A stretch of 64,000 bases of DNA from Selaginella moellendorffii (lineage: Eukaryota; Plantae; Lycopodiophyta), in NCBI RefSeq assembly GCF_000143415.4, contig NW_003314290.1:921586-985585 (forward strand), given 5' to 3'. The translations under genes and the position numbers were made by a program. Below are positions 1 to 64,000 of the stretch, piece by piece. Position 1 is the first letter of the stretch. Every line of letters starts with the position of its first letter. Below the pieces are notes generated by a model, which was given only the letters and a program-made list of their open reading frames with translations, was not told the origin of the DNA and ran no database searches.

Positions 1-43
1 ATTTATTTGCATGTCGTAGCGCAGATTTCTGGAAGATCTTCCC

Positions 44-1312
44 ATGCCGGGTCCCAAGATGAAGCAGCCGGAGCGTGAATCGATCAAGAACGTGTGCCCG
101 AGGCGAGTTCGCGTTGTGTGCTGCGATCCCGATGCCACAGACTCCTCGTCGGGCGAGGAGGATCACCAAGAACAGGGAAAGAAGGCGATGCCTGGATGTG
201 GCAGAGCACGGGTAGACGGCGATCTTGTCGCCGCGACGACGACGATGATCTCCTCGGATAGCGAGGAGGAGAGGGATCTGGCCGTGGTTCCCAGCTACAT
301 TAGCGTCTTTCGAGCGCACGCCATGGCCGATCTCGAGGAGAAGACGCGATATTTCGTGCGGCCGGTGCCCAAGATCGAGCCGGATGCCACCACGGACACC
401 GAGGAGCAGGGATATTTCGCGAAGCCGGCGCCAGCGCCAGCGAAGATCGCGAAGAAATCCGTGAGGAGTAGCAGCAGCAAGAAGCGGAAGATCGTGGAGA
501 GGGACGATGGCCCGCGGCCAAAGTACCGGGGCGTGAGGCAGAGGCCGTGGGGGAAATGGGCGGCGGAGATTCGCGATTTCTCGCGGGGGATTCGAGTGTG
601 GCTGGGGACTTTCGACACTGCCGAGGCGGCGGCGGAGGCCTACGATCGCGCGGCGCGGCGGATGAAAGGGCCGAGCGCGCAGACCAATTTTGGGCTGGAT
701 GGGAGGAGGATCGTGGAGCCGGGCAAGGTAGAGGAGCTCAAGCTCCGGCTCAAGGCAGCGGCGGAGCGCCCGGCGGCGGCGATGGAGCTGGTGTGCCGCA
801 CGAATCGGCAGGAGATCGATGGCATCGACGCGATAGCGATCGAGCCAGCGATCGAGGAGCCAAACAGGAGATTCGTGGAGGAGGAGAGAGATTCGTGCTC
901 GAGCATGGGTGGCAGCGCAATGACGAGGGTCGAGGCGATCAAGAAGGAAGTAACTGATGAGGACGAGGAGGAAGATCTCTCCTCCTCGAGCTGGGATTTG
1001 TTTAGCAGCAGATCCCCGGTCTCGGTTCTTGCGAGCTCCGACCCTTTTGGAGGAGCTTTCTTTTCCGAGTCGATCGAGGAGCTCCAGGGGAGCGATTTGA
1101 GCGAGCTGGCGATGGGGCTGGAGCGTCAGCAAGGAGGCTTGGATGATTTTCCAAGCATTTTTGATGGATCGTCGTTCCGGCTGGACGATCCTCCGGTGGT
1201 GGGCGACATGGATGTGAATCTGGGAGAGCTGGGCGATGAGCTAGACGCGGGCTTTGTCCCGGATTCCTTCGTGGCGATGTTACTCGAAGAGCCTTCGTCT
1301 TCCACTACTTGA
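44..1312 (+). CDS. AP2/ERF transcription factor, Cytokinin Response Factor (CRF)-type
   Basis: Intronless ORF. N-terminal CRF motif [22 protein letters not shown]2 domain [19 protein letters not shown]...[18 protein letters not shown]-terminal SPVSVL motif, acidic tail. Confidence 0.92.
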
Positions 1313-1631
1313 TAGATTTTTTTTTTCTTTTCTGTGAATAAGTAGCGAAATTTATTATAGCTTTGATTGATAGCTCCTGGTCCGGATTTTGTGAGAGAAG
1401 TTGTAAATAGATTGATTGGAAAAAACAAGCAAAAACGTTTTTAATCTGAGAATGAGACTCAAACCAAAGATCAAGAGTTTCGATCGTATAAAAAGAAAAT
1501 AGATTGATTGTAATCTGAGAATGCAAAGATCAAGAAATTTGATAAGATAGAACGTTTCGTTTCGCCTCCCGCCATGGACGCTTTAAAGAGCTTATAAGAT
1601 TTCCTTTGAGAACCAAGAAGCAAACCAAAAA

Positions 1632-2466
1632 ATGGTGTTTGTTCTCCTTCTCGTGGCTTCTTCCCTGCTCTTCCACGCACAGCGCTCGTCCCCCTCTCGC
1701 CTCGATCTGGCCCTCAAGCTCGATGGTCTCCGGCGCGTCGATGGATCCAACTCACGCGCCACCATCCATGATCTGGGCGATGATCTCGGGGCGATCGAGG
1801 ATCCCAATCCCGGCGATGGCTATAGCTGCAACTTCGAGATGTTCGAGGCGATGGGAGTTTGCAACACCCTCGACTACAAGTCGTGCTGTACGTCCGTCAA
1901 GACGGCGCTCTACGGAGGCTGCCTGTGCACCACCGTCTTCCAGGACTACATCCGCTACTGCATCCAAGTCACCCGCGAGCTCAACGAGTACCTGGACGAG
2001 AACTGCGTCCCCGACCAGAGTAAGATCGACCAGGTCCTGTGCTACCACAATCTCACGTATCACGAACGCCATGACCCCGGCGGTAAGTTCTTCCTGCTTT
2101 TGGCATGGTTTTCCCTGCTTTCCTGCGGCTGACTTTGGCTTCTCTGCAGTGTTTTCTATCTGTCCGCTCGTTTCTCTGACCCCGTCTTCGTCCCCGGACC
2201 CCGACGACCGCGTCTCGCCCTGGCAGTGGTTCTGGAACACCTCTGGAACGCTTCCGCCACCACCACCAGATGGGAGTTCGTCTTCTCCTCCGAGTGGGAA
2301 TCCTCCTCCTGGCGATGAAGGTGGACACGGTCAAGTGACGGGCCAGACTTCTGGGGGATCTGAGCTGTCCGATACTGGGAGTCCACCAGCAACAGCGTCG
2401 AGCTCGTTGTCATTGGCTCCAGCAGCACAAGTTCTCCTTTTGGTGATGTGTGTCGTGGCTTTGTAG
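1632..2466 (+). CDS. Secreted Cys-rich, probably GPI-anchored protein (LTPG/8-cysteine-motif-like), 2 exons
   Basis: Signal peptide MVFVLLLVASSLLFHA; Cys spacing C-C-CC-CxC-C-C plus two extra Cys. GT-AG intron 2083-2149 joins in frame to a Pro/Ser-rich linker and hydrophobic C-terminus (AAQVLLLVMCVVAL). Confidence 0.65.
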
Positions 2467-2653
2467 GCCACCTAGAGTTATAGCCCCTGTGACTGAGATT
2501 CCAGTTTTAACGAGGCTTGATTCGTACGAAGCTGTCCAGCTGACCAGAAAGCTGCTCTACTTGCCCGCTCTTTGCTGATTAACCGCTTACGTGAACACTC
2601 GACGCACAGGTGCATAGGCACACTGTAACAGAGAAGTTAGAACGAAGGAAGTT

Positions 2654-3718
2654 TCACGCAAAAAGACTCTCACCAAAGGACTGTACGAGTCCGACGCCTT
2701 GAGTCTTCTTCTCCGCGGCAGTGGCGTTGCCAGCTTCGTCCATCTGAGCGTCCACGACATGCCGCATTTGGCCCAGCTTCTTCTGCGCTAGATTTGAAGC
2801 CGTGTCGAGTGACTTCTCTCCAGCAGACCCCTGTCCAAACACAGACTTGACAGTCCCCAAAACACCGCCACCATGCTGTTCTTGCTGTTGCTGCGGTTGC
2901 TCCTGCTGCTGTTCTCCCTGTTGATTATCTTGCGTCCCTTTGTTCTTCTCCTTCCCTGCCAACTTGGCGCCAACCTTGAAATAACCCAGCGGACTCTTTT
3001 TTCTCTTTTGAGGCTGGTGAGGAGGATGGGGTTGATGCCCGTGAGCTGCCCTGTGCTCGTTTAATAGGTGCTGCTTAGGATGGTGGCTCGATCCTTCTGC
3101 CTCGTCGGACCAGTCCTCCTCTTCCATTTCACTGAAATCACTAAAGTCTGGAATATGATGCTGCTGATTTTTCTCGTTTACATCCGAGTGCTCTTGTTGT
3201 CTAGAATTCGAGTGCTCTTGCTGATGTCTTTCAGACTCCCCTGCGCCACCATGGTGGATCTTCTCAGCAACCTTGTGAGCTGCGTCGTGAAATGCCTTTT
3301 CGTCCTTGGCCAGCCTCTTCACTCCTTCCAACACATCCTTGCTTTCCTGCTGGACCACCTTGCTAACCGTGTGCTTGGCCTGATCTAGCATTTCTTTAGC
3401 TTCCTCCTGTACCGCGGGCTTCTTTCCCTCCAACTTTTCCGTCTTTTCCTTGGCGGTTGAGAAATACGGAGCTAGCTTCCCCTGTCCTTTGCCAACAATC
3501 TCACCAGCTTGTTGCTTTAAATCATTGGCCTTGTCTCTCACAGACTTCCCTTTGTTCTGACCATCGTCCTTGACAGCGTTTTTCACATCGTCGGTAGTCT
3601 TCTTGACCTGCTCAGCCCTGCAACGAGTCAAAAGCTTAGAAAACGAGCGGGGGAAGGAGACAGCTTACGGTTTTTCTTTCTCATATTCACCGTATTCATC
3701 ATCGTCGCTCGGAGCCAT
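2654..3718 (-). CDS. Hydrophilic LEA-like protein (group 3/LEA_4-like helical repeats, His/Gln-rich middle), 2 coding exons
   Basis: Exon 1 MAPSDDDEYGEYEKEK splices in frame (cc|gtaag...ttgcag|g) to the long ORF rich in K/E/A/Q (KDKANDLKQQAGE-like, AKEKTEKLE). Confidence 0.6.
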
Positions 3719-4031
3719 GAGCTCCTCAGGACAGTCTTGAAAGTGATCAATTGTGATCCCGCTTGGACGGATCCTAGACGAAAATCAGAAGCTTCCACCA
3801 AGTGCTCACTCACTCACCTAGAAGCGGATTCTCCGCGGATGCGCGCTTCGGTAGTTTTTAAAAAACAAAAGCGGAATATACCTGCAGCGTCAGTTAAAGG
3901 AAGAAAAAAAACAAGTGTTAATAGAAAGGAGCATCTATATAAGAGAGGAAGAGAGGAACATTATTATCCACATCGCCAAAAAAGATAACCTTCTTCGTAC
4001 GTAAAGTCGTGTCGATCGAAGATTGCTAAGC

Positions 4032-4974
<943 letters not shown>

Positions 4975-7900
4975 CTAAGACCTCGCGCTTGCCGTAAAAC
5001 CTATCCCCGAAAAGCTCCGATCGCGCGAGTCAAGAACGGCGGCATTCCACATCCGAGAAGGAGCTCGGGGCGGATCTACGCGGGGATCATCGCGAATTTG
5101 CGAGCTGGATCTCAGATCCAACGCTCCCCTCCCCGTCACAAACCCTAGCCAGCGCGTCAATCGAAAACGCGGAATATACCGTTAACCACGTGGACAAAAT
5201 ATTATCGAAAGTCTTGCAATGCTTTCGCGCGAATCTCTTGCGGTCCCTTTAGGTTCATCTATAGGTAGCGATTTTTCTATCACTTCCATCGCTTTTTTCC
5301 TCGTTGGTTTCACCTGGGTTGGAAAATTTTTGCTTTCGTGCGAGTAGAAGAAAGAAAACTCTTTTTTTGGTTCGTGGGCATTATCTAAGGAGAAGATCAT
5401 AGAGAATTGTAACCTCGTAGTTTCCAGGGAGGCCATTTTTTCATGACCCCATAATGGATGGATGGATTTTTGAGTGGGATTGCATAGTCACTCTCCATGG
5501 GACGATAGAGACGGCGTAATCACTTCCATCCATTCCTCGTGATCCAATGGTCTGGGACGCGAACGCGCCATCTGCCCTTCTTGTGACAAAGACGAGCAAA
5601 ATAACTTCTTATTATAATTAATAACTATTATTTTTATCTTTTAGATGGATTACAATTACTAGTAGAAGATTCTTTAGCTTTTTCGTGAACATACTTTCAA
5701 GGCTTGACTTGATCAAAAGAAGTGGACGCTGGAGCTCCAGGTCGGTGCTCACGAAGTACATGATCCAATCAACTGAGGATAAGCTCGAGCTAGGAGTTCC
5801 GTGATGAATAATTTCCCCAATGATGAACCGCCACCCAAAACAAAAGTAGTGATGGATCGATCGATCAAGATTTGCTCCACTCTATACAGCAAATTAAGGC
5901 TTAGATCGCTCCACGAGAAATCTTTCTACGCGTTCCTTCTAATGTGGGTCAAAATAGCGCGGAAAAATAGGTCATACGGACACACGCATGGACCTTCATT
6001 GGAACTTGGAGCCTCTTCTCAATGTGGAGAAGGGAATCTCGAAAGGACATAATATACCTTCCTCAGGGAGGCAGAGATTGCGAGATTTTTTCTTTCTAGT
6101 GCGCCACGTCAGCGACGTTGACTGGTTCAGAGTTTTCAAACGTGGCGCCAAAATTCTCTCCGTAAGCCCTAAGGCTGCTTTTTAGGGTTCTTCAATCTTG
6201 GAGCTCGACAGCGACGCGCGATTGCAACAATGGAGCTGCTGTTGCTGCCGCAAGAAAGCGGAATGGTCGGCGTGGGGCTCTGCGAGGAGGTAGGCTGGAA
6301 TTTTTTGGTTCTTTTTAGTCTTTGGAGTCGGTTTCATCCGATAGCGCACTGCATTTTCTCTTTTGTTCTCTTGCTGTTAGCGCGGAAATCCGCGCTTAGC
6401 GATGGGTGTTTTGCATGGCCTCGTGCCTGGAAATTCGTGCAAAGTCCTTGCGCTTTATTCTTCACTGTATGCTTTTCCTTCCTCTGATTTCTTCCAGAGG
6501 TGGATCTTTCGCTAAGTTTCTACTGAACTTGCGATTTATCGACAATGCTGTCTTTTTTGCGTTTCTTCGTGGTTTCGATCGAAGTCGATGGATTTCTGTG
6601 CTTAAGCTGATGTTTTCGTTTTAAGTGATCATCCATTTACGTTTTTCTCGCTCTTGCTTTTGTTAGTTCTTCCCATTATTGTCAAGCTTAAGAGTCGAAT
6701 GTCAAGTTCTTCTCACTCACGCATTTACCTTTTTGCCTCTTTTGCTTTGTTGGTGTTTTTTTCTTTCATTTTTCCCTTGCAAAATAGGCTTCCAGCGTTC
6801 GCTTTCACTGGCCTTGTTCTTTGGCGAGTGAGTGCAGTAGTGTGCAGACCTTGCCCAGCAGCACTATCGTCGAACTAGTCTTAGTGATGACACTGTCTGC
6901 GGCTGGAATAATGCTGCAACTGGCCTCTGCAAGTGGCTAGATGTGTCTTGTTGCTGCAGCTCCCATTTATATTCGAGTCTCATATATGTCCGTGAATTTC
7001 CTCCTCCAAATTCCTCGTTTCCAGTGATTTTCTCTTCTCGATAAGTCTTTTTTCTCCTTTTTTTTTCTTTTTTTCCCGTGCTTGGCACTGCTGCTGCTGT
7101 TCCTGGTTGCATGCCTTCTCAGATTTGTGATGATGATGATGCTAGCGCCGCTCTGAACTGAAGTCCAGAAGCTCGTCCAGCGTCCTTGACAGCACTAACA
7201 GCATTAACAGTTGTTCAGCTTGCGCAGGCACAGGCACGTCCGTCCGTCCGGTTGAGTGTGAGTTGTGAGGAGCAAACGACCAATTGCAACGGAGAGAAGG
7301 GGTCCCCTCCTCTCCTGGTAGCTGTAGCCTGGTGTGCGGGCAAACGGCGAAACTTGCGCTGCGCGCGATCTGGAGGCTATTGTGATATCATTGTAAGTAT
7401 ATAGATTTTGGACCGAACTTGGTTTCTTGGATACTCCCTCTTCCGGATTTTTCTCTTTCTCCCTCTCATTCTCTACTCGTTTCTGTGTCTGTTCCTTCTT
7501 CTTCTTGCTTTCCTTTGTGCTCCAGGAGTCTTTGCAATTCACTGTCTGCGTTTCTCGCCTTCGTGCTTCCTGTGTTCGTGTTCTTTCTTCGTGTTCTTTC
7601 TTCTGTTTCTTTCCTTGGCGAGAACTAAATGGCTAATTCGCTTCGGTGTGTGGTGTGTGCAGGTGGTTTTAGTTGTGAAGCAAGACGTAAGCCAGGGAGT
7701 GATAAGGTAACAATTTTTGGTTGCTGAAGAACACTTGTGGATAAGGTCGCTGCAAATGCATTCTTTCTGCTTCTTCTTTTCTCTCTTTCTCGCTGCTCTA
7801 GTCTTTCTTTTGCTGTCTCTCGCTGAACTATAAGGCTTTTCCAGATCTGTAGTCTCCACTCTAGAGTAATTCGAGTTTCTGTACAAGAGATTCTCAAGTC

Positions 7901-8299
7901 GGAGCTGAAATGAATGCTAGCTAGTATAGTTCGTTTTCTTGTAGATGCAAGCATGGGAATCTTTAATGGTGTCTTGCGTTTTCAAACAGTCTTCCTAGCT
8001 AGGCGTACAATTCAGAAGGTTTTGGAAGCTCCTCTATGACTGAGATTGTTGGTCTCTTTCTCTTTTGCAGATTATCAGTCCAAGGCCTACTGCTATGCTG
8101 TTGGAGTTGGACTTACGGAGTCCGAGGATGATTTTCTCGGGTAAAGGGAGGGGAAACAGATCTGTCAGGGATGAACTTACTTCCGTGGGGCACAGGAAGT
8201 GAAGTGGTGAGAGGAAACTCCGCTGGGCAGCAGTAATTTCTCAACAAGGCAGCAGGTCCCGGAAGAACTTGTCAACGCTCGCTGATATGCTGTAGCAGA

Positions 8300-8524
8300 A
8301 TGATATCACTGATCACATTTGTGGAGCTGAGAAGTATGGAAGGCCACAAGCGACCCCGCAACGGTACCAGTGGCCCAAATTTCGTGGATGATGAAGAGCG
8401 TGGTCGAAGCAGCAACAGCAATAATACGCTAGTGGGAATCCGCTCTGAGATTCTCAAGGAAGAAGGTGGAGTTCCAGGTGATTATTGCTACGCAGATGTT
8501 CCAGAAGTGGATGGAATCCGCCTC

Positions 8525-8563
<39 letters not shown>

Positions 8564-9686
8564 GAACATGACAGCAGTAAAAGTTTTCCAGACTATGGAC
8601 ACATGCTCGGACCGGTTTCTACGATGAGCAGCGAGTATAGAAGGATGGGCCAATGGAACAGTGAGTCGCTTTCTTCTGACTACCCGGACAAGTATAAACG
8701 ACTTGGGGGCGGTGTTCCAGAGGCCGGGCTGGACGAAAGAAGAGTTCGTAGCAGGCCCGAAGCTTCAGTCCTGTCAAATCTTCTGGGGCGGCGCGACGAT
8801 CAAACCGAGCTCCACATGAACATATCTGCTCGGACTTTGAGGCCCTCGGGAGGTAAGGATCGGCACAGCAAGGTCTTCACGGCCAAAGGGCCGAGGGACC
8901 GGAGAGTTCGGCTGTCCGTTTCCACAGCCATCCAGTTTTACGACGTCCAGGACAGGCTCGGCTACGACCAACCAAGCAAGGCCGTGGAATGGTTGATGAA
9001 AAAGGCCAAGAATGCCATCGACGAGCTGTCGCAGATACCACTCCCCGGAATCGACAGGCTCACGCTTCCGAGCTCGTCTTACAACACCGCTCTCGGGTTC
9101 GGATACTCCGGGTCGGGGGCACTCTCGGCTTCTAACGAAAGTGGTGGTGGCCACTTCTCGTTAGAGAGAGGAGGAGCATCGTTTAGCTCAGGCTCGGACA
9201 TGCAACTTAAGGGAGTTATACAGCAGGCGAGCCTTGTTAGCGATCAGGAGCTGGAGAACCAGAGCCCCGAGCTCAAGGTGTGCTCGAGCTCCGCCCGCGA
9301 CCATCAAGCGGTTGACGAGAGCGACGCATTTCCGAGACAGAGACCTGGTGAGGACCTTGGAGCAGACATAACCATGTCAGTTGGAGAAGGTAGCTCAACA
9401 AGAACAGGCCGGGAAGTTGGAGCTCATGCGAGTATAGCTCCTTTCAATTCTGGTCATATCTCTGCACACACCGCCATGCCGGCCACAAGTTGCCAGTTGC
9501 AGCAGCAGCAGCGAGACTGGAAGAACTTTCTGCATCCGGGCAGCTATAGTCTGTACGAAGATCCGTGCTCAAGTTTGGCTCACACTGATCATCGGCATCA
9601 TCATCATCACCATCACGAGCAGCAACAGCAGCATCACCAGCACAGACTGGAACTATTTCAAACTCCGGTCGGGCCAGCCGTGCAGT

Positions 9687-9717
<31 letters not shown>

Positions 9718-10153
9718 CAATCACCAGCAGACGTCGCTAATCACGGTCCAGCAGACTTACTTGCAGCAACAGGAGTTTCTCCACAACTCGAGCTTGCTCC
9801 CGTTCGTCACTACCGCCAGCGCTCAGGGAAACTCAACAGGATCAAACGCAAAGCCAGCTCTGGATCAATTCCATTCTTTGAAGATAGCCTCTCCAGCAGC
9901 GATAAGTCCAACAGAGAAGCCCGGAAGCGTGCCCTCTACAGCACTGAGATTTCCCAGCAGCTTTCTCGCCTCACCATTAGTTTCGTCGTCTTCGTCACCA
10001 AATCCCGAGCTCTTTGTTTCTCCAAAGCTCCAGCAGCAGCAGCAGCAGCAGGAACCACATCCATCGCTGCAGTTTGATTCGTCGCAAGCGTTCCCAGCGA
10101 AATTCCAAGGCCTGGAAGAACAGCTTCGAAGAGGGAGCAAGAGAAGAGACTAA
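8300..10153 (+). CDS. Class II (CIN-like) TCP transcription factor
   Basis: TCP domain [60 protein letters not shown]; polyQ/polyH tracts. The start could be the second Met (about 8336). Confidence 0.93.
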
Positions 10154-10696
10154 ACGTCCGTGTATATGATTATCTTAAAGAATAAATTGCTATTAGCAAA
10201 TTTAGGGCTCCTGTGTGTCTTGCCAAGGGGAAAGGGAAAATGCGGAAGGATCTGAAGGAGCAGCTGCGAGATTATCAGCTCCAATCTGCCAATCGCTGGG
10301 CATCCATCTCATTTTTCTCTTCCACATCTAACATTTCTTCCAGGTGAGGCTCCCCATTTTGATTGAGTGATAAAATCTCCAACTATTAACAGCCCTGGGA
10401 AGCTACCACTCAAAGTTTTCCTCTTCTTGTGCTGTAAATTTCTTGTGTTGTGTGTTGTAGCTCTGTGCTGTGGGTATGTGAGAATCTCTGGAGCTTTTGG
10501 AGGTCTGGGCATTTTATTTCTACTCCTGTTCTTCACACACTCTCCTGGCAAAAGAAAAACTACAAGGATGCTTCCTCTGTAAATTTTGGAACAGTCGGCA
10601 AAAATGATAGTAAAATCAGATGTTCATGACAAAGTTTTTTATTTTACAAAAAAAATGTTTTTTCCGGGACAAAATTTACCTTTTGCTGGTGATTTT

Positions 10697-12610
10697 TCAC
10701 AAACGGAATTGTCCCATGTGTGGACCACCCTCTCTGTAGTAGAAGAGGTACTCGGTCGCCAGGCCTCCAAGAGGTCTGGGTTTGATCCCCAGCTCTTCGA
10801 ACGTTAGAGCTAGCACAGAACAATCAAAAAAGGAAAAAAACTTAGTTCCTCGGAGTGAGATTCACTCGTTCTAGCGTTACCGTCGGGAGAGACGACTTGA
10901 TCCACTTTGAGAGAATCGATGTAGTGACGGTAGCACGGCCATAGCTGTGGGAGTGGCACGGGTACTCTCTTGAAGAAGAACTCTCGGACGCGGGACACGG
11001 CCTGGATGGAGAAACCACGAGTTACAAAGAAGAAGAAGAAGACGATGCTTCGTCTCTGTACCTCGGCTAGCGGCAATGGAATGTTGATTATCCGCGGTTT
11101 CTCGCGAAGAACTTCAAACATCCACAGAAGCTGGAAAGGATTGCAGTTTTTTTAGAGCTGGTGATTGTAGAATAGGAGGAGGTCGAACTTACGAGCTCGT
11201 GAATCGTGTAAACATCCGGTCCCCCGAGTTCATAGACTTTCCCGACGTGAATACCTTCTTTTTCTTTCACTGCGGCTAGAAAAGCAGCTGCGACGTCAAG
11301 GACACAAACCGGTTGAACCCTGCGACAAAAGTTTTAGAGCAAGCTTCGGCGCACGACGTTTGGTTACCTTGTTTTGCCATCGAAAAACATTGGAACATTG
11401 GGCCAGAACTTTGCCTTCGTGGCAAATCTGTTAAGGAACTTGTCGTGGTAGCCGAACATACTCGCGGGTCGCATAATAGTAGCCTGAAGGTTTACAACAG
11501 ACAAACTCTAAAACCCTGAAAAGGAAACAGTTTGGCAAACCTCAGGAAATTCCTGTCTGACTGCTTCTTCTCCCAGGGCCTTTGTTCTATGCTGTTTGGA
11601 AGGAGAGTTCTCGTCCGCACCGACGCACGACGTATGGATATATCGCACGATCCCACCGTGCTCTTTCGATATCTGTGAAAGCAAGCTCTCTTGACAACTC
11701 ATTCAAGACACGAAGAAACAGCACTGTGAAATACCCGAGCAATACGTTGTGCAATATCAATGTTGACCTCCTCGAAACCGTAGTTACGAGTTTCGTATTC
11801 TCTTCCTGTCGATATAGCGAATAAATAACTTCCTGTCAAGTTCTAGATATCGAATGTAAAAGGAAGCACTGACCAATCAAGTTGATGACAACGTTGGATT
11901 TCGCAATGGCAGCGCGTATGGCATCTTCATCCCGGATATTACACACAAACGGCACGATCTGACCTTCAAGTTAAAGGCATAAACTCGAAATGCAAAAGCT
12001 TGAGAGCAAACGAGATTACCTGACCGAGATCACCCATCACTTTTAGATGTCGAGGCTTATCCTCCAGCCCCCTGTATGGTATCATACACTGTGCTCCAAT
12101 CTTTGCTAGAGACAGAGTAAAAAACCATCTAGACCGAATGATAGAAAGAAACGCCAGTAGCATACCGAGGTTGTTCACCACTGCCCGTCCCAGCATTCCA
12201 GTCGATCCAAAGATGGTCACGATGAATCCCCTGCGAGCGAAACCGTAAAGACTTTGCTGGATGATCGATAGAACTTACGTAGCTGCCGAGAGACCCCCGG
12301 CGGTCTTGACAACCAGCGGAGTTCCTCCCCTCGTCGCCAGGTTGAAAGCGTGGCGCACTCCTGGACTGGATTCTACAAGCGAAACACTAGTCTTAGAACA
12401 AGCTCCAGCTTTAAGACTTGGAACTAGTTCCTAGAATCTACATTCCGCGACTAGATGGAAAACAAAGGGAGAGTATCACTCACCGCGCTGATCTAAGTAG
12501 GGATCGAGCACTCCACGCGATGCTGGAAGGCCTCGGACGAGGAAATCCAGCGCCTGCGCTTGACAGGCGCTTGCTCCCCGCCGTAGCGCCCTCACGGACG
12601 AAGACGCCAT
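10697..12610 (-). CDS. NDUFA9: Mitochondrial complex I 39-kDa subunit (NDUFA9, SDR fold), multi-exon
   Basis: Arg/Ala-rich presequence MASSSVRALRR; TIFGSTGMLGRAVVNNL|AKIGAQCMIPYRG..RHLKVMGDLGQ; YELGGPDVYTIHEL; last exon LTFEELGIKP..YREGGP. Confidence 0.92.
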
Positions 12611-12679
12611 AGCTCAAAGCTACCTAGGGTTCTTCCCAAATATTATAAAGGGGAAAAGCCCCAAATCCCCTCCAAATGA

Positions 12680-14566
12680 ATGTGGCAGCGCGCCTCTAGA
12701 TCTAGATCACGCCGTGGCTTCTTCTCTCCATCGCTTCTCAAGGATGAGCTCGCCGACGAGGCCAGCGCCATCGCCAGGGAGCTCGAGGCCTGCGCGGCCG
12801 AGCGCGATCTCTCCCGCGGCAGGGATTTGCACTCGCAGATCATCGATCGCCACGGCAGGAGCACGCTCCTCGCCAATCTCCTCGTCCACATGTACCACAA
12901 GTGCTCCAGCATCGAGGAGGCGCGATCGGCATTCGATTCCATGGCGGCGCCGCGCAACGTCTTCTCCTGGAACATCATCATCGCGGGGTATGCCCAGGCC
13001 GGGGATCTGGACGAGGCCAAGAACCTGTTCGATCGATCGGCGACGCGAAATATCGTCACCTGGACGACGATCTTCCAGGCGTTCGTGCGATCCCGGCGCT
13101 GCGGCGACGCGATCGCGGTGTTCTTGCGGATGCCGTGCCACAACGCCGTGGCGTGGACGTCGGTGGTGGCGCTCTACGCCGGTGGCGGCGAGTTCTCCCT
13201 CGCCAAGGTCATGTTTGATTCCTCGCCCGAGCGGGAGCTAGTGATCTGGAACGCGATGATCACTGGCTTTGGCCAGGCCAGATTCGCTCGAGAATCCAAG
13301 GAGTTCTTCGATCGAATGCCGCAGCGCGATCTCATCTCGCTCAACGGGATCCTCCACGCCTACGGCCAGTCAGGGCAATCCACCGCCGCCAAGGATCTCT
13401 TCGACGCCATGCCCGATCGCAACGTGGTGTCCTGGACGGAGATGATCCTGATGCACGCGCAGTGCGGCGATCCCAGCGCCGCGCAGGAGGCCTTCGATCG
13501 AATGCCGCGAAGAACCCTAGTCTCCTGGAACGTGATGTTCCACTGCCACGCGCTGGGTGGCGAGCAATCGGGCATGATCCAGGCGCGATCACACGCACGG
13601 CAGCTCGCGGCGACGAAGCAGCTCTTCGAATCCATGCCTGAGCGCGACGAGGTGTCGTGGAACAGCATGATCCAGTGCTGCGTGGAGAGATCCCAGCTCG
13701 AGCTCGCGCGGGCGCTCTTCTCGCGGATGCCCCGGAGGGATCTACCGTCGTGCACGGCGATCATCCAGGCCAGCGCCGAGGCTGGAGACTTGGATCAAGC
13801 GATCGCGATGGCGGAATCCATGCCGGTGCAAGACATCGTCGCGGAGACCGCGATCTTCTCAGCATATGCCCGGTTTGGGCATCTCGATCGCGCAAAGTCA
13901 CTCTTCGATCGAATCCCCGGGAAGGATGTCGTCGCCTGGAACACGCTCATCGCATCGCACGCTCAGAATAACAGCCCCCAGATTGCCGCTTCGATCCTCT
14001 CCAAGATGCCGCTATGGGATCTAGTCTCTTGGAACGCTGCCGTCGCAGCAAATGCCCAGAACGGGCATCTTGCCGACGCGAAGGAGATTTTCGATGCTAT
14101 GCCCGCTCGCAACCTCCTCTCCTGGAACGCGCTGCTCTCCGGAATCGGGCAGAACGGGCACGGCGATCGCGCGCCGGATCTCTTCTTCGCGATGCTGCTC
14201 GATGGCGTGATCCCAGACAGCGTCGCGTTCTTGAGCGTGCTCAATGGCTTCAGCCACGGTGGGCAGCTGGAGATGGGCTGCCAGTGCCTGGGCGCGATGA
14301 GGGCGGAATATGGCGTGGATCCGGCGCCCGAGCACTGGAGCTGTGTCGCGGACATGCTGGGGCGAGCGGGATTGCTGAGCCAGGCGGAGGAGATCATCGA
14401 GGCAATGCCGGGATCGCCAGACTCGGTTGTGTGGAGAGCTCTTCTCAGTGCTTGCAGCGTTCACAGAGATGTTGCTCGCGGGGCGAGAACCGCGGAGATG
14501 GATTCCAGGGCGAGCGATGGCGGCGCTCATATCTTAATGTCTAACATCTACATGGATAACGTCTAG
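12680..14566 (+). CDS. PLS-class pentatricopeptide repeat protein with E extension (no DYW)
   Basis: Repeated FDxMPxRxxVSWNxMI motifs; HWSCVADMLGRAG..PDSVVWRALLSACSVH E-domain; ends at ILMSNIY. Intronless. Confidence 0.93.
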   Translation: MWQRASRSRSRRGFFSPSLLKDELADEASAIARELEACAAERDLSRGRDLHSQIIDRHGRSTLLANLLVHMYHKCSSIEEARSAFDSMAAPRNVFSWNIIIAGYAQAGDLDEAKNLFDRSATRNIVTWTTIFQAFVRSRRCGDAIAVFLRMPCHNAVAWTSVVALYAGGGEFSLAKVMFDSSPERELVIWNAMITGFGQARFARESKEFFDRMPQRDLISLNGILHAYGQSGQSTAAKDLFDAMPDRNVVSWTEMILMHAQCGDPSAAQEAFDRMPRRTLVSWNVMFHCHALGGEQSGMIQARSHARQLAATKQLFESMPERDEVSWNSMIQCCVERSQLELARALFSRMPRRDLPSCTAIIQASAEAGDLDQAIAMAESMPVQDIVAETAIFSAYARFGHLDRAKSLFDRIPGKDVVAWNTLIASHAQNNSPQIAASILSKMPLWDLVSWNAAVAANAQNGHLADAKEIFDAMPARNLLSWNALLSGIGQNGHGDRAPDLFFAMLLDGVIPDSVAFLSVLNGFSHGGQLEMGCQCLGAMRAEYGVDPAPEHWSCVADMLGRAGLLSQAEEIIEAMPGSPDSVVWRALLSACSVHRDVARGARTAEMDSRASDGGAHILMSNIYMDNV

Positions 14567-14711
14567 AGGTTAACGAAGCATCAAAGTGAGTATATTCTGT
14601 TTTTCGAATTCACAAGTTCCCGCGAGTATCAAAACTGAGCTAGAAGAAATGCTTTACACATGAGCCATCGATCTTCCGAGCTATCTAGATCTCGATCTAC
14701 GGTCATCCATC

Positions 14712-15656
14712 CTAGAATTCCTGGGTATTGGGCGATGGTGGAGGTACCACCACATAGCGCTGTGGAGTAGCGAGATTGCCCCCATTTCGCGGTGGAAACT
14801 GCGAGATCTTGGGCGGAGGAGGGAGCGGAGTCGTGTGAGCGACGCCCATGACCGGCAAAGCTTTCTCGTCATCGCACTCGCACCGGAACCCCTGGATGAA
14901 TTCGGCCCACACATCCTCCGTCTTGGGGTAGTAATCGTCGTGGAAAGGATTGGTCCGGCCATCCCTCGCGAATCCAAAGTCGAGCACGAACACCTGGAGC
15001 CGCGGCGATCCCCAGCGTCGCCCGACCACGTACTGGACATCGTTGCAGCTGAGATCCATGCGCCGCGCGGCTCCGACCAGCCTGCCCATGTCCCTGGCCA
15101 CCGCCGGGACGTCCAGGCCCAGGCACTCGCTCGCCTCTCGTGCTAGAACACACGGCGCCTTGAAGAAGATATCCGGCGGCGGAAGAACGAAGAGGCCGAG
15201 CTGGAGCTTCCACACCCGATTCGACTGGAGGAGCTCCGCCCAGCGCGGATCGTCCGGGTAGTAGCGCGCCTTGAGCGCCTCCAGCTCGCAACGCTCCGGC
15301 CCGAAGATCCTTTCCATGGCGATGATGCCGTCGCAGAAGGGCCGCTGCTCCGTGTGGCTGCGAAGCCAATCGCGTTCCTTGGCGCCGCCAACCAGGCTGT
15401 AGAGGACAAGATCCTTGCCGCTGCGAAGCACCGCGTAGGGCATCGGGACGCCGACGGCCTTGAGATCCATGTCGAACACTGCCTGGTGGAGCCGCTGCGC
15501 CGTCTCGGCCTCCTCCTTGAGCTCCTCGTAGGGAATGCGCTTGGCGCCCGGCTTGACGCCATCGCCGTGAAGGAGCTTGAGCGCGACACCGGCGCCGCCA
15601 TCGTAGACAATGCCGAAATCGCCACGCCCTAGGCGCTGGAGCTCCGCGTCCGCCAT
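14712..15656 (-). CDS. Atypical protein-kinase-like protein resembling the DUF3669 family
   Basis: GxGxxG loop (LGRGDFGIVY), VALK, alphaC Glu (LKEEAE), hinge IAMERI, NDVQYVVG, VLDFG, FHDDYYPK, VWAEF. Intronless and GC-rich. First ATG at 15656. Confidence 0.7.
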   Translation of the reverse strand: MADAELQRLGRGDFGIVYDGGAGVALKLLHGDGVKPGAKRIPYEELKEEAETAQRLHQAVFDMDLKAVGVPMPYAVLRSGKDLVLYSLVGGAKERDWLRSHTEQRPFCDGIIAMERIFGPERCELEALKARYYPDDPRWAELLQSNRVWKLQLGLFVLPPPDIFFKAPCVLAREASECLGLDVPAVARDMGRLVGAARRMDLSCNDVQYVVGRRWGSPRLQVFVLDFGFARDGRTNPFHDDYYPKTEDVWAEFIQGFRCECDDEKALPVMGVAHTTPLPPPPKISQFPPRNGGNLATPQRYVVVPPPSPNTQEF

Positions 15657-15790
15657 AGCCAGACCAAAGAAGCACAAGAAACACAAAAACACACAAGAGC
15701 CCTAGAGAAGCTTATGTGATGCTTGCGTGGAAAGGTCACTCCACGTGGCAGGCAAGCATAAAACTGCGTGGTGAAAGCGTTTGCCCTAGA

Positions 15791-16979
15791 ATGGCGATGG
15801 AGCTAGAGTTGAGGCCAGAGCAGCGAGAATGGTGCCGCCAAGCGTCTCTTCTTCTCAAGAACAAGTCCTCCCACCAGGCGAAGAGCGAATATCGTAAGTT
15901 TTCCCTTGATTTTATGGATCGATCGATCGATCAATCCTTTTTTTCTTTCTCAGAGGAGCTCGTCACTCTCCAGGCGCAAGAACTTCTCCATTCCTCCGCG
16001 GCAGATCACCCTCACTGCCGCAGCGCCACCAGAGTTGTGCTGCAAGGCAGCTCCCCCTCTTTCATCAACGCGAATTTCATCACTTCCAATGCCATTTGCG
16101 GCGGGCAGCCGGATTCACCTCTCCATTTCTGGGAGATGGTAGTGCAATGCAACTGTCGCGCGATCGTCAAGCTCACGGAGGTGGGTCAGTGAATAGTTTT
16201 CGATCGAGAGCAAAGATTATAGTTTCTTTTCTCTCGAGATCGAGAAGTTCTTGTTCTAGACTCTATAGACTTACACGATCTGTGGCAGGACTTGGCTGGC
16301 GAATACTTTCCACTGAGGCCGGGAGAATCACAAGTCTATGGTAGGATCAAGATCATCAACCGGAGCTCCTCGCGCAGCATTAACGACGTTACGAGGCGGC
16401 TTCTCCAAGTGGAGTGCGATGATCAAAGCTTCACGCTCGAGCACTGGCAGTACTCGTGGTCCGACTTTGGTGTTCCCAAAAGAATAGAACCGATCCAGGA
16501 AATGTTCGCTGCTCTCTACAAGCTCCCGCCGGGCTGCTCCTACTTCATCCACTGCAGGTTTGTTCTTGTTTTCTCGACTAGTTTGTCTAAGACCTTGGGG
16601 TTTGCTTCACAGGGCTGGGATTGGCCGCGCTGGAACATTTGTCACACTCGATCACGTACTGAGAAGCATTCTCAGCGGTGATCTTAGCGTGGTAAACATC
16701 TCACACACAGTGGCTCGGCTTCGACAGCAGCGGCGTGGATTGGTGGAGACGGATGTAAGTCTCTCATCTACTTTTATTCCTGTTACTTAGAGAGAGCTAT
16801 TTGTTTTAGATTTGCTTAGAGATTTAAAGTTTGCTCGTTTCTTAAGATTAAGTTTTTCGCAGGAGCAATACTGGTTTTGTTTCCGGGCAGTCATCAAGAT
16901 CCTCGAGTTCCTCATGTTTTCAGCGCAACCAAAGACGGAGGTGAAATTCTTCGCTGGCACGAGACAAGTCGAGGTGTAA
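15791..16979 (+). CDS. Classical-fold protein tyrosine phosphatase (divergent), about 5 exons
   Basis: FINANFI, FWEMVVQ..IVKLT, EYFP, WSDFGVP (WPD loop), spliced HCR|AGIGRAGTF (CX5R), LRQQRRGLVETD|EQYWF. Confidence 0.88.
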
Positions 16980-17571
16980 CAAATCAATTATGTAAATTAC
17001 TGCGGATGATAAAAAAAAAAATTAAAAAAATCTGACTTTAAGGTAAAATGTAAGGTAATGCATATTTCTAACAAGTGATAAGCTAGGCCCATGAACAATG
17101 ACTTACATGTGTCAAATTAAAAAGCATTACTTTAATTTGATTTAGGTTAATATTAAAGAAGTGTTTGATTGTTCAAGAAAGAAACAGATGTGCTTGGGAT
17201 CCGATCAAGGCGGATTTTTGGAGTTGTAAAGGTGGTAAAACTTAATCTGTATCAAATTAGGGCATCTTCCAGTATCAAATCGAGCCCCCGAAAAGCGAGG
17301 CCCGCGTAGACTTTCTTGATTCGCACCCCCGCATGTTCCGGGGGGCGATGGCAACGTAAAGACGAAAGATGAGAAAAGAAAGATCCCTATAATGCTGTCC
17401 AGCAGAGTGCGCTGGGCTTCACTGTAAAATCCCCGTTGTTGCATGCGAGGGCGTGGCGTGGTGCTGGCCAAGAGGACTTTGTTTCTGATTTGACTCGATT
17501 AACTCGAGACTATCAGCCTCGTGATCTCGTGCGCGTGATTTCTCCCCGAGAGAGCTAGAGGACTCGTGACG

Positions 17572-19963
17572 ATGGCGGCGTTTCATCCCTTTCGAGGCAT
17601 CTCTCGGGATTTCCATGGCAGATTGGACGTTTATGGGCGAGATTGGAGAGATGGTCTCAAGGCCGGATCCGATTTCCTGAGGTTCGAGCTGCTATTGGAA
17701 GAATTCTGCGTGATTTCGATCTTGTTTGGCGCAGGATCTTGGCTCCAACCACGTACATTTTCTTCGCCTCGGCTCTTCCTGTCATAGCTTTTGGCGAGCA
17801 GCTCCAAAGTGACACAGGTTTGCGTTTGAAAATTTGGCCAATCTCTTTTCCAGCCTTTTGAGGAGTTCTTCCTTTTTCTTATTTTCTTGCGCTCTTTTTC
17901 TTTGTTCCAGATGGTGCTTTGACGACTGCGCATTCTTTAGCTTCCACTGCCCTGTGTGGAATTTTGCAATCTCTGGCTGGAGGCCAGCCTTTGCTCGTTC
18001 TTGGAGTTGCCGAGCCGACTGTTATAATGTATGGTTTCATGTATAGCTTTGCAAAGAAGAACAGGGGTCTCGGCTTGCCACTCTTTCTTCCTTGGATGAC
18101 CTGGTGAGCAATTGGTTGTTTTTGTTGTTTGTATACAATTTCTTCTTTTTATTCTTACAGGGTTTGTATTTGGACCTCCTTGATCCTGTTTGTTCTAGCA
18201 ATTTTCAATGCCTGCTCTCTCATCAATCGTTTCACTCGGATGGCCGGAGAAGTTTTTGGAAGTCTCATCGCGCTTCTCTTTATGCAGCAAGCCATCAAGG
18301 TTTCTATATGTTTGACAGCTACCGGAGAGGAAGAACTTCTAACTTATGAACTCTCTTGCTTTCCAGGGAGCCATTGGAGAGTTTCGAAAGCCCGACGAGG
18401 ATGGCCTACACTTGGATTTCTCGTGGCGATTTGGAAATGGAACACTTGGCCTGGTGCTGTCGTTTGGATTTCTCTGGACGGCCATGAAGAGCAGGCGAGC
18501 AAGGTTTTGGAGATATGGAACAGGTGGAAATTTAAGAAGAACAAACATATCGCACAACGTTCTTATTCGTGCTTTTCTCGGCAGGATTTCTGCGAGGATT
18601 TATAGCTGACTATGGTGTGCCTCTCATGGTCGTGCTGTGGACCGCAATTTCTCTTGTACCCTCGAGATCTGGAGGTGTTCCAAGTGGAGTTCCTCGCCGC
18701 ATCTCAAGTCCCGACGCTTGGTCACACAAAGCATCAGGGAACTGGCTGGTTCTCCAGGTGGGATCAATATCTTCTTCCTGTTTTCTTACAAAACCTTTGC
18801 CTTGAATTTGGATCTATGCCTTCTCCCAGGATCTTCTCAAAGTTCCAACCGAGTTTATCTTTGGTGCCATCGTCCCGGCTTGCATGATCGCTTTGCTTTA
18901 CTGCTTTGACCACAGTGTAGCGTCGCAAATGGCTCAGCAGGAAGACTTCAACTTACAAAAGCCCACTGCGTATCACTACGATCTTTTTCTTCTAGCAGCA
19001 ATGGTAAGAAATGATTTGATTTTCATTGCCTTATCGTTTAATTTGATCCACGTGAGTATATTTTCTACAGGTTTTGGTGTGTGGACTACTAGGAATACCA
19101 CCTTCGAATGGAGTGCTTCCACAATCTCCAATGCATACAGCGAGCCTTGCTTCTCTAAAACATCAGGTTTCCCAGAAATTTCTTTCAATATTGTGTGTTG
19201 TTATTAACGATATGCGAACTTCATTGTAGATTTTACGAGAAAAACTTGTCAAGGTTGTGGATGGTTGGAATGGATCATCTCAAGAACTGAGCCAGCGTCT
19301 CCAAGAACTAGTCGAGAAAGAAACAAGAACACGACAACCGAATCTAGAGTCTCATGTAAGAGTTTCAATCAAGCCTTGTGTTGGTGATCCTTGTTTTTGT
19401 TAATAGGATTTCACGTGCGAGGTGGAGCGAATTGAGAAACACATTGACGCGATGATTCCCACAGCGCTGGACGAGCAAAGGGTCAGCAACTTGATCCAAT
19501 CGTCTCTAGTCGGGATTTGCGTGGTTGCAATGCCCGCGATCAGAAAGATTCCAACTTCGGTCCTCTGGGGATACTTTGCATTCATGTCAATCGAAAGTCT
19601 TCCAGGAAACCAGTTCTGGGAAAGATTCAAGCTTCTCTTCACTGCTCCAAACAAGCGATACATGTAAGTTTCAATCACTTGTCCTTGGTTTCTCTACAAT
19701 CTTTCTAACTGTTAAGAACTTCTACCAGGGCTGTGGAAGAAGGCCACTTACCATTCCTCAAAGTCGTCCCTTTCAAGGCAATCATAGGCTTCACCGTGTT
19801 CCAGCTCGTATATCTTGCGGCCTGCTTTGGGATCACTTGGATACCAATCGCTGGAGTTTTGTTTCCAGTGCTCTTCATTCTGCTAATTCCAATCCGGCAA
19901 TTCATTCTTCCAAAATTTAACTCCTCTCTTAAAGAATTGGATGTTGCAACATATGAAGCTTAA
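17572..19963 (+). CDS. BOR: Borate exporter (BOR/SLC4 family), multi-exon
   Basis: [95 protein letters not shown]. Confidence 0.95.
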
Positions 19964-20014
19964 ATTCAAAGACAAAGATTTAGAGTTTAAGGTTTAGTGT
20001 TTATAGTTTCTCCC

Positions 20015-20088
20015 ATAGCCGTTCCTCCTAAAACCTTGATTGTCAGGGAGCTGACAGTCATGGAGATTGGGCAGTGATTTTGCTGTAT
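20015..20088 (+). pseudogene. Decayed 5' fragment of the SURF2-like gene
   Basis: Aligns by eye to about 23340-23418 with ATG>ATA and many CG>TG/CA changes. Confidence 0.8.
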
Positions 20089-20297
20089 AAGGTTCAAATT
20101 AATAGAAGTTAACTTCAACTAATTTGCAATAGTTTATGAAAACGGAATCGTTTTCAAGAAAAATAATTAATAAATTAATTACTTTCTCTTATCTATAAAT
20201 TCATATATATTTAAATTCTCACAACCCAATAATTTGCCTATACGCCCATATATCTAAATCTAACATTGACATTCACAAAACATAAAATCAATACCTA

Positions 20298-20422
20298 AAA
20301 ATTGATCATAAGAACCACTTTACAAAACTATATCATATCAAAACTGATCATAAAAGCCACTTTATATATTTATATCATATCAAAATTGATCATAAAAACC
20401 ACTTTATATATCTATATCATAT
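20298..20422. repeat. 42-bp tandem repeat x3
   Basis: tgatcata recurs at 20303, 20345 and 20387 with shared aaccacttta..tatatcatatc. Confidence 0.85.
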
Positions 20423-21769
20423 TGTTTTTAAGATCTAATATGAAGGCAAAGATGAAAAAGACTTTGAAAAAAGAGTTAAAAAGTTCTTGAAATTGTTGGG
20501 AAAGAAGAAAATAAATGCTTAGCATTGTGTATTATAAATTTGTTACCACTTAATATAAATTGGATGATAATGGTATTATAATGTCAAGTAATAAGGAATT
20601 TTTTTTAATACTTGATTTACATGTCATTTTCCTTATTCTACAACCCTTTTTTCAAAATTTAATTGGTAAACTCTCAAGGAAATAATATATTAATACTAAT
20701 TTAGCATTTAATGGATCACTTATTGAGAATCTAATTGAAACTATTATAATGCTATTACTTGCTTCTTTAATGATGAAAATGAATTGGCTAAAGTAGAATG
20801 AAAAATTTAATTGCTTATAATCATGTGGTAATTAAAGTTTTATAGATTTAGATATTTAATATCTTGAAAAAATCTCACTTATAGCTCTTCATCCACCTTG
20901 GGATATTTACCCCCAAATGTGATTTCAAGACCACATCAGCTTCACACTTAGTTTAAGTGCTTCACATGTTTAATCTCACTTCTGACATTTAAAGGTACCA
21001 CCAATATCTTAGTCTATTATGTTAAAGTTATATCTATTTATTTTTATTTAATTGGTAGTCCAAAACCACCCATAACACAATCTTGTCTCTCCAAGACTGA
21101 GCCATCCATTCATGAGTGGTTATTTCATGATCATACCTTAGCATTTTTAAAATACTTTAAAACATAAGGAACACCATCCTGTAATATTCCTCCTTTAATC
21201 CCCACTAAATCCTTTTCCATCCATGGTAATGTTTGCTAACACTACCATTGGTCTAAGGCCTAAAAATTTATTTACTAAACCCCACTAACCTTTGGGACTT
21301 CTTCACCACATGACTATACTTTTGGTCACTAAATAAGAAATATATTCTCTTTCTTTCTATGGTCTGGGACTCTATGATGATATTTTAAAACACTATAGTG
21401 TAATGTGAGTTTTATGAGTACTCTTCCCACTTTCCATTACTAAAGTGCCCCAACCATGTGGCTAGAGTGAAGTTTTGATAATTTACACAATAGATAATGC
21501 CCCTTACACTTGGATTGAGAGTATTGACCATCTAATTTTTTAAAGAAGTTAAAATTAGCTTTGAAACACTTTATTAAGTTATCCCCCTTATTCATCCATA
21601 TTCACTCTAACTTTGGACTACTCAATAATTATATCATCACTTGTAGCTTTCCTTGGTTACATTAGCTTTTGCTAGCCAAATTAGTTTTATTAGAGTCCTC
21701 CCCTCTACTATCTCATAAGGATTATTAAACCCTTTAGGGTTTGGGAAACAATCACTTTTGGCTTTCACT

Positions 21770-22150
21770 CTCAGAGTTGGATTTTAACTTTAGACTTTAG
21801 TTTGAACTTAGACTCAAATTCATATTTGGACTTAGTTTTAGCCCTGGTCTTGGTTTTGATTTTGGTCTTAGTCTAGGTCACGGTCTTGATCTCAATCTCA
21901 GTCTTAGACCCAATCTTAGACTTCTTCTCAGACTCTATCTTGGACTCCATCTCAAATTCCTTTTCGAACTTTATTTTAGACTCTTTCTCAGACTCCACTT
22001 TTGACTCTTTATTGAACTCCATTTCAGACTCCATCTCAAACTCCTTTTCAGATTCTTTCTCAGACTTTTTTTCAATTTTTTTCTCGGACTCTATTTTTGA
22101 CTCTTTATCAGATTCCATTTTAGACTCTTCAAACTTCGTTTTGGGCTCAG
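21770..22150. repeat. Degenerate 12-bp (6-bp subunit) tandem array
   Basis: Periodic agactc/ttttca units; translate as (ESEK/ESKI)n on the minus strand. Confidence 0.75.
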
Positions 22151-22540
22151 TCCTAACACTTATTATATGTTAGTGATGTTTTTGTCCCCTTTTTAAAACT
22201 CATCACTTTATGTTTATTCTTTGAACACTTTTTTAGGAGTTCCACCCCTGCTCTTAACTTTCTGAATTAGAGTTTTTAATCTAAACTTATTATGCTCATT
22301 TAATTTCTGCTTTAGCCACTACCATATAACACACTTTAAGCTCCACTTTAGGGCTTAAAGATTTGTATTTCACAAGGATTGACTACTGACTTTGGGGTAC
22401 CAAACTAGGCTTCAAGTGGGTGCATCCAGACAAAACCACCTACTACCTTGGATTTAAAGCTGGATAGCACTATGACTAAAAATCTCAAAATTGCAAAGCA
22501 ATCATAAAACTAAGAAACCAACTTAAGTTCTAGGCAAGTA

Positions 22541-23320
22541 GAGCAAGCAAGTAAGACTTTGGAGATATGGAACAGGTAAAAATTTAAGAAGAACAAATGA
22601 GCCTTGCTTCTCTAAAACAACAAGTTTCCCTGAAATTTCTTTCAATATTTATGTGTTATAATTAATGATATGCGAATTTCATTATAAATTTTTTGTGAAA
22701 AACTGATGGTTGGAAACAATCATCTCAAGAACTGAGCCAGCGTCTCCAAGAAATAGTCGAGAAAGAAACAAAAACAAAACAATTGAATCTAGAGCCTCCA
22801 AGCCTTGCATTCGTGATCCTTGTTTTTGTTAATAGGATCTCACTTGCAAGATTGATAAACACATTGACGCGATGATTCCCACAGTGCTGGACGAGCAAAG
22901 GGTCAGAAACTTGGTCCAATCATCTCTAGTTGGGATTCCTGCGATCAGAAAGATCCCAACTTCGGTCCTCTGGGGTGTCTTTGCATTCATGTAAATTGAA
23001 AGTCTTCCAGGAAACCAGTTCTGGGAAAGATTCAAGCCTCTCTTCACTGCTCCAAGCAAGCAATACATGTAAGTTTCAATCACTTCTCCTTGGTTTCTCT
23101 ACATTCTCAACTGTTGGAACTTCTACAAGGGCTGTGGAAGAAGGCCACTTACCATTCTTCAAAGTTCAAGGCAATCCTGGGCTTCTGTTCCGGCCTGCTT
23201 GGGATCACTTGGATACCAATCGCTGGAGTTTTGTTCCCAGTGCTCATGCTGCTACGGCAGTAGATTTAACTCAAATTCAAAAAAAGGGCTTAAGGTTTAG
23301 GGTTTCATAGTTTCCCATAA
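22541..23320 (+). pseudogene. Partial, decayed duplicate of the BOR gene 3' half (introns retained)
   Basis: Matches 18489-18545 joined to 19141-20020, with internal deletions, frameshifts and a stop (ttcatgtaa). Intron sequence is copied, so this is a DNA-level duplication. Confidence 0.92.
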
Positions 23321-23339
23321 GCCCTAAATTTTATTTCTG

Positions 23340-24692
23340 ATGGCTGCTCCTCCTGAGACCCCGATAGTCGGGGAGCCGACGTTCGTGGCGATCGTCGGGC
23401 AGCGGTTTCGCTGCGTGGAGACGGGGCACGAGATGCCAGCGGCGGAGAAGGAGGGGTATGGATCTAGCAAGAAATGCCGCGACGCTCTGTTTGATCGCGC
23501 GCTCCAGGAGGGCCGGGCACCGCTTAATTTCTTCCAGCAGAGCCCGGAATACAGGTAATGCGTGCTTGTTTCGTGGATTGGATCATTGGACTGCTGGTGT
23601 TGTGCTCGCAGGGATAAGATGCTTTGCAAGCTCACTGGTGCTCTCGTCAACAAGAACGAGAAGGCGGTCTGGAAGCACGTCCTTGGCAAGAGTTTTAACA
23701 AACAACTATGTAAGTTGTGCAAGTTTTCACAGGATTTGGAGCATTGTTTTTCCTGCGTTTCATCTTTGCAGCTGCCCAGGAGGAGAAACAAAATTCAAAG
23801 CCATCGCAACCGGATGTGGATCACGAAATGGAAGACGAGGGTGTTGACAATGAAGACATGGACTTTTGGATTCCACCAGGGGTCGATGGTAGTGACGCGG
23901 AGGTCGATACTCCTGATGCGGACGAACCGAAGAAGACGAAGGAAAAGACAAGTAGGCCTGAGTTTTTGGTACTTCCTTTCATGTTAGTTTTTACTTGGCA
24001 CAGAGAAATCGGTTGATGGTGATCAACTGAACCGGATCAAGACGAAGAAGGAAGGTATGAATCTGTTCGAAAGAAATCGAGTTTCTTATCAAGAGTGATG
24101 TCTGAATTCATCAACAGAGAAGCCTGTGAAAAAGGAGAAGTTGAAAAAAAAGAAGAAGCCTGGTTTTGCCGTTGATGAGACCGAAGATGCAATGAAGGTG
24201 AACAAGGAGCAAAAGGGTATGGAATGCATGTCTTTTGTTTAGCTCTTCTGACTTCTCTTGAACAAAAAGCTGGGAAGCGGAAGACAAAGAATCCGAAGGA
24301 TACAGATGAGACTGCGACGGAAGAAATGACGAAGATGAACAACAAGGAAAAGAAAAGCCAGGGTATGGTGTCTTTAGTTTTTTTCTTTTCGACTGTTCTG
24401 ATTTCTCTCTTATGGGTGAACTAAAAGCTGGGAAGCGGAAGGAAAAGAAACCGAGACAGAAAAGTGACGACTTGAACGACGAAGGTAAATGTCTTGATCC
24501 GTCATGTTTCCAATTTTTTGTAAATGGATCTTTTGTATCAGCCGATGAAGACGAAACACAAATACGGTATGACCATCAGTCTTTAACTGGAAATCCTAGT
24601 AAACTTCGTTCTACAGGATGAAGCGTTTGGCATTGGCTGTTGGACCGAGCAGTTTTGCGAGCCGGAAGAAGAAGAGAAAAACGGAGTCGTAA
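23340..24692 (+). CDS. SURF2: Surfeit locus protein 2 (SURF2)-like, multi-exon
   Basis: GEPTF..RFRCVETGHE..SKKCR..PLNFFQQ|KMLCKLTGALVNKNEKAVWKHVLGKSF; DFWIPP; basic end MKRLALAVGPSSFASRKKKRK. Confidence 0.85.
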
Positions 24693-25551
24693 CGTCTCAG
24701 TTTAAAGCCAGGTACAAAGAAAATCTCCTATACTTAGCAGTTTTTAGCATATCCTCACTCGACCCGTAGAATGCTTGAGGCGTAGAAAACCAACGAGTAA
24801 AGGATGTCCGCGATTCCAGGTACGCGAAGCTGTAGAAATCAAAAAGCTTCAAATTTGGATCGCAAGAAAAGTAGTACGGATAGACAAGCTAGAGGATAGA
24901 TATTGTAGTAGTGGGAACAGGATCACAGGAATGAAGCTACTTTAAACTTGTTAAGTTTATTCACAAGATTTTCAAGGGGGTAGGGGACCGAGCAATCTTA
25001 CACGAACAGACCGATAATTTGACAACTTCCGGTGAGCTTTTGGCTCTTGAGTTGTTTATGTGGACGGCTCGCAAGCCTTACATCCTTTTCAATCCCACTC
25101 AAGCATTTGGGCCTCGTGGTTCTCAGCTAAGGTTTAAAGCTCTGATTTTTTCGCTCTATCTCTCTTCTAAGTCGGTCCCTTTCAGGCGGCGTATCAAAGA
25201 AAAGTAGAGCTCTTCCTCATCCATAGCGGGCAGCAACTGGAGCTCTCACTTTCTCGACCGCGACTGGATGGATCTTTGCGACGGCCTGCCGCAACAAAGC
25301 GGCGCTCATCAATGCCCGAGATTCCACTCTTCTTCCAGTCTTTGGGACCAGGCGAGACGACGATCACTTTTAATGCGCCATGCCGGAACAGGAAAAAGGA
25401 AGCGCAAAAAAGAAAGAAAGAAAAAAAGGAGAAAAAAAAATCTTGTCCAAGGTACTTGCTCAATGTCTCCATACTTTTCCTTTGTTTTCTTCAGTAGAGA
25501 AAATCTTTGAATCAAGTCTGGCGTCTTTGACTATGGCTGACCGCTTGACTC

Positions 25552-25605
25552 CACGTGTCGTACCGCGAGTAAGGCTTTTTGCCCACGTGGGTGTCGCTCC
25601 ACGTG
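25552..25605. promoter_or_regulatory. Cluster of three G-box/ABRE elements upstream of LPA1
   Basis: CACGTG at 25552, 25584 (CCCACGTGGG) and 25600. Confidence 0.55.
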
Positions 25606-26093
25606 TGGCTATGCCAGTGGGCATCCGGTCAGCGTTGCTGCCAAGTGGCAAACATGGTGTATATACTATCAGGCGCACATGCAATTATAACGTAATCGTA
25701 TCCATCCGGGCGAAGATTCTGGGACCCACTGGTACCTGTTAGATCAGTTAATCTTCCCCGGGCAGAAAAGTCAAGCCATGGGCATTCCGGAATGTGGGCA
25801 TGCATCATAGGACCATCTCTGGCCGTTGATCTGGTGGCCTATTCCGCGGGCCGACTCGGGCTCCTTATTAAGCCGCGAGCAGGAGCCTCGTGCCTCATTC
25901 AAGCATTTTTAGGGTTGTTTGATCGCGTTGTTCTCCCTGCGCGCGCTCTAGAAATTTCGCTTCCATCGATCCCCTTTTTGGCTGGTAAGCTCGCTCGCTC
26001 GATCGGATTGTTTTTTGTTATCGGCGCTTGTTTTTGGCGCTCGCCACGCGGTTTGCCGAGAGAGAATCGGGAATGCCGCCGCTGGGGTGAGAA

Positions 26094-28697
26094 ATGAGGG
26101 CCGAGGAATCGGGGCGAGAGGCCATGGCGGAGCGTCCCAAGCTGCTCTATGTGATCGTGCACGATGAGGCGCCGAGCGATCAGGGATCAAATGTGGATCA
26201 AGATTGGAGCCAGAAGAAGCGCTTGCCCTCTTCTCGGTACACTCGCGCTGCCTTGCAGAGCACTCTCCAGTTTATGGGCTGTAAGGCACGCCATGCATTC
26301 AAGGTGCCTGGAAAAATTATTTTGCCTTCTCTTCTTCCAGGATGCTAAGTTTTCTTACCTTCGACTGTAGATCAGCGTGAGAGTTTTCGATGTGCTACGC
26401 GTGGAACCGCCCTCCAAGGTTTTCGAGTACCATGGCTATCCAGTGGAGCAGCAAGAAATCGCGGAGGAATTCCTGGAGCAGTCGAGCTTCCGGAAGCCTC
26501 CAGCGTCCCGAAGCAAGAAACGCTCCATGGTGGTTATCGGACGAGAGAAATTCCTGGATGTTGTGTGCGATGCTTTGGCACAATATCAATACGTTGGACC
26601 GAATCAAAGGGCCGACTTGATGCTTGCGTGCCGGTAAGGTTTTTCTTGACATTTTTGTTCCTCGAGCTAGACGTTTTTCTTTTTTTTTTCATTCTATTAG
26701 GTACAGGGAGCGCAAGTCTTCAGTCACGGTTCTTCTTTGCGGCACAAGCGGGTGCGGTAAATCGACTTTGTCTTCCCTGCTGGTAAGTCAGATCGATGAC
26801 GTAGTTCTCTGGATTTATTCCCTGGTTGTTCTGTTTTCCCAGGCTAGCCGGCTGGGAATAACGACAGTGGTGTCCACGGACTCAATTCGTCACATGATGA
26901 GGAGTTTTGCGGACGAGAAGTCCAATCCTCTTTTATGGGCCTCTACTTATCATGCTGGAGAATTTTTGGACCCGGTTGCTATCCGAGAGGCAACCGCTAG
27001 AAAGAAGGCGGGTACAAATCAGTCAGGGTCAGTCGAGGAGAAGGATCTGCAACAACAAGCAGAGGTGCCAGTCGAGAAAAACTCCTCGGATTCTACTGCG
27101 AAGTCGATGGTGGTCCAGGGATTCAAAGCTCAGTGTGAGATGGTCATCGATAGTTTAGACCGGCTAATCACGTCGTGGGAGCACAGGAACGAGTCGGTAG
27201 TCGTCGAAGGCGTGCACCTAAGTCTAAACTTTGTGGTAACGTGGCTCGTGCTTTTAGAAAAACTTCTCTTTTTTTTCTTTTTTCTTCTCCTAACGTGCTC
27301 TCTTTTCCTGTGTGTTTCCAGATGGGCCTCATGAGGAAGCATCCTTCGATCATCCCGTTTATGATTTATATTTCCAACGAGGAGAAACACTTGGAGCGCT
27401 TTGCGGTCCGAGCCAAGTACATGACTCTGGATCCGTCCAAGAACAAGTATGCCAAGTATATACGGAACATCAGGACGATCCAGGAATACTTATTCAAGCG
27501 TGCGGACAAGCATCTGGTCCCCAAGGTGAACAATACAAACGTGGACAAGAGCGTAGCGGGGATCCACGCCACCATCTTTGCTTGTCTCAGGAGGAAGGAA
27601 GGCGGAGAGGCTCTGTGCGACCCAGCTACCAACACTGTCAAGGTGGTCGACCAAGAGTATCAGAACCAGAGCGCCGCGTCGTCGCTGAGCTCCGAGTGTA
27701 TGTTCCAACTTATCCAGCGCAAGGGGTCGTCGCATCACCTTATGGCTCTCATGAACGTGGACGGCTCCGTGGCCAAGGCGTGGCCTATAGAATCGGTGGA
27801 CGGGACAGGAAAGCTTTCCAACGGCGACAGTGCTCCAAAGTCGGGTCCCGTGAATCTACAGTTTGGCAATTTTGGTATGAGTGCGTTTTCGACGGAGGCC
27901 GGGGAAACTAGCAGTAGTGGGGGTGGCGGTGATGGTAGTTCTCTTTCGTCGAGCTCTCCCAGGCACGCGGAAGTGGCCGAGAAAGAGGTAAGCAAGCAAG
28001 CTTTCGTTTTTCTTCCTTTGTTTCGTTTCGTTTTTTCTGGCACTGAGATTCTATCTTGGTTTGCGTAGGCAGTCGATGAATCGGCAGTATTTGTAAGCGA
28101 GGAAGAGGAAGAGCCGGAAGAGGATAATCTCAGCCTTGATAGCGATGAGGAACTAGATGATAATAAGGAAGAGCTCCAGCCAGACGAAGAGGTAGACTTT
28201 TTCTCTCTCTTTCTCAAAATTTTTCTAACTTGAGCTATCATCCACAGGTAGAAGGATCCGTCAGCGAGAGCAGCGTTAGATCAGACGAGGAAACAGAAGA
28301 TTTCATCGACAGTTTTGGGGACAACGGCGATGGATACTGGTCCGAGGAGGAAGTGTCGGATATCATGGCCGCCCTCGAGTCCGGCAGTGGTGGCAACCAC
28401 AGTGGCAGCGGCAAGAACTCGGTGCGCGCGGTGCAGCAGCGTCGTAGTACTGGTAGTAGAGCGGCAGTAGCGGCGGCGGCAGCGGCGAAACTGGACGATG
28501 CAACTCCTCGGATGGGTTTTGATATCTATAAAGTTTGTGGCCAGCGCCAGAACTCATCGTCGCACAAAAGCTCGCCTCCTCTCGTAGCGCCGTGTGCCAA
28601 GCAAATGCTTCACTCGCGGACGTCTAGCCTTCCAGTTCTTGGGGGGAGTCACCACCACCATCGCCGGCGCTCCGAGGCAGACATGGCCAAAGTTTGA
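26094..28697 (+). CDS. LPA1: P-loop NTPase LPA1 (low phytic acid 1; 2-phosphoglycerate kinase-related), multi-exon
   Basis: [40 protein letters not shown]|[39 protein letters not shown]. Start is 26094 or 26124. Confidence 0.92.
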
Positions 28698-29235
28698 TCC
28701 ACCCATCCATCAAAAGCTTCTTTCCAAACGAGGAACAAAGCTCTTGGTGGAAGTTTTGGTGCTGTTTTCAAGCATTGCGGGGTATGTAGAACTTCTCGTT
28801 TCTCGTTTTCTTTTTCTTTTTTCTTTTTCCGTTCTGGCACATAGAAGATGTGAGAATGTTTTGTAAAGAGCAAGAGCAAAGCAGAAAAGAAAAAACTTTT
28901 TTACGTTGGTTTTGGAAGTTGATACTTGATATTTGTTTTGGAAGTTGTTTTACAAGTTGATATACTTTGATATGAAGTTGATATACTAGTTTTAGAAAAA
29001 ACCTTACCTTTCCAGTGATAGTTTTTTACAATGTCACACCTTCTGTATAAAAACAAAAAGTTTACACGCCCAACGTAATACCTAGCTTTTGTAGTCAGCA
29101 GCATTAGAAGTAAGTTGCCAGCACGAAGAACTGGAATGCCTCCCCCAGCTTGCGGCAACTTATGAAAATCCCAAAGAACTTCACGGGACAAGCGCGAAGA
29201 AACTTAAATGAGAGAAGAGAGTTGAGCCAGGATGA

Positions 29236-31100
29236 TTAGTTGCTCTCGTGGAACGAAGCCGATCGAGCCATGGCCGCCGGGTTCGTGATTTGGTCCCCTG
29301 GCATCTGGAGCTGGAGCATCTTCATCCTTTGTTGGTGTTGGTGGTCCAAATCTTCAACAAAAATGGACATGATAAGTTGCGAAGAAAAGCTTTGGTACCT
29401 GAGGAGTGCTGGAAAACAGTGTGCTTTCGATCCACGCCCAGCGCCGCCCAGATGGAGCTCCTCGCCGCGTCGCCCGGATCGTCGATCCGGAGCGTCTTCG
29501 GCACCCACAAACACCCACCGTCGGATTTTTCCACGGGGCGCTTCGTACCGCCCATGGCCGCTGCGGCGGCGGCGGCGACAGCGGCGGCATTGTTGGCGCT
29601 GGCATTCGCCGCCGCCGCCACCGCCGCCATCGCCGCCCACTGCATGCTCCACTGCCCCGCGGCCGCCGCCGCCAGCACCGGCGGTACCGGCGAAGGCCAG
29701 CACGGTATACCGCACGCACCGCCGGCCTGGTGGTAAGGCATCGCGTGCTGCCCGTTCTTACCGCCCAGAAAACCCATTGGGAGGACCCATGCCGCCGCGG
29801 CAGCCGCGGCAGCAGCCGTCGCCGCCGCCGCCGCGGCATTTGCCTCCTCGGGGCATTTGTCCATCCCGCAAACTCCCGAGTTGTTGGCGGCGTTGTCGGT
29901 GGTGGTACCGCTGGCGGTACCAGTGGTGGTGGTGGTGGTGGTGGTGATACTCTTCTTCTTGTTGCTATTGTTGCTACTGGGCGATGGCGAGGAGAACGAA
30001 CCCCCGCAAACAGTGACCTCGGAGTTGCTGCTCTGGCTCGGGCACCGCTTCGTTTGCTGCTGCTGCTGCTGCTGCCGCGGCGATCCAAACTGGAAAGCAT
30101 AGCAATTCATTTCCCCGGCATTCTTACCGCCGGCGCTCTTCGGTGTCGTGACGCTACTCGGCGGCACGCCGCCGGCGCTGGTGACGATACTCCCCTCGTC
30201 GTGCTGCTGCTGGAGGATCTGCGGCGGTATGATCTTGAGCGCCTGCTGCTGCCCGTAGTTGAGCGCCGCCGCGTGCGCCGCGGCGGCGGCCGCGGCGGCG
30301 TGGTGCTGGTGCCACTGGCTACCGGGCGGTACCGCGGCGGCAGGTGTAGCGCCGGCGCCGCCGGCGCCGGCGGTATGGTGGTGGTGGTGATGATGGTGGT
30401 GGTGGTGCTTGTTCTTGCGCCGCCCGGCACCCACGGGCACGTTGCGCAGCGTACCGCCGGATGTCCAGTAGCGCTGGCAGTTCTTGCAGAAGTGGCGCGG
30501 CTGGTTTATGTTATAGTTGTTGTAGTAGCAGAATTTGGTGTCCATGCTGTCGCAACGGGGGCAGGCGACAGGCTTGTCGGGCTTCTTGGGCTTTTGCTGC
30601 TGCTGATCGCCGCCATTATCGCCGCCACTGCCCCCATCCTTGCGATCTAGCGCTTGTTGTAGATCGGTGGACGTAGTGGTGGTGGCGGCGGCGGCGGCGG
30701 CGGCGGGGCTTTGATCCACTGGCGCTTCATCAATGTCACAGTAATCCTCCTCCTGGTGATCGACCACCTCGATCACCTCCTCCTGCTCGGGCGGAGGGTG
30801 GTGATCGTCCTCGGTGATCGCTTCCTCGTCCCTCGACTCGTCCACGACCTCCTAAGATCAACAAGAAACGAATTCCCGAGGCAATGCCCAAGTGATTTTC
30901 CATCGCAACCGCAAATTCGCGACACCCACCTGCTGCTGCTGCTGCTGCAGCTGCTGTTGCTGGTGGAATTGCGGGTGATTCTTGGCGGGCTTGTCCGACA
31001 GTAGCGGGATCGTCTTGCCAAACAGTTTGATCGCCGGATCCGTCGTGCTGTTGTTGATGATCAAGCGCTGCTCACACTCCATCGTCCATCTCCTCGTCAT
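29236..31100 (-). CDS. Dof zinc-finger transcription factor, CYCLING DOF FACTOR (CDF) type, 3 exons
   Basis: IKLFGKTI motif, [53 protein letters not shown], terminal NPAAMARS. Introns 30929-30852 and 29398-29352. Confidence 0.93.
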
Positions 31101-31362
31101 CAAGACGTCACGAATCCGCGCTGCCGAGTCCTAGAATCTGCAAAGCCCGGCACCATTTCAGACAGCACACGGAATTCACACAAACGATCCGACTTACCCA
31201 GAGAGAATGCGAAGCAAGAAAACAAAGAGAAGATCGCGAGACACCCATCCGAGCAACCAAAATCATCCGCAGTAAGCTCATCCAAGCTCCCGGTGTGGCC
31301 GACAAGCCATAGCTCTTACAACTCGAGCTACACGAAAGAAAAGGGTCGCGGGGTCGAACACG

Positions 31363-31897
31363 GGACGTGGGAGATTAGGGCAACGCGGCGGCTTTTTCAT
31401 CGTGCCCAGGTGGCACCCAGCCATTGGTGGGCTCCATTTTGGGGGACCAATTGAGCACGTGGGCTTGCGGAAGGAGGTCCACAAGCCCAGCTTGTGGCTA
31501 TGGCGCCGTCCTCCCCCTCTTTACATTTTGTTTCTCCACTCACTCGACCCCACTACCCGCGCGGGGAAATATTCCACAGCGTACGAATATCCGACAGTGG
31601 GCGAGCATATTCCAGCCGCTTTCAAACGCAAGAAAAAGGCACTGTCCCTTTTCTTCTCTTTCTTTTATCTATAGAGCAATAGGTGGGCGTGCCAGGCTTT
31701 TGGGGATTTTTGGCGGGCTCTTGTGGCGGGCAGGCCGCCACGTGGCGGCTGTGGGCTCGCCCCCCCATAATGCACGTAAGCAGCAAAAGCTGGTCCACTT
31801 GGCACGTGGACATGTCGCCGTTAGAGTAAAAGATTTACTTTGGACGGTTCATTGCCACCCACCCGTTAAAAAGTGCGCACCAGGTAGATAGATATTT
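31363..31897. promoter_or_regulatory. G-box-rich promoter with an evening-element-like site upstream of the CDF gene
   Basis: CACGTG at 31456, 31739 (GCCACGTGGC) and 31803; AGATATTT (reverse complement of AAATATCT) at 31890. Confidence 0.45.
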
Positions 31898-32477
31898 GGC
31901 CCTCTAAGTAACCATGACGAGAAAAAGTATATATTATCTCTTTCTTTCTATTAGCTGTGATTGCCAAGGGGGTGCTTTTTCCCCTCTAGCATACTGTTTA
32001 AACTAATGCTATAGTATGGTTGTCAATTATAGTGTTTGTGGAAGGTTTTGATTCCATGATGCGTGCGTGGGCGAAATCGCGAGAAAAGTGTTAACAGGTA
32101 GCGCACAACCTTTACATAAAGCGCATCGTCCTTTTCGCCCGGGATAGCCACAAGTGTTGCTTTTGGGAAAGAGATTTGGGAGCATCAAAAGCTCATTTTC
32201 TCTGGTCTATAGGGCATTTGGGAAGAAAATCTTTGTACAGCCACTACCCACAGCCACATCTCTCTCGCGTACCCCCCTGGTCAAAAGCAAAAGGCCTCGG
32301 TAAAAAATATTCAACGGTCAAACACTTTCAATGGTGCTAACTCATATTCGAATGATTAACATTTCAAGGCAATGATACAAAAGAGAAGCTATGATCTATG
32401 GTTCAGTGAGAAATCTCGGACGTGATCTTACAAGAAACCTTTGCTTTGCTTTCTTTCTTTGCTTGTGATGTTGATGA

Positions 32478-33478
32478 TCACCTCTTGGCGTACGTGATGT
32501 GCATTGGAGACTCGTTGACACGAAAGGCGTGAAAGGTGCTCTTGGCAACGCTTGCCTGATCCACCTCAGCGTACTCCACGAAGGCGATGCCGGGCTTGGC
32601 GTCCACCATTCGAACCTCTTTGAAGCCCGGGATGGAGGAGAAGAGCATCTGGAGCTGCGCGCTCGACGTGTCGTGAGGGAGCTTTTGTACAAAAAGGATG
32701 TTGTTTGGAAGCGCGATCTCGGGGACGGAAGTTCGCATTGGATACTGCAAAGGCAAACAAGTGATCCAAAGATTGAGAGCTGGGAGAATTGGAAGAGATC
32801 AGATTGAAAGAAGCTTACGTGATAGGAGTGGGATTCGTGGTGCTCCCGTTTTCTCTTCTCAGCTACACCAGGGTGAAAAAACATAAAGAAAGAAAGAGTC
32901 AAGGCAAAAGCAAGAGAAAAGTTTCTTGTCTACCTTTCTCGTCTATCTTCTTTCTCTTCTCCTTGGGAATAAATGTGCCATCGAGTTTAGCCACAGCGTC
33001 GGACTTTGTTTTCGCATATTGAATCCTCTGGAAAAAAAAAAAAGAAGAAAAAAAGAAAGGAAGAACATGAACTGTGTGAGTCTGGTCATAGAATGGAACT
33101 GTGTGACTTACGAGAGCCTTGTCATAGAATGGAAACTCTTGCATTTGGCGCAGCGCATTGGTAGCAGCGGTAACATCCTCAAACACGACCCACGCCTGGC
33201 CTTTGAGCTTCAGTGACTTACACGCGACGATGTCGAGAATGTTCCCAAACTGCGAGAACACCGCTCGCAGCGATTTCACAAGCTCTGGCACAGCAGGAAA
33301 GAAAAGGCTATGATAATCTATCGCAAAAACATCGCTCTTTCGACTCACCGTCCTTCTTGATCTTCTCGTTGAGATTGTTGATGTAGATCGTCTGGTTTGG
33401 CGGAACCTCGGAAGGAGGAGGCTGCTGCGCTTGCGCTTGTGGCCCAGGCGCTGGAGGAGCCGGTGCCGCGGTCGCCAT
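32478..33478 (-). CDS. U1A/U2B'' snRNP two-RRM protein, multi-exon
   Basis: [17 protein letters not shown]|[35 protein letters not shown]; [37 protein letters not shown]. Confidence 0.95.
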
Positions 33479-33549
33479 GCCCTGCAAAATAAGAACCCTA
33501 AAATATGTAGGGTTTTAGGGCTCTTGTTTCTTCTTCTTTCTTTCGATCA

Positions 33550-35827
33550 ATGGAGGCGGCGTCGAGCTACGTTCCCGTCGGGAAGAAGCAGCTGCCGAAA
33601 TCGCGCAATCCCCTCACTGCCGATTCGAAGTTCTGGAGGCGATTCAAGAGCAGGATCGTCGACGAGCAGAAATTCGCGGTTACCTGCGTGGATTTCTGTC
33701 CGGTTTTTCCTCACGATTTTGTGGTCACAGCGTCCACCAGGGTAAGCTTCTGCCGCATTTCTTGTGCATTTGCGATGAGAATGCCGTTGTGTAGGTTGTG
33801 GTTTACGATGGAGCTTCGTGTCAAGTGAAGAAAACGATATCGAGATTCACCGATTTGGTATCTCTCTCTCTTTTTTCTTCTGTGTTTCTCGTTGTGAAGT
33901 TTTTGCTTCTCTTTGCCAGGCGTACTCTGGAAGCTTTCGTCCCGATGGACAGTTGATCATGGCTGGTGGCGAAACCGGGTTGATTCAGGTGCTTTTTTTT
34001 CTGCGTCCACAGTTTTTCTTTCGTTTTTAACTTGTGTTTCATGCATGCTCTAGATCTTCGATGCCAATAGTCGGATAACGCTCCGGCAATTGAAAGGTCA
34101 CTCCAGGTACATTGTTGTGTTGAGTTTTCATACTTGATGGTTACGCGTTTTCTCTTTTCTCTGTAGAGCTGTGCGTTGGGTTCGCTACTCGGAATCAGAC
34201 AAGCTTCACGTGTTATCTGGAAGTGATGATAATTCGGTCCGGTGGTGGGATGTTGCTAGTGAGGTTGCTACTTTTCTTGGTTTTTTTTAAGCTCTCTAAT
34301 CTAAAACGAACTCGCTTTTCTAGGAAGCAGTGGTGAAATTCCAGGAGCACACGGATTACGTTCGTTGCGGTTCATACAACCCAGCGAGTCCTGGGATATG
34401 GTAATACTCGAAAGTGTGTGGGCTTGAGCCTAAGCTTTTTTGTAGGGTCACTGGGTCCTACGACCACACTGTGCGAATGTGGGACACTCGGACTGCAAAA
34501 TCCGTATCGCTGCTGCAGGTTCTGCGTGATTTTTTTCATTTTAGTTTTTGAATTTTTTCTGACAGTACTTTGCTTTTTCAGCATGATAAGCCCTTGGAAG
34601 ATGTTCTCTTTTTTCCTTCTGGAAGTCTTCTCGCAACTGCCGGTAAGCAAGTTTATAACTGTTGTGTTTTTCCTCTCTCCAAGGTGCTTATATGATTTCC
34701 AAATAGGTGGAAACATGGTGAAGATTTGGGACGTGGTGGCTGGAAAGGTTTTGACGGTCCTCGGGAATCATCAGAAAACTGTGAAGAAGCTAAAGCTAAC
34801 GACACCTAGCGAGTCGGAATCCAGACTTCTCACGGCATCGTTGGATGGGCTGCTGAAGGTTTTTGATATCGAAGATTTCAAGGTATTTTTCTGTTCCTTT
34901 GGTACTTACGAATCATAAATTTCCGTAGGTGGTTCATGCTGCAAAATATCCAGGCCCGATATTGGCAATGGATGTTTCCCCATCGTGTACCTCGCTGGCC
35001 GTTGGAACAGCATCAGGTTTGCTTTCTGTGCGTCAAAGGAAGAGCGTAATCAGCGAAGAGAGAGCCACTCAGGCTCTTGAAGTCAGCGGGCAAGAACAGA
35101 AGCAAGTGTTGCGGCCTAGCAACTTCAGATATTTTCTACGTGGGGCTGCCGAAAAAGCATCTGTATGTTCAATAAGTCTTCCCTGTATTGCCACTATTGA
35201 CCATTGTTTCTGTTTTTATTCTCAGGATGACGATTATGTTCTTGGTAGCACAAAAAGAGCTTTGCGCCAAGAACACGACTGGCTATTACTCAAATTTCGA
35301 TACAAGGACGCTCTGCTCGCGGCTTTGAATACAAAGGATCCAACGGTACGTGCCTCTCATTCTCTGCGATTTGTTTTATTTTATACTCCGTGTAGGTGGT
35401 GGTTGCTGTAATTGAAGAACTAGTAGCTCGCAAGGGATTAGTGCAAGCATTTTCGAATTTGGAAGTAGGAGAACTGGAAATTCTTTTGGCGTTCCTGACA
35501 AAGTAAGTTGCCATGGTTACCATAGCATTGACAATTCACTGTCTCGTGACAGGCATGTTGCGTCGCCAAAGTATTCACGGCTTTTAGTTCCTGCTGCCCA
35601 TAGCGTATTTGATACATGCGCCACAAGCTTTGCAGCTTCTCAATCGCTGAAACAACAGGTATGACCGTACGTCCTAATTTTTTGTCAAGCGCGTTACCAT
35701 CAACCTTTGATATGAGGTACAGGTTACGAAGCTGAAATACGCGGTGGAGGAAGAAGTGAGGTTGCAGGAGTCACTGCAATCCTTTCAAGGAATGCTACAG
35801 ACGCTTGTTCAAGCAGCAGTTCACTGA
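33550..35827 (+). CDS. UTP15: U3 snoRNA-associated WD40 protein UTP15 (SWA1-like), multi-exon
   Basis: SKFWRRFKS, AYSGSFRPDGQL, SGSDDNSVRWWD, HTDYVRCG, NHQKTV, LLKFRYKDAL, VIEELVAR. Confidence 0.9.
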
Positions 35828-36942
35828 AGCTGCTTGGAACCATTTCTAATTTTTGCTGCCACCGAATCGGGTATGAGAAAACATTCGATTCGTGCGGTGT
35901 TCAGGGACAGAGGAACATAAGAAAGCGTTAAGTTTTGTTTTTGTTTTCTTCAAATAGGTGCTGAAAGAGGTTCGTAACTTGTCTTTTGTGTAATTTTAAG
36001 TTTCTTTCGCTACTGCAGGCTCTCTAGCTCGGTCGCTCATATGGTGTCACCATTGTCTACACATGGTGTCACCTTTGGAAGCTGTGTTATAATAGCCGGC
36101 GTATAGTATCCTGTTGGCACGAGTAGCGTAGAGCACAGCGGGGAACGAGGAGGTGAACAGGGGGATTGTACTGGCAGTATAGTTAAGTAGCAGGAGCAGG
36201 AAACAGTTGACAGGGAAGTGGCCCAAACTTCGAGCAAGATCCTGGAGGCACCACCGGACGCCCCGTTGGATGAGCTACGCGTGGATCCCAGGCGTTGGAG
36301 CTGAAGACGGCGGCAGGACGCACGTCAGCGAGCAAGAACAGATCTAAGAAAAGAGAGCGTTGGAATGACAAGCAAACAGGCTCGTAAGTACATTTCCTTT
36401 CACAGCTTTCTTTTTCAGGCCTGATTTACTGGCAGGCAAAGCGAGAGGAGAGAAAGAGTATGCGTTGTTTGTATTCCTGCGACGCATGCGTGTGAATTAT
36501 AAGAGCTCTCTGCCTTGAAGGTGGACCCGAGAGAGAATGGCATGCTATTTCTTTCTCTGGTGGCTGCTTGGCTTTTGTGTGTTCGTTCCTTGATGAGAGC
36601 TTTTCGCTAACTACTTTGGAATTTCCATTTGCAGGAGAAAGCCACGATGGAAGACGACAAGAAGAGAATTGTTCCTGGAGGCTGCAGCTGTTTGTTTACG
36701 AACAAAACCACGAGCGGATGGCTCGCGCGCTAACTTTTCCCATTTCAAGTGGGGGGAGGATTAGAAGTGGGAGGGAAGGAGGTCGAAGTCAAAGCTACCA
36801 TGGGATACAAACATGCAACATTAAGAGTGGGCTCAAAAAATCATGGTTTTCGTTGCAGCAGTAACAACAACAAAAAAAAAAAATGTCGCAAACCGGGGTG
36901 CTGTGGTAATGTGGTGCTGCTGGTATAGCCAGAGCCGTCTCT

Positions 36943-38850
36943 TCACTTCCTCTGGTACTCGCCATCGGCTACTTCGGCTTGCTCTTGCTCTACGAACTCT
37001 GGGAACAAAGTCTGGCCATCATCAGGCGAATCTAAGAACCAGTCCTCGATCTCCATTGGAATGAACTCTTGCGGCACCGGCGTCCTCTTATCAATCTCCT
37101 CGCTGGCTATCATCGTGAAATACTCCAACCTCGACGCCAGCCAGTTCGATCCTTTGAGTGGCTCCGACGCCAGCTCGTGGATGATGGTCTCCTTCTCTCT
37201 GGACAGCCGCTCAACGACTCCCATCGCATCGGCAGTGTTACCACCGGCGTTGAGAACGTCTGAGACAGCATCCCGCCAGGCGTTTTCGATCGCGCTCATG
37301 GCTCCCTCCCACTCGAGCGACAACAAGACCCCGAGCTCTCTTATCTCTTCGTAGCCTGCAACTTCGGCAAATGATCCTTCGTAAGCTGCCGGAGGAGACG
37401 AGACTTTGATCGGCGCGAGCCTAGCATCATCTCTGCAAGCATCCGTGGTCACAACCGTCGAGACCGTGCTTATGGCACCGCACAACGAGCCAGTGTTGCC
37501 ATGCTGATACTGCTCTTCAACCACGGTCGGGGACGACGACGGCTCTTCAACCACGGTCGGTGACGACGACGATGCGAGCTCCATCGCTTCGGTGCTGCTC
37601 AATGCCGGTACCGCTGGTGGATCGCGATCAAAACATGATTTTTCCGCGGGGCGACTCCAGTTATTAACCTCCGTGGCCGCTGCTGCTGCTGCCACGGTTG
37701 CTGGTGGTGGTGTTAGTGCCGGGGTGAAAAACTTGGACGAGCTGTGGCCGGTGAGGATCCGCATGATGCTGCTGCTACTATCATCCTCAACCTTGGACGT
37801 GTTTACTTTCGGAGTGGCATCGAAAACAATGCTCCGCGGCCCCGCTGGTGCTGATTTTGAGGTGGCCGAAGCAGCGGAAGCGGCAGCGGTGGTGGCGGTG
37901 GAAATTCTGGATTGATGGCGCCTGCTCCAAGCACCATCGCCTCCTCTGGAATGGACCCGAGGCGTCGACGTCGTTTTCTCGGGTCGAAGCATCCCTTGCA
38001 AGCGGGCGACGGTGAGACTGTTTTGCCGGCCGTGCAAGGGAGTGATGTGGTTCTTGGTGAGGGGCCGGTTGCAGACGGGACACTCCTTGTCCGGGGACTT
38101 GTTGTGGAGCCAGCAGCAGAGACAGGGCCAGCACAAGAGGTGGCCGCAGAAGGTGATGACTCGGGCTTCGTTTGGCTTGTGCGAGCAGACGTTGCATTTG
38201 GGACTGGCTCCCAAGCTCGTCATCTTGCCACCCCGGTGAATTGAAGAGGACAGGGACGAGGAGGAGTCGTCTCGTCGGCATGAACTTGAGAGTGGCGGTT
38301 CCTTTGAGGCGGCTCTTGGAGGCTCCGCTGCTGGTGTTTCAACGGTGCTGCTGCGAGCTTTCTTCGACGATCCTCCTCCTCGCCGGGCGTGATCGGTGGA
38401 TTTCGGGTGGAGTGAAAAGGCCTGCTGCTGTTCCTGCTGCTGCGGTGGCGATGGAGAAAACAAGAGCATCGAGGAGTTTTGCTGCTGCTGCTGCTGTGGT
38501 TGGAGCTGGAAAAAGCAGCCTTTGGGACTCCAGCCTGTGGCGGTCATGCTTGTGCTGCTGCTGACCTGCTGGTGCTGGTGCTGTTCGAGTTCCCTGGATT
38601 TGTCCAGGAGCGACGGAGAGAAGCTCCAGGAGCTCAGCGGGAGATGCTGGTGTCGAAGGAAATGGTCGGCGGCGGGATGATTTTTACTGAAAGGCAGTTG
38701 CTGCTGGGATCTGGAAGCCATTTTCTCCGTCGTGGTAGCGGCCTGGCTGTACTCCAGGTGGTGCAGGACACTCCCCAGAGATCCAGGGAAAAGGCCGCCG
38801 TGATCATTATTATCACTGCCTTCTCTTCGGAGGCCCACGGGAACCACCAT
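36943..38850 (-). CDS. RING-HC E3 ubiquitin ligase with RMA/RNF5-like RING and long low-complexity extensions
   Basis: CNVC..ARVITFCGHLLCWPCLCCWL..ECPVC..ITPLHGR. First ATG at 38850. Confidence 0.8.
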   Translation of the reverse strand: MVVPVGLRREGSDNNDHGGLFPGSLGSVLHHLEYSQAATTTEKMASRSQQQLPFSKNHPAADHFLRHQHLPLSSWSFSPSLLDKSRELEQHQHQQVSSSTSMTATGWSPKGCFFQLQPQQQQQQNSSMLLFSPSPPQQQEQQQAFSLHPKSTDHARRGGGSSKKARSSTVETPAAEPPRAASKEPPLSSSCRRDDSSSSLSSSIHRGGKMTSLGASPKCNVCSHKPNEARVITFCGHLLCWPCLCCWLHNKSPDKECPVCNRPLTKNHITPLHGRQNSLTVARLQGMLRPEKTTSTPRVHSRGGDGAWSRRHQSRISTATTAAASAASATSKSAPAGPRSIVFDATPKVNTSKVEDDSSSSIMRILTGHSSSKFFTPALTPPPATVAAAAAATEVNNWSRPAEKSCFDRDPPAVPALSSTEAMELASSSSPTVVEEPSSSPTVVEEQYQHGNTGSLCGAISTVSTVVTTDACRDDARLAPIKVSSPPAAYEGSFAEVAGYEEIRELGVLLSLEWEGAMSAIENAWRDAVSDVLNAGGNTADAMGVVERLSREKETIIHELASEPLKGSNWLASRLEYFTMIASEEIDKRTPVPQEFIPMEIEDWFLDSPDDGQTLFPEFVEQEQAEVADGEYQRK

Positions 38851-39326
38851 ACTTGACGACGACGCAGAGCGCTCTCTCTCTTTCTCTCTCACTCCACTTC
38901 ACTTCGCTCTAAACTAAGACAAGGCTGGTTATTGACGAGAATCCCGCAGCAGCACAGTGCCTCTCCGACCTTTTGAGCAAGTTCGCGCTTTTAAGCTTCG
39001 TGGTGATGGCGCAGCTCAGCGATCCTCATTAAAACGAGCATTTGGTGCTGGTGGTCTTCTTCGTTGTCTTCGTGGTCAGGGCCACTGCTTCCATCTGATG
39101 GATTCAACCCGCTGCTCAGGGCAGATTCACGTTGCTGGCGAGTGAAGCAACTGCCAAGCAGGTTATAAAAGTAGCAAAGAAAATGAGGAAAAGGCTAAAC
39201 ACTTCTCTTCTTGCAGGAGCAGCGGTCAGTGTGTCACAACTGGTGATGGCTGATGCTAGCATTTTGACAGGCAGTCGCGGCTTTGTTCCTGAGAAGAAAG
39301 CACCTGAGAACGCAAACAAAAAAAAG

Positions 39327-39331
<5 letters not shown>

Positions 39332-39376
<45 letters not shown>
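39332..39376. repeat. (GA)n microsatellite
   Basis: About 22 uninterrupted AG units. Confidence 0.95.
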
Positions 39377-39380
<4 letters not shown>

Positions 39381-40834
39381 TTTCTGTTTTTCTTTCGTGC
39401 TGTTAACTTTGGCATGCATGCAGGTTGGAAGTCTTTCACTGGACACCGGTGGTTTGTTTATTTTCTGTCGCGTTTTAGCGAGCTCTAGACCACCAAGCCT
39501 CGAGGTATAACATGTGAGCGTTCTGACCCGGCTAAAAACCATTTGTTGCATTCACAGTGACGGATGGACCGAACGAGCAGGAGATTAAAAAACTGGGGGG
39601 AGTGACTACACCCAATAATGCTTTGCTCCGCCTTGGGGAACTCTCTTTAAAGAAATGCGAGCAAGGTAAGAGGGGGCAGCGGCAGATTAAGCCATGGTAC
39701 TCGAGGACAAAGCAGGATTGAATTGCGGCTGTGGATTTCGTGGCTGCTGCTTTGAGGAAAACCAATATCAAACTGGCAATAATAGGAGCATGATCAAACG
39801 TATGTGCAACTAAGGTACGTGCCCCTGCTCGTGACATTAGTTTTTCGCTCAGCTCATAAAAACTTCCGATGTGAAGGTGCGTAGCAGCAGCTGGGATTGC
39901 AAAATCGGCCCGGTTTGAGCACAGGACAAGCTTGGGATGGAGACCGAGATGGCTCAACTTGGTGAGCAGGCTGTAGCTGCAGCAGCGCGCACCAGGTGTG
40001 TGTAGTGCGTGTGTGTAGAGCAGCGTGCCTTTCCATATACGCTAACAGTCTACTACCTTGTTATGCAGTCCCGGAAAGATTTGGCACGAGAAAGCTTCGT
40101 GCTTTGCTTGGTTGATTCTCCAGCATCGCAGAGAATCAGCGATTTGACAGAGACCCCCTTTCGTGGGTTTGACATCAGCAAGAACAAAAAAGCATGCTAT
40201 ATGCGGCTATATGCTACGGCTACACGGTGCTGAGTGATGAGTATAGCTATAGGCATTTCAATCAATCCCGACTTAATGCTTTTGTGTGTCAATCAGGATC
40301 AATCAGGATGTAAAACAATCACTGTTTTTTCCGAGGCCTTGAAAGGAGAATGATCAATCAGGCAACGGCGGTATATTTGCACGGCCTAGTTTCTGTGGAA
40401 GGTTTGCGGAGATATTCTATGTAATGTTTTTAAATGTAGAGAGCCGCCAAAGGTGGACCACGCGTATGCGGTTGAGTATTTCCACGTATAAAGGCGTTGG
40501 AGCATACAACATGGTCGTATCTCTGCCACTAGATTCATACAGAGGAAAGTGATTTTTTTTAAAAAAAAAAATGGTTCTTATTCATTGACCCCGTGGTCAA
40601 AACTTTTCTTGTAATTTGCTTCTTTGTGAATGCCACTAAACAATATACTTGTTTTTCCCATTCGCATCGAAGAGAGTAGAAAAATAATCCTTTTGTGGAG
40701 CTTGCATTTCTTCTTTTGTTAATGTTCATGGTTTACTACTTAGACCATCTTTCTTGCAAAATGTTGGGGTCATAATATACAGCACTGTTTTACCTGTACA
40801 TACGCACAAATGTGTGCGTAATCTTTGAATCGCT

Positions 40835-43475
40835 CTACTCCGCCAGGCCCTTGTTTTCCATGGCGAGTAGCGATGAGCAAACTTGCACGGCCTCGCTCAC
40901 CGTGAGGAACACCCACTGCTGGCCGAGAGACTCCATGAACTTGGACTTGTGCAGCTTCTCAAAAACGCCACTCCCAGGATTTGCGAACGCAAGCTGACAG
41001 AAGCAAAGAAATATCAAAGATCAGATATCGAGATAAACATCGAGGATGGTTTCCCTTTTTCTACCTGAACACCTCTGCTTTTCAAGATTCTCTGGATGTT
41101 TTCAAAGCCATGGATCCCACTTGTGTCAATGTTCATCACCGCTGTAATAAAAACTATGAGCCACGCCAAGGTTGCTGCTACTGCTTACGGGTTAAGTCGA
41201 TGATCACATAGCGAATCGAAGACTGTCCTGATTTCCCGTTAGCGTCTTCCTCATCAGCTATCCATCTGAAGACTCTGTCATCTCCAAACGTTGGGATAAT
41301 TTTCACGTCAGCATTCAAGGCATTCCTGTACAGTGTGTTACCTTTCTCTGATGTAGTTTGCGTTTGAAAAGTAAATGCCTGCATCGATTCGAATCACAAG
41401 AATGCCATCCGTTTTCATCGTGCCTGGGTACTGCTTTTTGTTCCTGAAAACGTTCGTCCCTGGTATTTGACCCAGGAGTGACGTGTGTGGCCTTGTCATT
41501 TGCAGTATAAGTCTCGCAAGAGAAATGGTAACCTGCAAAAACAACGCTGTTATATCATCTATCTCAGGTGCAGAGAGTAGAGAGGGTTCTTACAGCGATC
41601 ACAAGCCCCATCTGAATAGAAATGAAGATAACTCCTAGAAAACCAGCGATGCAAGCGAGAAAGTCGATCTTGTCCACCTTGAAAATTTGGTACGCGGTAC
41701 ATGGATCAATCAGCCCAATAACAGCAGCAAAGATAATGGCAGCGAGCGTGACGTTGGGAGTATAATGGAATAACGGCATGAGAACCAGCAACGTAACCAT
41801 GATGACAAATGACATGACGATGTTGGAAAATGCCGTCCTGCAACCTGCGTTGAAGTTCACAGCCGAACGAGAGACAGCCCCTGTCCAAAACAAAACAAAA
41901 AGCAAAGAACAAGATAAAACATTTGCAAGAGTAGCAAAGGCAAAGTGAAAGAGCACCTGTAGTAGCATAACAAGACATGCACGCGCTGCAAGTGTTCATG
42001 ACACCAAACGCTATCATCTCCTTGTTGCCATCAAGATCATAGCCTTTCATGGACGCGAACGTTCTCCCAATCGCTATCGCTTCCTGAATTCGTCGGTCAG
42101 TCCCCCAGGAAATTAGAAACAGCACAATTCGTACCATAAGTCCAATAGCTGCCACCACCACAGCAATTTTTACCGATGCCAAGACATATGGTCCCGTAAG
42201 AAACAGCTTGTGCGTTGAAATGGGATTCAGGCCCTTTTTCAAGTGTCCAACGATGCTCACACCATGTTTCTCTGCATGAGTAATATATGTGCAAAACGTA
42301 GTCACAACAACTGTCGTCATTGGCGCTCCAGCTGAAAGCCAGAAGTACTTCCTGTTTCTTGTTCCCTGGAATGGAAGGTCTTAATGATTAAAAGCCAACA
42401 AAACCGAAGGAACAGAAACGCACAATATATTTTGTCACCAAGCAAAGGGTCACGAAGCAAACTCCAATGACAATAGTACGCCAGTTCCACTGCAAGCGAA
42501 AAAGAAAAGAATCAGACGAGATCAACTGAACGAGCAGCGTACCTGTTGCGGGTGTTCAAACACAGCATGGAGAACGGAGATAATGTCCGATTTTGTGGTG
42601 AAATGCGTTAGGCCGAGAATTCCCTTGAGTTGCTGCAGGCAAATTATAACGGCCACGCCAGACACAAAACCGACAATCGTAGCATGTGAAAGAAAATCAA
42701 TAAGAAATCCAAGCCTGCCGTGAATGAAACGAGTCATCAGATCCAAGCTCAAGTCCATATGATGCGCACCTAAAAACTCCAAGACCAGCTTGGATGACAC
42801 CTGTGAAGAAGGTTGCAGTCAAGGCAAGCCTCAAATGGAGCTCCGGCTCCTTGACAGGGTCAGCTTCTTGACGCAATATAGTCCCCAAAACAAGTGACAA
42901 TATCGCTGACGGTCCAATTGCAAGATCTCTCGAGCTTCCCATGATTGCATAGAGCAACGGCGGTAGAAATGTCGAGTCTGGGCACACAGCACAATAAGTC
43001 ATTGTGAACCACCGACCAGCGTAAAAACACATTTTTCGCAGCTGGAAACGAAATGAAAGGTAGAGAACTTACAGAGCCCATAAATCGGGGGCAAGTTTGC
43101 AAGTTTTGCATATGCTATGCCCTGCAAGACCCACAGGCACCGTACGTGAGCTAAGCCTCTACGGTGAAAGTTAAAAGCAGCACTGACCTGCGGTATGGAG
43201 AGACTCGCAATTGTCAGTCCTGAAACTAGATCCGCTCTGAGATCCGCGAACTTATACTTAGCTCCCCAATCCAGCACAGGGAACATGTAACGCATTGCCA
43301 GAACAAACTTCGTCGCAGCGGTTTGATGGCGGAATTGCCGAAAGGGATCATCCGGGAAAAATGTTTCTTTGACAGTGTCTCCGAAAGCACTGGCGGAGCT
43401 CTTGTAAGGCGGCCTCAGGACCTCCATGACTTTGTGGCCGTTGTAAGCTTCGCCATTGCTCTCGATATCTCCCAT
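40835..43475 (-). CDS. SULTR: Sulfate transporter (SULTR/SLC26) with STAS domain, multi-exon
   Basis: VKETFFPDDPFRQF, DLVSGLTIASLSIPQ|GIAYAKLANLPPIYGL, GSSRDLAIGP, DGNKEMIA, SRSAVNFNAG, IRIDAGIYFSNANYIRER, FANPG. Confidence 0.96.
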
Positions 43476-45190
43476 CTTACCTTAACCAATAAAGTGTCAG
43501 AAGACAAGAACTATCGAGTTACTAGATTCGCAGCAAGCTGTGACATGCAAAAGAAAGATCCAGAGGAGGAGACCAAAAGGAAGAACGGGACGAGATGGAT
43601 AAGTTACGATAAGTAAAAAAAACAAGCAGCGAATTCAACAACAACGCGGAAAAAACAAGCGAACACCCCCACACAAAGACGCACAGCACAGCACTCCCGA
43701 GACCTCTGAGCCGGGCTCAAACATTTATAGCAAGCCCTTAACGCAAAAATGGCCTTTGATTGCACGGAACTGAAAAAACAACAACACACTGCAAGCAAGA
43801 AGGAAAACGAAAGAAAAGAAAAGGGAGGAGCGTACCAATCCCAGCCGGTGGAGCACCAGTCGATCAACACCCAGTGACATCATCCCGTTTCTCGAGCGTG
43901 GACGGAACCGCGACCCTGGCACTGGACTTGATGATGCGAGTCAACCCCGAGAAAATGAAAAGCCCCCTAAGAATTTTTGTCCCTGGATCCCGGATTTGAT
44001 ATCCTCCTATCGCTATGCCGGTCACGGGAAACTTGGGGAGCTCGCGTAAGTGTCACGCACTAATATACTCATTTCCACAAACACCTACTTCGAGTAATTT
44101 CCCTCCCAAAGCTAAATGCTGCCGATTGCTACTCCTCTCCCGCACCAATCCTGGAGATCCGGCACGGCACTGCCACTTGGTAGTCCCCAGCCGCTGAATC
44201 CAGCGCTTTCCTCTCTCGATCGACCACTAGTCCCCCCAAATATCCCGATTTCCTGGAGTCGTCATCGATCGACACTGACAGGCAGCTCCACCTACCTCCT
44301 CCAATCGATTTGCAGCCCCCGGCGGCGGCGGCGGCGCGGCGGTCGCGCATCGATGCGCCATCGTCTCGCTCTCGCGCCGACCTAAAACCCCACACAAAAC
44401 CCCACAGAGCGTGCGTGCCAGAGATGCCTGGGGCTGTTTTGAATTTTGGCGCCAACGGGTCTCAATCGCCGGGGTATATTCCCGTGACAGTGATGAAGGC
44501 TCTACTTTTCAAAGATCGATTGAGAAGATTGATTGATTTGATTGATCGCAAAAATATAAGCTAATTGACTTATAAAGAGGACCCACCTAAACGCTGGAAC
44601 CGGCACAAAAAGATATCCTATAAGATCACACCAAGAAACACGTTTTTGTCCTTGGCGATCGTCCCGAAAACTTATTCCAGCTCTAGCTCGATCGATTTGA
44701 TCGTTTTTGTCCAAGCAAACCGATCGAAGCTAGAGAGTTTCCTTGGCATTCATTGCTGCTTCTGGAGCACCCAACAAACACTAAGAGAGGCGGAGAAAAG
44801 GGCACGACGAAACTTGATTCCAACTTTTTCTCGAGCATTACAGATGTCGAGAGGAGGATGCTGTTTAGAGTTTGGACACGAGTCTGCGCTGTTGCAAGAA
44901 GAACGAGAACGAGAAAGCAAAGAAAAAACACGAAAGAGAGAAGACAAATGGGGTCAAGAACTTACGCAAAAGCCAGCTAAGAGTTTGTGAGTGTATGCTA
45001 AACCGCAAGCACACAGACGTGCCAAATAGTTTCTCCCGCCTAGAAAAATCAACGAAGGCATCCTTCGTTCTTCTTTCCTTTCTTCGTTCGCATTTACGTT
45101 TAAGGAGAACCTGTCACGGTCGAGAGATTCGATAAGTACCTTGCAAAATCAACATGGAAGCTTAGGAAAAACTTACACAAGCTTCGACCA

Positions 45191-45884
45191 TTAAGAGGCG
45201 TCCACGGGGAGGAGATTGCTGCCATTGCTCGTGTTGTTTGCGTCTTCCTCCACCTTTTCGTTCGCCAGTGGCGCGTTAAACGCCATGGGGAATTTCGTGA
45301 CCCGTGGCTTCTCCGCTAGAACAGTCCGTCTCACTTGGTTGATGAGAACTTTGGCCGGCGGCTCCAAGTTGAGACTGTCGTCCGCGTACTCGGTGCTCAC
45401 GTAATAGCCAACTCTGATAAATTCCTGGCCCAGGTACGAGCATGTTAGCAGCAGCACAGTCACTCCAAGAATATCTTCATCGGGAATTTTTGTCCACTCG
45501 GGAGGGTCCGCCTGAAAAAGAATCAGACAAACAAGAAAATCCCAGTCAGTGGAACACTTTCTAGACACAAAAAGAAGAGCAAAAAATTCTAAAGCACCTG
45601 AAAGAGGAAGCGGTAATTACCAACGTTGACAGGGCCAACAAGAACACTCTCGAGAACTTGGTCGTATTTCTCATCTTCGGCTGATCCTACGTAAATGAGC
45701 TTCCACTCCAAATCTGTGGGAAAGGAACAAAACCGAGAAACAATTTAGAACAGGAACTTAAAACTCGTCGCTGACCATCTTTGAGGGGAATGAGACACTC
45801 GTAAGAAATCTCAAACTGGAAGGGCTTGAGGAACATTGACGGATTGTCCAGCACAGTAACATTAGTGATGTTGATCGCGCTCAT
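45191..45884 (-). CDS. ASF1: Histone H3/H4 chaperone ASF1, 3 exons
   Basis: [68 protein letters not shown]. Confidence 0.97.
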
Positions 45885-46321
45885 CCTTTTCTTTCTCCTG
45901 TCTCGCTTATCCACTGATTCTTGGTTCCCGAAAGCGCATTTTAAATCTTAGAGCTCTAGATCTCCTGCTGCGGGTGGAAAATTTTCAGCGATTCCTACGA
46001 GCTCGGGCAAAGAAGAGGAATGGGAGCCGAGAATACATACGTGCTAGCAGTGCGGTGCGCTTCCCCGCGCCTCCTCGCCTTCTTCACGCGAAGCCCTATC
46101 GATCGCCAAACCCTAAAACTAGAACCCTAGGACTCTAAATGCGGGAAAATTTTGAAAGTGGCGCCAAAAAGCTTAATTCTCTCTCCAAGCAAGTAGCAAA
46201 TCTCCCTAGCATAGATCTTCCAACAAAGATAAGTTTTATTTTTCTGTAAGGGCAAAGTAGTTCTTCTGGAGTGAGAAGCTTATAGAACTGATGAGCATAG
46301 CGTTCACGATGATCATCGAGA

Positions 46322-47681
46322 TCACAGTTGATAGCTTCCATGAGTTCCGAGCTCGCAAGCGTTGCAAGAAGCTAGCAGCCATTCCTTGAGTTTGTGTCCC
46401 CGGCCGAGCATTCTCCCCTTGTTCTCCCTGTCAATCTTGAGAGGACTCTTGGCGCTCCTCAGGCATCTCAGCACGGCATTCTTCACCTCGGAGCTTCCCT
46501 CCACTTTGCTGTGCTTTCCCCATCCCGTGACCACCTCGATCTCCCTGGGAACTCTAGCACCCGATCCAAACTTCCGCTTTGCCTCGTCGAGCCAGCACAG
46601 AAGTGTGAGATACGCTGCCCCGGGTGTCAAGCTGTGCATGTCCAGCTTCCACACCTCCGCCGACCAATCCACCGATCCAAGCGGGAGATTCATCGTCACT
46701 AGCTTCCTGACCAGCTCCAGTTCTTCGTCCGAGCCATCCAGTCTAGAGAGCAAATCCGCGGCGCCGAGGAGTGACTCCGGCTCTTGAGCATCACCAGTAA
46801 GCTGGGCTAGCACCGGGCAAGCGTTGCTGACTGCGTTCCAGGAGAGAACTGTCAATCCAATCCTGGCCTCCTCCATCATCTCCATCACCTCTAGCATCTC
46901 CCTATACTTCCTGTGAGTCCCATACGCTGCGAGCATCGTGTTGAAAGTGGCTGCATCCAGCTTGTGCCCAGCCTTGAGCATGGCTTCCAAGACCTCGTCA
47001 ACTTTGCCGTAGATGGCAGCCCTTCCAAACGAGACGAGCAACGACTTGTAACTCCGGGAGGAGACCCTTTCCCCGCTAGCTTTGATCGAGTTGAGTGTTT
47101 CCTCCGCCTTAAATGGATCGCCAAACTTTGCCTGGGCTTGGAACAGCGCTCTCCGCCCAGCTGCTGCGGCTGCTCTGCCCAATCCCTCTAGCTCTCCAAA
47201 CTCCCTGTGAGCTCTCTCCCACAACCCATACCTCGCGTAGAACTCCAGGAGCGCGCAGCGGAACTTCACTCTCTCGGATTCCCCCAGCTCGTCATCAAAT
47301 CCCGCGACAAACGCATCCGCCTCCACCGTCTCCCGCGCCTTAGCCATCAACGCCGCAATGTGGCCATGGATTCGCACATTCCTCGCCTCCGCATGGTACA
47401 CCTGACCAAAATCCACGATTCACGCCCGAAATCTCACCAAGAACACTCACAGCAAGCGCGATCTCGAGCTCCTCCTTCTCGACCAGCTGCTCCAGCACCT
47501 TGCCCCTGAGATTCCGGCTAAGCTTGCTCCATCGCCGCGCAATGCTGCCGCTCCCGGCGCCGCGCTCCCTGGCGAGGCAGAGATCTCGCACCGCCTTGTG
47601 CGCGGAGCCCCAGCCGGGGACGCGCACGCCGGCATCCTCTCGCCACGACGATAAAACCACATAAACCCTACCTCCATCCAT
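46322..47681 (-). CDS. P-class PPR protein with C-terminal SMR domain, 2 exons
   Basis: PPR motifs (SYKSLLVSFGR, TFNTMLAAYG); SMR motifs LDMHSLT..VVTGWGKHS..NKGR. Confidence 0.88.
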
Positions 47682-47752
47682 TCAAATTTTTAAATATCAT
47701 TAGCAAACGAAATGTTACACAAATACGAGTATACATACCATTTCTTCCTCGA

Positions 47753-49459
47753 TTAGCTCGAACCATGGGAGCTCGAGTCTGGCGATGATTCCAGCGCTGA
47801 GTCTTTGACACTCGCAAGCAATCGTCTCAAACGATCCTGCCTGGAGGCTCTCTCTGGAGAAAAGATGATCCCACTCCAAGCGCTAGCAGCCAGATCATCA
47901 CTTGGATCATCCCGCGACCCCGCAAAGAGCTCAAGAATGCTGCCCGCGTTCTCGTTGATCCCGGCCAGCTTCTTCACGGATTGGAACGCTGCCGGATCCA
48001 CCAACAGCTTGCTGCAGCGGCTGAGATCGTCCTTCCAGCCGATAAGTTCCGCTGGCTCCCCGACTTTGTTGGTCGTGTAGATCTTCGCGTTGTCCACCAG
48101 CTCGCAGTACTTCTCCAATGATCCTGCGAAGAGTTTGTGTGATCGCAGCTGGCCTTTGATCGGAACCGCTCTCTTGGTGATTATAGCACGGCGGATGCCC
48201 CGTTCCACGGCTAGAACCGGCTCACAAGTCACTCCCACCAATTCGATCCTGTATGGTCTCCTGTTTTTTCGAGCGAACTTCTCGCTACTGGCATTGCCAA
48301 GTTCTCGCTTTTCCGGATCAAGTTCTCGTTCCTGTTCTTCGAAGTTCTTGAGTTCCTGTCCCTGATCTTGTTTTTCTCCCTGTTCTTCCTCCTCTGGATC
48401 AACCGGAACCCAGTACTCCTCGACCACAGTTCCATCCTCGGACTTCACATATCCTGGTCCCATCCTGTATCTCCGGTTGTGAACATCTCTGGCCATGGCG
48501 ATAGTCTGCGCTACAAACGGCTCCCAACTCATCGTCCCGTCGAAGATCACGTCCCTACCATCGTTGAGCGCCGAGACGAGCAGCGACGACGCCGCCATCG
48601 TCGAGGAGCTGTGGACGAGCTCGGAAGCCATGGCGATATCACCACCATCGCCACGGTCCGACGAACTTATCGTTCTATACACCACGTCCGTCTCTTTGAA
48701 AGCATCGGCTTCCACCACCACCGTGTCCTGGACCACGCCCGACCAGAAAGAACCAGCGAGGATCTCTTTCACCACCGTGCTCTTCCCGGCTCCCATTCCA
48801 CCCCCGATGAACAGAAGAACCGGGCTCCGGTGCTTTGATTCCGCTGGAACCACAACCTCGCCTTCCCTGGGAACTCTCGAATCCTTGGAGATCGATCCCA
48901 TCGCCTTGAGCGTCTCGAGCAGCGTCGAGATCGTCCTCTTGGCCCTGAGCCCGGCCATGATCTTCTGGAACCTCTCCTTCCTGGTCGCGGCCAGGACGGC
49001 GTGCCGGAGCGAATTCCTCCTCATCCCAGGGCGGCTATGGCCGTCGCGGACCTGATCCAGGAGCTGCGAGGGGTGGTGCCAGTGGAAGGCGAAGTAGGAG
49101 ATCATGCAAGCGTCCAGCTCCCGGACGATCTCGCGATGCAAGTCCAGCATCACCGCCTCGTCGTCTGGATCGGCGCCAACCTTGCTGAGGAAGACGAGGA
49201 TTCCTTCCAGGCTGTGATCTGAGCTGCTCTTGTCCCCGGCGAGGTAATCCATCGCGACCTCGGCCAGGCGCCGAGCAATGGCGCTCCCCTTGCGCAGCCC
49301 GAGCTGCCGCGCGACGTAATCCCCGAAGAGCTCCATAGATTTGACGATCCCGGAGCTGTTGAATGCGATCTCTGCGGCCAAGCTCTCATACCTGTGCGTG
49401 ATCTTGTGGCTCCTCCAGTGGCTGTGGTGCTCCATCGCGTGGAAAATCCCTCCCAGCAT
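47753..49459 (-). CDS. Calmodulin/Ca2+-dependent NAD kinase (NADKc, zeta-toxin-like P-loop)
   Basis: YVARQLG, YFAFHW, SPVLLFIGGGMGAGKST, VEADAFKETD, DVIFDGTMSW, YRMGPGY, YRIELVGV, QLRSHKLF. The N-terminus may extend into an upstream exon. Confidence 0.88.
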   Translation of the reverse strand: MLGGIFHAMEHHSHWRSHKITHRYESLAAEIAFNSSGIVKSMELFGDYVARQLGLRKGSAIARRLAEVAMDYLAGDKSSSDHSLEGILVFLSKVGADPDDEAVMLDLHREIVRELDACMISYFAFHWHHPSQLLDQVRDGHSRPGMRRNSLRHAVLAATRKERFQKIMAGLRAKRTISTLLETLKAMGSISKDSRVPREGEVVVPAESKHRSPVLLFIGGGMGAGKSTVVKEILAGSFWSGVVQDTVVVEADAFKETDVVYRTISSSDRGDGGDIAMASELVHSSSTMAASSLLVSALNDGRDVIFDGTMSWEPFVAQTIAMARDVHNRRYRMGPGYVKSEDGTVVEEYWVPVDPEEEEQGEKQDQGQELKNFEEQERELDPEKRELGNASSEKFARKNRRPYRIELVGVTCEPVLAVERGIRRAIITKRAVPIKGQLRSHKLFAGSLEKYCELVDNAKIYTTNKVGEPAELIGWKDDLSRCSKLLVDPAAFQSVKKLAGINENAGSILELFAGSRDDPSDDLAASAWSGIIFSPERASRQDRLRRLLASVKDSALESSPDSSSHGSS

Positions 49460-49825
49460 TTCGGATGTCCTGTCTATTCAATCGAGAACCCTAAGGACAT
49501 TCGTACACAGATTTGGTCCATGCCGTACCAGAGCCCAGTTGGCTCGTTTAAATACAGGGAATGGCGGGGTGAAAGCTAGGGCCTTTTTCTCAGCGCCAAG
49601 CCGAGGCGCCTGCGCGGCGGCGACGATCGATCGGCGATGGCGAGCCTCGACTTCCAATCTATGCTTCTGGATGTGATGCGGGATGAAGATCAGCGGCGGC
49701 GGCGGCAGGAGCAGCAGCCGCCAGTGGCGGAAGGCTGCAAGGTAATCTCTCTTTGCGCGGATCGATTTCCTTCTCTTTTCCCTCCCGCGCACCGATGCCC
49801 GCATTCTCTAGCAGAAATATCAGCT

Positions 49826-50100
49826 TATCGATCGGTTCTTTCCTTCTCGCCGCACCGATCGATTTCTATCCGAAATATCGCAGCTGTCGATCGGTTCTTT
49901 CCTTGTCGCCGCAGTCCCTTGCATCTCTCTGTGCGCCGATCGATTTCTTTCCCTCCTCGCAGCGGCCGATCGGTTCTTTCCTTTTAGCGGCATTCTCTTC
50001 TAGTCTTGCATCTCTCTTTGCGCCGATCGATTTCTTTCCCTCCTGACAGATCCATCCGCAGCTATCGATCGGTTCTTCCCTCTTAGCGACATTCTCTTCA
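49826..50100. repeat. Degenerate tandem repeats rich in gatcgat/ggttctttcc
   Basis: Recurring cgatcggttctttcctt and gcgccgatcgatttctttccctcct units. Confidence 0.7.
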
Positions 50101-50715
50101 TATTATGGCATTTGATGAGCGTCATTCTCGATTGTTCTTTCGGTGTTTGCGGGAAATTTCGATCGAAATATCTAAGCGCTCTTGCGATCGTCCTCAATCC
50201 ATAGATGCATATCGGTCGTGCGTTCGTCTTATAGCTCATCGGTCGACCCAAGCTAGAGATCCTTTTAGCTGCCTTTCATTTTGGCAATGAGCACGCTCTA
50301 GTCGTTCTTCCCGTTGGCAATGGCCACTCCACCGAGCGCTCTAGTTTTTCTTCCCGGATCATCGCCTCATCGATCTGGAAGAGATCACCATTCCATGACT
50401 GACGTTTTGGCCATAGGAGGAGGACGAGGACACTAAGAAGGAGCCGGAGCCGCCCAGCGATCCCGAGAGTTCCAAAGCGCCAGCGCCACCAGCGCCGCCC
50501 GGCGAATCGCAGCAGGAAGCCAAGGCGAAGGAAGCCGAGAAGAATCCCCCGGATTGGTTCGAATGGTTCGTGTGGGCTCTGTGACTCGAAAGAAATAAAA
50601 GGAGAAGGAAGTGACTAGGTATGGATCAGCCACGTGTCGTGCCACATCGGGCTAGTGTGACAACTGGACATATGCGGTGGCACCCGCGAATATAAGAATA
50701 TCCTCCAAGTTTATC

Positions 50716-50850
50716 AAATATCATGGCTAGTCAACGCGCTTCCACGAATCCAGGGAACTCAAATATTATGGCTAGTCAACGCGCTTCCACGAATTCAGGG
50801 AACTCAAATATTATGGCTAGTCAACGCGCTTCCATGAATTCAGGGAACTC
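50716..50850. repeat. 45-bp tandem repeat x3, each unit carrying a W-box and a CGCG box
   Basis: aaatat(c/t)atggctagtcaacgcgcttcca(c/t)gaat(c/t)cagggaactc at 50716, 50761 and 50806. Confidence 0.95.
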
Positions 50851-51097
50851 GCCGCTCACGCTGTGACGTAGACACTTATTACACGTCCCATAACACACGA
50901 ATTTCTGGCTTGCACAAGTGTTGTTTGATCGTGAATTTGTCGGTGTTGTGTTATGGAGTCAGTGCTGGAAGATACAATCGTTTTCCAGTCTTCTTGTTCT
51001 CGAGCTGGCGATCAACCACGACACAAAGAATAAGATTTTCTTCACCTTGTCATGGTGACAAAACGCTCCTGTAGAGTCTACTCCACACGGCCACACC

Positions 51098-52654
51098 TCA
51101 CGAAAGCTCCAGCCGCGGCCTCACACTGACGCGCAGCGGCACAGTCCGGAAGCAAGCCAGACCCGTCGTCTCGGACATGTCGATCTCGGACACATCCACC
51201 CCCGGCGGCGGCCTCCACTCGAATCTGTGCAAGAGATAGGCCAGCGTGAGGCTGACATGAAGCAGCGCCAGGTTGATCCCCGCGCACCTCCTCCGCCCGG
51301 ACGAGAACGGGATGAGCTCAAAGTGCTGGCCTAGCAAGTTGTGGCAGCTGCCGAGGAACCGCTCCGGCCGGAACTCGTGCGCTCTCTCCCACGAGCTCGG
51401 GTCCCGGCAGATCGCCCAGATGTTTACGTGGAGCGTCGAGTTGGCCGGGATGGTGTAGCCGGCCAGCGAAACCGGGCATGAGTTGAAGTGTGGGAGGCCC
51501 AGAGGCGCGGCCGGGTGGAGCCGCATTATCTCCTTGACGAGCGCCTGGATGTACGGCAGGCCCGAGAGGTCCGACTCCTGAACGTATCGCTCACGGCCCA
51601 CGACCCGGTCGAGCTCTTCCTGTGCTCGCCGCTGGACTTCCGGGTGGCGGACCAGCTCCGAGAAGCCCCACTCGAGCGTGGATCTCGTCGTGCCGGTGCC
51701 GGCAAGGAGCATGTCCTGGAAAGCCAATCTTTAGAACTAAACTTTCCTTTCTGGAGCGCTTTTGTCTACCTGGATAATTGCCACAATCTCATCGTTGGAA
51801 AGGCTCTTTTGATCGTTGAGTGCCACCATTACGTCCACGAAGTCTCTCGGCTTGTCGCGCCTGAGCTGCTTGCGGCGCTCCTCGATGACGGAATTCAGAA
51901 GGCCTTGCAACGCGGGGATGATTGTTTTTCTTATCCTCTGGTCCTTGCCTCGCAGCCGATCCAGCCAGTGCAGTGCTGGGATGTAGTCCCCGAGGTAGAT
52001 CTTGCCGCTCTCCTGTGTGAGCATGCCCCAAGTTGCACGGTACGCTGCTGCCTCTGCCACAGGAGGCAGGTCGCTGGTGTAGAACTTTTTCCCGAAGAGG
52101 ACGCTGCTCATGAGATTTGTAAGCAGCTCCTGGAAGCAGACGCTGAGGTTCACTTCCTCTCCGGCGGCAGCCCGCATTGCAATGTTGTTGCAAAAGTCAT
52201 GCAGCTCCGCCTTTCTTATCCCCCCGAACATGTTCACCTTGGAAGCTGTGAAAAGCTCCGTGCTGCATATCTTTCTCAGGTTCTTCCATCTGCCGCCATA
52301 AGGCGCGAACACCAAGTCTTTGAAATTCTGGCTGATGTGCTTGAATGGTGTCGAGTAGCGAGGCCGACTGGCGAACTGCACATCGTGTTCCCGGAACACC
52401 GCCCTGGCCACCTCCGGACTGCTGATCACTACCGTCGCCCTGCTTCCCATGTTGAGATAAACAATCGGTCCATACTTGGTGGCAAGCTCTGCGAAGCTGC
52501 GGTGAAGATTGCGCCTGGAGACGCAGAACAAGCACCCCACAATCGGCCATCCCCACGGCCCCGGCGGTAGCTTCTGCCAATGCCTGTAGACATTCCCAAG
52601 ACTTGCTAGGAGAGCACCGGCAGCAGCAACACATAGCCAGCCTATCCAGAACAT
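51098..52654 (-). CDS. Cytochrome P450, A-type (CYP71 clan), 2 exons
   Basis: Membrane anchor, LPPGPWGWP, WKNLRK, EIMR, PERF, heme motif FSSGRRRCAG; single 54-nt intron 51769-51716. Confidence 0.95.
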
Positions 52655-53413
52655 CTTGTTCACGTTTTTAAGTGCCCGCGGTCAGAAGAGACGAAACGGA
52701 ATCCAAAGAATGCCCGCTGTTCACAAATGAGCCTCTATAAATATTCCGGTTTACCTCTAGGTGCCGCTGTAGCTTTTGAGACTGCCAAACCACTGGCGTT
52801 TTTTGTTGCACGACAATGCCTCCAAAGAGAGAAGCTTCCAAGCTATCTTCGTCGTCCACTTCGCGAAAAAATCATTTTAATAACATAGTGGATACTCAAT
52901 TATTCGATGCTCCACCTCGAGATGGAAGAAAGAGCCCGTCATTCGCTCCTGCCAAAAACGATTTAACTCGCCTGATATCGTCAAAAGAAACCGGCTTACC
53001 TGTCCGGTGGTTGGATAGGTACAGCTTGTTAGCCGAACAGCCACTAAACCATTTCAAATTGACGCGGCTAAGTCGGTGATGAGCAGATTTTTCCAGAGAG
53101 ATACTTCTCTACAAGATGTGACATGATCTTTGAAACTGAAAGGGGACTTGCACTTTCCTGCAATCGAAACAAATGTCGGCGCAAGTGAGGACACTAAAGT
53201 ACCTAAGCATTACCTTGACAAATCGCTGGAACCTTTTTCCGAAAGTGAACTGAAAATTAAAGATTTGCCCGGTGAAATCGGCCATGAACTCAACCATTTC
53301 AAGAGGAAACAATTTCCAAAACCGTTTCCAGATCCAGTAAGTTCTAGTTTGTGGAGGCTCCACACTCCGCAAATGTTCTACAGAACTGTTCCCTGAAAGC
53401 GAAAGTGATCTTA

Positions 53414-55195
53414 CTAAGCAGAAGATGTTGCCACCGCCACTTCGCTGTCTGGAAGACCACCCCATTCCGTCCAAGAGCCATCATAAACAGGTACATTGGC
53501 AACGCCAAGTTGATAGAGGGCCTACATCACATTATTTAGAATTGGAGGATTCTGGAGAACCGAAAAAGTAAAAGATCTTACCAAAGCAAGGATGCAAGCA
53601 GTAACGCCAGTTCCACAAGATGCCACTACAGGAACTTCCAGGTTCAATCCTACACCGAAACGTAATTATTGAGGTGAACTTTCAAAGATTACAATACCCG
53701 CATCTTCAAATGTCTTTTGAAGAGCATTAATAGGTAAAAGCATTCCTTCCTGATTCAAGACCTGCAGTCACACCTATCGATTAAGAGAGAAACAAAATAC
53801 AATGTAAAACAAATCGGTACCTCTGTGAAAGGTATACATTTACTTCCAGGCACATGACCTGCTCGGATACCCTTTCTTGGCTCACTTGCAGCACCATAAA
53901 ATCTAAACAAAAGATATAAAACGGAACCCGAGTCAGACTTCACCTTGGTTTACTGCGAGCATCAATATGCTGAAATGTCCTCTCTTCGACATTTTTCTTC
54001 ACCTATTGTTGAACATTAAAAGTCAAATATTTTAATAGTCGCCGATAGATACCTGTTCTAGGGACCACACCAGACTCTGCTGGAATGACGTTTTGAAACC
54101 TCCAACTCCAGCCTTGACAACAAAGCATAAGCGTTTGATGAGAAAAACAACCTGTGGTTACCTGTGGTTTTCGAACTGCTGCAACAGATGCCTCAATCTT
54201 GGACAAGGCCCCCGCCGGGACGGACGAGTCTACGGGATAAGAAGAGGCAAGCCATTTTGGTAAGCCTCCGTCCAGCACATAGACGTTCTTGTGACCGAAA
54301 ACTCTGAACATCCTTGACAATCACGAATAACAAAGCTCAATGCGAAGAAACCGAAAGTGGAAAGGTGATAAGGCATCATACCACCATACGCGTGCCGAAC
54401 TGAAGATGCCTTTTCCATCATATGCAACTATTGTATCCGTGTTTTGGAGATCCAAAGCTGACAAAGCAGCAGCAAAGGCTGTCTCCACAGGAAGCATATG
54501 AGGAAGCTGCAAGGCGGCATTTCGAGACAACTTGACGAGCCGAAAAATCAATGCAAAGGCACTCACATCCACTTTATCGTCCACAATTCCATCGATATCA
54601 AAGAATAAAGCCCCCGGAATACGACACTTCTGCATTCCAGCATTAGTGCAGAGAATCTGTGCTCTCATGAAATGCGCACCTTGAACTCTTCCAGAGGATT
54701 GCGTTGCTCAGCCGGCATGTACCAGGATGCGTCCAAGACCTGCGTGAAAAAAACCAAAGTTAGCATAAAAAGAACAAAATTTCATTGAGTACCAAACCTT
54801 GACATGAGGTAGATTTAGATTCTGGTGAAGCCATTCCACAGACACGATCGCGCTTTTAGATTTCTCGATGCTCATCTTGTCGCTAAAAGAACTTCCAGCA
54901 TGCAATGTACTAGCCATCACACGCGAGCTCCGAAAAAATCCACGCTGCTCGATAGCAGAGATTTTCAAGCTAGATGGAGCTGGTACTACGGCTGCCTGGT
55001 CAGATCTCGACATTTCAAACACTAGCAGCAAATGGTAAGAAAGACTGAAGGAAAAGAGGGATTACGAGATCGCGAGAGACAAGAAGAGATCACAACGCAA
55101 GGATTCAATACCTTCGAGAGGAAATTCGCGGAGACACCTCCGAATCGATGAGCGCCTCGCCAAGCGCCAGCGGCCCATCTCACGCTCGTAGCCAT
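53414..55195 (-). CDS. 3-mercaptopyruvate/thiosulfate sulfurtransferase (two-rhodanese STR1/MST1-like), multi-exon
   Basis: VSVEWLH, VLDASWYMP, IPGALFFDID, LPHMLP, VLDGGLPKW, GHVPG, active site SCGTGVTAC, YDGSWTEWG; presequence-like N-terminus. Confidence 0.94.
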
Positions 55196-55256
55196 ATGCA
55201 AAGACGAGCCCTAACTCTGACCTAGAAAATATTTTCTTCTATTTGAGCTTACGGCG

Positions 55257-55902
55257 ATGGCGCTAAGCAAGGCGAAGGACATTGTGGCGCACAATCCTCT
55301 CGTTGTCTTCAGGTACGTCGATCGATCGATCGGTCATCGAATTTTTCATGACGATGATCTTGCCAAGGTTTTCTTCTCGCTTCTTGGTTGATTAGCTTGC
55401 TCTATATTGCCGCAGCAAGACGTATTGCCCCTTCTGTGTCAAAGTAAAGGAGCTCTTTTCCAGCATTGGAGCGCAACCTAAAGTCGTGGAGCTCGACTCA
55501 GAGGGTAAAGATTCGTTTTTTCCTTGCGCATTTCCTTGTTCTTCGTCTCTCTCAATCTGCCAATCCATTCCAATGGTTCCATCGAAATTCCAAATCCTTT
55601 GCATGGTTTCACTTCTTTTTGTCCTCGCAAATCCTTCGACGATTGATGGCTCTTTTCCTTCTCTCCAGCCGATGGAGCCGATTTACAGGCAGCACTGGCC
55701 GAATGGACTGGACAAAGAAGCGTTCCCAGCGTTTTCGTGGGTGGAAAACACGTCGGTGGCTGCGATGGTACGTAAAAATCACTCGAAACTGTGAGCTAGA
55801 AAACTTGCCTCTTTGATTCCAGATACTACTAAAAAACACAACAGCGCAGCTAGTTCCAATGCTCAAGGACGCCGGACTGCTCAAGTAAAACTCCGATTCT
55901 AG
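55257..55902 (+). CDS. Class I glutaredoxin (CPFC, GRXC2-like), 4 exons; last exon apparently frameshifted
   Basis: VVFS|KTYCPFC, ELD, WTGQRSVPSVFVGGKHVGGCD. The conserved end QLVPMLKDAGLLK* (stop at 55888) is out of frame after 55846. Confidence 0.9.
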
Positions 55903-56046
55903 AGGCCAGTTCTTCGATCTCATCTCTTTTTCTCATTTTTGTGCTTTCCTTTCATCCATCTCATAAGTTAGCTATAGAACTTTAGGAGTACCTTCACACT
56001 GTTCTTGCACGAGCTGTGCGTTGCAAGTCGAATCTCCGCTCCTTGT

Positions 56047-57856
56047 TTATCTGAAAGCCTTTCGCAGCTGTTCGTGAGAAACGTAGCCGTGATGCTCCGG
56101 TTTAACTTCCGGCTTGGCAATCGCCGGCGGCATCACAAACTTCCGCCGGTTAGCGATCTCCTGCCTGCTAGCCTCGGGGCTCAGCTTTGAGAGCCCGTGC
56201 CTCGGTGTTGGGAGTGAGAACCTCTTCCTCTTCTCGTCCAGTGCTTGATCGTAAGTTACGGGCCTCTGCTTGGGAGTGCTAGAGGACCTCGTCTTTGCTT
56301 TAGCCGATTGAGTCTGGTTCATGTAGCTGGGCCTGCACTTTGGATCTTCCGGGGTAGCACCCGGGCGAATGTTGGAGTTGGAATTTGTGTGCTGGGCCCT
56401 GGAAGAGAGCACGCGAGGCGCCAGTAAAATCGATCGCGGGGTACCTCTCGACGAAGGCGGGGGACTGCCACCCTCCGAGTGCCTGTCCGAGTATATGGAC
56501 GAAAACTTGAAGCTGTCCTGCGACGGGTACGCTCTGTGCACTGGTCCTGAGTTTCTTGACGTCGCATTGTTGGTTCTGGCAGTGGTCCCGCTGGGCTTGT
56601 GGAATCCATCCGCACAGCGAGCAGCGTGGACGTTGTTTTCTTTGCCACTGCTCTGCTGCTTCTCCTGGTTAGCCAGTATTCGATTCTCCCACGGCTTGGC
56701 TGCCATCCAGCGCTCCAGCCAGCTCCATCCCCAATGGTTCTTTTCGGGTTCACTGCCGATGTACATTCCAGAGCTTGGCTTCGAGTTGGGCCTCCACTGC
56801 AGAAACCCGACAATTGATTCCCGACGGAACACAGTTTTCTTCACGTACCTGGTGAGAGAATGCATAGGCCAGTGCTCGTTCTCGCTTGACGGCTGCTTCT
56901 TGCTTTTGAAAAAGCTTCGCTTCGATCTCCTCTTTGGTACCATGGCAAGCACACCACCCGAGCTGCAAGAGAAAGAGGAATTTGTAAGTGAGAAATAAGA
57001 AAAGGATAAACTGGCAAATGTACCTCGGCCTGGTGACGCTGAGCTTCAAGCATCCGACGCTGCTCGATCCGCCATCTCACTTGCTGGCCCTCCTCAGACA
57101 TCCGGACCTGGCGAGCTCGGACTCGGGCCTGGACACGGACGAGCGCTTGCATGCAACGCAGTGTCACAGCCGCCTGCTTTCGAACCAGGTGGCCGCGGAC
57201 TAAAGCTTGGAGCCTGACAAGGCCTTTGAGAGCACGTAAAGCTCTTCTCGACTGCCAACCAGATAAAACGAACGCTTACATCAGTGACAGAGCTCCAAGC
57301 TGTCGCATACGATCTATCTGCGAGAAATGCTTACCAGAAAGCTGCGAAAGGCTGATTGAATCCGGATAGCGGCCCATTCCTCTCTAACAGTCCTGAAAGC
57401 GATGTGGGATTTATTGTTGGTACTTACCCCGAGACGTGCCATCGCCGCGGCGGCGTTAGCGGCAGCGGCAGCAGCCTCTGCGGCGACCGCCGCCGCCGCC
57501 AGGGCTTGCTGCTGCTGCTGGGAGCGATGGCCAAGCGATTCAACATCCACATCGTCCTGGATGGGATTTCGATGCTGATGATAGGATGAGCGCGTCTCTC
57601 GAATCACCTGGCTGATAACTTGATCGTGCAATGCCGCTGCCGTATCGCCGCCCTTGCGATCGTGCTCGCCTTGCTTCCACAAACCCCATCTCTTGGACGG
57701 CTTGTCCGCTTTCTTCTGGATGGAAGGAATGTCAGATATTTAGATCTTTACAGAGATTGCGCATACCTGATCCTCCGCCAGGGATCTGGAGCTGCTGTTG
57801 TTGCTGGATTTCTTCACGCCGATAAAGCTCTTGAACCATCTGCTAGACGCGCCCAT
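56047..57856 (-). CDS. IQ67-domain (IQD) calmodulin-binding protein, multi-exon
   Basis: [29 protein letters not shown]|[61 protein letters not shown]. Confidence 0.95.
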
Positions 57857-58689
57857 TGTGGATATTTCGGCAGCTAGAAGCGCCTCTCGAGCTATTTGGT
57901 CCACGGCCGCTGCTAGAATGGAGCTCGCATCTGGAAAACTCACAGGAATGGGGCAAACAGCTCGATATTATTGCTGGCGCCTTGGCCAGAACGAAGAACA
58001 AAGCCTTGGAGAAAAGCGATGGAGAATAGAATGGATGGAATAGGGCGAAGCGTGAGAGGAATAACCCAAAGAGCGTGACGAGGAGAAATAGAGCGGGATC
58101 AAAGAGCGTTTGAATGAATGGACAACTGCGTGGGACCTTGCGTCCACAGCGCAATGAAGACGTCCATCCAGTAAACGCAAGACGCGTGGCACATTTTGCC
58201 GGCGTGAGCTCAGACAAGGTTAACTGTGCCGCCAGGTGGTGGTGTCCGAGTGGCTGTCGGTAAAAGGAGTTGAAACGGGACAACGAGCGGGAAGCGCGGG
58301 ATGTTGTTTGAAAACTTTTAGGTTGTTAACCAGAATTATTAGAACTGTGATTGCTTGGTAGCACCATCTTAGATTAGTACTTATGCTGCCCAATTAGCAA
58401 ACACTATTTTGATTATCATTATTACATTGAAAATTAAATTGAAATAGTATTAAAACAACAATATTATATTAAACTTTGAAAGAAGAATTGAAAAAGTAAC
58501 TATAAGCATATGTTTTTTCATAAAAAGTTATCATATTCCTTGAAAGGAATTATAAGATCTCCATTGCAAAAAGTTGAATGTTAATGCCAATCAATACTTT
58601 GTATGTTACATGTGTCATAGTGCTTTCTTTTCTTGCCTCAAGCAATTGGCCACCTCCTAATTAGCTAAAAGCAGACATTAATGTCATTA

Positions 58690-60900
58690 TTCACAGTTAT
58701 CAAGGCCAAACAAGTATTTGAGAAAAATCTAATGAAGAATCTTGTCAATTGGAATGTTGTTATTGTAGCAATTGCTGTAGCAAGGGATCTAGAGGAGGCA
58801 TAGTGATTGTTTGATGGGATGCCTTTCTACAATCGTGTGTCATGGACAATGATGATCATTGCATATGTGGATTATGGAATGGTTGATGAAATGAAAAATT
58901 TGTTTCTTGCACTAGTGCACAAAGACATCATGTAATGCTTTCATGCTATGCCCAAAACTGGCATTTGGAGGAAGCCATGCCCTCTTCAATTAGATGCTAG
59001 AGCAAGATGTTTCGTCATATACAATGATGATATCAATTTTGGCATCAAGAAATGATTTAGAAAATGTGAAGGATCTATTTGATTCTTTGCCATTACGAAT
59101 TGTAGCTCTATGATTATGGCAAATGCCGAGAATGGGCAAATTGAAAAAGTGGCCATTATTTTCTTTGAGATGCCCAAGTGGGACTATTGCTCATGGAACA
59201 GCCTCCTAGGCACAATCATAGAGTCTGGGAGGATCAATGATGCAATTGTGATATTTTAGTGAATCCCTTTCAAAGACATAGTTTCATGGAACTTGATGAT
59301 CGTGGCTTGCGGCCATATCTGCAAGGCACAAGCTCTCTTTGCCGTGATGCTGCAGAGAAATGTTGTCTTCTGGAGCACAATGATCAAAGCTTATGCACAA
59401 TAGAGATTGACCATGGATGCAAAGATTGTGTTTGATTCCATGGAGTCTTGTGACACAATTGCATGGAACTCACTACTAGTGGCCTACCTCATGAGTGATT
59501 GAGTAGGTGATGCTAGAAAGTGTTTAATTCCATGCTTGATTGAGACGTAGTGTCGTGGATGTCAATCATCTCCGCCCATGCTGTGTGGGGCCAGATGCAT
59601 GCTCTTCAATTCCATGCCATGGTGTGTCGTGGCGGCATGGAACACAATCAGCTCCGATTATGCAAGCAGCAATCTTAATGAAGTGCAACTCCTTTTTGGT
59701 TAGATGCCCTATCGCAATTATAGTGCACCCTATCTCTCTCCTCTTAAGCCAATTGGAAAAGGGGTAATTGCTTAATGAAAGAGCCCTTAGTGGCTATTTT
59801 ATCCCCATTTATCCCTTAAAGTTCGAAGAATCCATAATGACAGTATATCCAAATTTCATCCCATGATCACATGCGCTACACTCACCCCCCCTTCAGAGAT
59901 ATTAATGTCTGTATTAACTATTGACTAACAACCCCTACTGAGCCAAGAAGAACCAACACCTCCATTATTGCATTGAATCTATCAATCTTTCTATTGTGTA
60001 GACTAACTATTTCATGTGAGGTAACTAGTCATCCACCCGTACCGCAATCCTACGGTGGATACTTTCGTTCATGGATACTCCACACAAGAGGAAGGACGTA
60101 CATATGGATGCCCAATATATATGATTTTAAATTTAGAGGAAAGAATATACTTTACCCAAGGGTATATTATATTTTTAAGTAACCATTAATCAATAGGAAT
60201 TGAACCCGTGCCATTTGCTCTGATACTACATGTAGCGCACCCTATCTGTCTCCCCTTAAACCAACTGGAAAAGGGGCAATTGCTTGATAGCCCTTAGTGA
60301 CTATTTTATCTCCATTTATCCCCCAAGGTTCCAAAGATCTACGGTGATAGTATATCCAAATCTCATCCCATGATCATATACGTTACAGCAATGCAAATGC
60401 CATGGTCACAACACTCGCATTTGGTGGTAGGATTGAGCAGGTTAAGCTCCTCTTTGATCGATTTGCATCACCCAACTTTGTGATCTCCATACTTGAGAAC
60501 TAGGTGAGGCCTACACCCAGTTTGGGAGGATTGAGGAAGCAAGGTGCTATTTGATTGCTTGAGCCCAGAGAATTGGGACTCTAGTGCGATCAAAGTGATC
60601 ATCGATGCATACGCCTAGGTTGTGGATGTTGTGGATCTTCTCCCAAATTGCTCATCCCGATGCCACGAGCTACATTGCCATGATCACAGCATTGGCCTTG
60701 AATGGGCATTTGCACAAGGCAAAGATCCTCTCCAAGGTGAGAGAGCAACACAGTGTCCTGGAACACCATCCTCATGAGCTACATCCAATTCGGCCATCTT
60801 GGCCCGGTGATGGCAATCTTCCACACCATGCTAGATCCAAATCTGGTCTCCTGGACAGTGGTGATCACTTGCATCACCCATAATCCTGGATTGCATTGAT
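58690..60900 (+). pseudogene. Decayed PLS-class PPR pseudogene interrupted by a TRIM
   Basis: Recognisable motifs (LFDGMP..VSWT, CSWNSLL, KDIVSWNLMI, QRNVVFWSTMI, SYIAMITALALNGHL) with many stops, frameshifts and CpG depletion. Confidence 0.85.
59719..60387 (-). mobile_element. TRIM (miniature non-autonomous LTR retrotransposon), complete
   Basis: Direct LTRs 59719-59880 and 60231-60387 (TG/TA...CA), 5-bp TSD GCAAT at 59714-59718 and 60388-60392, tRNA-iMet-type PBS T(A)GTATCAGAGC at 60228-60217, polypurine tract GAAGGGGGGGTGAG at 59894-59881, no coding capacity. Confidence 0.93.
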
Positions 60901-63900
60901 CGGCATAGGATCTTTTCTACGAGCTTCAGCAAGATCTGCTATAGAACACATGCATGTGACACGTGTTGCTGTGCCTTCCTCTCTCACTCCATGCAGTTGG
61001 CCACCTCCCATTGGCCGGGAGCAAACCTCAGCATGATTATTTGCTAGGACGTGGTTAAAGAAATAACTTACCCATAGGACAGCTGCAATTGTTTGGATTT
61101 GGCAGCCTAGAAAGTTCAACAACTCCTCCTTATTATTATAGATGATGGTATGGTAATACATTTGTTATAGCATTCATTTTGTCCTAACTAGACAATGGCC
61201 ATATAGAGTCCATACGAACTCAAATATGTATGCTGGTGATTGTCCACTGTCCAATCAGCCCATGGCCAAGCATGGAATACAAGTTAACCATGTTTTAATT
61301 TGCATAAGGTGGAAGGTGTCTTCATACGCTGGCATGGTATAGATTTCTGGTTTTCCACCAGATATGGCACCAATAAACAACAGAAAAAAATTAATTTGCA
61401 GCACGTTGTGGCTCTAAACCAGCTTAAGAGGTAGAGAATGTCAAATTTTGTCACTAATGGCTACCTTAAATATTATTTAGGGTTCTTGGAGAGTTGGGCA
61501 GCTAATAGAACGATGTGAGGAGAGCTCCCACAATGCCAATCTCAGCAGTATATGAGCTGCATTGCCATGATTCCTTCCCCTGTTTGAAAAACCCCTGGGT
61601 CCATTTCAAAAGTGCCCATCATGACTCTGTTTCAAGCATCAAGTTTTGGCAGGAAAGAGGTTTACCAAGTTGAGTAAACTTTGAGAAGAATTCTAAGATG
61701 CATCCACATCCCTCTACCAAAGAGAACCTTATCTTGAACTTGTGCCTCAAGGTAATTGCCATAATGCTCTACTACCTTATGAGTGCTCTCACCCTAGGGC
61801 AATGGGGCAGATAGCCTGTCCAAAAGTTGCATTAGGAAATCTAAAACCTCCAACACCACCATATAACATTTTTTTAGGTCAACATTCCATTGAGAATGAG
61901 CCTCCACTATTTCTCCAAATGTGACAATTGTTCTTTTCTCCATGAAGTGAATATGTAAAAAAGACTTCATTCCATGATAACTAGGGGATGGTCAAAAATT
62001 GAGTTGAGCTCAACTCAAGTCAATGCTAATCAATATAATCAACGATAAGTTTTATAAAGAAATCTCATGTCAGAAAAATGTTATTCATCAGTGAACTTGA
62101 AATTAATGAATTTAATTGTTAATGGTTTAGAGAAATTTATTTATTTTTAATCTATTAACAGAGAGAACTTCTATTTTCTAGTATGAGCTATACAATAAAA
62201 TACCAATTGAGTAGTTTCTAGAATTAGAATTTTGTTCAAACTTATATAATTGCTATTTTTTATATTCACAATATTCTGGTTAAAATGAGCTTTTTTGGGC
62301 CCAAATAAAAATGGGAAGATTGAATTTTGCCATGAACCTGAAAACTTCTATTATACATTTTGACAATTTAACATTTTAACATTTCAAAAATTGATTAGAA
62401 ATATATAAATAATTAAAAACCCTTATTCATTCATTCTCTAGAGTTTTACAAAGATGGAAAGCAAGAAAGATCAGAAATCTGTGAATAGTTTTAACATAAA
62501 GAAATGTAAGAATGTTAATTTTATTTTACTACCACAATCTCTATATTACACTTTTGGTTTTTATTACCCATCCGCAAATATAGAAACCATTATCACTATT
62601 GATAAAAATGTTTCTGTTACTTTCAAAACAATAGTTCAAAATAAGAGAAAAGAAGAAATGAACAACATAGCAAAAAGCATCAATAAATCCACTCCATAGA
62701 ATATTTTATAGTATATTTGTAACTCATTTAAGAAAAGTAAGTTGTTTGTTTATTTCCTATTCTTTTTTGTATAAGTATGATATATTATCATAGTGAATCT
62801 TTGCAAGGAGTAGTTAGTCTTTAGTTTATGGAACCCTAGAGCCACTTACCTCTTTGTAATTAATATGTAGCCCTATTACCGAGACTTATAATTAAGATTC
62901 AGTCTATTACCATATGATAATAAAACCTCAAGATTGAAATGTAGTATGCAAACAATATAATCATCAAAAAATTCTCATTGTTGTGGAGTGAGTAAGGCTT
63001 TTTCTACCTGAACTCGTGTTCTCACCCTTGCCTGCAAAATAGTGATAAACAAACAAAGACAAGAACGTAGAAGAAAAGAAGAAAAGAAAATGAGAATGAG
63101 AAGAGAAAAGAATATAAAATAACTCAGCCTTGAACCCTAAAGGCATAAGAAAGGATAAACATATATCACTCTCTCAACTCTACTTTACACAAACAGTTAT
63201 AGACAAGAGAAAAAATGTTTAATTCAATGCAAATGTATACAATAGTGAGTGGGGGTTGTTTTTCAGCATGTTTAAGTGTTATTTATATACTACATGATTT
63301 TATAACTGTTCCTAACTGCTTCTTGTCTAAGTCGGGTCATTCTTCTTTGCATGCATAAACTTAGGTGTAATTCCATTTTGCCTAAACTTCCTTTTTCTGC
63401 TTTGCCTTGAAAAATATACAAAATAAAACATTTACCTCTTCATCACTCCCCCATGACAAAGGTATTGCATGTCCTCAGATAGTCGACTTCTCCAAATCCT
63501 ACTCCAAACTGTTAAGCTTGGCCTTTATAGTGATAAGCTCGATTCTTCGAATTGCTAGCTCACTTAGCTAATTCGTAATCTTGTGAGCGAAGGCATAGCT
63601 AGTCTTGACTTTGTAGTGCTGTTGTAGCGTCTGCTGCTACTGTGGCTGCTTCATCTTGCTAGATTGATCTACTAAGATTGTGTTATTGTCAGATATATAG
63701 GTGGAGTAGAGAAAAATCCTAGTACTATTTTCTTTTTGTATAGGTAACTCCACAGATATAAGTCTTACTTACATTATGTACCTATAAAATAATCTAAATG
63801 TATTATCACACTTTCTTTGACAATAGTAAAGGTATCAGAAGTCAGACTTCTATATACTTTGAGCAGAATATTATCAAGTATTTCACTCAGTAATTCGTTG

Positions 63901-64000
63901 AATTATTTAAGCAATTTTATTAAATCTATCATTTACTGGCTTAATTAAACACACAAGATAGTTTAATTTTTGCTTTCTTATACTTTTGCTTTGTCACACA
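60900..64000. other. AT-rich, CpG-poor degenerate region (old TE or pseudogene debris, unresolved)
   Basis: No credible ORFs; composition resembles the other decayed segments; some splice-like signals on the minus strand near 63000-63500. Confidence 0.35.

What the first reader, a model, noticed from the sequence alone, without database searches (positions are those of the whole stretch)
14712..15656. Kinase-like ORF resembles the mainly fungal DUF3669 family: possible horizontal acquisition
Seen: an intronless, very GC-rich ORF with GxGxxG, VALK and DFG, but with LSCNDVQYVVG in place of HRDxxxxN and no APE motif. The C-terminal motif order (KLQLG...MGRLVG...NDVQYVVG...VLDF...DDYYPK...VWAEF) parallels my recollection of the DUF3669 consensus (RxYLG...MA..LA..DxxDVEFVL...LDF...DPYYPRP...LW..F). 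The family assignment and HGT are inferences from pattern memory, not from a search.
Basis: partly seen in the sequence, partly recalled or inferred. Interest (0 to 1): 0.78.

Follow-up and report, generated by a model that had tools for sequence, protein, structure and literature searches.

The report
Orphan kinase-like gene in spikemoss
This is a real, transcribed, single-exon gene of the spikemoss Selaginella moellendorffii. Its product carries the main ATP-binding motifs of protein kinases but has no alignable relative in any database searched, so a fungal or giant-virus origin remains an untested lead.

Summary
The ORF exists exactly as described: window 14712-15656, minus strand, 314 aa, intronless, GC 64%, with GRGDFG, VALK and DFG, a shortened catalytic loop and no APE.

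It lies on a 1.9-Mb Selaginella moellendorffii scaffold between plant genes. A syntenic, 98% identical copy sits on the second haplotype. RNA-derived contigs from four studies cover it. Its codon usage matches its neighbours. It is therefore not contamination.

By sequence it is an orphan:
- Pfam, including DUF3669 and Pkinase, NCBIfam and PHROGs gave nothing at E<=10.
- Two word searches found only the protein itself.
- An exhaustive phmmer search of 1.84 billion representatives found only the protein itself.

The DUF3669 idea is supported only by a protein-language-model feature search. That search scored 0.96 and 0.95 to Ascomycota DUF3669 clusters and 0.97 to a giant-virus hypothetical cluster. 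The next named families dropped to 0.87.

Kinase likeness rests on the motifs, a borderline CK1 match (E 0.2) and UniProt's name for the allele. AlphaFold failed twice (pLDDT 33), so the fold is untested.

Horizontal transfer cannot be tested because no alignment or tree is possible. I read it as a lineage-restricted, highly divergent kinase-like protein of unknown origin.

First-stage notes of this scan flag similar ORFs elsewhere in this genome.

The parts
14712..15656 (-). Single-exon CDS of the 314-aa kinase-like protein (P0001). The allele on the second haplotype is P0002 / EFJ30540.1, 318 aa.
15612..15629 (-). Codons 10-15, GRGDFG: a glycine-rich loop of the GxGxxG type.
   Evidence: aligned to the CK1 G-loop (very weak)
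15576..15587 (-). Codons 24-27, VALK: candidate beta-3 lysine K27.
   Evidence: motif-spacing test
15021..15056 (-). Codons 201-212, DLSCNDVQYVVG: degenerate and shortened catalytic-loop equivalent. D206 aligns with the HRD aspartate of CK1. A 3-residue gap falls where CK1 has P-D-N.
   Evidence: E 0.2, borderline
14973..14981 (-). Codons 226-228, DFG.
   Evidence: aligned to the CK1 DFG
14922..14939 (-).
   Evidence: The resemblance to the family was not tested by alignment.
14715..14870 (-). Codons 263-314: proline-rich, low-complexity tail. It holds the 12-nt in-frame indel (inserted behind 14762) and the T297M difference between alleles.
15657..15790 (.). Very short divergent intergenic region. 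It is 62 bp to the annotated ATG of the phosphatase gene at 15719 and 134 bp to the next in-frame ATG at 15791. It is probably a shared bidirectional promoter with overlapping 5' ends.
15719..16979 (+). Head-to-head neighbour: a classical protein-tyrosine phosphatase gene (PF00102) with five exons. Four GT..AG introns are confirmed by RNA contigs: 15894-15953, 16179-16286, 16555-16609 and 16755-16862.
12680..14566 (+). Convergent neighbour: an intronless 628-aa PPR gene. Its stop lies 145 bp from the stop of the kinase-like ORF.

Best explanation
The ORF is a genuine, transcribed, lineage-restricted nuclear gene of Selaginella moellendorffii. It encodes a highly divergent protein with a likely protein-kinase-like fold (inferred). 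It keeps the nucleotide-binding elements: glycine loop GRGDFG, beta-3 lysine K27 in VALK, acidic residues in the predicted helix that follows, and DFG aspartate D226.

Its catalytic loop is shortened. An aspartate (D206) remains, but there is no His-Arg before it and no equivalent of the metal-binding asparagine. There is no APE. About 70 extra residues lie between the hinge and the helix before the catalytic loop. The protein ends in a proline-rich, probably disordered tail.

The most likely mode of action (inferred, not shown) is ATP binding, as an atypical low-activity kinase or a pseudokinase scaffold in the cytosol. It is probably co-expressed with the tyrosine phosphatase gene that starts 62-134 bp away on the other strand.

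In language-model feature space its nearest look-alikes are fungal proteins carrying Pfam DUF3669 and a cluster of giant-virus hypothetical proteins. No sequence alignment supports membership of either group. Its evolutionary origin is open.
For: Gene reality:
- The ORF is intact on both haplotypes, with the same neighbours on each.
- The allelic indel is in frame, 12 nt.
- Codon usage and GC periodicity match the host.
- Contigs from four runs in four studies cover the whole ORF. The same contigs splice the neighbour's four introns, so they come from RNA. Depth is zero in the intergenic DNA beyond 17076.

Kinase likeness:
- The motif trio at kinase-like order and spacing occurred in 0 of 200,000 shuffles.
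- phmmer aligns residues 185-237 to the alpha-E helix, catalytic loop and DFG of CK1/YCK2, E 0.2.
- PADLOC PD-T4-6 matches residues 8-76 at E 0.055. I recall this as a Ser/Thr kinase defence protein.
- UniRef names the allele 'Protein kinase domain-containing protein'.
- With PF12417 excluded, the nearest named families are DUF6206 and YrbL-PhoP_reg. The tool reports that these share a clan. From memory, YrbL-PhoP_reg belongs to the Pfam PKinase clan.

Family lead: atlas feature scores are 0.97 (giant-virus cluster) and 0.96 / 0.95 (DUF3669 clusters), with 205-210 of 256 features shared. Shuffled proteins reach 0.95 about once in 100.

Orphan status.
Against: - No profile recognises the protein: Pfam Pkinase, PK_Tyr_Ser-Thr and DUF3669, NCBIfam and PHROGs all gave nothing.
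- The N-terminal 100 residues alone hit only noise in the PDB. The CK1 and PD-T4-6 matches are at noise level.
- Two AlphaFold runs gave pLDDT 33, so the fold is untested.
- The RNA contigs are unstranded. Coverage could partly come from read-through of the convergent PPR transcript or the divergent phosphatase transcript.
- Allelic pN/pS is 0.3-0.5 on 6-9 substitutions, which is not distinguishable from neutrality. The low divergence of the CDS is shared with the adjacent phosphatase exons, so it is a local trough and not proof of constraint.
- There is no evidence of translation.
Confidence: 0.6

Rival explanations
1. Horizontal acquisition. The gene descends from a fungal DUF3669-type gene or a giant-virus gene that entered a Selaginella ancestor. 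It was then ameliorated to host composition and kept as a single intronless gene.
For: - All 30 best look-alikes in the atlas feature search are either DUF3669 clusters (Ascomycota) or unnamed clusters, and the best of those shown is 88% viral (Nucleocytoviricota). No plant family appears.
- The exhaustive search found no plant relative.
- The gene is intronless, while its phosphatase neighbour has four introns.
- There is precedent in this species. Maumus et al. 2014 (PMC4083422) report an unknown-function family, EFJ10148, with 23 copies in S. moellendorffii. Its only homologues are in a few fungi and one chlorovirus.
- Other notes of this scan flag fungal-type genes in this genome (unchecked).
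Against: - No alignable fungal or viral homologue was found: plus the motif scans, which were checked. No tree can be built.
- The Pfam DUF3669 model does not match.
- GC3 and codon usage are indistinguishable from flanking plant genes.
- There are no flanking repeats or mobile-element remains. The neighbouring PPR gene is intronless too.
- The atlas tool itself warns that taxa of look-alike clusters are no sign of gene transfer.
Confidence: 0.25
2. Vertical origin by runaway divergence. The gene is a retrocopy or old duplicate of a plant eukaryotic protein kinase, for example a casein-kinase-1-like gene, that lost its introns and diverged beyond profile recognition.
For: - The only PDB matches in kinase register are CK1 family members. 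They share features typical of CK1: 'DL..xD' before the catalytic aspartate, a glycine after the loop ('YVVGRR' against 'FLIGRR') and no APE.
- The intronless structure fits retroposition.
Against: - The CK1 match has E 0.2 and covers only 53 residues.
- Pfam Pkinase does not detect the protein at all.
- Canonical kinase families do not appear among the listed feature hits.
- No intermediate paralogue was found in the exhaustive search.
Confidence: 0.12
3. Not a functional protein. The ORF is a young or decaying open frame in GC-rich, pervasively transcribed DNA between two close genes, and the kinase motifs are fortuitous or relics.
For: - Allelic pN/pS is not significantly below 1. Five replacements against three silent changes are seen over three alleles.
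- The RNA evidence is unstranded.
- There is no relative anywhere, and AlphaFold finds no confident fold.
Against: - The coding signal is specific to this frame and matches the host.
- A 326-codon stop-free run has probability 1.8e-5 at the local composition.
- The motif trio was absent from 200,000 shuffles.
- Feature scores of 0.96-0.97 are reached by about 1 in 100 shuffled proteins.
- The indel between alleles is in frame.
Confidence: 0.1

Closest known systems
Fungal proteins annotated with Pfam PF12417 (DUF3669), about 330-350 aa, mainly Ascomycota
   Same: They are the nearest named neighbours in language-model feature space, scoring 0.96 and 0.95 with 205-206 of 256 shared features. 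Their length is similar.
   Different: The PF12417 model does not match the protein, even at E<=10. phmmer against 1.84 billion representatives finds no such protein. PF12417 is itself a loose model. It spans fungal proteins and the vertebrate KRAB zinc-finger domain (PMC6923878), which a 2025 preprint derives from LINE-1 ORF1p. The label therefore says little about function.
Casein kinase 1 family (for example yeast/Candida YCK2, PDB 6u69)
   Same: Residues 185-237 align colinearly with the alpha-E helix, catalytic loop and DFG. D206 falls on the catalytic aspartate and D226 on the DFG aspartate. The G-loop aligns as well, and both lack APE.
   Different: The match has E 0.2 only. A 3-residue deletion removes the K-x-x-N part of the catalytic loop. 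There is no HRD. There are about 70 extra residues before the alpha-E helix. Pfam Pkinase gives no hit.
Bacterial atypical kinase-like families DUF6206 (PF19709) and YrbL-PhoP_reg (PF10707)
   Same: They are the next-best named families by features once DUF3669 is excluded, at 0.87 and 0.85. They are small single-domain proteins of 200-325 aa.
   Different: The scores are below 0.9, which the tool calls a lead only. Only 114-127 of 256 features are shared. There is no sequence match.
S. moellendorffii EFJ10148 family (Maumus et al. 2014, PMC4083422)
   Same: Same species. The function is unknown. Its relatives are confined to a few fungi and a giant virus, the same taxa as the look-alikes of this ORF.
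   Different: No relation has been shown. The exhaustive search found no other Selaginella protein at E<=0.001. The paper's alignment file is not held. EFJ10148 has 23 copies, whereas this gene is a single locus.

Membership tests
Eukaryotic protein kinase / protein-kinase-like superfamily | Glycine-rich loop GxGxxG followed by the beta-3 lysine (VAxK) | tested here: met
   GRGDFG at aa 10-15 and VALK at aa 24-27. The pair at this spacing occurred in 17 of 200,000 shuffles.
Eukaryotic protein kinase / protein-kinase-like superfamily | Catalytic loop HRDxKxxN with catalytic Asp and metal-binding Asn | tested here: not met
   The sequence is DLSCNDVQYVVG. In the CK1 alignment D206 falls on the catalytic Asp, but His and Arg are absent and a 3-residue gap removes the Asn position.
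Eukaryotic protein kinase / protein-kinase-like superfamily | DFG motif about 18-20 residues after the catalytic Asp | tested here: met
   DFG lies at aa 226-228, 20 residues after D206.
Eukaryotic protein kinase / protein-kinase-like superfamily | APE motif / canonical activation segment | tested here: not met
   There is no APE in the sequence.
Eukaryotic protein kinase / protein-kinase-like superfamily | Significant match to a kinase profile (Pfam PF00069 / PF07714 or another PKinase-clan model) | tested here: not met
   No Pfam family matched at E<=10. The best PDB hit is CK1 at E 0.2. PADLOC PD-T4-6 scores E 0.055. The UniRef name of the allele suggests a PROSITE profile hit, but I did not reproduce that here.
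Eukaryotic protein kinase / protein-kinase-like superfamily | Bilobal kinase fold | tested here: inconclusive
   AlphaFold2 gave pLDDT 32.9 and 33.3, so no fold search was meaningful. The order of secondary-structure elements in the poor models is compatible with a kinase N-lobe, but confidence is too low for that to count.
Pfam DUF3669 (PF12417) | Match to the PF12417 profile at its gathering score | tested here: not met
   There was no match even at E<=10, for the whole protein and for residues 120-259 alone.
Pfam DUF3669 (PF12417) | Alignable similarity to full-length fungal DUF3669-bearing proteins | tested here: not met
   phmmer against 1.84 billion representatives and two word searches found only the protein itself. 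Hits scoring below about 40 bits would not be reported at this database size, so distant kinship is not excluded.
Pfam DUF3669 (PF12417) | Nearest neighbours by language-model features carry the family | tested here: met
   Ten of the 30 best hits carry PF12417, at 0.96 and 0.95. The next named family scores 0.87. This is a lead, not an alignment.
Horizontally transferred gene | Phylogeny nesting the plant gene inside a donor clade, with absence from other plants | not testable with these tools
   There are no homologues to align. No plant genomes or other lycophyte data could be searched.
Horizontally transferred gene | Resident in host DNA (not contamination) | tested here: met
   The flanks hold PPR, PTP, TCP, AP2 and Dof genes. 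Both haplotypes are syntenic over more than 11 kb at about 97% identity.
Horizontally transferred gene | Atypical composition relative to host genes | tested here: not met
   GC3 is 0.79, against 0.80 for the PPR gene and 0.78 for the Dof gene. The codon-usage score lies within the range of neighbouring genes.

The most novel reading that the evidence does not exclude
Selaginella domesticated an atypical kinase of the fungal DUF3669 / giant-virus type, which is absent from other land plants. It sits on a shared bidirectional promoter with a classical tyrosine phosphatase, forming a lineage-specific phospho-signalling pair. The gene would also be a very divergent relative of the fungal/chlorovirus-like EFJ10148 family, or of the other 'DUF3669-like' ORFs noted in this genome.
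Probability: 0.18. Interest if true: 0.6.

Novelty: new member of a known kind. Interest (0 to 1): 0.35.

Why it matters
If the kinase-like fold and the link to fungal DUF3669 proteins and giant-virus proteins hold, three things follow.
- The fungal half of the heterogeneous Pfam family DUF3669 would get a structural and functional reading as an atypical kinase.
- Selaginella, a lineage already suspected of taking up fungal and giant-virus genes, would gain one more case of a microbial or viral gene in a land plant.
- The gene and its head-to-head tyrosine phosphatase would form a compact pair for experiments.

As it stands, this is an expressed orphan with suggestive motifs. It is useful as a target for structure prediction with better alignments, but not yet a surprising result.

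Tried and rejected
1. Pfam at E<=1 and E<=10, on the whole protein and on residues 120-259, gave nothing. NCBIfam and PHROGs gave nothing. PADLOC gave only marginal hits: PD-T4-6 at E 0.055 and Cas6f at E 0.066, the latter noise.

2. The word search on the full protein, the word search on residues 1-265 at E<=10, and the exhaustive phmmer search found only the protein itself.

3. The search for related loci in viral contigs found no relative.

4. I wrote degenerate DNA patterns for DV[EQ][FY]V ... LDF ... D.YYP.
- In viral contigs the scans gave 0, 43, 0 and 1 hits. One of these scans was wasted on an out-of-frame gap that I mistyped.
- In metagenome contigs they gave 0 and 6 hits.
- Every hit was a chance match on translation or tblastn.

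5. AlphaFold2 on the full protein and on residues 1-265 with both alleles gave pLDDT 33. I therefore ran no fold search, because a low-confidence model gives meaningless matches.

6. A PDB search with the N-terminal 100 residues alone returned only noise: a Fab chain and proteasome subunits.

7. The five other long ORFs overlapping the locus in other frames have no Pfam hit, so the ORF is not the shadow of another gene.

8. No terminal or inverted repeats flank the gene that would mark a mobile element.

9. The window holds no paralogue.

10. Purifying selection between haplotypes could not be shown. There are too few substitutions, and the divergence trough extends into the neighbouring gene.

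11. The EFJ10148 alignment in the supplement of Maumus et al. is not held. No literature was found on fungal DUF3669 proteins as kinases or on this locus tag.

Its family comes from the precomputed annotation and from exon 1 alone.

Full report
**What is there**

Window 14712-15656 (minus strand) is an uninterrupted ORF of 314 codons, from the first ATG to a TAG.
- GRGDFG at aa 10-15
- VALK at aa 24-27
- LSCNDVQYVVG at aa 202-212
- VLDFG at aa 224-228
- DDYYPK at aa 240-245
- VWAEF at aa 249-253

There is no HRD and no APE. The last 52 residues are proline-rich.

GC is 64.4%, with GC1/2/3 of 0.70/0.44/0.79. A codon-usage model trained on the plant genes of the window scores this frame at 0.22 bits per codon. 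The other five frames score 0.006 or less, and the neighbouring genes score 0.14-0.35. A stop-free run of this length has probability 1.8e-5 at the local composition.

**Where it is**

The exact protein is encoded once, on the 1.89-Mb scaffold GL377594.1 of Selaginella moellendorffii assembly GCA_000143415.2. The window also carries AP2, TCP, Dof, PPR, RING and IQ-type genes.

A 98% identical, 318-aa allele is encoded on scaffold GL377575.1 (EFJ30540.1, SELMODRAFT_409516, UniRef D8RBQ0). It has the same neighbours in the same order: bicarbonate/boron-type transporter, tyrosine phosphatase, this gene, PPR, NmrA-like, TCP. The two haplotypes align at about 97% over more than 11 kb.

Contamination or misassembly is therefore excluded. 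No repeats flank the gene.

**Expression**

Contigs from four public runs in four studies were laid on 13800-17300. In every run the contigs skip introns of the neighbouring phosphatase gene. Three runs show all four GT..AG introns and the fourth shows three of them, so the contigs derive from RNA. Depth is zero beyond 17076.

The same data cover the whole ORF without any joint, so the locus is transcribed and unspliced. One run carries a further allele. It has the 12-nt in-frame insertion of haplotype 2 plus R213Q, V249L, R258Q and one silent change.

Two caveats apply. The contigs are unstranded. They also run on into both neighbours: the PPR stop is 145 bp away and the phosphatase start is 62-134 bp away. 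A sense mRNA is therefore likely but not proven.

**Selection**

The two haplotypes differ at 6 of 945 CDS positions: pS 0.011 and pN 0.005, a ratio of 0.44. For the PPR gene, pS is 0.050 and the ratio is 0.22.

The low divergence extends into phosphatase exons 1-2, which show 0 differences. It is a local trough and not proof of constraint. Over three alleles there are five replacements and three silent changes. Constraint is undecided.

**Relatives**

No relative was found by any sequence-based route.
- Pfam gives no family at E<=10, for the whole protein or its C-terminal half. That includes DUF3669 and every kinase model.
- NCBIfam and PHROGs give nothing.
- Two word searches of 5.8 billion clusters and an exhaustive phmmer search of 1.84 billion representatives return only the protein itself.
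- At that database size, hits below roughly 40 bits go unreported. Very distant kin are therefore not excluded, but there is no plant, fungal or viral homologue by ordinary criteria.
- Motif-based DNA scans of viral and metagenome contigs gave only chance hits.

**Evidence on the family**

- The best hit, at 0.97 with 210 of 256 shared features, is an unnamed 51-member cluster that is 88% viral (Nucleocytoviricota).
- Next come Ascomycota clusters in which 93% and 71% of members carry PF12417 DUF3669, at 0.96 and 0.95.
- Ten of the 30 best hits carry PF12417, and the other 20 are unnamed.
- The tool states that shuffled proteins reach 0.95 about once in 100.
- With PF12417 excluded, the best named families are DUF6206 (0.87) and YrbL-PhoP_reg (0.85), with far fewer shared features. 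The tool reports that they share a clan, and from memory YrbL-PhoP_reg belongs to Pfam's PKinase clan.

The DUF3669 proximity is therefore specific, and the wider neighbourhood is made of atypical kinase-like proteins.

The literature describes PF12417 as a loose model spanning fungal proteins and a vertebrate KRAB zinc-finger domain (PMC6923878). A preprint derives the vertebrate domain from LINE-1 ORF1p. The label itself therefore carries no function.

**Evidence on the fold**

- phmmer against the PDB aligns residues 185-237 with the alpha-E helix, catalytic loop and DFG of CK1/YCK2, at E 0.2. D206 falls on the catalytic aspartate and D226 on the DFG aspartate. A 3-residue gap falls where CK1 has P-D-N.
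- The N-terminal 100 residues alone hit only noise.
- PADLOC's PD-T4-6 matches residues 8-76 at E 0.055. I recall this as a Ser/Thr kinase defence protein.
- UniRef names the allele 'Protein kinase domain-containing protein'. This is presumably a PROSITE profile hit, which is my inference.
- The ordered motif trio never occurred in 200,000 shuffles. This test is post hoc.
- AlphaFold2 failed twice, with pLDDT 33, so no structural comparison was possible.

I put the probability of a kinase-like fold at about 0.75. I put specific kinship with the fungal DUF3669-bearing proteins at about 0.55.

**Mechanism (inferred)**

The nucleotide-binding half of the kinase machinery is kept: the G-loop, K27, acidic residues in the predicted following helix, and D226. 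The phosphotransfer half is degenerate: there is no His-Arg, no Asn and no APE.

This pattern fits an ATP-binding atypical kinase with unusual catalytic geometry, or a pseudokinase. There is no signal peptide or membrane segment, so it is probably cytosolic. The proline-rich tail is the most variable part. The divergent arrangement with a classical tyrosine phosphatase gene suggests co-regulation, but nothing shows a functional pairing.

**Origin**

Horizontal transfer is a live but untested idea.

For it:
- The look-alikes are fungal and giant-virus clusters, and none is from plants.
- The gene is intronless.
- There is precedent in this species. The 23-copy EFJ10148 family has homologues only in a few fungi and one chlorovirus (PMC4083422).
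- First-stage notes of this scan flag four or five more 'DUF3669-like' ORFs on other scaffolds, and other fungal-type genes in this genome. These notes are unchecked and I could not reach those ORFs with my tools.

Against it:
- Nothing can be aligned.
- Composition matches the host.
- The intronless PPR neighbour shows that lack of introns is not unusual here.

I rate transfer at about 0.25, runaway divergence of a plant kinase at about 0.12, and a non-functional ORF at about 0.10.

**Verdict**

This is a real, expressed, lineage-restricted gene for a probable atypical kinase-like protein. It has a non-alignment-based affinity to fungal DUF3669 proteins and giant-virus proteins. The family assignment and the transfer hypothesis are leads, not results.

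Noticed in passing
window 15719-16979 (+): A classical protein-tyrosine phosphatase gene (PF00102, 309 aa, five exons) lies head to head with the kinase-like ORF. Its annotated ATG is only 62 bp from the ORF's ATG, and the next in-frame ATG is 134 bp away. Read across the exon 3/4 junction, the active-site signature is HCRAGIGRAG, with Arg where classical PTPs usually have Ser. RNA contigs in one run bridge both genes.
   Followed up: partly
window about 14900-16290 compared with L002: There is a local trough of divergence between the two haplotypes. Phosphatase exons 1-2 show 0 differences and the kinase-like CDS shows 0.6%. The PPR CDS, introns and intergenic DNA around them show 2-4%. The PPR gene's pS is 0.05. 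This could be coalescent variation, gene conversion or a sweep.
   Followed up: partly
window 14284-15153 in run X13 ('organism C'): A third allele of the gene is expressed. It has the 12-nt insertion of haplotype 2 plus R213Q, R258Q (both CpG transitions) and V249L. The run is labelled with a different organism code from most holders.
   Followed up: partly
window 47753-49459 (-): A 568-aa intronless ORF carries a Zeta_toxin / AAA_33 P-loop kinase domain (E 4e-14). It lies next to a short PPR-like ORF at 46322-47416.
   Followed up: no
window 2654-3631 (-) and 51488-52570 (+): Two long ORFs of 325 and 360 aa have no Pfam match. The second overlaps a 308-aa ORF on the opposite strand in GC-rich DNA, so its coding status is unclear.
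   Followed up: no
window 20001-22000 and 62001-64000: Two AT-rich stretches (GC about 0.30) stand out in a window that is otherwise 0.44-0.59 GC. They are probably intergenic or repeat DNA.
   Followed up: no
window 14034-14150: RNA contig depth spikes there, and many contigs run on into unlike sequence at 14046-14133. This is the conserved PPR repeat motif shared with many other PPR transcripts, not a feature of this locus.
   Followed up: no
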